Below are positions 1 to 64,000 of a DNA stretch of 64,000 bases, piece after piece (position 1 is the stretch's first letter; each line of letters starts with the position of its first letter). Source of the DNA: Carcharhinus longimanus (lineage: Eukaryota); the NCBI GenBank assembly GCA_030264375.1, contig JASCQW010000119.1, positions 8,220,817 through 8,284,816 of the forward strand, written 5' to 3'. Both the position numbers and the translations under genes were made by a program. The notes below the pieces were generated by a model. The model worked only from the letters and a program-made list of their open reading frames with translations. It searched no databases and was not told where the DNA came from.

Positions 1-59
1 ATTTTTCTCCGCAACCCCACCCCCCCCCCCTCCACCCCGCCCTCCCAAGCCCCAACGCC

Positions 60-385
60 TAACTATTCTTTTTCCTTCTGTGGCAGATTACCCTCTCATT
101 TTGTGGTCCCTGCCGTTTTGACTTTCACATCCTTTATTCTCTTCGTGGACGGCCGTTCGCAGTCTTTTACCCGGGTTCATGTGGCTATGACTTTTTTTTT
201 TCATTCCGGCACGCTGTTGTATAAATATATCCCACTTTCCATGCACTTTAGCTCTGACAAATCGTGATCCAGTCTCCAAACGTCAGCTCTTTTCTCTCCT
301 TAAATATGTTGCCAGGTCTGCTGATATTTTCCAGCATTTCATCTTTTGCGTTCAGATTCCAGCATTTGCAGTAATTTGCTTTTAA
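60..385 (+). mobile_element. Penelope-like element (PLE) terminal repeat remnant, family A
   Basis: CT-rich stretch followed by 'agctctgacaa...ccaaacgtcagctcttttctctcc...tgctgatattttccagcattt...ttcagattccagcatttgcagtaatttgc', which I recognise as a shark PLE 3' end. It includes a degenerate minimal hammerhead. Confidence 0.65.
250..288 (+). ncRNA. Degenerate minimal type I hammerhead ribozyme (PLE-associated), probably inactive
   Basis: AGCT-CTGACAA-(stem II region)-CAAA-CGTC-AGCT. Stem I is AGCT/AGCT, stem III is the palindrome ACGT, and the cleavage triplet is GTC. Two core positions deviate from CUGANGA/GAAA. Confidence 0.55.
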
Positions 386-2142
386 CCAGAAGCAAGATTA
401 TTAATTAGTCGATTGGTTTCATGGTATATTGCCCTCAAATTTCCTAATTAACGACCTTACTAACTTAATCTCGCTACATTTTCCACACCGAGTCAAAGTG
501 AAGAATAAAGTGACCCATTTTTATTGCTCTTTTGTTTTGTCATGCAAAATTGCTTTGCCGATTTTACCCTTTGCTAAATTGTAGCTTCTGTTTCTGGTTC
601 TATACACTACTCCCTCCAATGTTATCTTTTTGTCCTCCAGCCATGATTATCTTACAACATCGCAGCTACGTGTTTACACAAATTTGACGTTATTTTGTCT
701 TTTACTGAATGTACTATCCTATCAATTGTTCTTCCTTTCCAATATTTCCAAGTGTTCAAACGTTCCTGTTTTGATCTCCTTTTTAGCATGTTTTTGTTTA
801 CAGGAAAGCAGTGAGATCAAATACATCTACTCCGATCTGCACGATCGGTGTGTGGACTTTTATCCAATTTCTTCGTGTGTAAAGATACAACATACTTAGG
901 CTTCAGGCTTTTAAATTTTAGCCGCCCTCAAATTTCACTGCACGTTTACCCTTGTTTAGAGTATTTACTGTCTCTGCATTTTACTCGTTTTCCTTTATTT
1001 TTGCTGTTGTTAGGGTCCCATACAGTATTCCTAATTGACTGGGCACGCCAGACGTACCTTAACCCGACTGTGTGCAGTTTGTTTTATTTTTCGATCTAAA
1101 TGAGATGAAAGATAATTCCAGCAATTTCCTCTGACAAAAATAGGACATGTCAAATTAAAACAATCTATATTTAATAACATAGGTTAAATATAATTCTAAC
1201 AATTGAAGATGGAAAAAGTATTAAAAATTGAATAATAGCTTACAACCAGCATATAATTTATTTTCCTGCTCCAACTGTGCAGCAGGAACTTTGGGGTGAA
1301 AACTGTCACGTTATAAGAAGTTAGAGATCACGAATGCATTCGTTATTATTTGTGCTAAGAGCCTTACCAATTTCTCAGGGAAAACAATGTTTTGGGTAAT
1401 TTCAGACATTTTTGTTCAACGGATTTCCAGATAGAACTACACTCTAAAACTGCAAAAACTCGATTCTCTCTGCAACAGAGTGAAAACATTACACAATTAA
1501 CTCATTCAAATTTCAGCTGAAATACCACAAGAAATAATTGTTTGGCTACGGCTTTCTTGGTACCAAATGCCTTGCTGAAAATGTGTCATTAAATGACTTC
1601 GTTGTTCTTCAGGTAAGCACACAATCACGTGAGAACAATTCCATTGGCTTCCAACAGCATACATTTGAAATGTTGAACACTCGAATTTAGCAAGTTAAGG
1701 AATTTGACTGCATATTTCTGAATTGCACCTGCATTATCACGTATGCACTCTTACAACTGAGGTAACGATATGAAAACATGACTTTATTTTTATATACTAT
1801 TGTTGCTCTAATATCCCCATCAAAGCAGCCTCTATTTGCCACCGATACAAATGCGTAAAAAAAAGTGGATGATGATCTGTGTAAATAATTGTCTGCAATA
1901 AATGGATGTGGGCAACAAAATGTTGACATGGTACCTTTCTACATCAAACTCCATCCTTCCCGATATTCGAAACATGACTTGCATCATTGGCCACTTGCAT
2001 TGCTTAATATGTTTGAATGACATCAATATTGGTGCTGTGGTTAACGTATTTTTCAGGGTGTGCTGATGTCATCTGACACAAAACGTCCACTTTGTTGCGC
2101 CTGTTAATTCTCACATATTTTCGACCGGTTTGCTTACTTCAA

Positions 2143-2905
2143 TGTTTTATCCCGGTGCCTTTATTTGCAAGACGGACAAAGGGCAAACGCAATTAAAGTT
2201 TCAATTAATTTATTAATAATAACACTATTAATCCTTAATTTATCAACGTAAAACAAGAGGATAACCCAAATTTAAGTATTCTACCCGCAAAGATGGTTTG
2301 GTAAAAAGTGCAGGTTCGATTCTCTGAGTCCCGCTGGTGCGCTGTCAGGAAAATGAGTCGACACGGCGACTTCTTCCTTCCTCCCTTCTCTGCTCAGTCT
2401 TCCGAATGGTCAAGGGTCACCTCCTTCATCGAGTCTTCACTGCCGGTGTTTGAAAAAGTGTCTCTTTATCCCCTGTCTGCTCGCCTTTCCAGAAACTTCT
2501 GTGGCTTCGGGCCAATGAGGTCCCAGGAGGGGGTTCCAATACCCTGTGGGTTTATTGATGTCTGCCCAACAGGACACCAGGGCTTGCCTCCAGGTTGTTG
2601 CTTACATGTAAGCTGTTATCAGATTAAGCGAACTACAAGAAGATGTGGTGACAGAAAGTGTGGTCCAATCTGAACTTCTAACAATAGACCGGTGCATTGT
2701 AATGAGGTACAATGATCCCCTGCTAAGTATCAGTAGGGTGTAATGACCTTTGATGGTAGATTGATGAATCCGGCCCAGGTCGGTTTGTGTATTGTACAAT
2801 TGGCCTGCCCGTGGTTTAACTGTGTTTGATTTTTAACATGCCCAATTCTTTAATTTAGGATATCCAATTTTATCAGCCTTAAAACTAGGCCCAGGTTATA
2901 TCACA
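2143..2905 (-). mobile_element. Probable solo LTR
   Basis: TG...CA termini with imperfect inverted ends (tgttttat / atatcaca) and flanking near-direct repeat acttcaa / acttgaa. On the minus strand a TATA-like 'ggggataaaga' (~2465) precedes AATAAA (~2210). GC is higher than in the flanks. Confidence 0.5.
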
Positions 2906-2984
2906 ACTTGAAGCCTCTGTGTTCCCTTTTCCTGCAATTTAGTCAATGAAGAAAGCAGGATGCGATAATTGTGCCGAATTTCAT

Positions 2985-3058
2985 GGAACCATAGAATGCC
3001 TGGTGCGCAGTAGAGGTCATTCGGCCCAGCAAACCCGCACTGACAACAACCCCATTGT
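2985..3058 (-). mobile_element. 3' tail fragment of HE1-like SINE/CR1
   Basis: 'catagaatgcc...gcagtagaggtcattcggcccagcaaacccgcactgacaacaacccca' is the reverse complement of the SINE tail seen at 58400-58470. Confidence 0.55.
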
Positions 3059-3169
3059 TATGTGATTTCAAATTTCCCAACATTTACTGAGATACAGATT
3101 GTGTCAAGATATTGGATTTCAAAAATTTCTTGAAATTTTAACGGAAAACACAGCAATAGAATGTTTTAA

Positions 3170-5937
3170 CGGAAACATTTAAAACCCATATGCAGAGGAA
3201 CCAAGAAAAGAGGCAGCTGTGCTGGACGTAATACTGTGGAATGAACTAGACAATTGATTGAAGTGGTGGTGGGGGAACATGTCAGTGATAACAATCACAA
3301 CATGGTACAATTTGAACTTCGTTACGGAAATATGGATGCTTGAAAAGACACCTTTGATTTGGGAAAACGGATTTTAGTAAAACAAGGCAGAATCTTGCCA
3401 AGGCAGAAAAGTATTACACCAACAATTGAAACATCGACAGTCGAGCATTTGAGAGTATTCAAAATAAAAACTACACGGAGAGCGTACAATCCCAGTATGC
3501 TCCCCGTGGGGGATAGCTTGTTAAAACAAGCCCAGAGAACCATAGGCGACCAGGAGTACACAGGGTGCAACGAAAAGAAAAACAAAAAGTTTGATTTTAA
3601 GTACAAAGGGAGACAATATTTGACGGATAAAAAAATGCAGGGTGCAGTTCCAGAAATCAATTCGGAATGCAATGATAGAATGTAAGAACGTTCTTGCTTG
3701 TAACAGGAAGGCAACTCCCAAGATATGATATAAGTATAGCAATGGAAGAGTATATCCACAACATGCATAAGTTTCATTGGGATCAAAGGGACAATCTATG
3801 GGAGGATACAGAGAGCTCTGATAGAATATTGAATGGATATGTTACATGTGTCTCCACCCCATAAAAAAGGACGATGTTTTCGAATTCAGGGTGAATGACT
3901 GTGAGGTTGTTGATCAAATTGACATGGGAAAGGACAATGCATTTGAATTTTTCATATCATTTAAGTGGATCACTTTTCTGGTCCAGATGAATTGTGCCCT
4001 AGGATGATTTAGCAGGCGAGGGATGAAGTTGGAGGGGCACTGACTCAAAATTTCAATTGCCCCCATCCACAGATGACGTCACAGTAAAAATTCTCAACAC
4101 CAGGTCAAAGTCTAACAGGTTTATTTGCTAGCAAAACCCATTATATTTCAGAGCACTTGCTGCCCCTTCGTCAGCTGAGTGGGAGTTCTATTTACAAACA
4201 GGGCATTTAATGACACAAACTCAACTTACAAAATAATGATTGGAATGCGAGTCTTAAATGTCCAGAGAATGTGAGTGTAACTTTAATACTCGATTACCTA
4301 TAAATACTAGCATTCCAATCAGTATTTTGTAAATTGAGTTTGTGTCATATCTTGCCTTGATTGTAAATAGAACTCCCACTCACTTGACAAAGGGGCAGCA
4401 AGCGCTCCGAAAGATAATGTTTTTTGCAAACAAATAAACGTGTTGAACTTTAACCTGGTGTTTTAAGACGTCTTATTGTGTTTACCCCGATCCAACGCCG
4501 GCGTCTGTAAATCACAGGAGATGTGCAGGCAGCGGGAGAACAACAAATATGCTCCCACCTTTTCGGAAGGGTTGTACAGGCGAACCATTAAACTATAGAC
4601 TGTGAGACTCACGTCAGGGACATTTTACGATTAAGTTCTTAATTATAGTATCGATCTGATTTTGTAGAGGAAGTGTCAGAATAGGGACAGTGAGCTTGGT
4701 CAGGTGGAGGGCAAGACTAAGAAACTTGACTGTTATTTATTTTTGAGGAGGTGACAAGGTGTGCGGGCAAGGTTAGTGTAGCCGTTGTAGTTTATATGGA
4801 TTCCGGCAAATTCATTGACAAAGTCTTACATGGGAAATTTGTAAACAGGATGAATGCATGGATTATAAATGTAATGTAATAAAGATGATACGAAATACTC
4901 TCAGTTGTAGGAGGTAGAGTTGACGACTGAAGTCCGCCTTCGTGCCTGCAAACCCGTGTCCAGCGGCGTACCACAGGAATTTATATTGGGCCCCGTGTTA
5001 CTTGCCATTTATATAAATGCCATTAATAACTATTTGGGGTGTGGGATTAGCAAATTTACAGTTGGCATACAGGTTTATATTGAAGTGGAATGTCTTGTGG
5101 TCCAGGAGGACATAGGCAGAATGGTGAAATGGGCTGATAAGGAACAGATGGAATTTGACCCTGAATAGTCAGAGGGATTAATTTAAAAAAGAACATTTTG
5201 ACAAGAAAATATTCAATGTATGGTCGGACAATAGGCTGTTTGTGTGATTGACCTGTTTGACCACAGATCTCTGGTAGTGGAAGGGCATGTTAGTAAGGTG
5301 GTCAAACATGCTTGTGGCACATGTATCTTTAGCAGTCGATGCATAGCAGGGAAGCCAGCGAGTTTCATGAAACACTCTTAAGACCGCAGTTTGATTACCA
5401 AGTGCAGTATTGAACACCACGTTATCAGAAGGATGCGATTGCATTAGAAGGATGCAGAAGAGTTTCACCAGGACGCTGCCTAGAATGGATCATTTTTGAT
5501 ATGACGAGACAGTGTGTATTGATGGTTGTTTTTTCTTATTGGAGGAATGAAGACTTAGGGGCAAACTCATCGAGGTATGACGGTATGACGGGCATGGGCC
5601 GAGTGGAGGATGAAAATCTCTTCCCCCAATTGATGGATCCGTCACGAAAGTGCATACATTCCTAATGAGGGACAAAACGATTAGGGGTGGTGTTTGGAAA
5701 GTTTTTTTTTGGCAGAGGGTACTGATAACCTGGAATGTGCTGCTGGGACAGTGCTAGAGATAGGTCGCCTCATAACATTTAAAACGTATTTGCATGAGTA
5801 CTTGGCACATCATATCATTCAGGGCTATGGGCAACGATTTGTGCATGTTAATCTCTTTTTTTTCCAGATGCTTCTAATTATTCGTGGCAGACTCGATTGG
5901 TCGAAAGGCCGCTTGTGCGTTGTATGATTCCATGATT
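3170..5937 (+). mobile_element. Decayed CR1 LINE ORF2 (end of endonuclease, RT, 3' UTR), interrupted by a PLE
   Basis: Endonuclease C-terminus EEP..AVLD.IL.NE...VGEH..DNNHN; RT motif SSGVPQEFILGPVL.IYIN (ORF 4920-5168); WADKEQMEF; tail 'gtatgattccatgatt'. Many stops and frameshifts. Confidence 0.85.
4082..4513. mobile_element. PLE family B insertion made of two inverted terminal repeats
   Basis: ~4082-4260 is the reverse complement of ~4290-4480 (e.g. gagtgggagttctatttacaa / ttgtaaatagaactcccactc). The right end carries the extra tail 'ccccgatccaacgccggcgtctgtaaatc'. Confidence 0.8.
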
Positions 5938-8829
5938 AACCACCCTTCAGTCTTCTGGAATTTCGTGAGTGGAAATAAATGCAGAAAATATTTTTGTTGG
6001 TTTCTCTGAATTTCTTCCCTAGCACACCTAAACGACCCGGAGATGTATCTACTTTATGCGCTTTAACGTTGCAAATAAATCATCCAGAATAATTAGCATG
6101 TGATCCAAGGCATCACATTTTTTTTCGCCTTATTCCATTTGTGCCCTTGATTTTACCCTCAGTAAACACTGAAGTGAATTTTTCACGTTTGTGATAATCT
6201 TTTATGTGCTGGATTGTTATTGGCATGTACTGGCGTAGTCATAGGGCCAGAAACTGAATAAAATAAATGGAATTCGGAACATCGTACTGAGATTTGCGTA
6301 ATGGTAGTTTATCGGAAGTGATGGTCAAAGAAGACAAACATTGCAGGGAACAAGCCAACATGGGCAGAGAAACGATGGAAATTGGATCACACGCCTTTGA
6401 CTAACAAACATCCGACTAAAGGTTTGGGAAATCCGTGTCAAGCATTACTTGGTTGTGAATGTAATCACATGCGTAAAATCTACAAAAAAGATACGTTATA
6501 TGATGTATGCTTGAAGGCAATACTGTGCTTGCACAACCAGTGTCCAATCCAGTTCTGTCAATGCAATATTGTTCAATATGAAAGTTACTGAGAGTGGAGA
6601 GAAAAGATAATAAAATTATTCTTGGCATTAGTGGTTTCAATCACGAAATTAGATTGCTGAGGAAAAGACAGTTTATTTGAAGAAATGGCTAATGTGCACA
6701 ATTTTGATGCAAACAAAACAGCTGAAGTTGCGAACACTGTAGATGACAATTTTCGAATATGTCTAATTCTCTTTTGCTGATTGTGGAAAAGCTCGTGTCC
6801 AATGCCTAACCGGGGACATCGGTGTTATGGTGGTGGATCAATATTAGTTTATGTGAAAAAAAAAGTGGCAATGTGAGCTTTGTAAGCCAGGTGAATTTTT
6901 TAAATGTATTTTCAAAACACAACGGAAGTTTAATGAGTTTAGTAAATTTGCGGTGAGAATTTGTTCAGTCTGCTGTATTCCTTTTCCAAGCATTGGTTTC
7001 ATTCTGTAGAAAAATTAGTATATTGTGGTTTGCCATTTCCTTACGAATGGCGTATCACAAGTATACATCGATAAGTAAGGCATTGGATAATGTATGACAA
7101 ATGTTGTCAAGCAGTAACGTGTGCAATGTTTAAACGTGAGAGAAATGATGGCGAGGGTACAGCACCAATGTGAGGCAGGAAATGCTGTAATCAATTCAAA
7201 AAAAGATAATAATAATTACAAGGTTTTTCGGAACAAAATCTCCAATAACAAACACATGAACTAAAAGTTTTATTTCAAGTTTCAACGCAAGAAACACGAA
7301 TAAAGGAAACATATCATATATATTCCACATGATCTTTTACCCCTCGGATCAGATTCAAACGTTTGAGGAAACTTAAAGATGCAGCATAATGGTTGGTTCT
7401 TCATCCTCTCGATCCGTCTCAGCCAATTAACAAGAAAATATCTGATCTGTAAGAGCAGGGTGGACGCAAAATAGGTAGCCAATTTTGAACAAGACTTTTT
7501 TTTCTCTTTCAGAAATACGCCAATTGAAGGATGCTCTCCAGGACAAATGTGAGTAATAAATATTGTCTACATTTAAAAAATAGATTCTAATCGAATCTGG
7601 ACAGTTGTGGGATTGTGTTACGAGATGTGACATGAAATATTTTACCAATGTATACCACTCATGGTCTTATGGTTTGAAGGCTTCAAGTCATTGCACATAA
7701 CGGTTATACCCGTCTTTTTTTTCACGTCTGTCTTTGGCCATTGCCAAGGTTCAATGCCTTCCAATCGATGTCGATAACATGACGCAAATGTGGATCAAAT
7801 TGCCTTTTGATTGGCATAATGCAATGGTAAAATATGTTGATCAATTGTGAGCAAATTTGAACATACTTAGATATATTTTCCAAAGCGACACCTTTCAATG
7901 CAGATGAATTTCGTGTCTAAGTGATTGAAATATGGAATTATTGATTCTGCAGTTTGGAACCCAGAACACGTCTAATTCGATGTTGTGAAACACGAGTATT
8001 TTGAGCAATTGATTTTTACGACATATGTCCATTATCCCAGCTGTACGAAATCAGTTGCATCCATTTAATTTATTGCGAGTGTCATCTTCTTTTTAGTCCC
8101 CGATAAAGTCTTTGATACTTCCGGTAAGCAGTTTTTAATATTAAACCAGATGAAACGTCCAATTCTATCAAGACAATGTGCAGCATTTTTCTAAAAAAAA
8201 CATACAACATTTGGTTGATCAAAACACATAGAGCACTGGCAAAACACATGGGTTTCGCTAGTCTTTTCCTGTTTATGTATGCTATGTCATTTCCTACATT
8301 GGCTAAACATTAGCTGCTATTGAACCTGAATCCCTTTAATCTTTGTACGATTTGTGATAAAACATGAGATGATGGAAGGTTACCGAAAACCCGGAAAAAT
8401 CCCGCCGCCAATTTATTAAATCATGCTCATCTTCGGTTGGCAAGTGACGCATTAACGATGGTGCAGAGACGCCTAATTCTTATTCAAAATTACAATTATG
8501 GTAATTCATTCAAGCAGCTGGTTTAAACACCTCGACCAAATATGAAATTACGACACCAACTGAGTTATTAAGCTTCTCACATATCCTAACGTAGTTTTAA
8601 GTAAAGCGGACAAAATAAATGAGCAAATTACTTTCCTGAACGTTGCGGTTCGCTATAAATATGGTATGAAAAGTGGCGTATATTGTTAGGAGGCGTGTAA
8701 AAAAAGGCATTCTGTTTCACAGGTAAGCAAATGCTTGTCGCAACAAGAGACGGTGAAGTTATCAACAGAAGCAGTTCTCCTCTAGACTCATAGAATTGAA
8801 TGCAGGGATATGTCAGGGGAAAAAAATCC

Positions 8830-8995
8830 TTGGGGTGCATCTGGGATACAATCCACTATCTTAAATAAACTTTTGGAGAGGCAAGAGTGGGATGGGTGGG
8901 CGGATGGATTGTACATTTGGGCACATGTTGGGCCATGGATGTCGGTAGCTGGAAGGAGGGCATGGTTTAAATACACCTTGCCTCTCTTTCGTGAA
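8830..8995 (+). mobile_element. Old CR1 3' fragment
   Basis: Weak resemblance to CR1 ORF2 end and 3' UTR (atctggga...ttttggagaggca...ggatgggtgg...gggccatgga). Confidence 0.3.
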
Positions 8996-9204
8996 TATCT
9001 TCGCATGTCAGTCGGGGCCAGGTGAACGATGCATCGACCACTTTCTCTTGCATACAGTTTCCTGCAACTCACAAGCTATGCAACAAATCTTCCGATCGTT
9101 TGTATGTCTTGAGATGAAAACTGTTTGAATAATTGTAAATGGAGTTTTCCTTCCTCTGTACTGCCAACTCTATATTAACTTCAGTTGAAAAACATCAGGC
9201 TTGA

Positions 9205-9966
9205 AGTCAGAGTTGATTGACAGAGTTGCTGATGACACAAAGATGAGTGGAAATGCAAGTTGTTTGGAGGGTGTGGAAAGTCTGCAAAGGGATCTGGATA
9301 GGCTGAGCGAGTGGGCGACAACCTGGTAGATGGAGTACAATGTTAGCAAGTAGGAGGGATTTCAATTTAATGGGCAAGAAGCTGTAGCACACTACGATTT
9401 AGGGGGACCTGGGGGTCCTTGTGCGTGAGTCGCAAAATACCCAGTCAGGAGGTGCAGCAGGTGATCAAGAATGCGAATGGGATGTTGGCCTTTAAAGCGA
9501 GGGGGATAGAATATAAAAGCAGGGATGTCTTATTGCAACTGTACAGGGCACTGGTGAGGCCGCAGCTGGAGTACTGTGTGCAGTTTTGGTCGCCGCACTT
9601 GCGTAAGGATATTTTGGCCTTGGAGGGAGTGCAGAGGAGGTTCACTAGGCTGATACCGGAGATGAGGGGGTTAGACTATGANNNNNNNNNNNNNNNNNNN
9701 NNNNNNNNNNNNNNNNNNNNNNNNNNNNNNNNNNNNNNNNNNNNNNNNNNNNNNNNNNNNNNNNNNNNNNNNNNNNNNNNNAATATATTTAAGACACGGG
9801 TAGATAGGTTTTTGGTAGGCAAGGGGATTAAGGGTTATGGGGAGAAAGCGGGAAAGTGCAACTGAGCCACTTCAGATCAGCCATGGTCTTATTGAATGGC
9901 GGGGCGGGCTCGAAGGGGTAAATGGCCTACTCCTGCTCCTATTTCTTCTGTTCTTATGTTCTTATG
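9205..9966 (+). mobile_element. CR1 LINE 3' part (ttcttatg-tail subfamily), with assembly gap
   Basis: ORF 9419-9865 reads KNANGMLAF...LYRALVRPQLEYCVQFWSPHLRKDILALEGVQRRFTRLIP; ends in (ttcttatg)n. Confidence 0.92.
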
Positions 9967-11794
9967 ACAATTTACGCCACGTAATGGAATTCAATCGATC
10001 CGTATTTTCCTAAAATGGGAAATAATGAATTGCGACACAATAGATGGTCATAACTGAACATTGGTGGAAGGAGGAAGGTAAAGGTTTTTGAGCGTATTCA
10101 GAACAATATTTGCCCTCAGCGAAAGAAAATAAGCCAGTAATGAATATGCTAAGCTTGTGGTAATAGTGCTTCTCAGCGAATTCATTGCACGCAATCAGAG
10201 CACACAATATTATTAAAACTTCATGGGGACGAAAAAAGGAACAAAACGACAGACGAAGTCTTCTGAGGCAATTTTTTTTTAACTTGTTTGACTACGTCGT
10301 ATTGTTTGGCAATCATGACGATATAAAATGAAAGAAGCTGCAGTATTATTTGAAACATTCCCAACACTTTTCTTTTCAGAGGCTCTTCCGCAAGGACCAT
10401 CGGCACAGATACCCTGTAATCACACGTTGCGGGCCACAATAAAAAAAAATCACCTTTTTTTGTTTTGCCAGCCGATTGATATGGTGGCGAGAACAACAAG
10501 TTAGACTTGAATTCAAAATCGAACAATTCAAATTGCATCATTCTAGTTTTTGTGTTTAATATGCTGTGCTCGGGATTTTGGCCCAGAGAGAATGGTCTTG
10601 TCAAATCAAGCAAAATAGCAGCGCGTTTGCCTGATGTGTCATTGAATTTGTATCTCATCTAGATTGGGCCAAACGGTCACGTACGAATATATTCATCAAA
10701 TAAAATTAGGTATTCATTTATTTTTGCATTAACACCAATTAATAGAAGGATATCAAGTCATATGCCATTTGAGCAGAAAGAAAATGTATAACCGAGTTGA
10801 TTTCAGTCCCCTTCAAATTATGACATAACTTCCCCTGGGCCGGGGAAAGTAAGAATTGCGGAGGCTCAAAGTTAGCTACAAAAACACTAACAGTCTTCTC
10901 GTATTTCAGTGTTTAGGGAGATACGTTGGAAAATGCAAGTCACCGTCGACTTCTGAGTACAAACAGAAAATGTCGAAACGGAAGGAGACAATGCAAAGTG
11001 AATTAAACATTTGGCTGTGATTTACAACCAATAATGGTCACTGAACGTATTGCAACATCGGTGATCTGACAACCAATTTTCATTCGGCATTCTTGCAGTT
11101 GCAGCAATGTGCGAAATGCGTTTCAGCGTTTTCTTTTTAAGATGCCACGTGCATTATGAAAGTGAGCGACGTCTCCAGCAAAATATAACCAACTCATGCT
11201 ATCTCTTAGTTTTGCGATATGTTGGATTCACCAGGTGGAGAACGTTGTTCATTCCATGTGGTTCATTCTCAAGGCCAAAAAATAAAACTCCTGAATTTGA
11301 CGTGACTCCAGCAAATGAAGGGAAGACTATATTCTCAACGTGTGTTGATGCGAATAATACCAATCTATTCGATTTGGCTGCTGACAATTATTCTGCAATA
11401 TGGAACTTCCGCTTTCGGTATGTTGTTGTATTTTGATCAGATTCCTCAATGTTGAAATACTGGTGTCGTCTCCAAAAATAAAAGCATGTGATAAAGTTAA
11501 AAAAAAATGAAAAATAATGATGGGAAACGCTAAAAAGAAGTGAATAAGTGTGTAAACCATTGAAGTGACGTAATCCAATATAAAATGACCAATTCATGAG
11601 TGTAAAAATGAGCTGAGATTTTCCGCCTAATGAATCGGCATGAAACTGACAGATTACCTTATTTTTTTTTTACCAGATCAAATCCAAATGATGACATTTG
11701 TTTTACTCCGCACAGACATAAATAAATTGAAGGAAGCTCTCAAAGAAACAGGTGAAAAATAAAATCATTTACAAACAGATATGCATTTTCATTT

Positions 11795-12085
11795 GGGCAC
11801 ATAGCCTCAGTGACCCGGGTACGATTCCCAACATGCGTTTGTCTGTGTGAAGTTTGCACATTCTCCCCGTGTCTGCGTGGTTTCCTCCCGGTGTTCCGCT
11901 TTCCTCCCATAATCGATAGATGTACAGATTACTTGCATTGGCCATGCTAAATTGCTCCTTAGTGTCAGGAGACTAGTTGTGGTAAAATTCATGGGGATAT
12001 GAAGATAGGGATGGGGTGGGATCGTAGTCCGTGCAGAGCCAATGGGGCGAATGGTCTCCTTCTGCACTGCAGTCTCAATGGTAAC
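11795..12085 (+). mobile_element. HE1-like V-SINE
   Basis: B-box-like 'ggtacgattccc', V-domain 'gtttgcacattctccccgtgtctgcgtggtttcctcccgg', CR1-derived tail. Confidence 0.85.
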
Positions 12086-12409
12086 TATGTATTATGAATT
12101 TCAACGATATATCCGAAGATGGTATTGATAAGTGGTGCAGACTTTTTTGAGCGCCTGACTGCGGGGTTTGGAGTTAAGTGTTCGAGGGGAATTGCACTGT
12201 GAGTGCATCGGTGCACGTGAAGGCGACTTTTTTTTTTCATTGCACCGATTCTGTCGTTCTAAAGTCGTAAATTATGTGAACTTACATATTCATCTTAAAT
12301 TTCAATTATTAAAACATAATATTTTACTGTTTTCAGTGCATAAAACAATATATCATCATCCCTCGTCACTTTTTTTTCTAATATTCCAAAAGCAAACTAA
12401 ATCTGATGG

Positions 12410-12590
12410 CGAAATCTCGTGAAGATACTGAGCGAGTTTCACAAAATGCGGAGGTATAAGGGCATAGTCGAGACAGTAAAAATGCTCATACTGTTGAAAG
12501 GTAAAAAAAAAACAGACGTCATAGGTAAGTTAATGAGGAGAAAGATAATCAACTTAAAGAGTGGAGACATGAGTTTTCTTTTTCTAGGCA
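12410..12590 (+). mobile_element. Old CR1 ORF2 C-terminal fragment (target of the adjacent PLE)
   Basis: Degenerate 'EFHKMRRYKGIVETVK..' resembling the CR1 GDLIEVYKIMRGIDRVD region. Confidence 0.4.
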
Positions 12591-14225
12591 TAGTAAGGAG
12601 TCTCACAACACCAAATTCAAGTTCGACAGCGTTACCTGGTAGCACAAGCCGTCTGATCGCCGAAGGGAGAGCTGGGTTCTCAAATAAGACATATATAGTT
12701 ACAGAATCCTTTGCAAGACATTGTTTGGAATGCGAGTTTTAATATGTAATCAAGCATTTATAGGTGCACAGCATGGCAATGCGAGTGGGGAATGGGTTAA
12801 GCAAAGTTAAATAGGGTGGATTGCCTCAAACCATGAGCGTTTGTGATATTTTCAATGCTCAGGCAAATCGTAGGGGCTTGGTAGTGTGACATGAAGCCGA
12901 ATTCCAGGAGAAACCGTCCTCATGTGTGCAAAACATGCCTATCAGTTTCTGCTCGCCGATGATTCGTTGCCGTTTGTCTTGAAGGCCGCCTTGTAGAAGG
13001 CTTACCCGAAGATCAGACACTGATTGCCCTTGATTGCGGAAGTATTCCCTGCTATTGTACAATGCTGCGGGACATCCTTTCCTGCACCGTTTCAGGTAGA
13101 CAATGTTGGCAGGCTCGGAAGAGTATGTACCGTGTACCTGGCGAATATTGTTCTCAAGGGAGGTGATGGTATATTTTCCGTGATCCCGTACTGTTTGAAG
13201 ACACGGTGTTGTTTGAAGACAAGTAATGGGGAAGCGGGGATAGCCTTGGCGAGAAGCTTGTCTTCATCGATGACATGTTTAAGGCTCCAAAGAAGAGTGA
13301 GGCCATGCAGAATCTACGATTTTGGATGAATGGGCACCGCTCAATAATCACTGGCTGGAGCGTTGCCATGCTGCGGGCACACTTCAACAGTCAAGGACAC
13401 TCAGCTTCTGATCATAGAATCATGTTTTCTTACAGTGCAGAAAGATGTCCTTCGACCCTTTGATTCTGCACCGACCACAATCCCATCCAGACCCTACCCC
13501 CATATCCCTACCCATTTACCCACTACTCCTTCTAACCTATGCATCCCAGGGCACTAAGGGACATTTTTTGCATACCAATGAACGTAAACCACACATCTTT
13601 GGAATCTGGGAGGAACCCGGGGCACCCGGAGGAAACCCACGCAGATACGAGGAGACTGTGCAAACTCCACACAGACAGTAACCCGAACCGGGAATCGAAC
13701 CCAAGTCCGTGGAGCTGTGAAACATCACTGATAACCACTGGGCTACCGTGCCGCCCGATCTTCGGGTTTGTTTTTCTCAAACATGTTCTTCAAGACACAC
13801 GACTACAGAGAGTAGCCGAGCAGAAGCTTACAGGCAAGTTCCACACCCATGACGGTAGCCTCACCCGGGACCTCATGCTTATGTCACACTGTTGTAACCC
13901 CAACGATTTGCCTGGACTTGCAAAATCTTACTAACTGTCCCGGTTTGCGATAATTCACACCTCATTAAACTGTGCTTATACTCCCTCCACTTGTATTGTC
14001 TGCAGCCGTAAAGACTTGATAACCTGTTAAGATTCGCATTCCAAACATTACCTTGTAAATCTAGTGTGTGAATCTCTGCCCTGTTTGTGAACCCAATCCT
14101 CCACTCAGTTAATGAAGGGGCTGCGCTCCAAAATCTTGTGTAACAAAATAAATCTGTTGGACATTAATCTGGTTTGTGAGATTTCTTAATGTTCCTACCC
14201 CACTCCAACACTGGCATGCCCACAT
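12591..14225. mobile_element. PLE family B with GIY-YIG endonuclease remnants; minus arm 12591-13295 and plus arm 13296-14225
   Basis: Minus arm: LWSLKHVIDEDKLLAKAIPASPLLVFKQ, VHGTYSSEPANIVYLKRCRKGCPAALY, QGQSVSDLRVSLLQGGLQDKRQRIIGEQKLIGMFCTHEDG. Plus arm: EAMQNLRFWMNGHRS..HFNSQGHSASD|LRV..LQDTRLQRVAEQKLTGKFHTHDGSLTRD. Termini match those at 4082-4513. Confidence 0.88.
13414..13756 (-). mobile_element. HE1-like V-SINE inserted in the PLE GIY-YIG region
   Basis: Full head (gggcggcacggtagcccagtggtt...ggttcgattcccgg), V-domain and tail. Flanked by gatc/gatc; removing it restores the PLE peptide SASDLRV. Confidence 0.92.
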
Positions 14226-17200
14226 TTTTTTTCTTGCAGGGATAAAGCAGTTAAGAACAAGAATCCACAGACTGTGTAGTGGAGCCAAGTTCGTTCAAGC
14301 TATGCAAGAATAAGATAGATTCTATCCAGCATTAAGGCAGCGTGCATAGTTACTTTTGTAAGAGAGCAATTGTGTCTCCTTGAATTATCCAGACAAGATT
14401 GGCACGTGAATGGCTTCAGATGTGCTGTGGTTGTGATTATTCTGCTGTTCATGTATTTCTGTGATAAGTTGTTTGCGCTTTTCCAATATCTCCATAAACA
14501 GAGAGTTCGTTTTGTGCGAACAATCTTCTGACACGTATCCTGTTTATTCAATTATGTTGTTTGTCTCCGCTCTTGCATTCGATGTATCACAAACGAACCC
14601 GAGAACGACATTCATGCGACCGCCGATCCACTCAGTATCATCGGTATGAACACCGGGTAATTTCCACCCCTGTCCCAGTCTGATTTCCTCGAAGTTCGAT
14701 GGCCAATCTAAATACTTATCAACGCATCATCTATTTTACTTCTGCAATCTGCTCAATCCATAACAGTGCTCGCATTGGTGATGATCGTGCCAGGCAGATT
14801 GCGTTGAGAGAAATCCAATTGCAGAAATGGTGGACCAGAATGTATGAGAAAGGATGTAGTGACAGATGATTGTGTGGAATAAGGGAAGGCCGCTGCAAAG
14901 AAGTAGCAATGGGGAAAGCTGTTGAAGAGATGGTCAAAACATGGAAACAAATCAGAGCCCGAAAAGCTGGTGACAGAGAGCGGGGAGAGACACTGAATAG
15001 CGAGTGGAACAGGGATCGCAGGAAACATTATNNNNNNNNNNNNNNNNNNNNNNNNNNNNNNNNNNNNNNNNNNNNNNNNNNNNNNNNNNNNNNNNNNNNN
15101 NNNNNNNNNNNNNNNNNNNNNNNNNNNNNNNGATCCATTTCCGAAAAGAGAACAACATGGGATGTTGTGGTTCAACAGAGAACTAATATATTGCAGGGTT
15201 TATAACTGACATAGGCAAAATGGGCAGAATGTGCAAACGCTGCAGTATATATTTCACACAATAAACAAAATTCTGGCACTTTGTTTTTTTTTATTTGTGC
15301 GCCGTTGACTGGTTCATCATTTTTCAACCACCATAAGTGTCTCTTGAGCTGAACAGATTATTCGACCATTTCAAATGACATTTTAAGGTATGCACATTGC
15401 AGTCGATATTAATTTGGACACAAGCGCGGCCAGTTAAATACAACACTGTTCCTGACATATGAAACTTGAGTTGGTCCGATGTTTCTTTTCAGACTAACAA
15501 GAACTGCATCATGGCCATGATAAGGCTTTTAATTGCAGGCCTACTTTTACTTACTGACCTCAAATTTCCTATCTTCTGCAGAGAAATTCGAAACTGCCAA
15601 AAAAAACACATACCGTACTCGCCTGTCAGGGGTTATGCTTAGTACTGAATACATTTTGACACATTATATGAATCTACTTCCGCATGTGGCAATTGATTTC
15701 ATGCAGATGTGACAGTGTAAAATTCATGATACTGACACGACTCCAGATAATCTTTTTTTGGCTTAAAATGTCGGGTACGCACGTTGTGCTATTCTGCTTT
15801 TTAATCAATGTGTGTACCATGGTACAGTTGACAAATCCGGAAGTAATTCAAAGAATCCAATGTTGTAACTCACTCGAAGTATCAGCTTGCACCCGAGAGC
15901 TCTTTTTCGCCAGAGGGGTATCATTTCAGTATCCATTAATCTCTGTTTGCAATCCCTTTTATTGAAGCGATGCATTTGTACATTTAGACTGACACAGGGT
16001 ATTGTGCTTTTCATCTTAGCGTGATACTTACTCTTTAAATTCGCAGCAATAGAACTATTATCAAAAAAAATAAACACATGCTGTGTGTTCTATGCAATGA
16101 CAGTCACCAGTATTGTATTATCATTATTTCGTTTGCAGAGGGTAGGCTGGGACAATGTTTGAAAGGTGAATTTCTCTGAAATATTGATATAGTATTTTGT
16201 AGAGCACTGTTTTTTTTTGGATCAGATTAAATGCACAACTCGTTCAAGACAACGTTTTTTGATCAAAAATAAATTACACTTCAATTTTGCAACTTATATT
16301 CAGTTCCAACAATTTTAGTTATTGTCTGAAATTAAACACTGGTTTGTGAATGTGCTGAATGTAAGCGAGATAATCATGAAATAATTAGAAGTGTTGATAA
16401 GGATATTGTGATGGGGTGACTGCACTGTTCTGTCCTCATGATAATGGCGGCTCCAAAAAAAAGAACTAATAGGAGCTAATGGGAATGACCCACATGAAGT
16501 CCATCTGGATCACTAAAAGATTATTGAGCCTTTGCAAGTACTTGACAAAACGGGAATAACGTAAAGCAGTGAAAGGGAAATGTTAGAATGAAAAAAAAAA
16601 CAACTAAAATAAAACGCGAATTTCCATGAACATTTAAGAACTGCAATGTTTTGCAATGTGTCAGTTGGAATCAGTTTCTATCACATCTTAAAAAAATAGT
16701 TTATTTCGATTACTATTCTAAGAAAAGTGAAGTGACATTCCTTCAAAATCATTGGCGAGTGGCATTAGATTTCTGGGTGTAGTAGAGAATGAAGAGTGGC
16801 GTGCTGTCCGAATGCGTACCTTATTTTTGTACTGACGAATTCTGGAATGCTGGGTGGAAATCTGCACGTCCAAAGACCAATTTATTTTTGTGTTCTGAAT
16901 ATTCTCAGAAATGGACAATCAATGCAAAACTGATGGTACGTAGCTTTAGCTTTGCATGGGCATGATCATTTTGATTTATTTGACTAATTAAAGATTGTTA
17001 TGAATACATAAATAACGATAAGAACATATTGTTCGCAGTAGAAGTTGAGAGAAAGTATGACCAATTAATTCACGAACCAAGGCAAGGGCCGTGATGAAAA
17101 AGTAAGAGCAAAGGCACTTACAACATCCAAAGTGGCAAAAAGATTCATGGTCATTGTTCAAACTCCACACAACATCCATGCATCAAAACTAACCACATGA

Positions 17201-17439
17201 AAATTTGTTCTCTATCTTCCACCCAGCATAGATGGACGCATGTTGTATTTTGAAAATTGTTTCCCGAACATCTCAGTCATACCAATGCGATGTTTCGTCA
17301 TTTCAGGATCAAATCTTCAAGGCTCAGTAATTGCTTGAACGTGCTAGCTTTAGTTAATGATTTCAATACTGATGCAAATCAATTCTATACCTGTTTAATT
17401 GTCACATAGTCATTCAAAAATACCATCTATGCAATGATG

Positions 17440-17720
17440 TGTGGCACCGTGGCACAGTAGTTAGCAGTGCTGTCTCAGAGCACAAGGGTGCCAAATTCGA
17501 TTCCCAGCTTGGGTCACTGTCTGTATGGAGTTTGCACGGTTTCCCCGTGTCTGCGTGGGTTTCATCGACGTACTCCTGTTTCTTTCCACGTCATTATGAA
17601 AGGCGTGATGTTTGGGTGCACTGACCTGAACAGGAACCGAAATGTGGCGATTAGGGGAATTTCACAGTTCCTTAATTGCATTATTAATCTAAGCCTTATT
17701 TGTGACTAATCAATCACATT
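17440..17720 (+). mobile_element. V-SINE with an alternative (non-HE1) 3' tail
   Basis: tRNA-like head 'gtggcacagtagttagc...ttcgattccc' and V-domain, then tail 'gaacaggaaccgaaatgtggcgattaggggaatttcacag...ttgtgactaat', unlike the other SINE tails here. Confidence 0.75.
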
Positions 17721-18699
17721 TAACGCAGCTGTACATTAAAATACACCGTTATGGCGTAACGTAGCTTTATTGGTTTCGTATTAAATCACCTTGGAAATGA
17801 CTTGTTATATTTCTTTGTCTAATTGACTTCGTAAATGCGTTTTTGCTCTGAAAATAATTTTGTGTTGAGTCTATCATTACTTCGAGTATCATGACGTTTC
17901 CGTTTAATTTTCCTGAAAAATATGATTGCATTAGTTTAAAAAAAAGTGCGCATGTTCTTCTTTAGTTGTGATCAAGGACATGGACTGTCAAAGCCAAATC
18001 CCACGATTTGTCAATGCAAGTTATTAACCTCAACTTTTTATTTTGTGCGATTTCTTTTTTCCCCGAAGTTAGCACGTGGACAACTCAGCATTATTTTATG
18101 CCAATAATCTTCATCGGCTAACTCTGCTTTTATTTTTTTGTTTAACTTTATGTCTAGCATCAATAATTGTTGTCTCATTCAGAAACGTTTTAATAATCTT
18201 GAAAATTGTTCCTCACATGATATGTTCGAGAAGATTTGCGAATAAATGTGACTTTGCTGATGATTTGCTATCAATTACTTAAATCCGATATTTTAACTAT
18301 ATTATCAATAGAAAACTCATGTAAAATAATTCAACTTATTTTGCAATACACAGCTTTGCTCTAGTAAGCCTGAATTGTCCTCACCTTACTATTCTAGACG
18401 AACGATTACTTGAGGCAAAAGACGGTAGGGACCTGGATTCCCATAAATGTTTAACTCCTATATACTTCGATCTGTTTCTTGAAAATGCCATCATTTTTTT
18501 TCTTCCAATGGCAATTATACCTGAAAATATCACAATCGTTATTTTGAATGTTATCTTCACAATGATGTTGTGCTTTATGATAACTGTTTAAACTTTGGTG
18601 TGACTCACATCTCACGAATGCCTCAAACGTTCAGTTGAAAGCGATGAAAACGGCTTCTTTGAGGTTTCGAAAACTCAGCTCTAAATAGGTTATTGTCCT

Positions 18700-19513
18700 A
18701 AATGCACGATCTGATGAACTATATCTCAGGACAATGTGGGAGGCTCGGGAGGAAATTGCAAGTCCGCTACCTGAGATAGTTGAATCATCGATAGACACAT
18801 GCCAGGTGGAAGACGATTGGACAGTGACAAATGTTGTGTCTTTGTTTAAAAAATGGCTGCAGGGAAAACCCTTGGAACTACAGGCTAGTGAGTCTCACGT
18901 TAGTGATGGGTACATTGTTGGAAGGTATTTTGAGAGACGTGATCTACAGACATTTAGAGACGCAAGAACTGATTAGGAACAGTCAGCATGGCTTTGTGAG
19001 TGGAAAATAATGTCTCACAAATTTGATTGCGTTTTTTTGAAGGGGCAACCAAGAAGGCAAATGAGGGCAGTGCAGTTGATGCTGTCGGCATTGACTTTAA
19101 CGACGCCTTTGACAAGGTACCACATGATTGGTTGTTGCAAAAGGTTACATTTCACGGGATTCAGTTTGAGATATCTAAATGGAGGCAAAATTAGCTTTTT
19201 GCAGAAGTGGTTGTAGAGAGATGTTTTTTTCAAACCGGATGATCAAGGGTGTGCCTCAGCGATCAGTGTTGGGTCCACTGTTACTTGTCATTTATATTAA
19301 TGAATTGAATGGGAATATAGGAGGCATGTATAGTAAGGGATTGCAGATTACACTTAGATTGGTGGTTTCGTGGACTGCGAAGAAACTTATCTCCAGTTGC
19401 AACGGGATCTTGATCAATTGGCCAGTGAGGTAACGAATGGTAGATGGAGATAAATTAAGACTAATGTGAGGCGATGCATTTTGGTAGATTGAACTCGGGC
19501 AGGATTTACTCAG
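18700..19513 (+). mobile_element. Older CR1 RT fragment, left half (resumes at 21328)
   Basis: WEAREEIASPL..DDWTVTNVVSLFKK; GVPQRSVLGPLLLVIYINEL; breaks at 'gggcaggatttactcagtt'. Confidence 0.85.
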
Positions 19514-21327
19514 TTGTTAGCAGTTAAGTCCACGGTGGGCAAGTGGGAGGCTTTCAAGGGCAAACTGAAAAGGTTGCAGGAAAGAGTTGTGCCGGTAAAG
19601 AGGAAGGATAGGAAAGGCAGGATTAGAGAGCCGTGGATTACAGGGGATATTGAGGACTTGGTCAGGAAGAGAGAGGCATATCTTAGGTCTAAGCAACTGG
19701 GAACAGAGAGAGCACTGGAGGAATATAGAGAGTAGAAAGTCTGACAACAGCAGGTTTAAGTCCAACCAATTTATATGATAGTAAACTCACACGCTTTCTG
19801 GGTTGTCCCTTCGTCAGGTAAATGGAGAGTTCTGGCCTCCGACAGAGCAGATAAAGCACAGACAGTTTACAGATTACTGATTAGAATGTGAATCGTTACA
19901 CTTAACCTGCTGTTCAAGTCCTAAAGTGGCCGACAATGTGAGTGGAAGGAACACTGATCGCAGGTTAAAGAAATGTGCATTGTCTCCAGACAGTACAGTA
20001 AGTGATGTTTTGCAAACCCAGACAAGTCACGGGGGTTACAGATAGTGAGTTTACTATCAAATAAATCGGTTGGACTTAATCCTGGTGTTGTCAGACGTTT
20101 TACTGTGTTTACCCCAGTCCAACGCCGGCATATCGACATCTGGAATATGGAGAGAGCAGGAGGGAGCTCAAAAGGGGTGTTAGGAGGGTGAAAAGGGGGC
20201 ATGAAATTGCTTTGGCTGATAGGAATAAGGAAAGTCCAAAGACATTTTGCTCCTATATTAGGAACAAAAGAGTGGTTAGAGTGAAAATGGGTCATTTAGG
20301 GACAAAGGAGGGGAACTATGCATTGAGGCTGAGGGAAATGGGGGAGATCCTGAATGAATACTTTGCGTNNNNNNNNNNNNNNNNNNNNNNNNNNNNNNNN
20401 NNNNNNNNNNNNNNNNNNNNNNNNNNNNNNNNNNNNNNNNNNNNNNNNNNNNNNNNNNNNNNNNNNNNAAACTGGGGCTCTTTTCATGAGAAAGACGGAA
20501 ATTAAGGGGGGATCTGATAGAGGTGTATAAAATAATGAAGGGTATAGATAGAGTAAACAGATGCAGGTTTTTTCCAAGATTGAAGACATATATCACGAGG
20601 GGTCACGAGCTAAGGGTCAGGGGGGAGAAGTATAACTTGGATAGTAGAGGGAGTTTTTTTTTCACACAGAGTGTTGTGGGGATATGGAATTCACTACCAA
20701 GCAAGGTGGTGCAGTCAGGCACGCTGGACTTGTTTAAGGATTACTTAGATAGGCACATGAGTGAAACAGGGGTGGAAGGTTATCGGAGACGGTTTTAAAT
20801 AAAGGACAGAGCCTCGGGAAGTTACTGGAAATCTAATGCTGCATGTGTTGATGTTTTATCTCTTTTACTCCGCAGGTGTGTCAGTCCACATTGTTGTCAA
20901 ACGAGGGGCATGCACACGGTGGGTCGTGCGTGGGCTGCTCTTGGATGTTTCGAGAGTGGCCTAGTACTTCGCGTAGTTGTGTGTGCTTAAAACTGGACCA
21001 GCAGATGGGCATCACAACATCTCAGCGAATATCACTGCTAGCTGTGCAGATACATGGATTTGGGCCATTGTCTGTGGGAGTTTGCACATTCTCCCAGTGG
21101 TTGCTTGGTTTCCTCCGGTTGCTCCGCTTTCCTCCCACACCCCAAAGATGTGCTCTTAGGCTGATTGATGTAACAAATTGTCCCTAAATTATTATCCCCT
21201 GAATCTGGTTTCCAATGGGGGTACCATAAGTCAAGGGAGGTGTCGGAAAAATTCTTTGTTAAGATGGTGGCGTGGGCTCGTTGGGCTGAAGGGCCTGTTT
21301 CCCGAGCTGTGTTGTTCTTTGTTCTTT
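19514..21327 (+). mobile_element. Younger CR1 (gttcttt-tail subfamily) nested in the older CR1; contains a PLE, a gap and a long 3' UTR
   Basis: KWEAFKGKL...REPWITGDIEDLVRKREAY; HEIALADRNKESPKTFCSYIRNKR; MYKIMKGIDRVN...SVVGIWNSLP; tail (gttcttt)n at ~21312-21329. Confidence 0.85.
19733..20141. mobile_element. PLE family B short insertion with inverted termini and 13-bp TSD
   Basis: 19733-19790 is the reverse complement of ~20046-20105. TSD ggaatatagagag (19720-19732) / ggaatatggagag (20142-20154). The CR1 peptide resumes afterwards. Confidence 0.85.
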
Positions 21328-22050
21328 GTTATTGGAGCAGGGTTGGGGAAAAATACTGAACAAAAGATCCAGGGGTAGATGTCCATAAGTCCTTGAAAGT
21401 GGAGTCAAGGTTGGACAGAGTGGTGAACAAGACATTTGGCATGATTGTTTTCATCGGTCAGAACATTGAACACAGTAGTTGGAATGTCTTGTTGAAATTG
21501 TGCAAGACATTGGTAAGGCTACACTTGTAATAATGTGTGTAATTCTGGTCACCCTATTATAGGAAGTATATTATTAAACTAGGAAGAATGGAGAACAGAT
21601 TTAGTAGAATGCTACTTGGCCTTGATGGATTGAATTATAAAGAGAGGCTGCATCGTATGGGATTTTTTTTTTCCTCTGGAGCCTAGGAGGCTGAGGGGTG
21701 AACTTATGGAGGTCTATAAAGTTATGACGGGCATAGATCAGCTAAATGTCAACATCATTTTCCAAACTTTGGGGAGACTAAAACGAGAGGGCACAGGTTG
21801 AAGGCTATATGGAAGTGTCCAGGGAGGCATTTTCTCTTCACAAAAAGGGTGGTGAGTATCTGCAATGAGCTGCCAGAGGTAGTAATAGAGTCAGGTACAA
21901 TTTTGCCTTTTGCAAAGTATTTAGACAGTTGTATGGGTACAATGTTTATAGAGGGACATGATCCTAATACGGGCCATTGGGATTAATTTACAAGTTTAAA
22001 AAAAATACGGCGGCACAGGGAATTTGGTTCAAAGGGTCTTTATGACACTA
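21328..22050 (+). mobile_element. Older CR1, right half (RT C-terminus and 3' UTR)
   Basis: Continues the 19513 break (..ctcagtt|attggagcagggttgggga..); LVRLHL, RRLRGELMEVYKVM, RVVSICNELP. Confidence 0.85.
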
Positions 22051-22552
22051 TGCCTCTAATGTGATGAAAATGAAATAAATTATTTGCTCGCATATTCAGC
22101 AGCTTGGTCCAATGGAAAGCAAGGTTTCAGTGGGCAGCTACATTTGGCCTGGTAACATAAATAGAATTGAATATAAAAATATATCATTCAACAAACAAAC
22201 TCTGCAAAATTCTTCCTGAAATAATAGACTACATTAATTGTTTATTGCGACATAGCATATTGAAGTTCCAGAGCTCTTCAACAACAGATATTCAATGCAT
22301 TCCCCTCACAGTTCGCAATGATTGTTGCTCATCGCAGATTCAACCTGGTGAGGTGGAAAGTATTCTCCCTATGTTCACAATTATGGTCCGAGGCTAAAGC
22401 ATACAGTTTAGTTTCAGTGAATAATAATAATTCATTTTTGTCAGAGGCGCCCATTTGAATGAAGGTAGAATATACAGAGGGATATTGTTAGCGATTAGCT
22501 ATACCAATTAAACTAAGCCTACATTGCAGCAGAAAGTCACTCGTTATAACAT

Positions 22553-22624
22553 TAATGATGATGATGATGATGATGATAATAATAATAATAACAATAATAA
22601 TAATAATAATAGTAATAATAACAA
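22553..22624. repeat. Compound microsatellite (ATG)n(ATA)n
   Basis: atgatgatgatgatgatgatgataataataataataacaataataataataataatagtaataataaca. Confidence 0.95.
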
Positions 22625-25600
22625 TATCTTCACTATTACCTGCAGAAATTTCAAAGCTGAAAAAGCTTTTGAGCAATAAAGGTAAGGGAATTAGTTCTGA
22701 ATTATTATTTATGTTTTTCTGTCACATACTTCAGTCATATTCCTGCTTTTTACATCAACAACGTCCTGAAACACTTATTTTTGACACTTTGAAGCGTTAC
22801 AGTGTGTAAATCACACGGGCTGAAAAGTGAAAGGAAAACTTTGTTATTATGGTCTTGGAATTGCTGCAGATGTCATTCAGCAGAATTATGCATTTATTTT
22901 GCTCAAAAAGGGAGCGCAGGGTAAAGGGTAAAAGATGGTTTCAAGAGAGTCAAAAATTTAGAAATACTGATGCAGAAAACATCAAAATTTGTTCGATTCA
23001 ATCAGTGCATGCATAAAATCAGGAAGGGAAGCAGTGGATAAAAAAAGAGTGCACTTCAAAGTTGGAACTGCAAAAGGACAAGAACATTTGAAGTTCAGTA
23101 CATTGGATATTAATATTTCCCGTCCAATAATATTCTTCTTACCATGAGCGTTAATAACATCGAAAACGATGCAGTAATGTAATTATACCGTACTTACCAG
23201 TCTTGTCGAAATGCCAAAGAACTGTTTGAAATTGTTGATTTATTTACTCACAGACAGAAACCTTGTCATGTCAGTTTGAGAATATTCCGGGAAAATGCAT
23301 TGCACTCGACATTTTGTTTTAATTAATAATTTTAAATTGCACGCCCAAAAATCATTTTGTTCAATCTGCCAAACATAACACAATATAGTACAAACTTTAA
23401 GATAACGTTCGGTAAATATTTTCATTTTGTTTAAAATCAGTTTGCTGAAACAGGTGCCTGAACGCTGTAAGGAAAAACTATTCAGATTCTCCCATTAAAC
23501 ATTGAATGTATTTTCAGAATCTTATTGTGAACGTACATGCAGCGGTGAGTAACCAGGAAAAAAAAGGCCTTCACTTCAAAAATGTTGGCATATAATTTGA
23601 TATTCATAAATATGGATAGCAATTAGCATTGGGAGATGGTGGAGTTGGCAACAACACGCCCACAAACTCCACACGCCTGATTCCAAAAGCAGCCCTCTGT
23701 CCTACACCAGACATGGGATGAAAATAATTCATAATAATTTACATGTTTTTTTTCTGCTTCTGAGTTTATTGATTTTTTTTTTAATTCGTCTTTTTTTTTG
23801 TTTGTTTTTATTTATTTATTTTTCTGTTAATTGCTTGTTTGGTATGACACTTGTATCTCCGATATTCCAGAGCTCGATGAACTGCTTGAAGACACATGTA
23901 AGCAATTAGACACGTGAAGCAAACTTCTGAAGCTAATATTTTCTTAATATCGGGGAAGCTGTTTTCCTTCAATCCACGAGCAAATTACCTCCCACGTAAA
24001 TTAACAAATATCCAGTTGTCAAGGAAATGGAAGCCCTGATCTGCCTTTGTTACAGTTTTTTTTTTAGGAAATAATGCTTAATGCTAAGAGTAAAAGTGGA
24101 ACAGATGATATGCAATTTTTATTTTTTTTAAATTGCATTCGCGGCCTGAGGAAACCGAATCATCATGTGCAGTAGGTGTGGCAACATAGGAAACATGCAT
24201 TCTCTATTCATGTCGGAACTGGAGACCCGAGTTTAAGTCTGAAAAGTCGTCCAATTGATATGTCGTAACAAAAAAAAACATTATACGTCTATGTAGGCAG
24301 CGTTATGAATTCCGGCAGTCTAAAATAATCATTAAATTTAAGGGTAAAGATAATCACAACTTGACAACATACGTGGAACATAACAGCGAAATAAACGCAA
24401 TATCACCCTTGATGAATGCGCCAGAAAATGTGATGTTAAGATATATAGTTGAATAATCTTGGGCCTTAAGCAAGGGGAAGTTGGGACACATGCAAGTATT
24501 AAGCATTGCGTGTGTGTGTCTTGAGTGATATATGCATAGATTGTGTAAGGTTTACATTTTCTTTCTATAATAGATGTTGTGGAATGACTTCGCTTGACAT
24601 TACCGTGGAGTGGTTTCATTTTCACCGTCGATCACCTGCCCTTTTTTGTCATATTCAGTAATTTTACTGTAATAAGAGCATAAGCATGTCATAAATTGAA
24701 GTCCCTGGACCATTCGTTTAACTGAGGATAGATACACAGCAAAATAATCAGACGATATGTTCCGCATATGATGTTGATGAAGTACCTCACTGTCACATTG
24801 CCACATACCCCAGTAATCATGTGAAGTGACCTGGGGTGAAGAAATAATTTTTATTTTCCAAAATGCTGAAGGACATGGGTTAAATATTGCATGGCAAAGA
24901 ATAATTTACAAATCGTAAATTAAACATTTTTTCGGCAGCAGTAAAATTTAAATTAAGATTGCTAAAGCTGCAAATAGGTAAAATAATCAGTCACTGCTTA
25001 TCATCATTTTCTATATTAACAACGCAGTAACATGACGTTGATGCTATCACGACATAATGCACCATATGTGATTTCATTAATTACAGCCATGAAAATTAAT
25101 TGCATGTGCATACTACTATGGGCAGAGTGACATTGATCAGCATGAACATATACATTTGCATCGGGAATTTAAGATCGTGAGGGAACATACAGAGATACTG
25201 AGGTTTTTACCTCCTGCAATTGTTATTTGAATATACATCACGGAAGTAATTTGCAAAATTATCAAACACAGGTGTTTTCCAAGAATATGAAGTTATGTGC
25301 CAGACATTGCTATTGATAATTACAACATAAGACAACTGAAACAAACGGTTAAGTTAGTGTTTTACACTTATCTCGCACTGCAGATTTTTTAAAACAATTA
25401 TACAACCAACCGAAGGGACTACATTCCAGTTGAAAAATGAACGTTGACGGCCAGAAAGTTAATTTTGTGACGGGTTAATAAGGTATAGCTGGCATCTCTA
25501 CTTCAGGAAAGATTGGTTCTTTAGCAAACATGCAAACGCACAATTCAGCATCAGGCAGAGCGATGACAGATTCGGATGGCAAATTGAACATAGATTCCAG

Positions 25601-27669
25601 GAAACTTAATGTGCTTGTATCAAGTATAAACTAATGATTATGCAGCTAAATAATGTGTGGTTGCAGAGGGGATTCTGTCCTAGCATCAGCATTTTGGAGA
25701 AAATTGAGTTGACGCAAAAAAAACAGACGTTCTTTTTTATGTAGTAAATATTTCCTTTCGTGGAGTGAAGTCTTTTTGTCTGCTAAACAAACATCGAGCT
25801 TCAGATGTTAGATTTTGCGTTGAAACACATTTGGAAATCTTCCTTCCTGTTGTGTATTTCGGCTAATCTAACATGTTAAATGTGCATTTGATGTTGTTTC
25901 ATTATTTTGCAGTGAATCAAATTAAATAATTTTACTTTCCAACGTGTTTAGAGATATATACATTTCACATCTCAGATCATGTTTTGACGCCAAAAAATAT
26001 GAAAATTGTAGAAAATATTAGTCCATTCTAGGCTCTTTCGCTGCAAAATTAATATTTTCATTTTTCAGTAAGCAAATTGCTTGACAAAGAAAAAGGTAAC
26101 AAAATGACATGTTTTTAATGCAGTTCTGATTCAAGTGCAACATAAAATTCAGGCGCCGGTGCCTTAAACACACTGTATTTTAATCAGCACTGAAATTTGT
26201 TTGAGAAATTGTCTGCGGCCTGCGATCAAGAAGGCAATATTATTGCATTGGTCCATTAGATGTCCTACTTGACATTCATTATGTTTTATTTAAGTAATGC
26301 ATTTCCATCTGATGGCGAGTCTGGGCATATACTGTCATATATACAAAAGGCAGGCGGCTTCTTTAAACACTGCAGTCTGCCAATTGGTCTGAGGGTGCCA
26401 CTNNNNNNNNNNNNNNNNNNNNNNNNNNNNNNNNNNNNNNNNNNGCGAGTAGTAAAACGAACGTCTACGTTGCTCTACTTTAGAGAACATTTTTCGACCG
26501 AAATGATTCTGTGAGTTGTGGTATAACTTACAAAAATAACAATAGCGTAGGTATGTTGATTGCCTTCAATTTCAGTGTCTGACAACGCTACAGTTCCATC
26601 TAAATAGCATGCATCTTAGAAAAAACGCGGAATTAGCCAAGTTTCATTGTTTTGTGGAACACGATACTAAACCGATTGGTCATTTTTCTTCGCATCTGAA
26701 TTATTTAATAGCATCGGTAAAGATGCCTGCAGAATGGTGCACACACATTTGGGGCATCGACTTGTCTCATTGTTGCGGTTCGGGATGTAGTGGCATAACT
26801 ATTGTGAAGGGGTCGTGGTGATGCACACATGCGGTGCACCGATGTATCACAATTGTACATGATTGTATTTTTTTTCGTGAGGTGCCATCGTCTCTTTGGG
26901 GACTATTATATGCTCCCCATTTCCTTATCTTGCCTTGAAATTTGTTAATGATTCACCTTCCTGAATTGTCTTTGTACATTTGGAGACGTTCAACTGCATT
27001 TTCAAGAAATTGAAATGCGCTTCAGACAATGTCCCGTTCCGGGATTTTACTGCAAACTACTTGACGTGAAGGGAACAGGTTTCGGCACTGGTGAAACTGT
27101 TCTATACCTCCAAAATCAATGATGTTTTCATGGCAACATTGCTGAGTCGAGCTTTCAAGTGCAGAAATATATGATTTCTTGAGATAATTCAAATATTACA
27201 CACTGCCTGGTTGCCGTTTATCATGGTTTCACAAAATTGAAATTTGACGTCTGCTCTTAATATTCTCGTGATATTCCCATTGAGACGGGCTTCCCTCTTA
27301 ATGTTCGAACACAGTATGTTCTGCATACCTTAAAAAAAAAAATCAAGGTTGCACAAATATGCCGTCATTAATATACCACATCATTCGATAAAACAGCTAA
27401 CAGTTTTTTTCAATAAAAAATGCAGAACTGTGATGGCACACTGACCAGGAAAGATGAATGGGATTGTTCTTCAATGTATAAAGTGGAAAATGTGAAAAAT
27501 AAATGATTAAAGTGGTGGCTGTGTTTAGCAAGTTAGCTGCGTTTTTCATTGGATATAAACAAATGTAGTGACTTGACTTTTTTTTTCAATTAAATTTTCT
27601 TACCAGTGATTAGACAAACGCATAATAGAGCACAAAGTAAGACCTCACAATGAGCGTTGCTAACGTCCG

Positions 27670-28235
27670 CTAATGGGCAATGAAATACTCCAGAATGAGC
27701 ATAATGGAATCGCCTCAATGTGGGGCACTAGAAGACATCATAAGGATTAAATTATGATTACTTCAGAAAGCCAAATCAACAAAGGAATGGACTGAAGTTA
27801 AGGCAATTTGATGTGAACGTCCAATTTCTTAAATGTAGATGAATAAACAAAGAGATGATGGGTTGCATTCTGAAGAAATGCATCGATAAGAGTCTTCAAG
27901 ATAAACTAGGGAATATTGAACATGTAATATAATCATCCACGATAGATAAGTCCACAGTAATATACTGAAGTAACGTGATCAATTAACTGGAACCAGAATT
28001 CAAAAGGTTGCAAAAAAGAGCAACATTATTTAACTAAAAGGGAACCAAGAGAACAAAAAGTAGGCTATGCTGAACTCCATAAAAACACAAGTAGAAAGTG
28101 ATAGCAGGTTCAGTTGAGTGGTGAATCATAAGATTAAGAGCTTGAAGAATGTAAGTTTAATAATGAATATTTAACTTTTTTTATTGTTCGAACGGCAGCA
28201 GCAGAAACAATTCCGACAGGGAGAGGTACTGTGAT
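27670..28235 (+). mobile_element. Possible very old LTR-retrotransposon (Gypsy-like) integrase C-terminal remnant
   Basis: A-rich strand with scattered motif echoes in the expected order: PQCG.LE (cf. PQSNG.AER), MMGCILKKCID (cf. LMGR.LR..LD), QENKK.GYA, FIVRT. Heavily frameshifted. Confidence 0.25.
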
Positions 28236-29109
28236 TTCATGCCAGGCCCAGATTTCTGAAATGGACACATCCGTTGAAAGAAATACGAGGATTCCGATAA
28301 CTACATGAAAACAATAGTGTTCCAAAAATGAGGTGTTGAATTTAAGCGCCTGAAAGAGAAGACACTCTTCATTTTTTTCCCTGTAAGCGAATTAGGAAAC
28401 CAGGAGGAGTTCGTCAAATTGACAGACAAAATGTGCTCGAGGGCTGACAGATCACGTGTGCTTGTTGCATTTTAGAAGAACACCATGCACTTTTATTTCA
28501 TGTAGCAGTCTTTGGTGCGGCTCCTCATCAAATGTTTTCTGGAAACTTCAGTAATATGCCCCAGTGTGCAATATATCGAGTAATTAAAAAAAAACATGCT
28601 GCAACAGAGCGCACTTCGGTAGTGGATCAAATTGGATCCTTTGGATACTTCTCTCTACGGCTTATTATGGCGAGGAAGCATAGAGGGAGAAATTGTTGTT
28701 AAGTACGTGGAGTACGGGAGGTCGCTTGAGAGGCTCGACTGCCGCTGTTAGAATTTTCAAATGTTTTCCAAACTGTCAGCACAGAAAACCATTTCTTGCT
28801 CGTCTGTCATAGATAAACGATGCTTCAGTGCAAGTAATTAGAAATTTATTGACAGCACCAGGTTTTTTCCGCTATTGCCGTGTCTGTAAATATCGGACCC
28901 AGGTCATGGATATATGAAATTCTGAATCAGAGAGAAAACATATTCTAACTCACGTATATCACATTGCTGGTTAATATTTAGGTTTTAGTTACGGAAGATT
29001 GTAAGAAGGGCTTTAACGGGAACCGGTGATTATCCCATTAAGGGAAATCTAACATAAACAAAAATCGCATGGTCTGTGCAACTGGGTGTAAATGCCCGAT
29101 GAACGAATT

Positions 29110-29208
29110 ATTTTGAAGCCAGAGTAGGAAAGGCTGGAAAATCTCAACAGGAATGACAGCATGTGTATGGAGACAAAATAGCTGATATGTCGAGTCCAGA
29201 TCATCTTA
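29110..29208 (-). mobile_element. PLE family A terminal fragment
   Basis: 'ggctggaaaatctcaacagg..gacagcatgtgtatggagacaaaatagctgatatgtcgagtccagatcatc' is reverse-complementary to the element at 260-345. Confidence 0.55.
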
Positions 29209-30504
29209 TAAAATATTTTGCCAAGAGCTGGGTGTAGCCACGAGTTTGTTGCACTCTTATTAATATATACTTTTTTTTTGTTTTTAAATGTGTTTTATGT
29301 GCTTTTAACATATGTCACTGACGGAACCCTGTTCTTGTCAGTACGTAGAATCCTTCAATAAGACCATTTACTTCCGGTGCCTACCTGTCCCTTGACTTTC
29401 ACCTATCAAATCTCTGGCCCATGCCACTGTCTTCCGAAATAGACCTGTGCTGCACTGTGCTGCGTTAAATTTCAAAGAACGAAATAGAAATTGAATTATG
29501 TCAGTTAAATCACTCAACATCGAACTCCATCTTTTGAAAGATATAGGTACACTTTGCACTGAACAAAACATCGTTCAAAGTTCTCATATTCGGGTACTGT
29601 TGCAGAATTGGGAATACTATCCCCTCCCCCCCAAAAAAACAGGTGTGAACCCAATATGGTCATCCTTACGGAATTGTACAATGCAGAAAAAAAAAGAACA
29701 CCATCATCCTTGGCAATGCTCTGATCAACGAGCAGGGCATATCCAGTTAAATAGCGGCAGAAATTTTAGGTTTATACATGGAAAGGAAATATCATTCTTA
29801 TCAGCAACTAATGCCCCTCAATTCTGATGCAGTCCTGTAGTCAAATGACGAGCTGTACTCTGAAGTAAATGCTGCAATTATAAATGGGGGTCAATTCCGA
29901 TCTCATTTAAAAATCATATACAGGACTGGAACTTCGCATATTTGTGGGGGAAATCATTTGGCTGCCGGTTTCCATCTATTTTCCAGCTGTGAACGGCCCT
30001 TGCCATTGAAAAATGTACTTTTATTTATTTAGTAATTGTGCTGCATTATCTAGTTTAAATGCTGAAAATGTCCTTCACCATTTCAGCACAGATTTGGTTG
30101 ATGACTGCACAACACACGTGCGTCCGAATTTTACAGCGAAAGCAAGGATACCGATAATTGTGCCGTGTGACTCAGCACTCAACGAATCAACGCCGAACAC
30201 GATTGCCTTCCATTGCTCAAGAATGAAATGGCAAATTTGGAGGAATTTGTAATTGTTCTGCCAGGCAAAAGGAAACGATTTTGTTACCTTTATGGATTTG
30301 TGTTGTCCATTCTGAAAACTTGAAAGACTGTGTGACACTCAGTTCTTCTTGCATTATGAAATTGTTTCTTCGACATATTGAACAACTATTTGGGTAAAGG
30401 TCAAACCCGGAAAAAAAAACGAGGGACTGAAATTTTGGTTGAGTGAGCTTTTTTTTTCCTCGAAGCCTTTAAAATTTCTAAATGTATCCTTTAGAAAATA
30501 ACGT

Positions 30505-30754
30505 CCTGACATCCGGAGTTGAGGGGTTTGAGCTATGAGGAGAGGCTGAATGAACTAGGCTTGTACTCGTTAGAGTTTAGAAGAATGAGGGGAGATCTCA
30601 TTGNNNNNNNNNNNNNNNNNNNNNNNNNNNNNNNNNNNNNNNNNNNNNNNNNNNNNNNNNNNNNNNNNNNNNNNNNNNNNNNNNNNNNNNNNNNNNNNNN
30701 NNNGGGCCAGATGGCCTACTCCTGCTCCTATTTCTTATGTTCTTATGTTCTTAT
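30505..30754 (+). mobile_element. CR1 3' fragment (ttcttatg tail), with gap
   Basis: LRGLSYEERLNELGLYSLEFRRMRGDLI, gap, then ggcctactcctgctcctatttcttatgttcttatg. Confidence 0.9.
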
Positions 30755-31687
30755 CTTCGAATTAAGTCAAACAGACATCACTCCTTAATTCTGAAAATTA
30801 CCAACCAGTTATATAATTTTGCGAGTTGTATCCGATGATAATTTTTACATGACAGACACTTTGGAGTTGAACAAGATGTCTGCCAGTATATCATTTGGTT
30901 TTCTTCTGTATACACAAGATTAAGAACTTACCCTTGTCACCTGCCAATGTTGTTGTGATTTTCTGTAACTTCGGTGGTTGTAACCTGTCACAAAGATATC
31001 ATTATTTATGTTCCTATACAACAAGTTAAAAAGGCTGTTGTGTCCATCTTTTTTTTTTCAAAGTGGTATAACACTGGCGAATGCCAACGGGATGGAGGCA
31101 ATTTTGCAGAATTTGTTTGTTGTTTAATGATAGAACGTATCACACACCGATAGGGAAAAAAAAATCGCCTCTCATTGCGAATCAGTACAGAACTGTTCGC
31201 TCCAATGATCTTACTTGGATTACTCTTGCACAGGGCGAATGGTGTAAAGTTAGACTACGGTTCAACATGTACAATTATATGCTACGCGTACAGATTGGTA
31301 ATGTCGTCTTCTTTCCATCCATCTCTATTTATTCTATTCGATGATATATTCAAATTTCTCAATATAATGCGCCCGATCTTCAGTGAATTTTTGAAGAAAT
31401 TTATTTCTGCAATCACAGGCATATCTGCAGCTGTGTTGGTCTTTGTAAGCTTGCATTGTACTGTACTATGTTCCATCCGATTAAATTGGTTGTTTTCCCT
31501 TCTTTATCGGAGGCGTAGTAACTTTGCTCTAGTGGTTTAGAAACAAATAGCAAACTTTAAAAAAAAAACACAATTTTGACAGGCCGTTTTGAATCCATCC
31601 AGACATGACTCTAAGATATAACTGCTGGAAACGAAGCCCATCCCATTTCCAAATGGGCCAGTTCTAAACAATTGACACTTAAGTGCG

Positions 31688-32622
31688 TAAGAACACAAGA
31701 AATAGGAGCAGGAGTAGGCGAACTAGCCGTTCGAGCCTGCCCGGCCATTCAATAAGATCATGGCTGATCTGATTTGGATCAGGTCCAAATTCCCGCTTTC
31801 TCTCCATAACCTTTAATTCGCTTGTCTGTCAAAAACCTATCTACCCGTGACTTTAATATATTTAGCGAGATGGCCTCCNNNNNNNNNNNNNNNNNNNNNN
31901 NNNNNNNNNNNNNNNNNNNNNNNNNNNNNNNNNNNNNNNNNNNNNNNNNNNNNNNNNNNNNNNNNNNNNNNNNNNNNNTCTATCCCCCTCGCTATAAAGG
32001 CCAGCATACCATTCGCCTTCTTGATCACCTGCTGCACCTGCAGACTGGGTTTTTGTGACTCATGCGCAAGGACCCCCAGGTCCCTCTGCACCGTAGCATG
32101 CTGCAGCTTTTCGCCCTTTACATAGAAATCCCTCCTACTATTATTCCTGCCAAAGTTGATAACCTCACACTTTCTAACATTGTGCTCCATCTGCCAGGTC
32201 CTCGCCCACTCGCTCAGTCTATCCAGATCCCTCTGCAGACTTTCCACACCCTCCGCACATTTTGCTTTTCCACTCACCTTCATGTCATCAGCAAATTTTG
32301 TTACCCTTTACTCAATCCCCTCCTCCAGATCATCTATATGAATGGTTAATAGCTGAGGCCCTAGCACCGATCTCTGCGGCAATACACTCGGCACCAACCA
32401 CCAATCAGAACAGCACCCATTGATACCAACTCTCTGCCTCCTATTAGACAACCAATCCTCCATCCAAGCTAACACCTTACCCCTAACTCCATGCCCCCTA
32501 ACCTTCTGAAGCAATCTTTTGCGCGGCACCTTATCAAACGTCTTTTGAAAAACGAGAAACAACGCATCCACCGGTTCCGCTCTGTCTACCGCACTAATCA
32601 CATCCTCATAGAAATCCAATAA
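31688..32622 (-). mobile_element. CR1 RT and 3' end (ttcttatg-tail subfamily), with gap
   Basis: ORFs 32308-32670 (FQKTFDKVPRKRLL..PQRSVLGPQL) and 31837-32283 (LQRDLDRLSEWARTWQM..KKANGMLAFIARG). Confidence 0.92.
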
Positions 32623-32819
32623 ATAACTTTCAAAGAAATATTGCTCAAAGAGCCTGACATAACATGTCACTGGGACAGTCTTAATACGGGCATCCTATAC
32701 AGTATAAGAGGCTATTTCACACACAGTAGACAACTGGTTGACCTCACTGGAAGTTCCAAAGGTCAGACATGTCAAATGATGTAAAGTTATTCTTCAGAAT
32801 GCAATATGAAAACACAATA

Positions 32820-33140
32820 ATATTCCGTGGATAATCAGTCGGAGTTGTGAGGGTTTATCGAGAATCTGGGAATGGTTTGTTTTTGGGAAACAAAGCTCAG
32901 GAAAGGGCTGATAAAGGTATTCTAAATCCTCAGAAACGTGCCAATGGATGATCCCGAGAAATGCTTTCTTGATATCGAGAATATCAAGGACTACGTGGCA
33001 CTGCTTCTAACAAATTTGCGAAGAAGCATGCGAGGGAAATTAAATCGTGTTTACATTTGATGTAAAAAGAGGCTTGAGTCTGCAATGAACTTCCTCAGAG
33101 ACTGATGAATGACTGCCCGAATTGAACATTTGAGAGGAAG
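32820..33140 (+). mobile_element. Very old CR1 3' remnant
   Basis: Weak similarity to the CR1 ORF2 C-terminus (..gggctgataaaggtattctaaatc..gtctgcaatgaacttcc). Confidence 0.3.
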
Positions 33141-34191
33141 GAATGCGCACATTCACAGATAGAAATGTAGAACTCCACAGTAAGTTCCTTCCTGGAGGCA
33201 ACAAAGGCTGGATGAGCGAAATGTCGAACAACTGAACGTTAAAGTTAGTTTGCATCCATTAGTCTGTGATTGTGTCTGTTGTACGAACAGTGACTTAAAG
33301 TTTGATTACTAAACCATTAATTTAACTTTTGACTATACCGGATCAGTTTCATATTCTTGAATCCGCATCAAAATTCCTTTATTATGTTTGGCTTATTTAA
33401 GCAATGTGGTCATCACAGACTGCGTAAAAAAAAGTGTAATTTCAATCATTGCCCTTGCCAATACGTTAGTTAGGTGCATTTGTTTTATTCACTGCACGAG
33501 CTCAGGTAAAATGACACCAGTAGTGCTGCGGAGAGGGAATTGCAAATTTTTGAACTCTCTGCTGCACGAACGGTTTTTTGTTTGGATGGAATACATAATG
33601 GAGTTATGCAAACTTCTTTTTTTGCCGGCAGTCCAGTCCACACGCCATCAATTATGATTTATATGGTAGATGTTGTTGCTGAAGAACTCGTGATAATTGC
33701 AGTATATAATTTTCTTTTTTGTTTTGTTTAATAAAATGCACATTGTTGTATTTTGTTAAACACATAAACTCGTTTTTGTTTATATACTGCTCTGTGAAAT
33801 GTAACTTATCTTCCCAGAAACAATAATATGACCACAAGTTTCCAGCTTAAGGCAGAAATCGTTCCTTGATCTTTACACAACTCGTCACCTCATATTACGT
33901 GTCGAATGCATTTACACATGGCTGCTACTTACATCGATCATATTGAAAATTAGACATAAGTTGTTGTGAACTGGTCATTTTTTTTCTGAAATATTATTTA
34001 AAGAGTAAACACAGTTTTGCAAAAACGTCTTAACAATATAACTCTAATCTCCAGAAATACGTAAATTAAAAGATCTTCTGGCCGGCAAATGTAAGTCATA
34101 TCATCAAGAGACTAGAATTATTCATTGAAAGGATAATTCGTTTTACTGAGGGCAAACTTGCACTTCCATCATCTGGTAACATTAATATGCA

Positions 34192-34360
34192 TGATGTAGA
34201 GATGCCGGAGATGGACTGGGTAAACGCAGCAAGGAGTCTCACAACACCAGGTTAAAAACCAGGTGAGTCACCTAACGAAGGAACAGCGTTCCGAAAGATA
34301 GTGGCTTTTGCTTCCAAATAAATCTATTGGAATTTAACCTGGTGTTGTGAGACTTCTTAA
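34192..34360. mobile_element. Minimal (~170 bp) PLE family B insertion with inverted termini
   Basis: aaggagtctcacaacaccaggttaaa / tttaacctggtgttgtgagacttctt inverted pair. The complete tail is on the left. Degenerate TSD cattaatatgc / cattcatatgc. Contains 'ctaacgaaggaacagcgttccgaaa'. Confidence 0.8.
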
Positions 34361-35199
34361 TCCATTCATATGCCTCATGATGCGATTAACAGGAACGTTA
34401 CGTATACAAATACATGGTTTTAGACCCGCTCGCTAGGGGGTGACCAGCAATTCCCTTCCAAGTTCAAAGGAGATTTAAATTGTTGAGTCCTGACCCTCTT
34501 TGTTTTCGTGGCGGGCGAGTTGCTATCATTGTGGCTAAAGCCTCTGACATCTATAATAGAACCACGTTCTGTTGTTGATATGTTCAGTCTACTAAGTGAA
34601 TAATCTTGACTTGGTTCCGTGATCTTCCTCTGTGAAAATATTGTGCCCAAAATGCGATAGGTATACATATATTTCGGAAAGTCGGCAGTAATCAATCTTG
34701 TAATGTAATTGGAAACGACACTGGATAATGCCGAAGCTCCACAAAATAAATAAACTCCTACGTCCTTTGTTTCTTCTTTATTTTGAATGTGGAGGAAGCA
34801 ATGATTACTGAAGAAGTACAGAGGAATAATATCAGGAATAACCTTGGATGGTTTCGCATGATATCCATAACGGTTAAAAGCATCCTGAGCACGAACTCAT
34901 CAACATAACCATCTCTGAATCGCCGATGTCTATATTAATTGGATAAGGGCGACCCTTTTCAATGAAAATTGTGGACTTTAAAAACATAGCCAGATTCGAA
35001 CATTGGAACGAAGAGAAGCGTTCAACATATAAGTGGTGTATATCTAATATACATTCATTATTCCCACTCAGCATCTTTCAACTTGACTACACTTGTAAAG
35101 TGGTTGATCGCACCCCCTGATTGTCATATATTAACAGTGAAACGTTACGTACCTCGAAACAAAAAACAACTAACCGAACGGGTAGTCACATCGAAATTT

Positions 35200-35600
35200 G
35201 CAGACATTTTTTGAGAGTACATATTTAGCATGATCAGGTCCGACATCTCGGGTCCTTATGCTGTGACAAACTTTCTTATTTTCTCTTCTTCATAACCAGA
35301 GAACACAACCTCCTGGTGTGCATCCGATTAAATAGGCATAGGAAAACATGAGTTTTGGGACAGAATAGACACAATAAAGAATCAGACACTAGCTCTTGTC
35401 AGGCAATATGTGAGTAGCAACACACTGCAAGCGTCTAATGTATTCTTAAACATGACGACCAGCTTTGCACGTAATACTCAAAATGTGGCTCAAACATGGT
35501 TTGTAATATCATGAAAGAAGTACATATCCATACAATCCATCGTCTCTCATGAAAGGCCAACACAATATTCAGCAACTGGATTGCTTGTTATACCTTCGAG
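35200..35600 (-). mobile_element. Old CR1 RT C-terminal remnant
   Basis: Reverse complement gives ..gagccacattttgagtattacgtgcaaagctggtcgtcatgtttaagaatac.. (PHFEYYVQSWSSCLR). Confidence 0.5.
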
Positions 35601-35939
35601 GTAAATGATTTTCTGGTCCATTCCACGGGCATCATAATTGACTTTAAATATGAATTCACCACTCTCAATTTGAGTGAAACAATAAATCAAATGACTTTAT
35701 TTTTAATACATTGTGCAACGCATTTTTCCCCCAGGAAGCTGCCTCCCTTATGTTGTAAAAACGTATTTTTCAGACTGCCGATGCTAATTTGACTGTCTCT
35801 CTTTAACATCGGGCAACGCATCAATCGTATTTCTTGTGAGGATTTGCTATTCCATAGAAACATCAGAACATATGAAATCGTAGCAGAAATAGCAGGAGAA
35901 ATCCAGGACATTGAGTTTGTTCTATGCTCATTGTTCCTG

Positions 35940-36750
35940 TGGAGCAGCATCGAGAGGCAGTGATTTCTGGGCGTGTGTGCAGTTCGCGAGTAAGGTACTT
36001 TTTCTTGTTTATATTTTTTAACTTTTATTTCTAGTTTAAAGTCGCGAGTAGCGGTGTTTTTTTTTCTTTTTTTGAATTAGTTCGGAACCGGAAGTCGTCA
36101 CTAGGATGCTTACCGGTATTTGTAGTTTTTTGTTCGGGTCTCCGACCCGATAAATCGGCACGAAGAGGATACCCGATCCTCTACATCGGTAGAGAATCCC
36201 ACCCTCCCACCTCCTCTAACCTAATTATAAGTGAGTGGGAAGTTTTTTTTTGTTTTTTTCTGCTGGAAATTGTTTCAGGGATGGCAGTTCAGGCAGTAAG
36301 CTGCATGTCCTGTGGTATGTATGTGGTGAGGTAAATCAGTAGTGTTTCTGCTGATTTTACCTGTAGGAAGTGTATTCAATTGCAGCTTCTAGAGAAGCGT
36401 GTTAAGGAGCTGGAGTTGGAATTGGAGGAACTCCGGATAATTCGGGAGGCTGAGGCAGACATAGATAGNNNNNNNNNNNNNNNNNNNNNNNNNNNNNNNN
36501 NNNNNNNNNNNNNNNNNNNNNNNNNNNNNNNNNNNNNNNNNNNNNNNNNNNNNNNNNNNNNNNNNNNNNNNNNNNNNNNNNNNNNNNNNNNNNNNNNNNN
36601 NNNNNNNNNNNNNNNNNNNNNNNNNNNNNNNNNNNNNNNNNNNNNNNNNNNNNNNNNNNNNNNNNNNNNNNNNNCATGATCTTATTGAATGGCGGGGAGG
36701 CTCGAAGGGCTAGATGGCCTACTCCTGCTCCTATTTCTTATGTTCTTATG
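35940..36750 (+). mobile_element. CR1 with 5' UTR and ORF1 start; middle lost in a 206-N gap; ttcttatg tail
   Basis: From ATG 36281: MAVQAVSCMSCGMYVVR*ISSVSADFTCRKCIQLQLLEKRVKELELELEELRIIREAE, the CR1 ORF1 CxxC..CxxC zinc finger plus leucine zipper, with a premature TAA at 36332. Tail at 36675-36750. Confidence 0.85.
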
Positions 36751-37720
36751 TCTCAGGGATCTGTTTTGGGGCCACAGTTGTTTGTCATTTTTATAAATGA
36801 CCTAGATGAGGGTGTGGACGGATAGGTTAATAAATTTGTTCAAAACACCAAAGTCGGAGGAGTTGTAGACAGTGCGGATGGATGTTACATTTGCAGATGG
36901 ACTTAGATAAGCTGCCGACCAGGGCTGAGAGGTGGCAAATGGAGTTTAATGCGGAAAAGCGTAAGGTGATTCACTTTGGTAAGAGTAACAGGAGTACAGA
37001 ATATAGGGCTAATGGAAAGACTCTTGGTAGTGTCGACGAGCAGAGAGATATCGGTGTACATGTGTATAGATCCTTGAAAGTTGGCACCCAGGTTGATGAG
37101 GTTGTTATGAAAGCATACGGTGTGTTAGCTTTTATTGGTAGAGGGATTGAATTTCGGAGCCGTGAGATCATGTTGCAACTGTAAACAACTCTGGTGCGAC
37201 CGCACTTAAGTATTGTTTACAGTTCTGGTCGCCGCATGATAAGAACAATGTGGAGACATTGGAAAGAGTGCGGAGGAGGTTTACCAGGATGTCGCTGGTA
37301 TGGTGGGAAGGTCTTATGAGGAAAGGCTGAGGGACTTGCGGTTATTTTCGTTAGAGAGAAGAAGGTTAAGAGGTGACCTAATTGAGCCATGTAAGATGAT
37401 CAAAGGTTAGATCGGGTGGACAGTGAGAACCTTTTTCTTCGGATGGCACGAGGGGACATAGCTTTAAATTGAGGGGTGGTAATTATAGGACGCATGCCAG
37501 AGGTAGGTTCTTTACTCAGAGGGAAGTAGAGGCGTTGATTGCCCTGCCTGCAGCAGTTGTGAACTCGCCAACTCTAAGGGAATTCAAATGGTCAGTGCAT
37601 AGGCATATGGATAACATTGAAATAGTTTAGGTTCGAGGATCATTACATTCGTTCCACTGGTCGGCGCAACATCGAGGGCCGAAGGACCTGTACTGTGCTG
37701 TAATGTTCTAAGTTCTATCT
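36751..37720 (+). mobile_element. CR1 RT C-terminal part and 3' UTR (gttctat-tail subfamily)
   Basis: QGSVLGPQLFVIFINDLD..LQMDLDKL..AERWQMEFNAEK..KAYGVLAFIGRGIEFRS; tail 'ggtcggcgcaacatcgagggccgaaggacctgtactgtgctgtaatgttcta'. Confidence 0.92.
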
Positions 37721-38799
37721 TGTTCTGTGGTTACGCTGGCCAAAAACAAATCAGGCAAATGGAACTCATTCAGTTGGAGTACTGTTTCCAATACGTGCTC
37801 AGTTTATAAGTTATTTGAGGGAATTGACGCAGAGAATTTGCTGTGTTTTTAGTCTGAAGTGTCCTTGACAAGCAAGGAGATTCGAGAAAGAACAATCGCT
37901 CAATTAATTGTGGTGTTGACAAAACGATGAATTGAACGTTTACTTTCCTTTGGCAGGAATGGGCATCGCTTTACAGGAAAAGGAAAAAGAAGTACAGGCA
38001 TAAGGCTGACCCAACACAAAGAATGGAATAAGCTGTTCGATATAATTCACATCACAATGCTGATAAAGGAATCCACCGGGATCAATTAAATCGTCAAGAA
38101 AGGGGATTGATTCATTTTGGTGATTGAGGCAAACAGTTTATTTTGGAAACAATTACTTTTAGTACCTTCGCGTCAGGGTGCCACCTTTAGAAAAAAAAAT
38201 ACAAATTAGTGTCTCTTTATAAATGCTCATCAAATCTAATTGTGTCCTTACATGTCAAATTCACGTATTGAGCCTGAGGGTCATAAAATGTAGCCCACAT
38301 TTGCTGAGGAAATGCAACTCCGCGTAATTTGAACTACAGAAAGTGACGCACCAATACCCGAAAATCATTCGCTGGTGTGGTGGTCAGAACAAAGTCTGTG
38401 GGTTGCATTTTGCATTGTTTCAAAAACTCACTTAATACGTCAGAGATTAGAGAGGCTTAAACAATATTTATGTCACCCAAATACCATACATATGTAATGG
38501 AACATGAATTTCAAAAAAAAAAATAGAAGCTTAGAATCATAAACAGACAGAAAAAAAAATAGAAGCGTGCACAAACTCTTTCTCGAATACAGTCAGAATC
38601 TTAAACCTCACAACATTCTGGAGCAGAGAATTTACCACTCATTGAATGAAGAGTCATTAACTCATGTCATTACGCCACCGATCGTTGGGTACCTGCAGCC
38701 TTAAATTCAAAAGTTTATCCATTATTCACAAATAAGGCTTATATTAAAACGGCAAAAAAGATCTGTCAAATACACCGAGTCGTCACAGTTCGGCATTTC

Positions 38800-38965
38800 T
38801 TCGGGACAATGCATTTAACTAGCACATCTTTCAGAATATGCAACAAAACCAAAGTATCCGTAGGAAACCCAGGCAGACATAGGGAGAACGTGCAAAATCC
38901 ACGCAGGCAGTGACTCAAGCCGAAAGTCGATCGCCTGGCCCTGCGAAGCAGCGCTGCTAATCATA
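38800..38965 (-). mobile_element. Degenerate V-SINE
   Basis: 'ggaaacccaggcagacatagggagaacgtgcaaaatccacgcaggcagtgactcaagcc' is the reverse complement of the V-domain and head. Confidence 0.75.
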
Positions 38966-41900
38966 GACGCGTTTATTGACTCTTAACATAAACATTGCTA
39001 GACGCCATCCATGAAATATTAGCTCTCTAATGAACTACGCAGAAGAATAACTCCCACTCGAACGAAATGGCTGGAGTGGTTCTGACGTTGGAGAAAAAAA
39101 AACACACTCAGCATTTATAGTCAATTACAACAAATCAGGAACAAACGATTATTTCACACCGTTCATTGACGTACATATTTGTCAATGAAATCTTAGCATT
39201 CCGCCCTTTCCCGTGCGGAAAAAAAAAATACTTTTGCTCATCCTTTATTTGCATAGCACATCCGCATTTCATCCCCCTTTGGTATCTGTTATGGAAGCAA
39301 AAATCTGATCTCGAACACTCTCCGATGAAGCTCAAAAAAACCAAAATGCGCTGAGGCCTACGTTAGACCAGATTAATTTGAAGAAGACAAGTTCCCTTGA
39401 AGATATGCAACTGGTAACATTCTCACACACGATTACAGTGAAGACATCTTTTTTTTTTAATCTGAGCATTTTAGGTACCACGAGTCCTCTATGGTCTCAC
39501 CCATTATCTTCCGTCCGGCTTCATTTGTTCTACATCAATCAAGCAGAGCAGAACATCCTGACTGCACCTCGTCTCTCTACGCCAGTTTGATTTAAATTAG
39601 TTTCCATCACATGTCTTGTTTATTCTTCTAATATGTCGTATGTAACCACAGTCTCAACTTTCATTCTAGACCAGATGATTGATAAAAATCAGCGTCAACT
39701 GATAATAAATTTCAAATAAAGTACAGCAGGCAATTTCAGAAACTCAGTAAAGCATTGCGAAATGTTGCCAAGGTGGAATTCTCAATGTCCTACAATGCTG
39801 TGAAGTGCACAATGGTCGAGACTGTTGTGGAGAAAATGTTATTATCTACAGTAAACCGACATCCATGGCTAGCAACATGATAAAAAAAAGTAACTCCCGA
39901 ACATCAAGGGGAGCCGATGGAATGTTGAACAATGACACTCGGGGCAGCGGTAAAACCGGAGGGTGAACGGGAGAGATGGCATGGGTAGCACATTAAGTGT
40001 TGTCAGACCACCAAATTATGATGTGTTATGATGATTATTATGATGATTATTTTAAAACAGGAATGTTCAGATGACATTTGCTTTCTTACTAACATGTTAA
40101 CAGTCCTTAAATTCTGCAAATGTCCAAACAAATTTGAAAATTAATACAATGGCAAGTGTTCTGAAGCAAGAAGGAAATCATACAGCATTTAGTTTATCAT
40201 CTGATATCTGAAGAAAGCTGTAGACTATTTGCAAGGCTTCCATTGAAATACACTTAGAATATCGCAACACGATGAAGTAAATTGTATTTTTAATGAAACC
40301 ATTTTAAACAAATACTTCGCCAAACCATTTTGAGATATTTAACACATAAACTGGTAAGTCACGTTTTTTTTGTTAGAGATGAAGGATAGAAATAGAATCG
40401 CCGTGCAATGTCACTACCCGAATGTCTTTCACTGTTTGACGCTACGAACAAAGATTGACGACTTAGATGCAATGTTCCTTACCGTTATCTTCAAACAATT
40501 ATTGATCCTGAAGAGCAAGTGGAGAGAATTCTGGCTATCTACCCATATGCTGCTCCCAGCAGAAAGGACAGTTGAGTCATCGAATTTATCACACAATTTG
40601 CCAGTATTTTATCATTGCTACGAGCACGGCTGTGCATAATTTGGGAGATACCAGTATCAGGTTTAATTCCTTATGTTCTTTCTTGATGGTTCATTCAAAA
40701 TCTGCTTGCGTAGTTTGGCCATCAATGTGTAACTATGTCAATTTATCAAGCGACAAATACTTGTGAAGTCAGGGTAAAAAAAAGCGAAACGTGTGCAAGC
40801 ATTCCCTTATATATGTACGGCATGTTGAAACAATTTGTGTTATATCTTCCTTCGAAGATTGAGTTCAAGGCAGCAGGAAGACGCGCCCAAGACTGTTAAA
40901 GCTGGAGGAGTAATCCAATGTGACATTACGTCAAGACTGTAAAATCCTGTTGTTGTCCCTGAGATACAATTAACCAGAAAATTAAGATGCATCAAATGAG
41001 TTGAGTACAGTTATGGATAATGAATAGTTTGTGATCTCTGTAAGCAGAACTAAGTAATGTCAACGTTGCCCTGGGTAGAACTGAAAGGTGGAGCATGCCA
41101 AGTGAACTCTATGCGGTATTATTATTACTAATGCTTTGGCTTATAAAATGTAAATAATATTCCACACCGTGGATATTGAAGGACGATTGGTGAGCTTGAA
41201 ATCTGCAATGCAGTAAAGAAATTTCATAACAAACAATGAAATAATGCAATGAAATGTGTTAACATCTGGTTAGCTTTCTTCACATATTAATGACATTCAC
41301 AAAAATAGCGGGTAATGCTATTTTTTCCAATCTATATGAATTAAACATGATTTCAATAATTATACAGAATGCCTTGAGCTTTAATGCATTAGTAATACAA
41401 TTCGTATGAAATACTGATTTATTCTCTTAAATAATGTTATTTGCTGTTCAGAAAACGTTTTGAAACAAAAGAATGAAGGTAAAATTCTCAAACCATTGTC
41501 TGAATGTGTCGGTTTTGCATTATATTAGCATCGTTTACATAAGCATTTTTTGCATACGTTTTAATGTGCTTTTAATGCACTTTGCCATTTTACAATAGCT
41601 GACTCACCTGTGACCCATATGTGATCAAAATCTCTTTTGATCTCACTATATATTTGAATAACGTGAAATATAACTTCGTGTCATCCAGACAACCAGCTGT
41701 CTTCCAGTAAACATGCAACAACTTCCAAAAAGGTTTCTAAAAAAAAGATACACACATCGAACAAATCAAAACAGATACTGAAACACTTAAGTCCAATTAT
41801 GGTGCTCCAGCAGGATGGCTATGCTGCTGCACGCAGTTTAAGCGTCCCATAATAAAAGGAAATAGCTACAGCGGAGCCTGATACAAAACAAAACATGACA

Positions 41901-43469
41901 AATCCTTGAATGAAGGCAAAACATGACGAGTACATTTTTTTTAATTAATACACATTACCGGCAGAAATCTAAATTAATTACTACTTTCTGGTGACCGAAT
42001 AACATATTCAATTAAAATAGGAAACGTGCTGATCAAATTGTTCTTATGTAATTCATTCAAACTAATAATTCTGCCTGGACAACAATCTTTGCTCATTCCT
42101 GTTTGTTCTCGAGAAAGTAATGGCAGCTGTCTTCTTGAACTGTTGGATTCCCTGAAGTGTAATTATACACAACATGATTTTAGGAAGGGAGTTGCAGGAT
42201 TTTCCGTGGATGAAATATATTCCTAAGTCAGGATGTTGAGTTTTGCAAGGCCCACGAGGTGCTGCTTTTCTGATGTATCAGTTTTTGTTCTACCGTTTTT
42301 GGGAATAGTGTCCGTTTGGTTAGTGCTGTCAAAGGAAAGCTGCTGTGGATCTTGTGGTTGGAATATATAAAAAAAATAATGGCTACTCTTGATCGACTCC
42401 GGTGCAGGGCTTGAATCATTTTGAATTGAACAGCAGTCAGGTGTGCTTCTTTGGCCAGGATTCTTCGCTGTTGTTGGAGATGTATTCTTGGAAACGTATG
42501 TCTTGTTGATGGTGCACTGGTTCTGCAGAGTAAGGAAGTAAGGGCCTAGTCGTAGGGTTCATTACCTTCAACTTGCTTCTTCGATCAAAGTTGTTGCATG
42601 GCGATTCCAATTTAGTTTCTTGACAACAATTACACACATTTTGTTGATGAGGACAATTCTACACTGGTAATACGATTGGATATCTGTCGATACTGGAAAT
42701 TTCAACAATGGTGATAACTTAAAACGTTGCAGTGCCATGGAAAAATCCTTTCCAGTTTGGCATGCTCATTGATTGGCAACATTATGGCACAATGCATTTG
42801 TCCGCTTGTCAGCCAAAGCCTGGATGGGATGAATTGATTTGGTACCTATGAAACTCAAAACAAAAAAAAAAGAGGTCATTCATAAGAAAATACCTCCAGT
42901 TATGATGGAAGGAAGGTCACATAAGAAGCAACAGAAAGTTTATGTGTTCAGACAATCTCTGGGCATCTCCTGCAATGATGTGCTGGAGCTGAAATAGTTG
43001 GCGTGCAGTCACTGCTAACAACTTCCTTTATGCGAGATTTGACTCTGAGCATTGGCGTGTTTCCAGCTGATATCCATGAAACAGTTTTATATTCAGGGAC
43101 AGCTTTTCATGTATCTTATCGGAATGTTTCAGGTTTTTGTACAGTTTCTAATTGTATTGTGATTATAATATTTATTGTTTCTGTTGCGAATGTGTCTGTT
43201 TTTGCTACGAGTTCTACTTTATTGTTGCAACGAGTTTTGGAGCAAAAACTGATGTGCAGGGCCGTACAACAATCCAGAATCAGGGAACATATGATCTATT
43301 GATCCATCATAGCGTATTTTGTAATGCTACTTCAGTAATGGTTTACAATAAATTGGCGCTTTTTCTTGCCGGGATTTTGTGCACGGAATGTGTTGCGTGG
43401 CCGTTAAAGAACCAAATGAATTCCATAAATTGTAACAGTAGACTTAGATGACTCAGCCGTGCAAAAGGT

Positions 43470-43718
43470 ACGGAGGGGGAGGAGTTTGTAAAGTGTGTTT
43501 TGGAAGGGTCTCTAGAGCAGTATGTAACCAGTCCGACTAGGGGNNNNNNNNNNNNNNNNNNNNNNNNNNNNNNNNNNNNNNNNNNNNNNNNNNNNNNNNN
43601 NNNNNNNNNNNNNNNNNNNNNNNNNNNNNNNNNNNNNNNNNNNTGATGTGGCGGCGCGGGCTTGTTGGGCCGAAGGGCCTGTTTCCCGTGCTGGGTTGTT
43701 CTTTGTTCTTTGTTCTTT
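43470..43718 (+). mobile_element. CR1 (gttcttt tail) collapsed across a gap
   Basis: Endonuclease-region EGEEFVKCVLEGSLEQYVTSPTRG before the gap; tail 'gggccgaagggcctgtttcccgtgctg..gttctttgttcttt' after it. Confidence 0.85.
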
Positions 43719-46194
43719 AAGAAGCCTGGATTACCGCGCGTACTGTATTATCCCATCATCTGTCCCACTGCACCCCTGCCCCCGTCCCACGCTTTTGTTG
43801 ATGTTGTTCATGCTTATTTTTTGCAGAGTTAGCCAAGATGGTCGAAAAAGTTAAAGACTTTGGTGAGATAATACGGTCAATGACCTGCGTACAGTTATGA
43901 TAATGGAAGTTAATACTGACAATTCGTCAGCATGTTCAACTTTCATGGGAGGAGACAGAGACATTAAAATCTTGGTGCGGGCATAGACACTCAGAACCTG
44001 TAAGCAGCTCAGATATTTTGCTACATGTTGGATTATCTTAAATCCACCTCTCACAATATCCCCATGCTCCATTTTTTTTTTCCCTTTCGTCGACAAATGT
44101 ATCCACATTTGCTTTGAGCTAAATCTGTGAAAGCAATCGCAGACGATGTTGGTAAATATTGCAAATATTCAGCACAATTTTACTGAAACAAATCATTATT
44201 TCGGGCATTTTGAGAATGCAGACCTTGGACTACGAGCACTCCCGCACCCATGGACTCGCATGTTAATAATAGCAAACAAAAAAAAAATTAGCGGGAAGGC
44301 AAACTGCCTGCAGCTAGAGTGTGGCGAATTTGAAGTAGGAGATGTAGTCATGTGGCACCATCTCTCGTTCGCCTAAATTCTATTGAAATCAGGCCCAAAC
44401 TGGCCTTTTTTTTTTCATTAATAGCATCCTCCTCCAAATCTCTTTAACTCCCTCTCTTGGCAATACATCATTCCGTATGGATGCAGACAAATTACGTACA
44501 CAATAGCCGAGGTGTCTTCACGCAAAAGTGATTTGTCACTTTTATGGCAACTCATCTGAACCACTGTCCTTAAAGCCCCTGGAAATAATGAACAACATTC
44601 AATTTGTTTTTCAATTCCTTTTGGACATATTACACTTTCCAATTGTTCCCTTTAAACTATAGCAATGATTTCTGGATAAAGGCATTCTGGAATCTCTCAC
44701 CATATGATAGGTGTTTTAACATTTTTTTTGATAATAGTGAGTTATTTGAAATTGTTTCACATTTTACTTCAAGTTACATAATTTTACACCTTCAGTTCGA
44801 GGAAGCATAAATCTCATGAAAACCTTTTCTTCCGCTTCACAAATTACAACCCCTCAGTTTATTTTTCATCAGCAAACCTGGAAACACGGCAAGGCATCCA
44901 AAAAAAAGATAATAATTGGGCTAGCTGGGATGGAAATTTTTTTTGCACACTACTGACTGGATGCAGGCAAACTAAAGAAGATGTGTAAATCCCAAATTCT
45001 TTGCTTCCTGGACGTACCGCAAAATCTCATCCATGAAATTGGATTTACGCTGATTCAATTTGGTCCAAACTCCANNNNNNNNNNGCGAAACATTATGCAA
45101 CAGGCTGGTAATTCTCTTGTTTATATTTATATGTTATCATAACAGTATACTCTGTGCACATTTATTAACTCTATTATTTTGTTCAGTTGGGTATAAGCCA
45201 GCATTTTTCTTTTCGCTCATCCCTTTCTCAATTGAATGGAATGTCTTTCTGGAACAATCAGTTTAAGTGATAACATAACGAGAGATAACAGATCCAGGAC
45301 AGTTCAGCATTTTTGCAGATAATTTTTCAGAAATTAATTCCATGCTTTACGTCTGCAATTGGAAATCCAAGAACTGCTATTGTGAATGTTAACTGGGTTC
45401 CATAGAACAACATTCTAGGTGTCTGGATTTGTTGTGAAGTGACAGTATCAATTTCTCACTCCTGTGCATCCTTCTTACATGAGATAACAAGAAACTGTAA
45501 TAGACGGCAATAGTTTAGATGCCAACATATACCTTGCATCGGACCAACTGAAAACATCATTTGAACGCCTATTTTGTAAGTTTAGTCAATGAAATGCAAG
45601 GAGAGGATTTCAATCCCTGATGCTATTACTTGTCTGCAGTCCATGTATTTTCATAACCGAACCCGCTAAATTCAACATACTTCTGTGTTTCCTTCTGCGT
45701 TTAGAACATAAAATGAAAAACTGTGAGCAAGGTAAACACGTGTGAAAATATTTATTGGTTGATTATTGGTTGCATGTGAGACGAAGTCATTCAGCAATAA
45801 GAAATTTCGTCAGTGCAGTAGTAAGCCCATAATCATAATTACTATGCATCGACGTGAAGCTTGGCGAAAATATAAAAGTTTTGCTACGTTGTAATTAATG
45901 TCATTCATGATTGCACGGTGCATGATCACAAAAAAAACTCTGAAATATGAATCATTGTATCGAGGACTGGGGAAAATCAATTCCACGACCAGTTTTGCTG
46001 CTTGACATCAATTCCGCTAAGATCTTTCCATTTATCGAATAAATGATCAGTACACATGACCAATGTGTTTACCTGCAGTAGTGATTCATTCGGCTGACGA
46101 TGGTGTGCTGGCGGCTGACCTGAACTTTCTGGAATCAAAACTGCCATAGTCAGTTTTGATTCCAGATCTTCAACTAACCTAAAACAACTTGGTA

Positions 46195-46390
46195 CAATAA
46201 GCGGAAATTTAGCATGGCCAATCCGCCTATCCTGCACATATTTGGAGTTTGGTGGAAACTGGAGCACCCGGAGGAAAACACACAGACATGGGAGAAGGTG
46301 AAAAGTCGACCGAGAAATTCACCAATGATCATAATTGAAAGCGGGCACCTGGCATTACGAAGCTGAACTGTGCTACCCTGCTGCACCGTC
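46195..46390 (-). mobile_element. Degenerate V-SINE
   Basis: 'aatttagcatggccaatccgcctatcctgcacatatttgga..ggaaactggagcacccggaggaaaacacacagacatgggagaa'. Confidence 0.8.
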
Positions 46391-49300
46391 ATATATTGTG
46401 TTTTTTTTCCCCAGAGAACACATGCAGCCAGTTGCTCAGTTCGACACAAAAAAAAATATATTTTTATTGAGTTTTCGAAATCCTTTCGAATGTGCGTGAC
46501 TGAAATAGGAATATTATCCAAAGTGTCAAGCTTATAGTTGCAAATCTTTGCTGCAATTAAAACACATGTTACACCCATAGCTGCCAAGATGCAGTAATAT
46601 GCTATTGTTTCTGTAGGGCAAAAAAAAATCGCATTTCAGCCATATTATCATGGATCACAGTGTAGTCTGTAGCAGTATCATTGGCAACCTGATCCAAAAC
46701 AGAAATAATTGTTTCAATATCGATTGACAATCTCATATACGCGTAGAGCGGAATCATTACACCAAGGAAGTTGTCTATTTCCGCAAGAACATTTTTTTTC
46801 CAAGATAGGAGATGGTAAGTATGATAAACATGAGGGAGAGAATACACAATGTAGCACGGCACTTCAACTTGATAGGTTGCCATGGATGTGTCTTGTTTCC
46901 ATAAATTCAATATGTGCCAATAAAAGTTGGATATTTGTGTTCAACCGAAAAACAAGGTGGAATATTCCAGGTTCGATCATTAATTGATAAATACATACAT
47001 ATCATCTCTCTATCGTGTTGATCCTTGCTTATGCCTTAGGCCACTAAACCATTCTTTTTTTTCATTCTCAACATACAATGTCCCTTTCAGTTTCGATTCG
47101 CATTATTTAAGATACAGCTGTTTGCTGGACTGAATGCGCTAAAAATAAAGATGAAAACCTAATGATGTAATCTTGCCCATTGATGTAAGATCTGTTTCTA
47201 TAATGGACTATGAAATCACAAGTGGCAGGAAAACCCGATGCTGCGATTATATGATCACTAAAAGGCTGAGTAATCTTGTCACACACAATTCAGTCTGACC
47301 ATGACAGGTACCCTGCGCGCAAAGGCATTCTTCCCTCAGAATGCATAGCAATGTGCGAGCAAACCCAACTATTCAGCGTACTGGCAGTTTCAGCGTAAGT
47401 GCCTGCCATACGGAAATACTTACTAGTATACAGTTCTCGATGGATTGTGCATATCAAACATAGTAAAATTAACAGTATGGAATGGAACATTTTACAATAA
47501 TTTTCATAATTATCGTCTGACAGTCTCCATATTCTCTTTCATATCTCAAACGTGGAGGAAAGATACAAAATCATTCACATAATCATGCCACAATTAGAGT
47601 GCCTTTAATTTCAAGTCTGGAGCTTGACAATCTAACTCAGAACTTGAATATTGGATTTCGTGTTCTCTTGGCATCGTAGCATATGGGTATGATCATGGAA
47701 ATCCTATAAACATAAACAAACTGTCCTGAGACATTACGTTATTATCGCATTAACTAAATCATTTCTATTTCATCTAAGTTAATAACCTCTTAAATTCATG
47801 TTGTCATGATCTGGCCTAATATAGTAGTTCGTCTGCAAATGCAAATCATCCCTGTTATCACTGTTGTGGCTACAAAAGCGTTGATGGTCCCCTGCTCCAC
47901 AAGATCAACCACCACAGTCGCAACATTGTTTTGACTGGATTCCTCATTCGGATTTCACCTGTGTCCTATTTTGACATCGCTTACTATAATTCTCATCAAT
48001 CAGGATACTCGTTTGTCTTGTGATTATTATGCTAAAAGGTCCCTGCTATCGGACCCCTCGCCATTTAGGAGCTATCATGATTTGAACTATTATCTTCGGG
48101 TGTAGGTTATTTAAAAGTGTTTTCTTTTGCGAATTCTATTCATTCTCTGTTCTGCTTTTGAATGATTACCTGCTTTTGACCAACTTCAACTTCTCCTTCT
48201 CGTGCTATTCGATCCTTTAGGAGGTTCATTGCTCTCCAAGACATCAATTGAAAAAAAAAAGTTTATTCCTGTTCCTCAAGATGGAGCAGCTCGTTGTCGC
48301 AGTAATATTGCTGGCAAAGCCTGCATTCAATTGTTTCCTTCTTCCTTTTAACTTTGGCTAAACTATTACTCGGTATCGCATTCATTTCCTTTTTTCTCTA
48401 CCTTTGTTGAACTCTCTAGGTAAAACGGCATGTGTAATCTCTTTTATCTGTAACATTTGGCAGACTTCTCCTCAATCTTTTACTGTTAATTGAGTTCCCT
48501 GGCTTGAGGTTAAGAGAAGCGCCATTCCCTAACTATTGCCTCATTCACCAATAATAAAGCTGCAGTTTTGGCTGTGCCGTATTTGCATAGGAAGGCTTCA
48601 ACCCATCGAGCAAACTGATCAATAATTACTAAAGAATATGAACTTTTCTTAATCTGTGATATCCATTTGCAAATATCTCCTGGGGTCTTTGGCCTCGGCT
48701 GTTTTCCTATTTTAACGCGAAATTGACGGCCTGATTCCGCTAAGGCCATAAGTGGATTCCACTAAGAATCGTTGACAGAATGTTGTTATTGGTTCCCCAG
48801 TGCCGTTCTACAAGCAACCGTTTCCAACTAAGTTGGGCATCTTATCTCTGCTTTTATGATATTTTCCATGTTGCACTTTTAATAAGGGTAGCAGTACTCT
48901 TTCTTGTGCGTTTTTTTTTATTTGTTTCCAGAATGCACCTTCTCAGTAATTCTGCTCCCCCCCACCCCCCCGCCCCCCACCTTGTGACTCCCACTTCAGC
49001 TTCTCTTCCTCGGACGCTTGTTGCTATGCGTGCATCTGAGTAATTATTGTATTATTACCAACTTGCAGTGCTGCAACTATGTTATTCACGTTCCTTCTCA
49101 ATGATGATCTAATATATATTTTACTGCTCTGTCAGCTTGACTCTTCCCCTTCTGGGTTTGACTGATATAAAATGGACTTTGTAACGCAGCTGCTTCTTAG
49201 GTACTATGGTCTTCATGCAGTGTATACTTAACAAAATTATCATGCTAGGCATGTTCACCGCTTAAGGTAATTCAACACTTTCTATCATATGGTCAATAAT

Positions 49301-49489
49301 TACCCAAAGGCATATCGCCTCTCTGTGTAGTTATTAATTCGTCTTCCTGCACTCCATTCTAAAGCATTAGTTAAAGCTAACAGCTCTGATACCTGCGCTG
49401 AATTACGCCCTGATATTTGTTCTCCTGCATCACATTCCAATGTCCATGCATCGGAATGTTCACCATCAATGTACTTTGTAGTTCCATCT

Positions 49490-50259
49490 GCTGCTGTGAA
49501 AATCCAGAGCTGTTTCCGAGGGTTTAAGGTTCGAGCACATATCAGGTACCTGCAGAAAATAGCGATCATCATCCAGGAAACATGGTGTGGATATTGTTAC
49601 AGGATGCATTTCAGAACCATGGTGCAGAGAGCATATTTTATCATGAAGATGAATTTCTACAATGAAATGGCTGCCAGGATACAGAAAAGTTGGCGTTGGA
49701 TATTATGTTCGAAAATGCATCCATAATTACTATGACATGAAAAAATATTTCAAAAGTCTTCGCATGAAAAATCAGATCATAAGGAAAGAACTGGAGGAGT
49801 ATGAAGAGACAAAAAAAATGAACGGGGGAAAAAAAAAGCTATAGAAGTGTAAGCGAGGAGAAAACAATACGAAGCCCGAAAGATGCATTTCCTCCTCATC
49901 ACTGAGCAGCTTCCAGGTATTTATAACTCTACATATTTGCTGTGTCCGAATGAAATGGATTGTAGGTTACAACAGGTCAGACTATTGACTCCGAATAAAC
50001 CTTGGAAGAAGGACACCACCGAGGGTCCTGTGGATCCATCAATGCCTGACATTCCATGCCCCTTTCCTCCATACGAGCTGTTGCCACTTGTAGGCAGAAA
50101 GAAACCACAGGATCCCTTTGGCGACATTGCTGAAGTATTGCAACAGCGCTACATGTCTTAGGGGCCAACCTTGCGGGTGGCAGCAACAATCACATCGGAG
50201 AAAGAAGCCAGAGAGGAGATGAAAAGAGAAGAATGGAGAAATCGTGTACACGATGGAAC
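49490..50259 (+). pseudogene. SPATA17: Processed (intronless) SPATA17 retropseudogene, 5'- and 3'-truncated, with IQ motifs
   Basis: Joined frames give AAVKIQSCFRGFKVRAHIRYL..AYFIMKMNFYNEMAARIQKSWR/GYYVRKCIHNYY..NQIIRKELEEYEE../..YEARKMHFLLITEQLPGIYNS..LLPLVGRKKPQDPFGDIAEVLQQRYMS*GPTLRVA..AREEMKREEWRNRVHD. This is collinear with vertebrate SPATA17 as I recall it. No introns; frameshifts at ~49696 and ~49815-49840; stops at ~49849 and ~50159. Confidence 0.92.
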
Positions 50260-50358
50260 AGTTTAGGTTAGAGGATTATTAGATTCGTTCAACTGGTCGG
50301 TGCAACATCGAGGGGCGATGGGCCTGTACTGCGCTGTAACGTTCTATCTATTCTATCT
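50260..50358 (+). mobile_element. CR1 3' terminal ~100 nt fused to the SPATA17 retrocopy
   Basis: By hand alignment, 77 of 87 nt are identical to the CR1 tail at 37624-37710; ends in ttctatct repeats. Confidence 0.92.
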
Positions 50359-52629
50359 ACATAGAAGGTAAACGGCTCTTCACCTGTGAGTGGTTCTTCT
50401 GCTATACCTTCATTTATCTTCTCATTACCCTCTGAAGAGCACCATGGCTATGTTCCTTGGACTGCACTTTTCCATGCATGATGTTTCTTCACATCTCTGT
50501 TGATTCCTACGTTCCTGTCTCGTGGCAATAGACTTGCTTTCCCATTTTGATTATCATTCAGGAGAAAAACATTTCAATCTCCATCTTTCTCAAAGCTTAG
50601 CAATTGTATGAGGACATTGAATAATTATGTTTGCCATCGCTGTGAGTGGGAATCAAGATCTTCCTCTCCATGATGAATATGTTACTCCTCTCACATACTG
50701 ATGGATAGCTTTAGCAAATGAATCCAGTTGGGCTGAGCTGTAACCCACTGGTATTAGTCTCTCTTCATGTTGTTTGGTGCAACTGTTTCTTACATTCCAT
50801 CGTGCCCGTGACAGAAATGAGAAACAACTTCGTAAGGTCTTTTGTTCTAAGGCAGGGTTTTCACCTGAGCATGCTTTAATTCGGAGGACGTCTGTGATTT
50901 TCTTCACTCCTCATCTCATTCTATTGCAACCACTCCTTATCATTTTCATCAATTCTGTAAGTTTTTGCCAATTCTGCATAATATTGCACAGATTCCCCCA
51001 ATGTCCCAACACTTCCCTTACACCTGTAATGGTAAGTGGTCTATTCACACTAAACGTGGCTTGCTTGAGATCTTCCGAAATTCCTTCACGTTGGGATATG
51101 TTTTTGTTTTGTACCTTGGGATATGAAATATCCTGTATCTGCCACCATTTGATGTCCCAACTGATTTTTCTTTCTGGTATTCAAACTAAGATCCATGTCC
51201 CGAGTTATTTGAAGCCCCCTTGTGTATGGCTAAAAAAGTCCTTTTGAATCTCCGATGCATTCAAAATGTTGCCATAAATATTGAAATTGTCGTACATATA
51301 CATTCTAAAGATTGCATTGTCCGTGCCATGTTCTTGTGAACAAATCGCTGGTCTGCTCTGGAACCCTTGGTGCAGACTGCTCCGGAACCTCGGTGGCAGA
51401 CTGCTCCAAGTGTGTTGCTCATTCCTGACAGTGAATACAAAATTATCCTCGTGTTCCTCAAACCAAGAATCTATTAGCTGTTTCTAGTACTGCAAATATC
51501 TCAATGTATTCAAGATGTCTGCTGGATTTGCCGTTGTGGAGTTATGTTTAGTTGCATAGCAATTTACTATTGCATTATTGATCGTTAATCAATAACTGCC
51601 ATCTGGCTTCCTTGTTGGTCAAACAGGCGAATTAATCTCATAACAGATTGTGGATCCAGCCTACAATTGTGTCTTTGTGTCGCGCTTCTAGAGACATTGC
51701 AGCCTTTCATCTGAGCCCATAGAATGTTCTTATACAACTCATGGCACCTTTTGCTGTTAATTATAGCTGTCAATAGTTTTATTTGGTCAATTCCTGAAAA
51801 AAAAAAGTTCTCTGTTGAACTTATCCAAATTTAGCCNNNNNNNNNNCTCGCTCACTCAATAACGAGTTCTTAAATCCCCCGTAACTTTTGACAACTGTAT
51901 AGCCTATGCGGTTTTCGACAAATTTAATTACTCATTTATATAGATGTCCCGGTGTCTACCAACATGATTCAGGGTTGGCTTCGGAACTGCTTCTCTATGT
52001 ATTCAATGCGCTCTGCCTGCCGTCTCAAGAGCAGTTAATTGTAATTTCTGACTTAACTCTGCAATTCGACATCTGACGTATTGGCTGTTCCTCCTTGGTT
52101 ATGCATTACAGGCTGGGATCATGATTTCGCTGTGATTGGACCTTACCCTTCTCTACACGCACATATTTTGCCCAAATCAAAGAAAAAATATCATATCAAC
52201 ACTGATCTTGTGACAAATGTCACATTGCCCTTAGTTACTCAGATTATTTTCTGTGGATCTGACTTGCAAGTCTAAGAAATGTGTTATTGTTTTCCACATG
52301 CAAAGCACATTTGAACGAATATTCGTTGTTAACGATCAGACTGTTCGCGAGTCATTTTTGTGTTCTTGTGTTTTTTTTTAGTTCTGATTTTCATTACTCA
52401 ATGTAGTGCATCCTGATAATTATTCCCAGTTTAAACATTAGTACGGATATTTCGAGACAGAGATGAACTAAAACACATTTTGAACACTCCCAAAAAGATA
52501 TTGCCATCCCAAGTAGGGTTTTTTAAACATTTCGCTATCTGCATAAGACCTGTATGTGTTCTTTTCTTGGTATTCTGATGCAGATTAATCAGTTTCAAAA
52601 ATAGCCATCGGTAATGAATTGTGCCGACA

Positions 52630-53255
52630 TTTACTGGTCTGACAGACATGTGATTCAAGAGGCACAGTAATGTGCTTGACTCCCAACTGCCATCTGAAAT
52701 GACCTAATATGCCACTCATTTGTATCTGTCGCTACAAAGTCTGAACAAATAAACTGGACGGAACAGTTGGTTTCGACCTAGAAACTGGAGAATACAGCAG
52801 CAAAACAACTAGATTTGCTGACCTTATAATGTGTTCCTTTCTAACCTCTAGGGTATGGTGCCGAAATTGTGAGAGCGTCCCCACAGACTGGTCAAACATC
52901 AGCCTGGCATATTCATTCTTTTTCAGGGAATCAAAACTAACGATTCACACCCCAGACAAAACAATTACCACCGATGATATGTTTTCTCCCGACTGCAGAA
53001 TAGGCCCAGCAGAGGTGGTGTCACATTTGTGTGCATTCAGGAGAGATTTGCCCTGGGAGTCCTTGTCAACAACTCTGGAGCTGATGAAGTCTCATGACTT
53101 GAGGTTAAACATAGACAAGGAAAACGGGTGGTTACCATGCATGATCCTCCTTCGGCTGTTGCATCAGATACTCGTCCACGTTGAACATAGCCTGGAGAAA
53201 TCACCGAGTGCTACAAAGGTACAAAATATACTCTAGTTGGGGATTGCAATGTACA
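52630..53255 (+). mobile_element. CR1/L2-group LINE 5' fragment: Deu-domain-like leader plus APE endonuclease
   Basis: Leader 'catgtgattcaagaggcacagtaatgtgcttgactcccaactgccatctgaaatgacctaatatgccactcatttgtatc' resembles the DeuSINE domain. Frameshifted endonuclease follows: GMVPKL..HRLVKHQPGI..ES..PDKTIT..NRPSRGG..ALGVL..EVS..VKHRQG..PPSA..VHVEHSLE..QNIL.LGDCNV. Confidence 0.7.
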
Positions 53256-53264
53256 AGGCAAGAG

Positions 53265-53580
53265 TGGCTCGCTAAGGGAGATTATGTTAAAGGGCTTCAG
53301 TTTAATCTGATTCGGGTGAGACATAAGAGGGTCTGAGGTGAACTTGTTGCACACAGAGTTTGGTGATTGTCTGAAACAAGCTCCCTGAGGCAAGAGTAGA
53401 GGCAGCACAATATTGTCTTTCAAAAGTCATTTAGGAATTTATATGGACAGAACGATATGGAGGGATACCGGCCATATGCGGAGAATTGAGACTAGATTAG
53501 TGGTTACAAAATGCAGGCCGGCTTTGTCAACTTGAGTCAAAGGAACCTGTCCAAGCTGTAAACGTCCAAGAATCTATGAC
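53265..53580 (+). mobile_element. CR1 3' fragment
   Basis: 'ttgcacacagagtttggtgattgtctgaaacaagctccctgagg..atggacagaacgatatggagggata..gaatctatgact'. Confidence 0.7.
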
Positions 53581-56161
53581 TGTGCAAATGTTACACTTTC
53601 TGACATACTCTACAAGAACACATCGGAACGAGTTAGATCTTGTAATCTCAGTCTATGTTTTTTTTTTCAATTTCGTTTGACCGACTTTCCTGTCACGCTT
53701 GGCCTTGTTTTTTTTTCACTCTTTGATTTATACTTCAGTTTGTATCCTCTTTCCCATTTATATTCATTGACTCATTTGTGGTAATTCCTCTGGTTCAAAC
53801 CCTCAGCCCACTGCTGAATGAAAGGATCATCTCCTGCTAAACTCTCCTGACTAGCGACCCATTACTCAGCTTACCACCCGAATAACTCAAAGACGCCTCG
53901 TGTTCAGGTCACCGCGGCATCCGAACACCAAGGTGGAAAGTGGCCCTACTCGTTGGTTCTTTTGAAACTCTTACATTACTGATGTATGGGTCTCCTTGCA
54001 AAGCGAAGTGAACATGGCAAGTATTCATCTCTGGTCTTTTGGCTTATGCAGGCTAAACAATGTTTACGTGTTATCTCAAGGCACAGTTCTTTCGTCCGAT
54101 CACTCGCAGGTTGCGAACTTCTCTTACCATCCCTCTGTTTTAAGCGTGGTTTATTTAATCAGTAACATTGCATTAGCGACCTCAAATGCTCGTTCAGAAA
54201 CATCAGACTCTTGTCACTCTCTCTCATCATTCAATGCCAGAAACATTTCGTGGGCTATCCAAATTGGCCGGTATTGCCCAAACGTCAGACAATGCAAAAC
54301 AAACAATTAATTGCCTCACTTAAAATAAATAATTTCATTCAGACCAGCGGCCGTTAGGAAACCATCAAAGAGCTACGTCAGCTCTGAGATAGCGCAGCTG
54401 AACCACCTTATTGAAATCCGACGCATGTATTTTGAACTATTTCAAACACAGTTTTCTTATCATTTGTTTCCGCCATCTGTTAACTTTACGTCAGTTATCT
54501 TCAATACACATGAACAAAAAAAAAACAACCGTAAACCTTAGGTAATCCCATTTACCGTCTGGCATAATGACATTTAATGATCCATAGAATCTGCATGCAA
54601 GCTTCCGTTTTGGTTGAACCGACAGCCATTGGTGCCGAACAGCTTCAGACAGTCGCCAAACGTTCAAAGTAATGTTCCCATGGGGTCCCATTTCTGTCCC
54701 TTCTAACGCAGGTTCAAATGACTCCAGGTCTGAACATGTATCCAACTTTTTCTTAGAAACTGAATGAATTCTACTCATGAAATAAGATTAATTGTTCTAA
54801 ATGTTTTTCTCATCTCAAAATATACTGATTTCTCTTTTTGTATTTTCACAAAGTCTAAACGTACTCTTGCAAAATTATTTTGCTCTAATACTGTTTTTTT
54901 TCCATAATGTTTCACAGCAAATTTCTCTTGAATAAAGTGAACACTATAGCATAAAATATATTACCACATTCAAAATATCAGCATTTGAGTTTTGAAATTG
55001 TAATCGTTCTTATTACATCTCATGAATGTAAACTGCTTTCTTGTTAGCCCCTAGATTTGTTTTAACAGTCACTGAAGTCAGTGTTGGCATTTCTGTCTAT
55101 GCTTAATACCTGATGTTTAAAAAGAACATAGCAACCTCTTAAAGTTCTTCCATTTACAATTACCAAGAGCCAACATGGTTTGCTTCAAATAGTTTCCCCC
55201 AGTTATATATCAAGAACTTTGCATTTCGTGATATATATTCATGAACTACTCCTCCGTTCGAAGTGGTAACATCACAAATAGATTAGTAAACAGTGAACTC
55301 GCCAATCAAAACAAAAGGATGTAGCCGTTTTGGTTTACTGGGGACATAGTTTGCAAATCAAAGCATGAAATGACGAATTTTAGAGGAACAAAACATCTAA
55401 CGGTAATGCAAATTGGCGGGTGCGTATAATAGTAGTGAATAACAGCAGATATACTCTCTGGGCCTTTAGAAAAATAAGAGCGTTGGATTTTGCAAGGGAT
55501 ATCGGGAGAACAATTGATATCAACTTGTGTGTTCTCATCTTTATTTAGAAGTTCTTAATGTTCAACGGAAAGGAAGCAATCCGAGATTAGGCACGACACC
55601 ACCTAGGCCTCAGGGAAAATANNNNNNNNNNAATATCATGCACCGTTTGAGCGCGAAAAGACAGGAAGAAAGTACACTCTTTAGGGCGCTTGAAGAAGAG
55701 GTTAAATATTTTGAGGCTGGACATTTTCGGGTTTGTTGATAGTATAAAATCGTTGGGATCATTCTTCTTTGAGAACGCGAAGAAAATATATTGGACCCGA
55801 ATCTCCCAAAATAATTTTACGTGTTAATCATGATTGTTTTGCTTTTGCAATGCGACTTTAATCCAGAATGTTCTCCATTCTGTTTAATCAAAAGGCCACT
55901 GTCGTGACATTCATGATAAGATCGGCGGACACAGCTATTCGCAAAGGACTTTGACAGGTGCAGGCATCTGCACCCGTGCAATTCCCCCGATCTGCCGGAT
56001 CACAGTTTGCCAGCCAGCTGGATGGCGAGCCCGACCACTACACCAACAGTGCTGCTCATCAGACACCCAATCGATCTCCATTAACCCGGCCTGATCACGA
56101 CCCTCATCAGCGCTCCAGGACCATACCCGTGTAGGAGCGCCTGATCTCCATCCCCGACCCA

Positions 56162-56368
56162 GGGCAGAATTCTCCATGCTGACAACATCCACCCACCTAC
56201 GGAGGCAGACTCTCCACGCCCCTTACACCGCAGCCATCAGACAAACAACGAGCAGAGCACCCTGCCAAACACATCCCTCCAGCACCGAACGATTTCAATG
56301 GCACATTGGCAGTGGGAGCCCAGCGCCACCGATCGAAACGTGGGTGTTTGGACGGGAGAATCGGGCCC
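56162..56368. mobile_element. Probable GC-rich MITE (non-autonomous DNA transposon)
   Basis: Imperfect TIRs gggcagaattctcc / ggagaatcgggccc around a GC-rich core. TSD not clean. Confidence 0.4.
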
Positions 56369-57284
56369 ATATGTCACAATTTACAATTAACAGGGAGGTG
56401 GGGAGAGAAGATAACCAGAAATATGTCCATTGGATAAATGATAAACAAATGGGTGGGGAGGGGGGCGGGACACTAAGTTAAGATGTATTTCAATACAGGA
56501 CACTGTTGTCTGAAAAATAACTTTTTTTCCTGCGAGAACTTCGGCTCTGGAATGTAATGTCGCAACATGTGTTCTTACGAAGGCTCAACTGAGTCGCTGT
56601 ACGTTGCATTAGACAATTTATTGGGAAAAAGGAAACTGCAGGATTAAGTGACAAAGAGTGAGACGGGCATTGTGCCAAGATGTTCAAGTTGTGATCCAGT
56701 GCAGACACGTTGGGTATATCGCACTCTTAGGATGTCGTAATTATTCGGCCGGTCTGTGAACCCTGCTGTTGGAGTATGCAAAATAGCTGAAGGCTGGGAA
56801 CGAAAACGAAACGTCAGCTTGATGATAACCTTTCTGCGTTCATGGCTGGATGTTCTGCAAAAGGGAATCATTATTTGAAAGCGATCGTATCAATTAATTG
56901 CCGCATATTTTTTATGTATGGATAATCATTGCAAGTCCATTCACATTTTCGAAAGGAAACACATACCTGTGCAATATCTTCTCTTTGTACAACCCGTGCC
57001 AAAGGCTCATTTCGAGGCAACACATGTTCAAATCTTCAGTAACACAACTTTCGTCAATTATCTCGTGATGAAATTAAGAAGGCACAGAGTACAGCATCGT
57101 AAATGTTAACAATACGCCTTGCTTATTCATGTTCTGAAACGTTCATGCTAAACATGCATGCTATTCCCTTCTAATGGCTTGCAGATTTTTTTATGTCCAA
57201 TGCCAGAGCACATCAGCAAGAACATGACGTCATATCTGATTTCAGAGCTCAGCAGAGAATGAAATAGAGAATCTGGCGAACCAG

Positions 57285-58000
57285 CCCGGTAACAATTAAC
57301 TCTTCTCCAATGTCAATAAAAAATGAAGGGGATTTTCATCGACATGCCCCTGTCTATATCAATGGGGACGAAGTAGAGAGAATTGAGAACTTCAGAGTTT
57401 TAGGTGGCCTGATCACCGACCTTGGCGCCTCATGTCGACTCTAAAGATGCGAAAGCCTACCAATCCCTGTCATTTCCCTAAAACTAAGTACAATTGGCGT
57501 GTCATCCATGACTCTCACCAACTTTTACAGATGCACCATGGAAAACATAATTTTGTTTATATCACAGATTGGTATGTCTCCTGCTCTGCCCAACGCCGCA
57601 TGGAAATGGAAACAAAAAGTTGTGAATGCAAATCAATACATCACACACACAAAAAAAAACTCCCATCCATTGAAACTGTCTCCGTTTTCCACTGTGTCGG
57701 CAAAGCAGCCTGCATATTTATGGATTCCAATAACCCCGCACATTCGCTCTCCCATCTTCCATCGGCAAAAATAAACTGAGGTCAAAAGAATTCAATAACA
57801 GCTTCTGCCCCGCTACCGTCAGACTTTACAATGGACCCATTATGTTGATTCCTCTCGTCACCCTAGCTATTATTGCAACATTGCATTCTGCCCTGCCTCG
57901 TTTCCTTCTCTCTGGGCGGTATGCTCTGCCTGTATAGAACACACGAAATAATGCTTTTCACTCCATGCTGATGCATGTGACAATGATGTATCGAATCAAA
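57285..58000 (+). mobile_element. Rex1/Babar-type LINE 3' part
   Basis: PVYINGDEVERIENFRVLG; SSMTLTNFYRCTMENI..ITDWYVSCSAQ..KVVNA..LPSIETV..CVGKAACI.MDSNNPAHSL.HLPSAK; tail 'gcttttcac..gtgacaat..aatcaaa'. Confidence 0.8.
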
Positions 58001-58128
58001 GCAACTTATACAAAATGCATCTTCCATCACCAGTTAAAATATAATGTTGTATATTTCACATTAAAGTGGATGGATCCCTTGAAAGAGGGCAACCAAATGA
58101 CAAGAGTTGAAATAAACTCCAGCAAGAA

Positions 58129-58473
58129 GGGTGGCACAGTAGCACAGTGGTTAGTATTGTTATTTCATAGCTTCAGGGTCCTGGGTTCGATTCCCGGCTC
58201 GGGTCACTGCCTGTGTGCGTTTTGCACATTCTCCTCGTGCCTGTGTGGGTGTCCTCTGGGTGCTCCGGTTTCCTCCCACAGTCCAAAGATGTGCGGGTTC
58301 GGTTGATTGGTCATGCTAAGAAATTGTCCCTTAGTGTCCAGTGATGTGTAGTTTAGAGGGGTTAGTGGGCATAATATGTAGGGATATGGGGTAGGGCCTG
58401 GGTGGGATTGTGTTTGGTGCAGGCTCGATGGGCCAAAGGGCCTCTTTCTACACTGTAGGGTTGTATGATATGA
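58129..58473 (+). mobile_element. HE1-like V-SINE, full length
   Basis: A box 'tagcacagtgg', B box 'ggttcgattccc', V-domain, CR1 tail 'ggctcgatgggccaaagggcctctttctacactgtagg'. Confidence 0.93.
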
Positions 58474-59169
58474 TAAAATCACCTTCACAGCAATTTTTGT
58501 TACCTGAACTGCTCGATCTGGGATTGTAGTCGAGACAGATTCATTCTTAATGTTTTGAACACAAATTGTCTAATTTCTGGGAGGACGTAGGATAATGACA
58601 GCATGTGGAATACTCACATGGAGAGTCATTGAAGATCATGAAATGAATGGACATATTCCAGGTTAGAAAATATCAATGAGTTGGCCATTCTATGAATTTA
58701 TTTTGAACAGTGAGCCGCTCTAAAACTATATTGTGTGTACAGTTGGACCTAATCTGTTGTTACTAAGTAAACGAATAAATCTTTGCAAAATTGCTAATGA
58801 CAAGTTTAATACCTGTTTTGGAATCTGCTCCCATACATAGAGCATATATCGAAATATGGGTAATGCTAGCTACGATTTTCTCTTCTCTGGAATCAGTTGT
58901 TACAAATGAGCGTATGTTCGACGTAAAGCCAGGTAAAACCAGAGAACTATGCTCTATTCGGACTTGTTTGTCATCTGCTGAAATAAGCAATTGACTGACT
59001 TGAGACTGTTTTTTTTGATGGGATGTAAATGGAAATAAATTGTCTGAAAAAGTTATGAAGGGACGTTTTCAGTCCAGAGAGCGGAAAGCTGCCATGTCAT
59101 CAAAATGGACGCAAATGCATGTAGGGCAGGACTATGGAAGGAATTCTAATTCCCAAAGTTAAATGAGTA

Positions 59170-59496
59170 GGACATCACGGTTGCACAGAGGTCAGCACTG
59201 CTGCCTCATAGCACCAGGGTCCCAGGTACAATTCTGTCCTCGGGTCCCTATCTGTGCGGAGGTTGTATATTCTTCCTCAGTCTGCGTGGGTTTCCTCAGG
59301 GTGCTCCGCACCCTCTCTCCCCACCCCCACCCGCAAGCATGTTCCAAAGATATGTTGGTTAGGTTAATTTAGGCTAAATTGACCCCAGTGTTAGGGGCTT
59401 TGTTAGGGTAAATGCATAGGGTTGACGGAATAAGGCTTGATCGTGGCCCTTGCAGGCTCGATGGGCCGAATACGTCGGGATTCTGCGATTCTATGA
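59170..59496 (+). mobile_element. HE1-like V-SINE
   Basis: Degenerate head, V-domain 'tctgcgtgggtttcctcagggtgctccg', tail 'gcaggctcgatgggccgaat..gattctatg'. Confidence 0.85.
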
Positions 59497-60292
59497 CAAC
59501 TATTTGTCTCTGGACGATATAAATTAATTCCAGTAGGAATTGGCGACACACGCGGGATCATGACCCTGCTGATACATCTCAAAAATGATATGTAAATAAC
59601 AAACCCAGCAAAATAAACTGTAGTATTTTTAAAACAACATGCATAATGACGCAAGAAATAGAAACAGAACAGTACATTTCAGTATCAAAACGAGGACAAA
59701 TCAGGCGGTCAATAATATAATTGATGATAGAGCTTGAAATCCCGACCTGATGTCTTCAACTCCCATCAAACAAATATGTTTCCTATCCATGTTGAGGTTG
59801 TTCAGTCACTGGGTCACCACTGTTCTCTCGGGAACGGAATAAGTTGCATGGGTAACTTTGGAGAGAATAATTTGCTCTTCATCACAAACAGAAATGAGAC
59901 ACCCCTGACATGAAAAACAAATGTATACCAACCAATGGCCTATCTACTTCCCCGCTGTCATTATCGATCAAGTTTCAAACACTATTTTACATCCTCCTAA
60001 TTTTAAGTGCCGGCTTAATGCTTCGGAGTAAGAGATTTATTAAACTCAGCAATCCGTTTACAAAAAAAAATGCTGAGCGAGACATAATGTTTCTCCATGT
60101 GTTTTGGGACGAAAACCTAGCGCAAACCTAAATGTTGTCTCGGCAATGTTTAGTACCATTCTAGCCAACGAAATTATTTTGATTTCGAGACTATTTTGAT
60201 TTTTCCAGAACTGCGAGATGCAAATAAACGTTTAAATGTAACGGGTGAGTGAAGTCTTGTCAACTTGCAACAGTGCATGAAGGTGTGTGTTG

Positions 60293-60355
60293 CGGGGGGG
60301 GGGGTGGGGCGGGGCTGTGGCTGAGGAGGGAGTGGAGGGGGGAGGGGAAGGGCGG
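60293..60355 (+). repeat. G-rich low-complexity tract (G4-forming potential)
   Basis: ggggggggggtggggcggggctgtggctgaggagggagtggaggggggaggggaagggcgg. Confidence 0.7.
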
Positions 60356-63149
60356 TTATTTGGTTTGCGGGGCACTGCCTCTTACATTATACCGAAGGGG
60401 AAAAGTGTGACGTAATATTGCTCTTCTGATATATTGTTGTCAACTGCGCATCATACGTCACTCTTGCCCGCTTTTGATAATTTGCCACCACTTGAATTAC
60501 CACATATTCTCTAAGACCCCGCTAGTTTATTCGAAATGGCGACATACAACGAACTGCCAAATTATTCACTGCAGCCTCGAACTTTTGACTTTCTTATTCA
60601 ATCTTTCTCCAGTGGCCTGAGAAAACTGCAGCCCTTATGTTCGTTTTGCGTCATCTCTGTCCTCGTTTTTTTTTTCAACGAGCTGACGTTGTCATCGTTT
60701 ATATTTCAGTCGTCTCCGGGATAATTGGTTAATATTAATATTCTGGAGTTATGACTACCAAACTCAACACGACGCGTAGTAGAATAAAAATTAATGTCCT
60801 GAATTATAAACTTAGATACAATAATCAAAAAACGTGTTTTTTTTTCCCCAAACCAATCTTGTTGACTAATCTCTCTGGAAGCTCACCTACCAGGCTTGCG
60901 TGACCTGGTGTACATGCATCTAAATTTCGCATTCATACGGCTGGCAAGTAATTGCTCACACTAAAACTATGTGCAAATGAAATTATCTGTTCATGTAAAC
61001 AAATTTGGGATGAATTAATGACTCCCAGTTTCAATAATATTGATAGTTTACCTTTCATTGATGCTTACTACAACTAAGCGCTGTTTTGGTATACCGTTCT
61101 GATAGTGGCTTGTGTTTCCTTTTACGGCCCAAATTAAATGCAGCTTCATTAGATCCCGGGTCGTCATGGGTATCAAATTATAACGACCTAATCAGCAATT
61201 TAATTGAATGTCTTGAGAATAAGAGGACAATATTTAACGTTGTATGGAAAAGTCTCATGTGGCTTTCACTCCTTGGTACAGAAGAACAATCATATATATT
61301 TGTTCGATAGCCTAAGCATTGGTCTGGACTAAACACAAAGAATTCTGCAAAGCATCTTCACAAAATCCACGTCAGGTCTCTGAAATACTTGTCCGGAAAT
61401 AATTTAATAATTTGGAAGGAAAACGATGGGGAATTATGTATTAAAAACAACTTGCATTGTAAATCACTTCATACACGAAACACGACATTTACAAAATGGT
61501 ATAATCATTTGGAAAGAATACTTTTTTAAAAAAAATTGCCAATGTTGCCTCCGTGGATCTTAAAAAAATACTCATTTAATCGTGCAGAGTCACATGTGTT
61601 GCTAAACTCAGACATAACTTATCTAAGAGCTTTAGTTCACCCCGTTCATCATTGTACATGCAGTCCATCATATCAGCTATCCGAAATTGCAAAGTACCTA
61701 ATTCCAAATTCATTCACAAGGGATCGGTGGAAGAACAATGGAAAGAATATCTGGTATTACTAAGTGAAAGCCACTTCACATGTTGAACATATCCTTGACA
61801 TTATAATCACCCGATATGCTACGTGTTATTCAGAACACTCTCGTATTATCCAACCAGACATTAGTTGAACAATGTTATTACATCTAAGATTTGTTCTTTG
61901 CAATTGAACTAAGTTTCCGCCTCGGTCAACGATCAAAAACTTTCATTATGCAATTTACAGATGTCCTAAAATTCGCGCAGAGGGTCCCAACTGATACGTA
62001 AAAGTCTTATAATAAGCTGAAACATGTCAAATAAATCATAAAATGACGCCAATCATGTAATTGAAATAATTAAATGTAATGAACAAGCCATACATCTGTA
62101 TTCACATTCGTTGTGATCGGAGAGAGTATGCATTTCTCACTTAGACAAGGCAACATTGTTCCAAAGTCAGAACGACAAGAATATTTCTAATTGCCCCTGC
62201 AAGCACATTCAGAAACCATTATGCTACGCCCAGATTATCGACGTTGGTGGTGAAGGTGCTTTTTTGTCATGTGTTTCTTACTGTTCCCTCGTCGAAGTAA
62301 AATGCAAAACAACTCCCAGCCTTAAAGTTATAATCACTAATAATCACTCATGTTTAAAGTAGCATGCATTAGTTGAGGAAGAGAGAGAGAGAAAAAAAAC
62401 AGACCTTAATGCTGTTATTGATAATAACATTTAAATCTAGACGATCAGCTGCGTCAACAGAAGACGGGTATGTTACGGAATTGCAGAATTGTACTTTTTT
62501 GATTTTTCTGCCGTCTCATGTTTTGGATTTCAAAAACTGGTTTCCAAAATCGAGCATGATGTTTATTTATCCACAATATGTGCTGCAGAAGCATTTCTCT
62601 TGTTGTGTGTTTTATCTTGCAAACAACTCTTAGATGGTAACGTAAGAAATGCTGGTTTGGGAAAAAAAACTCATTTTAGTGACTCTATTCGGACCACCCA
62701 TTCAAATCTTTTAGCCTCTAAAACATTGGCCTTAGCATTCTGAAGTCAAACTCACATTGCTTTCTGACCAATTAACACGTGCAAGCTGTTGTGCTCTGAA
62801 GATGCAAACATCTACCTTGCCGTGGTCACGGTTCAATGCAAAATATTTTCTTACGTTCTCTTGGTCTGCAATTCCTTTGGTCTCCATAATCCCATTATTT
62901 TAATGCCGTCACTGAGCTGATGTCTTGCACAGAATGGCGTTGTACAGACATGTCCGACAGCATCTAAAAAAAAACAGTTTAGAGAGGAAAATGACAGGTT
63001 TATTTAGCTTAGCATGTAGTGACGTGACATTGCCGATCCTTCAGACTGAGAGTACCAAATTGTTTCACGTTGATCCCAGATATTTTCGATGCTTTTGCAA
63101 CCATAATGAAACTGTTTAATGAAGATCAAGTCGTGAAATTGGCCATGTT

Positions 63150-63875
63150 TTAAACAAATTGGTGGTAAAGTGGACAATGAAGAGTATTATGCAGGATTGC
63201 AATCGGGTCTTGATCAATTGGGCCACTGGGGTTGAGAAATGCGCATGGTGTTTAATTGAGATGAATTTGAGGTGATGCATTTTGATTGACATAACTAGGC
63301 CAGGAGTTACTCCGTTAATGATTGGGTGTTGTGAAGAGTTATACAACAAAGAGATCCAGGGTGCAGTTTGATAGCCCTTTGAAACTGGAATCATAAGTTG
63401 GGCATAGTCGTGAATAAGCTTTTTGGCAGGCTTGGTTTCATTGGTCAGCACTTTGAATACAGGAGATGGGGCATGATGCTGATGTTGCACAATCGTTCGG
63501 GAGACACTATAGCATAATGGCTTCGGAGGCAGGGTCACAAATAGTTTCGCACTGCTGCTTCACAGCTCCAGGGATCTGGGTTTGTTTCACGGCTTGGGTG
63601 ACAGTCTGGATGAAATTTGCACATTCTCCTCGTGTCTGCGTGGATTTGGTCCAATTTCCATACATAGCCCAAAGATGTGCGGGTTACGTTGAATGACCAT
63701 GCTAAAATTGCTTCTTACTGTCCTGAAATGTGTAAATTACAGGAAATAGCAGGTAAAAGTGTCGGCCTGAGCGGGATTGAGGTTGGTGCAGACTCGATGG
63801 GCCAAATGACCTCATTCTGCACTGTGAGGTTTCTATGATTGGCAAGAACACACTTGGAATATTGTGTTATCGGAC
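63150..63875 (+). mobile_element. Old CR1 RT fragment interrupted by a SINE
   Basis: aaattggtggtaaagtggac..ttgcaatcgggtcttgatcaattgggccactggg..; resumes after the SINE at 'ggcaagaacacacttggaatattgtg' (RTHLEYC). Confidence 0.75.
63525..63840 (+). mobile_element. HE1-like V-SINE
   Basis: 'cactgctgcttcacagctccagggatctgggt..tttgcacattctcctcgtgtctgcgtgg..gactcgatgggccaaatgacctcattctgcactgt..ttctatgatt'. Confidence 0.85.
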
Positions 63876-64000
63876 AACAAATTTTATGAAATTGGGCGCA
63901 CAAAATGGAAGCAAACTAAAGCTATCCTCAGAGCCCTTCACTAAAATCACAAAGTAACAGACACTGATCAGTAGGCAAAAGCATGCTTTTAGAATGTGAA

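Follow-up and report, generated by a model that had tools for sequence, protein, structure and literature searches.

Chimeras in which a cellular RNA, mRNAs included, is joined to the 3' end of a LINE form an established class of insertion, and stringent LINEs are known to make them with U6. Chimeras of mRNAs have been described for L1 (PMC2104539, PMC11838501) and those of U6 for the stringent L2 and RTE LINEs (PMC4476161), while CR1 has been held not to copy host mRNAs, its own tail being required (PMC5470649).

The window analysed here is a stretch of 64,000 nucleotides of Carcharhinus longimanus DNA. At positions 49487-50358, an intronless piece of the testis gene SPATA17 is joined directly to a 105-nt 3' tail of CR1 type, and poly(A) is absent. 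The SPATA17-CR1 unit is a dead chimeric retrocopy, made up of seven spliced exons and a CR1 tail inside one 4-bp duplication. An initial annotation, made from the bare sequence, had given this structure for 49490-50358, and its outline and coordinates were correct, since the seven parent exons, the tail match and the ATCT repeats were all recovered. The features are the following.

48510-51180, minus strand: host element, an old decayed retrovirus-like pol region with ends not delimited, its RNase H-like part interrupted by the insertion
49486-49489, plus strand: left ATCT of the 4-bp duplication, the last 3 nt of which (TCT) also match the mRNA
49487-50255, plus strand: processed copy of SPATA17, truncated at the 5' and the 3' end, seven exons, placed by DNA match to the parent exons
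49487-49545 (partial), 49546-49627, 49628-49678 and 49679-49783, plus strand: exon pieces of the SPATA17 copy
49784-49909, 49910-50110 and 50111-50255 (145 of 149 nt), plus strand: exon pieces of the SPATA17 copy, continued
50254-50255, plus strand: mRNA/CR1 junction, with TG common to both partners (the family match starts at 50254 and the parent match ends at 50255)
50254-50354, plus strand: CR1-type LINE 3' end, 5'-truncated, with a GC-rich stem-loop region and terminal TTCTAT-type repeats, placed by family alignment
50355-50358, plus strand: right ATCT of the 4-bp duplication, overlapping the terminal repeat of the tail
37300-37720, plus strand: independent longer copy of the same CR1 family, used for comparison only

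The human mRNA/lncRNA-LINE-1 chimeras of Law & Burns (PMC11838501) resemble this unit in having spliced exons in sense orientation 5' of the LINE, one duplication around both parts, a long intron after the last included exon and a parent gene without a matching LINE. They were made with the relaxed L1, mostly near full length, they carry mostly first exons and their joint often lies exactly at a donor, whereas SPATA17-CR1 has a CR1-type LINE of only 105 nt, seven internal exons, a joint that falls 4 nt before the donor and a 4-bp duplication. The U6-L2, U6-Mon1, U6-RTE and U6-AnolisSINE2 chimeras (Doucet et al. 2015, PMC4476161) share with SPATA17-CR1 a cellular RNA that is truncated at its 5' end and followed by the tail of a stringent LINE; they have short duplications of 1-9 bp, and U6 equivalents are present in the shark genome (8/30). 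Their passenger is an snRNA, whereas here it is a multi-exon mRNA entered internally. Partners truncated at the 3' end, U5 and U3, are on record in the same work, where the single CR1 case (turkey) was unresolvable through a gap. The bipartite chimeric retrogenes of mammals and Magnaporthe (Gogvadze et al. 2007, PMC2104539), with mRNAs among the listed 5' partners, have the same orientation of both parts, a direct join, a 5'-truncated LINE as the 3' part and short direct repeats, as does the unit described here. The 5' parts reported there are full-length RNAs; measured against the definition of Buzdin and Gogvadze, SPATA17-CR1 thus has the directly joined 5'-truncated LINE in the same orientation but an mRNA part that is cut at both ends. 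PittSINE is likewise proposed to have arisen by a tRNA-CR1 template switch, with the CR1 reverse transcriptase passing to a cellular RNA (PMC5729268). The outcome there was a mobile SINE family, whereas SPATA17-CR1 is a single dead copy; a LINE tail in the parent transcript and multiple copies, as in a SINE-like family, are not seen, no such tail having been found in the parent locus and only one copy among the candidates scored. Our literature search, with most subscription papers and supplements outside it, found no description of a CR1 tail joined to spliced mRNA, whether in sharks or in other organisms. Within the established class of LINE chimeras, SPATA17-CR1 differs by pairing a stringent LINE with an mRNA passenger of seven exons that was entered internally.

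The SPATA17 copy spans about codons 34-288 of 370 and is 93% identical to the parent exons, with 51 mismatches in 767 aligned nt and 6 gap columns. It contains frameshifts and stops while the parent frame has no stop, and pN is 5.2% (0.052) and pS 12.5% (0.125) for both branches together; the best named relative of the copied protein is Mustelus asterias SPATA17 (82%). Each of the seven parent exons has an AG before it and a GT after it, and in the copy they follow one another intron-free across six junctions, where several had been expected. Both marks of a processed pseudogene, precisely removed introns and decay compared to an intact parent, are therefore present. Those of a canonical L1-type retrocopy are not, as the copy ends within the coding region without an A-tail and the duplication is 4 bp. 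The coding sequence had been said to stop at RNRVHDG; the final G comes from CR1, and the parent reads RNRVHDD.

Five of the parent exons lie in order over 66 kb on one contig (G000:C99). The remaining two are on C148 (L006) and C72 (L005). At the places where they would be expected, C99 is interrupted by N gaps of 5422 and 2564 nt, which points to misplacement in the assembly of what are most likely parts of one gene. A DNA search of the 2.68-Gb assembly with 49490-50255 gave eight matches from eight candidates, namely the window itself and the seven single exons, and no further SPATA17 retrocopy was found among the candidates scored (8/8). An exonised CR1 tail in the parent gene, which the initial annotation had set against its own reading, did not turn up: in the 29 stretches of the parent locus (about 284 kb), no sense copy of the tail family was found, only short matches to the hairpin region. 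The parent intron downstream of the junction exon has one such short match, in antisense, and 985 N bases.

Counting the right ATCT copy, which overlaps its terminal repeat, the tail is 105 nt long (50254-50358). It differs at 7 of 93 columns (7.5%) from the commonest letter of 29 family copies, and the identity of 77/87 reported earlier to the CR1 copy at 37624-37710 was reproduced. These 29 other copies all share one upstream sequence that the window unit lacks. In a longer member of the family (L019), the tail is continuous with a non-LTR reverse transcriptase ORF, the ORF2 upstream of it having an RVT_1 match at E 1e-11. We provisionally take the family to be CR1 and not L2, from motifs at the C-terminus of ORF2. 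The terminal repeats were seen directly, and the stem-loop is a prediction in 20 tail copies, with 0/24 compensatory pairs and hence no covariation. In a search for host mRNA upstream of other family members, 0/48 stop-free pieces from the flanks of 12 of the 29 copies matched Pfam, which is a weak test; in the 17 copies left out, the flank was N, ran into a contig end or continued as CR1.

The unit interrupts an element with 16 other genomic matches at 66-82% identity, presumably retroviral (ERV) to judge from its retroviral pol motifs. The RNase H label of the left flank corresponds to a weak Pfam match (E 0.025), below the cut-off. When the two flanks were aligned separately to the 16 paralogues, they lay exactly 4 nt apart in 9/16, six of these reading ATCT; in the rest, one had 3 nt between the flanks and six were disturbed by indels or poorly aligned. 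The bounding 4 nt are thus present once in the paralogues and twice in the window, which means that 4 nt were duplicated and none lost. Both the ATCT bounds at 49486-49489 and 50355-50358 and the proposal that paralogous ERV copies would show an empty site held up on this comparison. Direct repeats accordingly surround the whole chimera, although the repeat is short and partly ambiguous through its overlap with the tail repeat and the mRNA. On direct inspection, the target site is without the T/A-rich L1 cut site. Duplications of 3-5 bp have been given for L2/CR1 and of 13-15 bp for L1 (PMC4245944). In one host-element copy (L060/L064, G000:C1:112226240-112228551), the right flank is matched twice, at a distance of 2 kb and in one orientation, which reflects a local duplication there. 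Elsewhere in the window, at 4096-4462, 19724-20140 and 34218-34359, there is a family of short elements with inverted arms, also found within one retrocopy (L200) and beside another (L202).

Eight short-read contig runs were compared for the presence of the unit in other organisms, with X1 set aside as possibly of the same source. Four other organisms (B-E), up to 6% diverged, have contigs with parts of the unit at this site, and organisms D and E differ by 4-6% from the window. The 5' junction was bridged in X2, X6 (organism B), X13 (D) and X16 (E), and the junction from tail to flank in X2, X12 and X15 (organism C), X13 (D) and X16 (E); spliced SPATA17 stretches were present in X2, X6, X13, X15 and X16. 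The mRNA/CR1 joint was bridged only by X1 and by one contig of organism D, at depth 2 over 50226-50649, which is gap-free across the joint and in the same register as the window and which has 30 nt on the mRNA side, one below our bridging rule of 31 nt. Within the eight runs, there was no contig spanning the whole unit, no orthologous empty site and no site with one part alone. Organism F gave parent exons only, its flanks being without cover. The contigs of other organisms rule out an assembly artefact. Joints from 49429 to 50378/50383 were rejected, as their sides are shorter than 30 nt and they probably come from paralogous copies.

CR1-type machinery makes chimeras in this genome. Among the 30 best U6 copies, eight are followed within 12 nt by the head of a tRNA-type SINE in sense orientation (7) or by a CR1 tail (1). 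The background per random site in 418 kb was about 0.1% for the SINE head and 0.3% for the CR1 tail, the latter being a lower bound with an incomplete repeat library. The SINE is presumably HE1. The loci are as follows.

L108, L116, L121, L125, L126, L130 and L133: U6 with a sense tRNA-type SINE within 12 nt
L110, G000:C133:13336202-13336308, minus strand: U6 followed after about 10 nt by a CR1 tail of ~150 nt

Since U6-LINE chimeras can form by RtcB ligation, this result does not single out template switching. Other U6 copies are followed by sense LINE-like sequence, directly in L107 and after 50-70 nt in L127 and L135, and in L119 (G000:C150:23485840-23485942, plus strand) U6 runs directly into what looks by eye like 5S rRNA, possibly a U6-5S or U6-SINE3 chimera.

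The initial annotation also saw in such chimeras a route to retrogenes in a CR1-dominated genome. This was not supported, as the assembly has plenty of A-tailed processed pseudogenes, namely of RPL30, RPS12, RPL7A, EF1A and RPLP1. Gene-family searches showed that processed pseudogenes of RPL30, RPS12, RPL7A, EF1A, RPLP1/2, CCT8 and alpha-tubulin are common, at ~80-96% identity to their parents (L198-L220, L268, L269, L138, L162, L223); no processed copies of GAPDH or HSP90 were found among the matches. We classed 17 retrocopies other than the SPATA17 copy, leaving out L138, L210, L213, L214 and L215, the 3' ends of which are at a contig end, in a gap or unmapped, as well as every intronless match to the actin family and L158/L159, which are intact CCT genes without introns. 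At least 9 of the 17 (L199, L201, L202, L203, L205, L207, L220, L136 and L268) end in an A-rich tail at the 3' end of the parent. An enzyme that accepts poly(A) has therefore been active here, which removes the premise that chimeras are this genome's way to retrogenes, and insertion of the SPATA17-CR1 type is a minor route in this genome. The RPS12 copy L209 (1384-1733) is cut off in the coding region at an A-rich spot and has a flanking repeat of 9 bp, as a tailless, internally primed copy. The intact intronless CCT8-like and CCT6-like genes (L158 and L159, on C182 and C61) and a dozen long intronless actin-family matches (L076-L087) are probably old functional retrogenes or single-exon genes.

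Only one of the 17, the EF1A copy L136, has a 5'-truncated sense CR1 tail (~205 nt) that starts no more than 5 nt from its A-tail. The copy was placed by scaffolding in an EF1A gene intron, with a gap on either side (L136/L147, G000:C162:120964556-120966962, minus strand), and its 5' end is in a gap. An RPL7A copy (L206:1179-1970) lies in register inside a sense CR1, preceded by about 95 nt of that CR1 and followed by the remainder, with no clear duplication; insertion into an existing CR1 and a double template switch are both candidate explanations. L136 is the best candidate for a second mRNA-CR1 chimera, neither copy being proven. An RPS12 copy (L199) is followed by an old CR1-like stretch with a start that could not be fixed, and the alpha-tubulin copy L223 was rejected as a direct join, the CR1 being about 120 nt away.

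How the two parts of the SPATA17 unit came together has to be read from its joints. At the mRNA/CR1 joint, the overlap is the TG alone, and an overlap of at least 2 nt is expected by simple arithmetic in ~16% of cases; the junction is therefore no positive evidence for a switch as against a ligation. The short similarity proposed to have helped a switch (atggaacag vs attgaaatag) turned out to compare CR1 with CR1. The 5' joint has an overlap of 3 nt, TCT (49487-49489), that fits both target and mRNA, with at least 3 nt expected by chance in ~5%. The parent exon continues for 4 nt past the junction to a GT donor, and the next exon is 55,737 nt away, across the longest measurable intron of parent SPATA17. 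By a rough estimate, only a few percent of random breaks would fall as near to a donor. On the CR1 side, no AG acceptor is present at the joint.

We infer with good confidence that the insertion was primed on the CR1 tail, because the unit ends in the tail on its 3' side, has a duplication of CR1 length and lacks an A-tail. The earlier claim that both parts arrived as one insertion is well founded: a 4-bp duplication encloses the whole unit, paralogous sites are empty, the parts co-occur in related organisms, the parent intron is without a CR1 tail and the ages match (roughly 5-6% for the mRNA part and 7.5% for the tail), which we count for a single insertion. The course of events that we favour as probable is a one-step insertion in which a CR1 reverse transcriptase, having primed on the RNA of its own element, went over to SPATA17 RNA as its template. 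The CR1 endonuclease would have nicked the old retroviral-like element, and the nick would have primed synthesis at the terminal repeat of the CR1. Some 100 nt further on, the enzyme would have left the CR1 RNA for SPATA17 RNA at the 2-nt overlap, copied about 770 nt and stopped, the 5' end being joined through the 3-nt overlap. More speculatively, the second template could have been a nascent, already partly spliced transcript with its end at the donor of the 55.7-kb intron or close to it, in which case the enzyme would have annealed at TG and skipped the last 4 nt of the exon. The position of the junction 4 nt before the donor of a long intron might hint at such a template; in this one case, it favours neither switching nor joining cleanly.

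A template switch had already been proposed for this locus and is still the likeliest mechanism, but RNAs joined before copying would leave the same single-insertion signature, and an overlap at chance level does not tell the two apart. In that case, RtcB-type ligation, or aberrant trans-splicing near the donor with loss of a few bases, would have produced a chimera that the CR1 machinery then retroposed through its tail. Ligation by RtcB before reverse transcription has been shown for U6/L1 (PMC6789731), and 6 of 17 human mRNA-L1 chimeras end precisely at donors, with downstream introns of a median of 48 kb (PMC11838501), a setting to which the SPATA17 joint, 4 nt from the donor of a 55.7-kb intron, comes close. 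The joint is nevertheless off the donor and faces no acceptor, trimming would have to be early since organism D has the same register, and the human cases, mostly first exons with near-full-length L1, are unlike SPATA17-CR1; we therefore regard prior joining as unlikely, if a serious competitor. An exonised CR1 that once lay in the parent intron, giving a cis chimeric transcript that was retroposed before the CR1 was lost or hidden in a gap, would follow a known L1 route (RAP1GDS1; PMC11838501), and the 985 unsequenced bases of the intron leave space for it. The parent locus has no such CR1, the joint is neither donor nor acceptor, and a tail-bearing transcript would tend to give several retrocopies whereas there is only one, which makes this route very improbable.

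A history of two independent insertions, in which an L1-type SPATA17 copy and a CR1 fragment hit the identical point on different occasions, could draw on the abundance of poly(A)-type retrocopies in the assembly and on the precedent of L209, an RPS12 copy cut off within the coding region with a repeat of its own. Here, neither part has its own duplication and a single one of CR1 length encloses both; no A-tail is left, the ages agree and no run shows one part alone. We consider such a coincidence improbable. Capture of the mRNA by the reverse transcriptase of the surrounding LTR element would account for a copy that sits within an LTR-type element and is cut short at its 5' and 3' ends, as known from LTR-mediated retroposition (PMC5131818). 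The copy is antisense to the host pol, however, and replaces no host sequence, a LINE tail and a duplication are present, and no examined paralogue contains a SPATA17 copy. Its orientation and the empty paralogous sites largely refute this explanation, and we give it almost no weight.

In conclusion, a CR1-primed insertion followed by a template switch is the reading that we prefer, and the locus indicates that stringency limits the priming of CR1 and not what is copied afterwards, as ~770 nt of spliced coding mRNA were carried by a CR1-primed insertion. The SPATA17-CR1 unit is a presence/absence marker common to several related species and can serve as the seed for a wider census in sharks and in birds, turtles and crocodilians, the genomes of which are poor in L1. 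It is conceivable, though we hold it to be doubtful, that a stringent CR1 reverse transcriptase jumps onto spliceosome-bound RNA, which would account for both the U6 chimeras and the SPATA17 copy. If true, CR1-dominated vertebrate genomes would hold overlooked retrocopies that are capped by a LINE tail, lack poly(A) and end at splice donors. Through them, genes would be copied without any need for poly(A), and intermediates of co-transcriptional splicing would be preserved as fossils in the genome.
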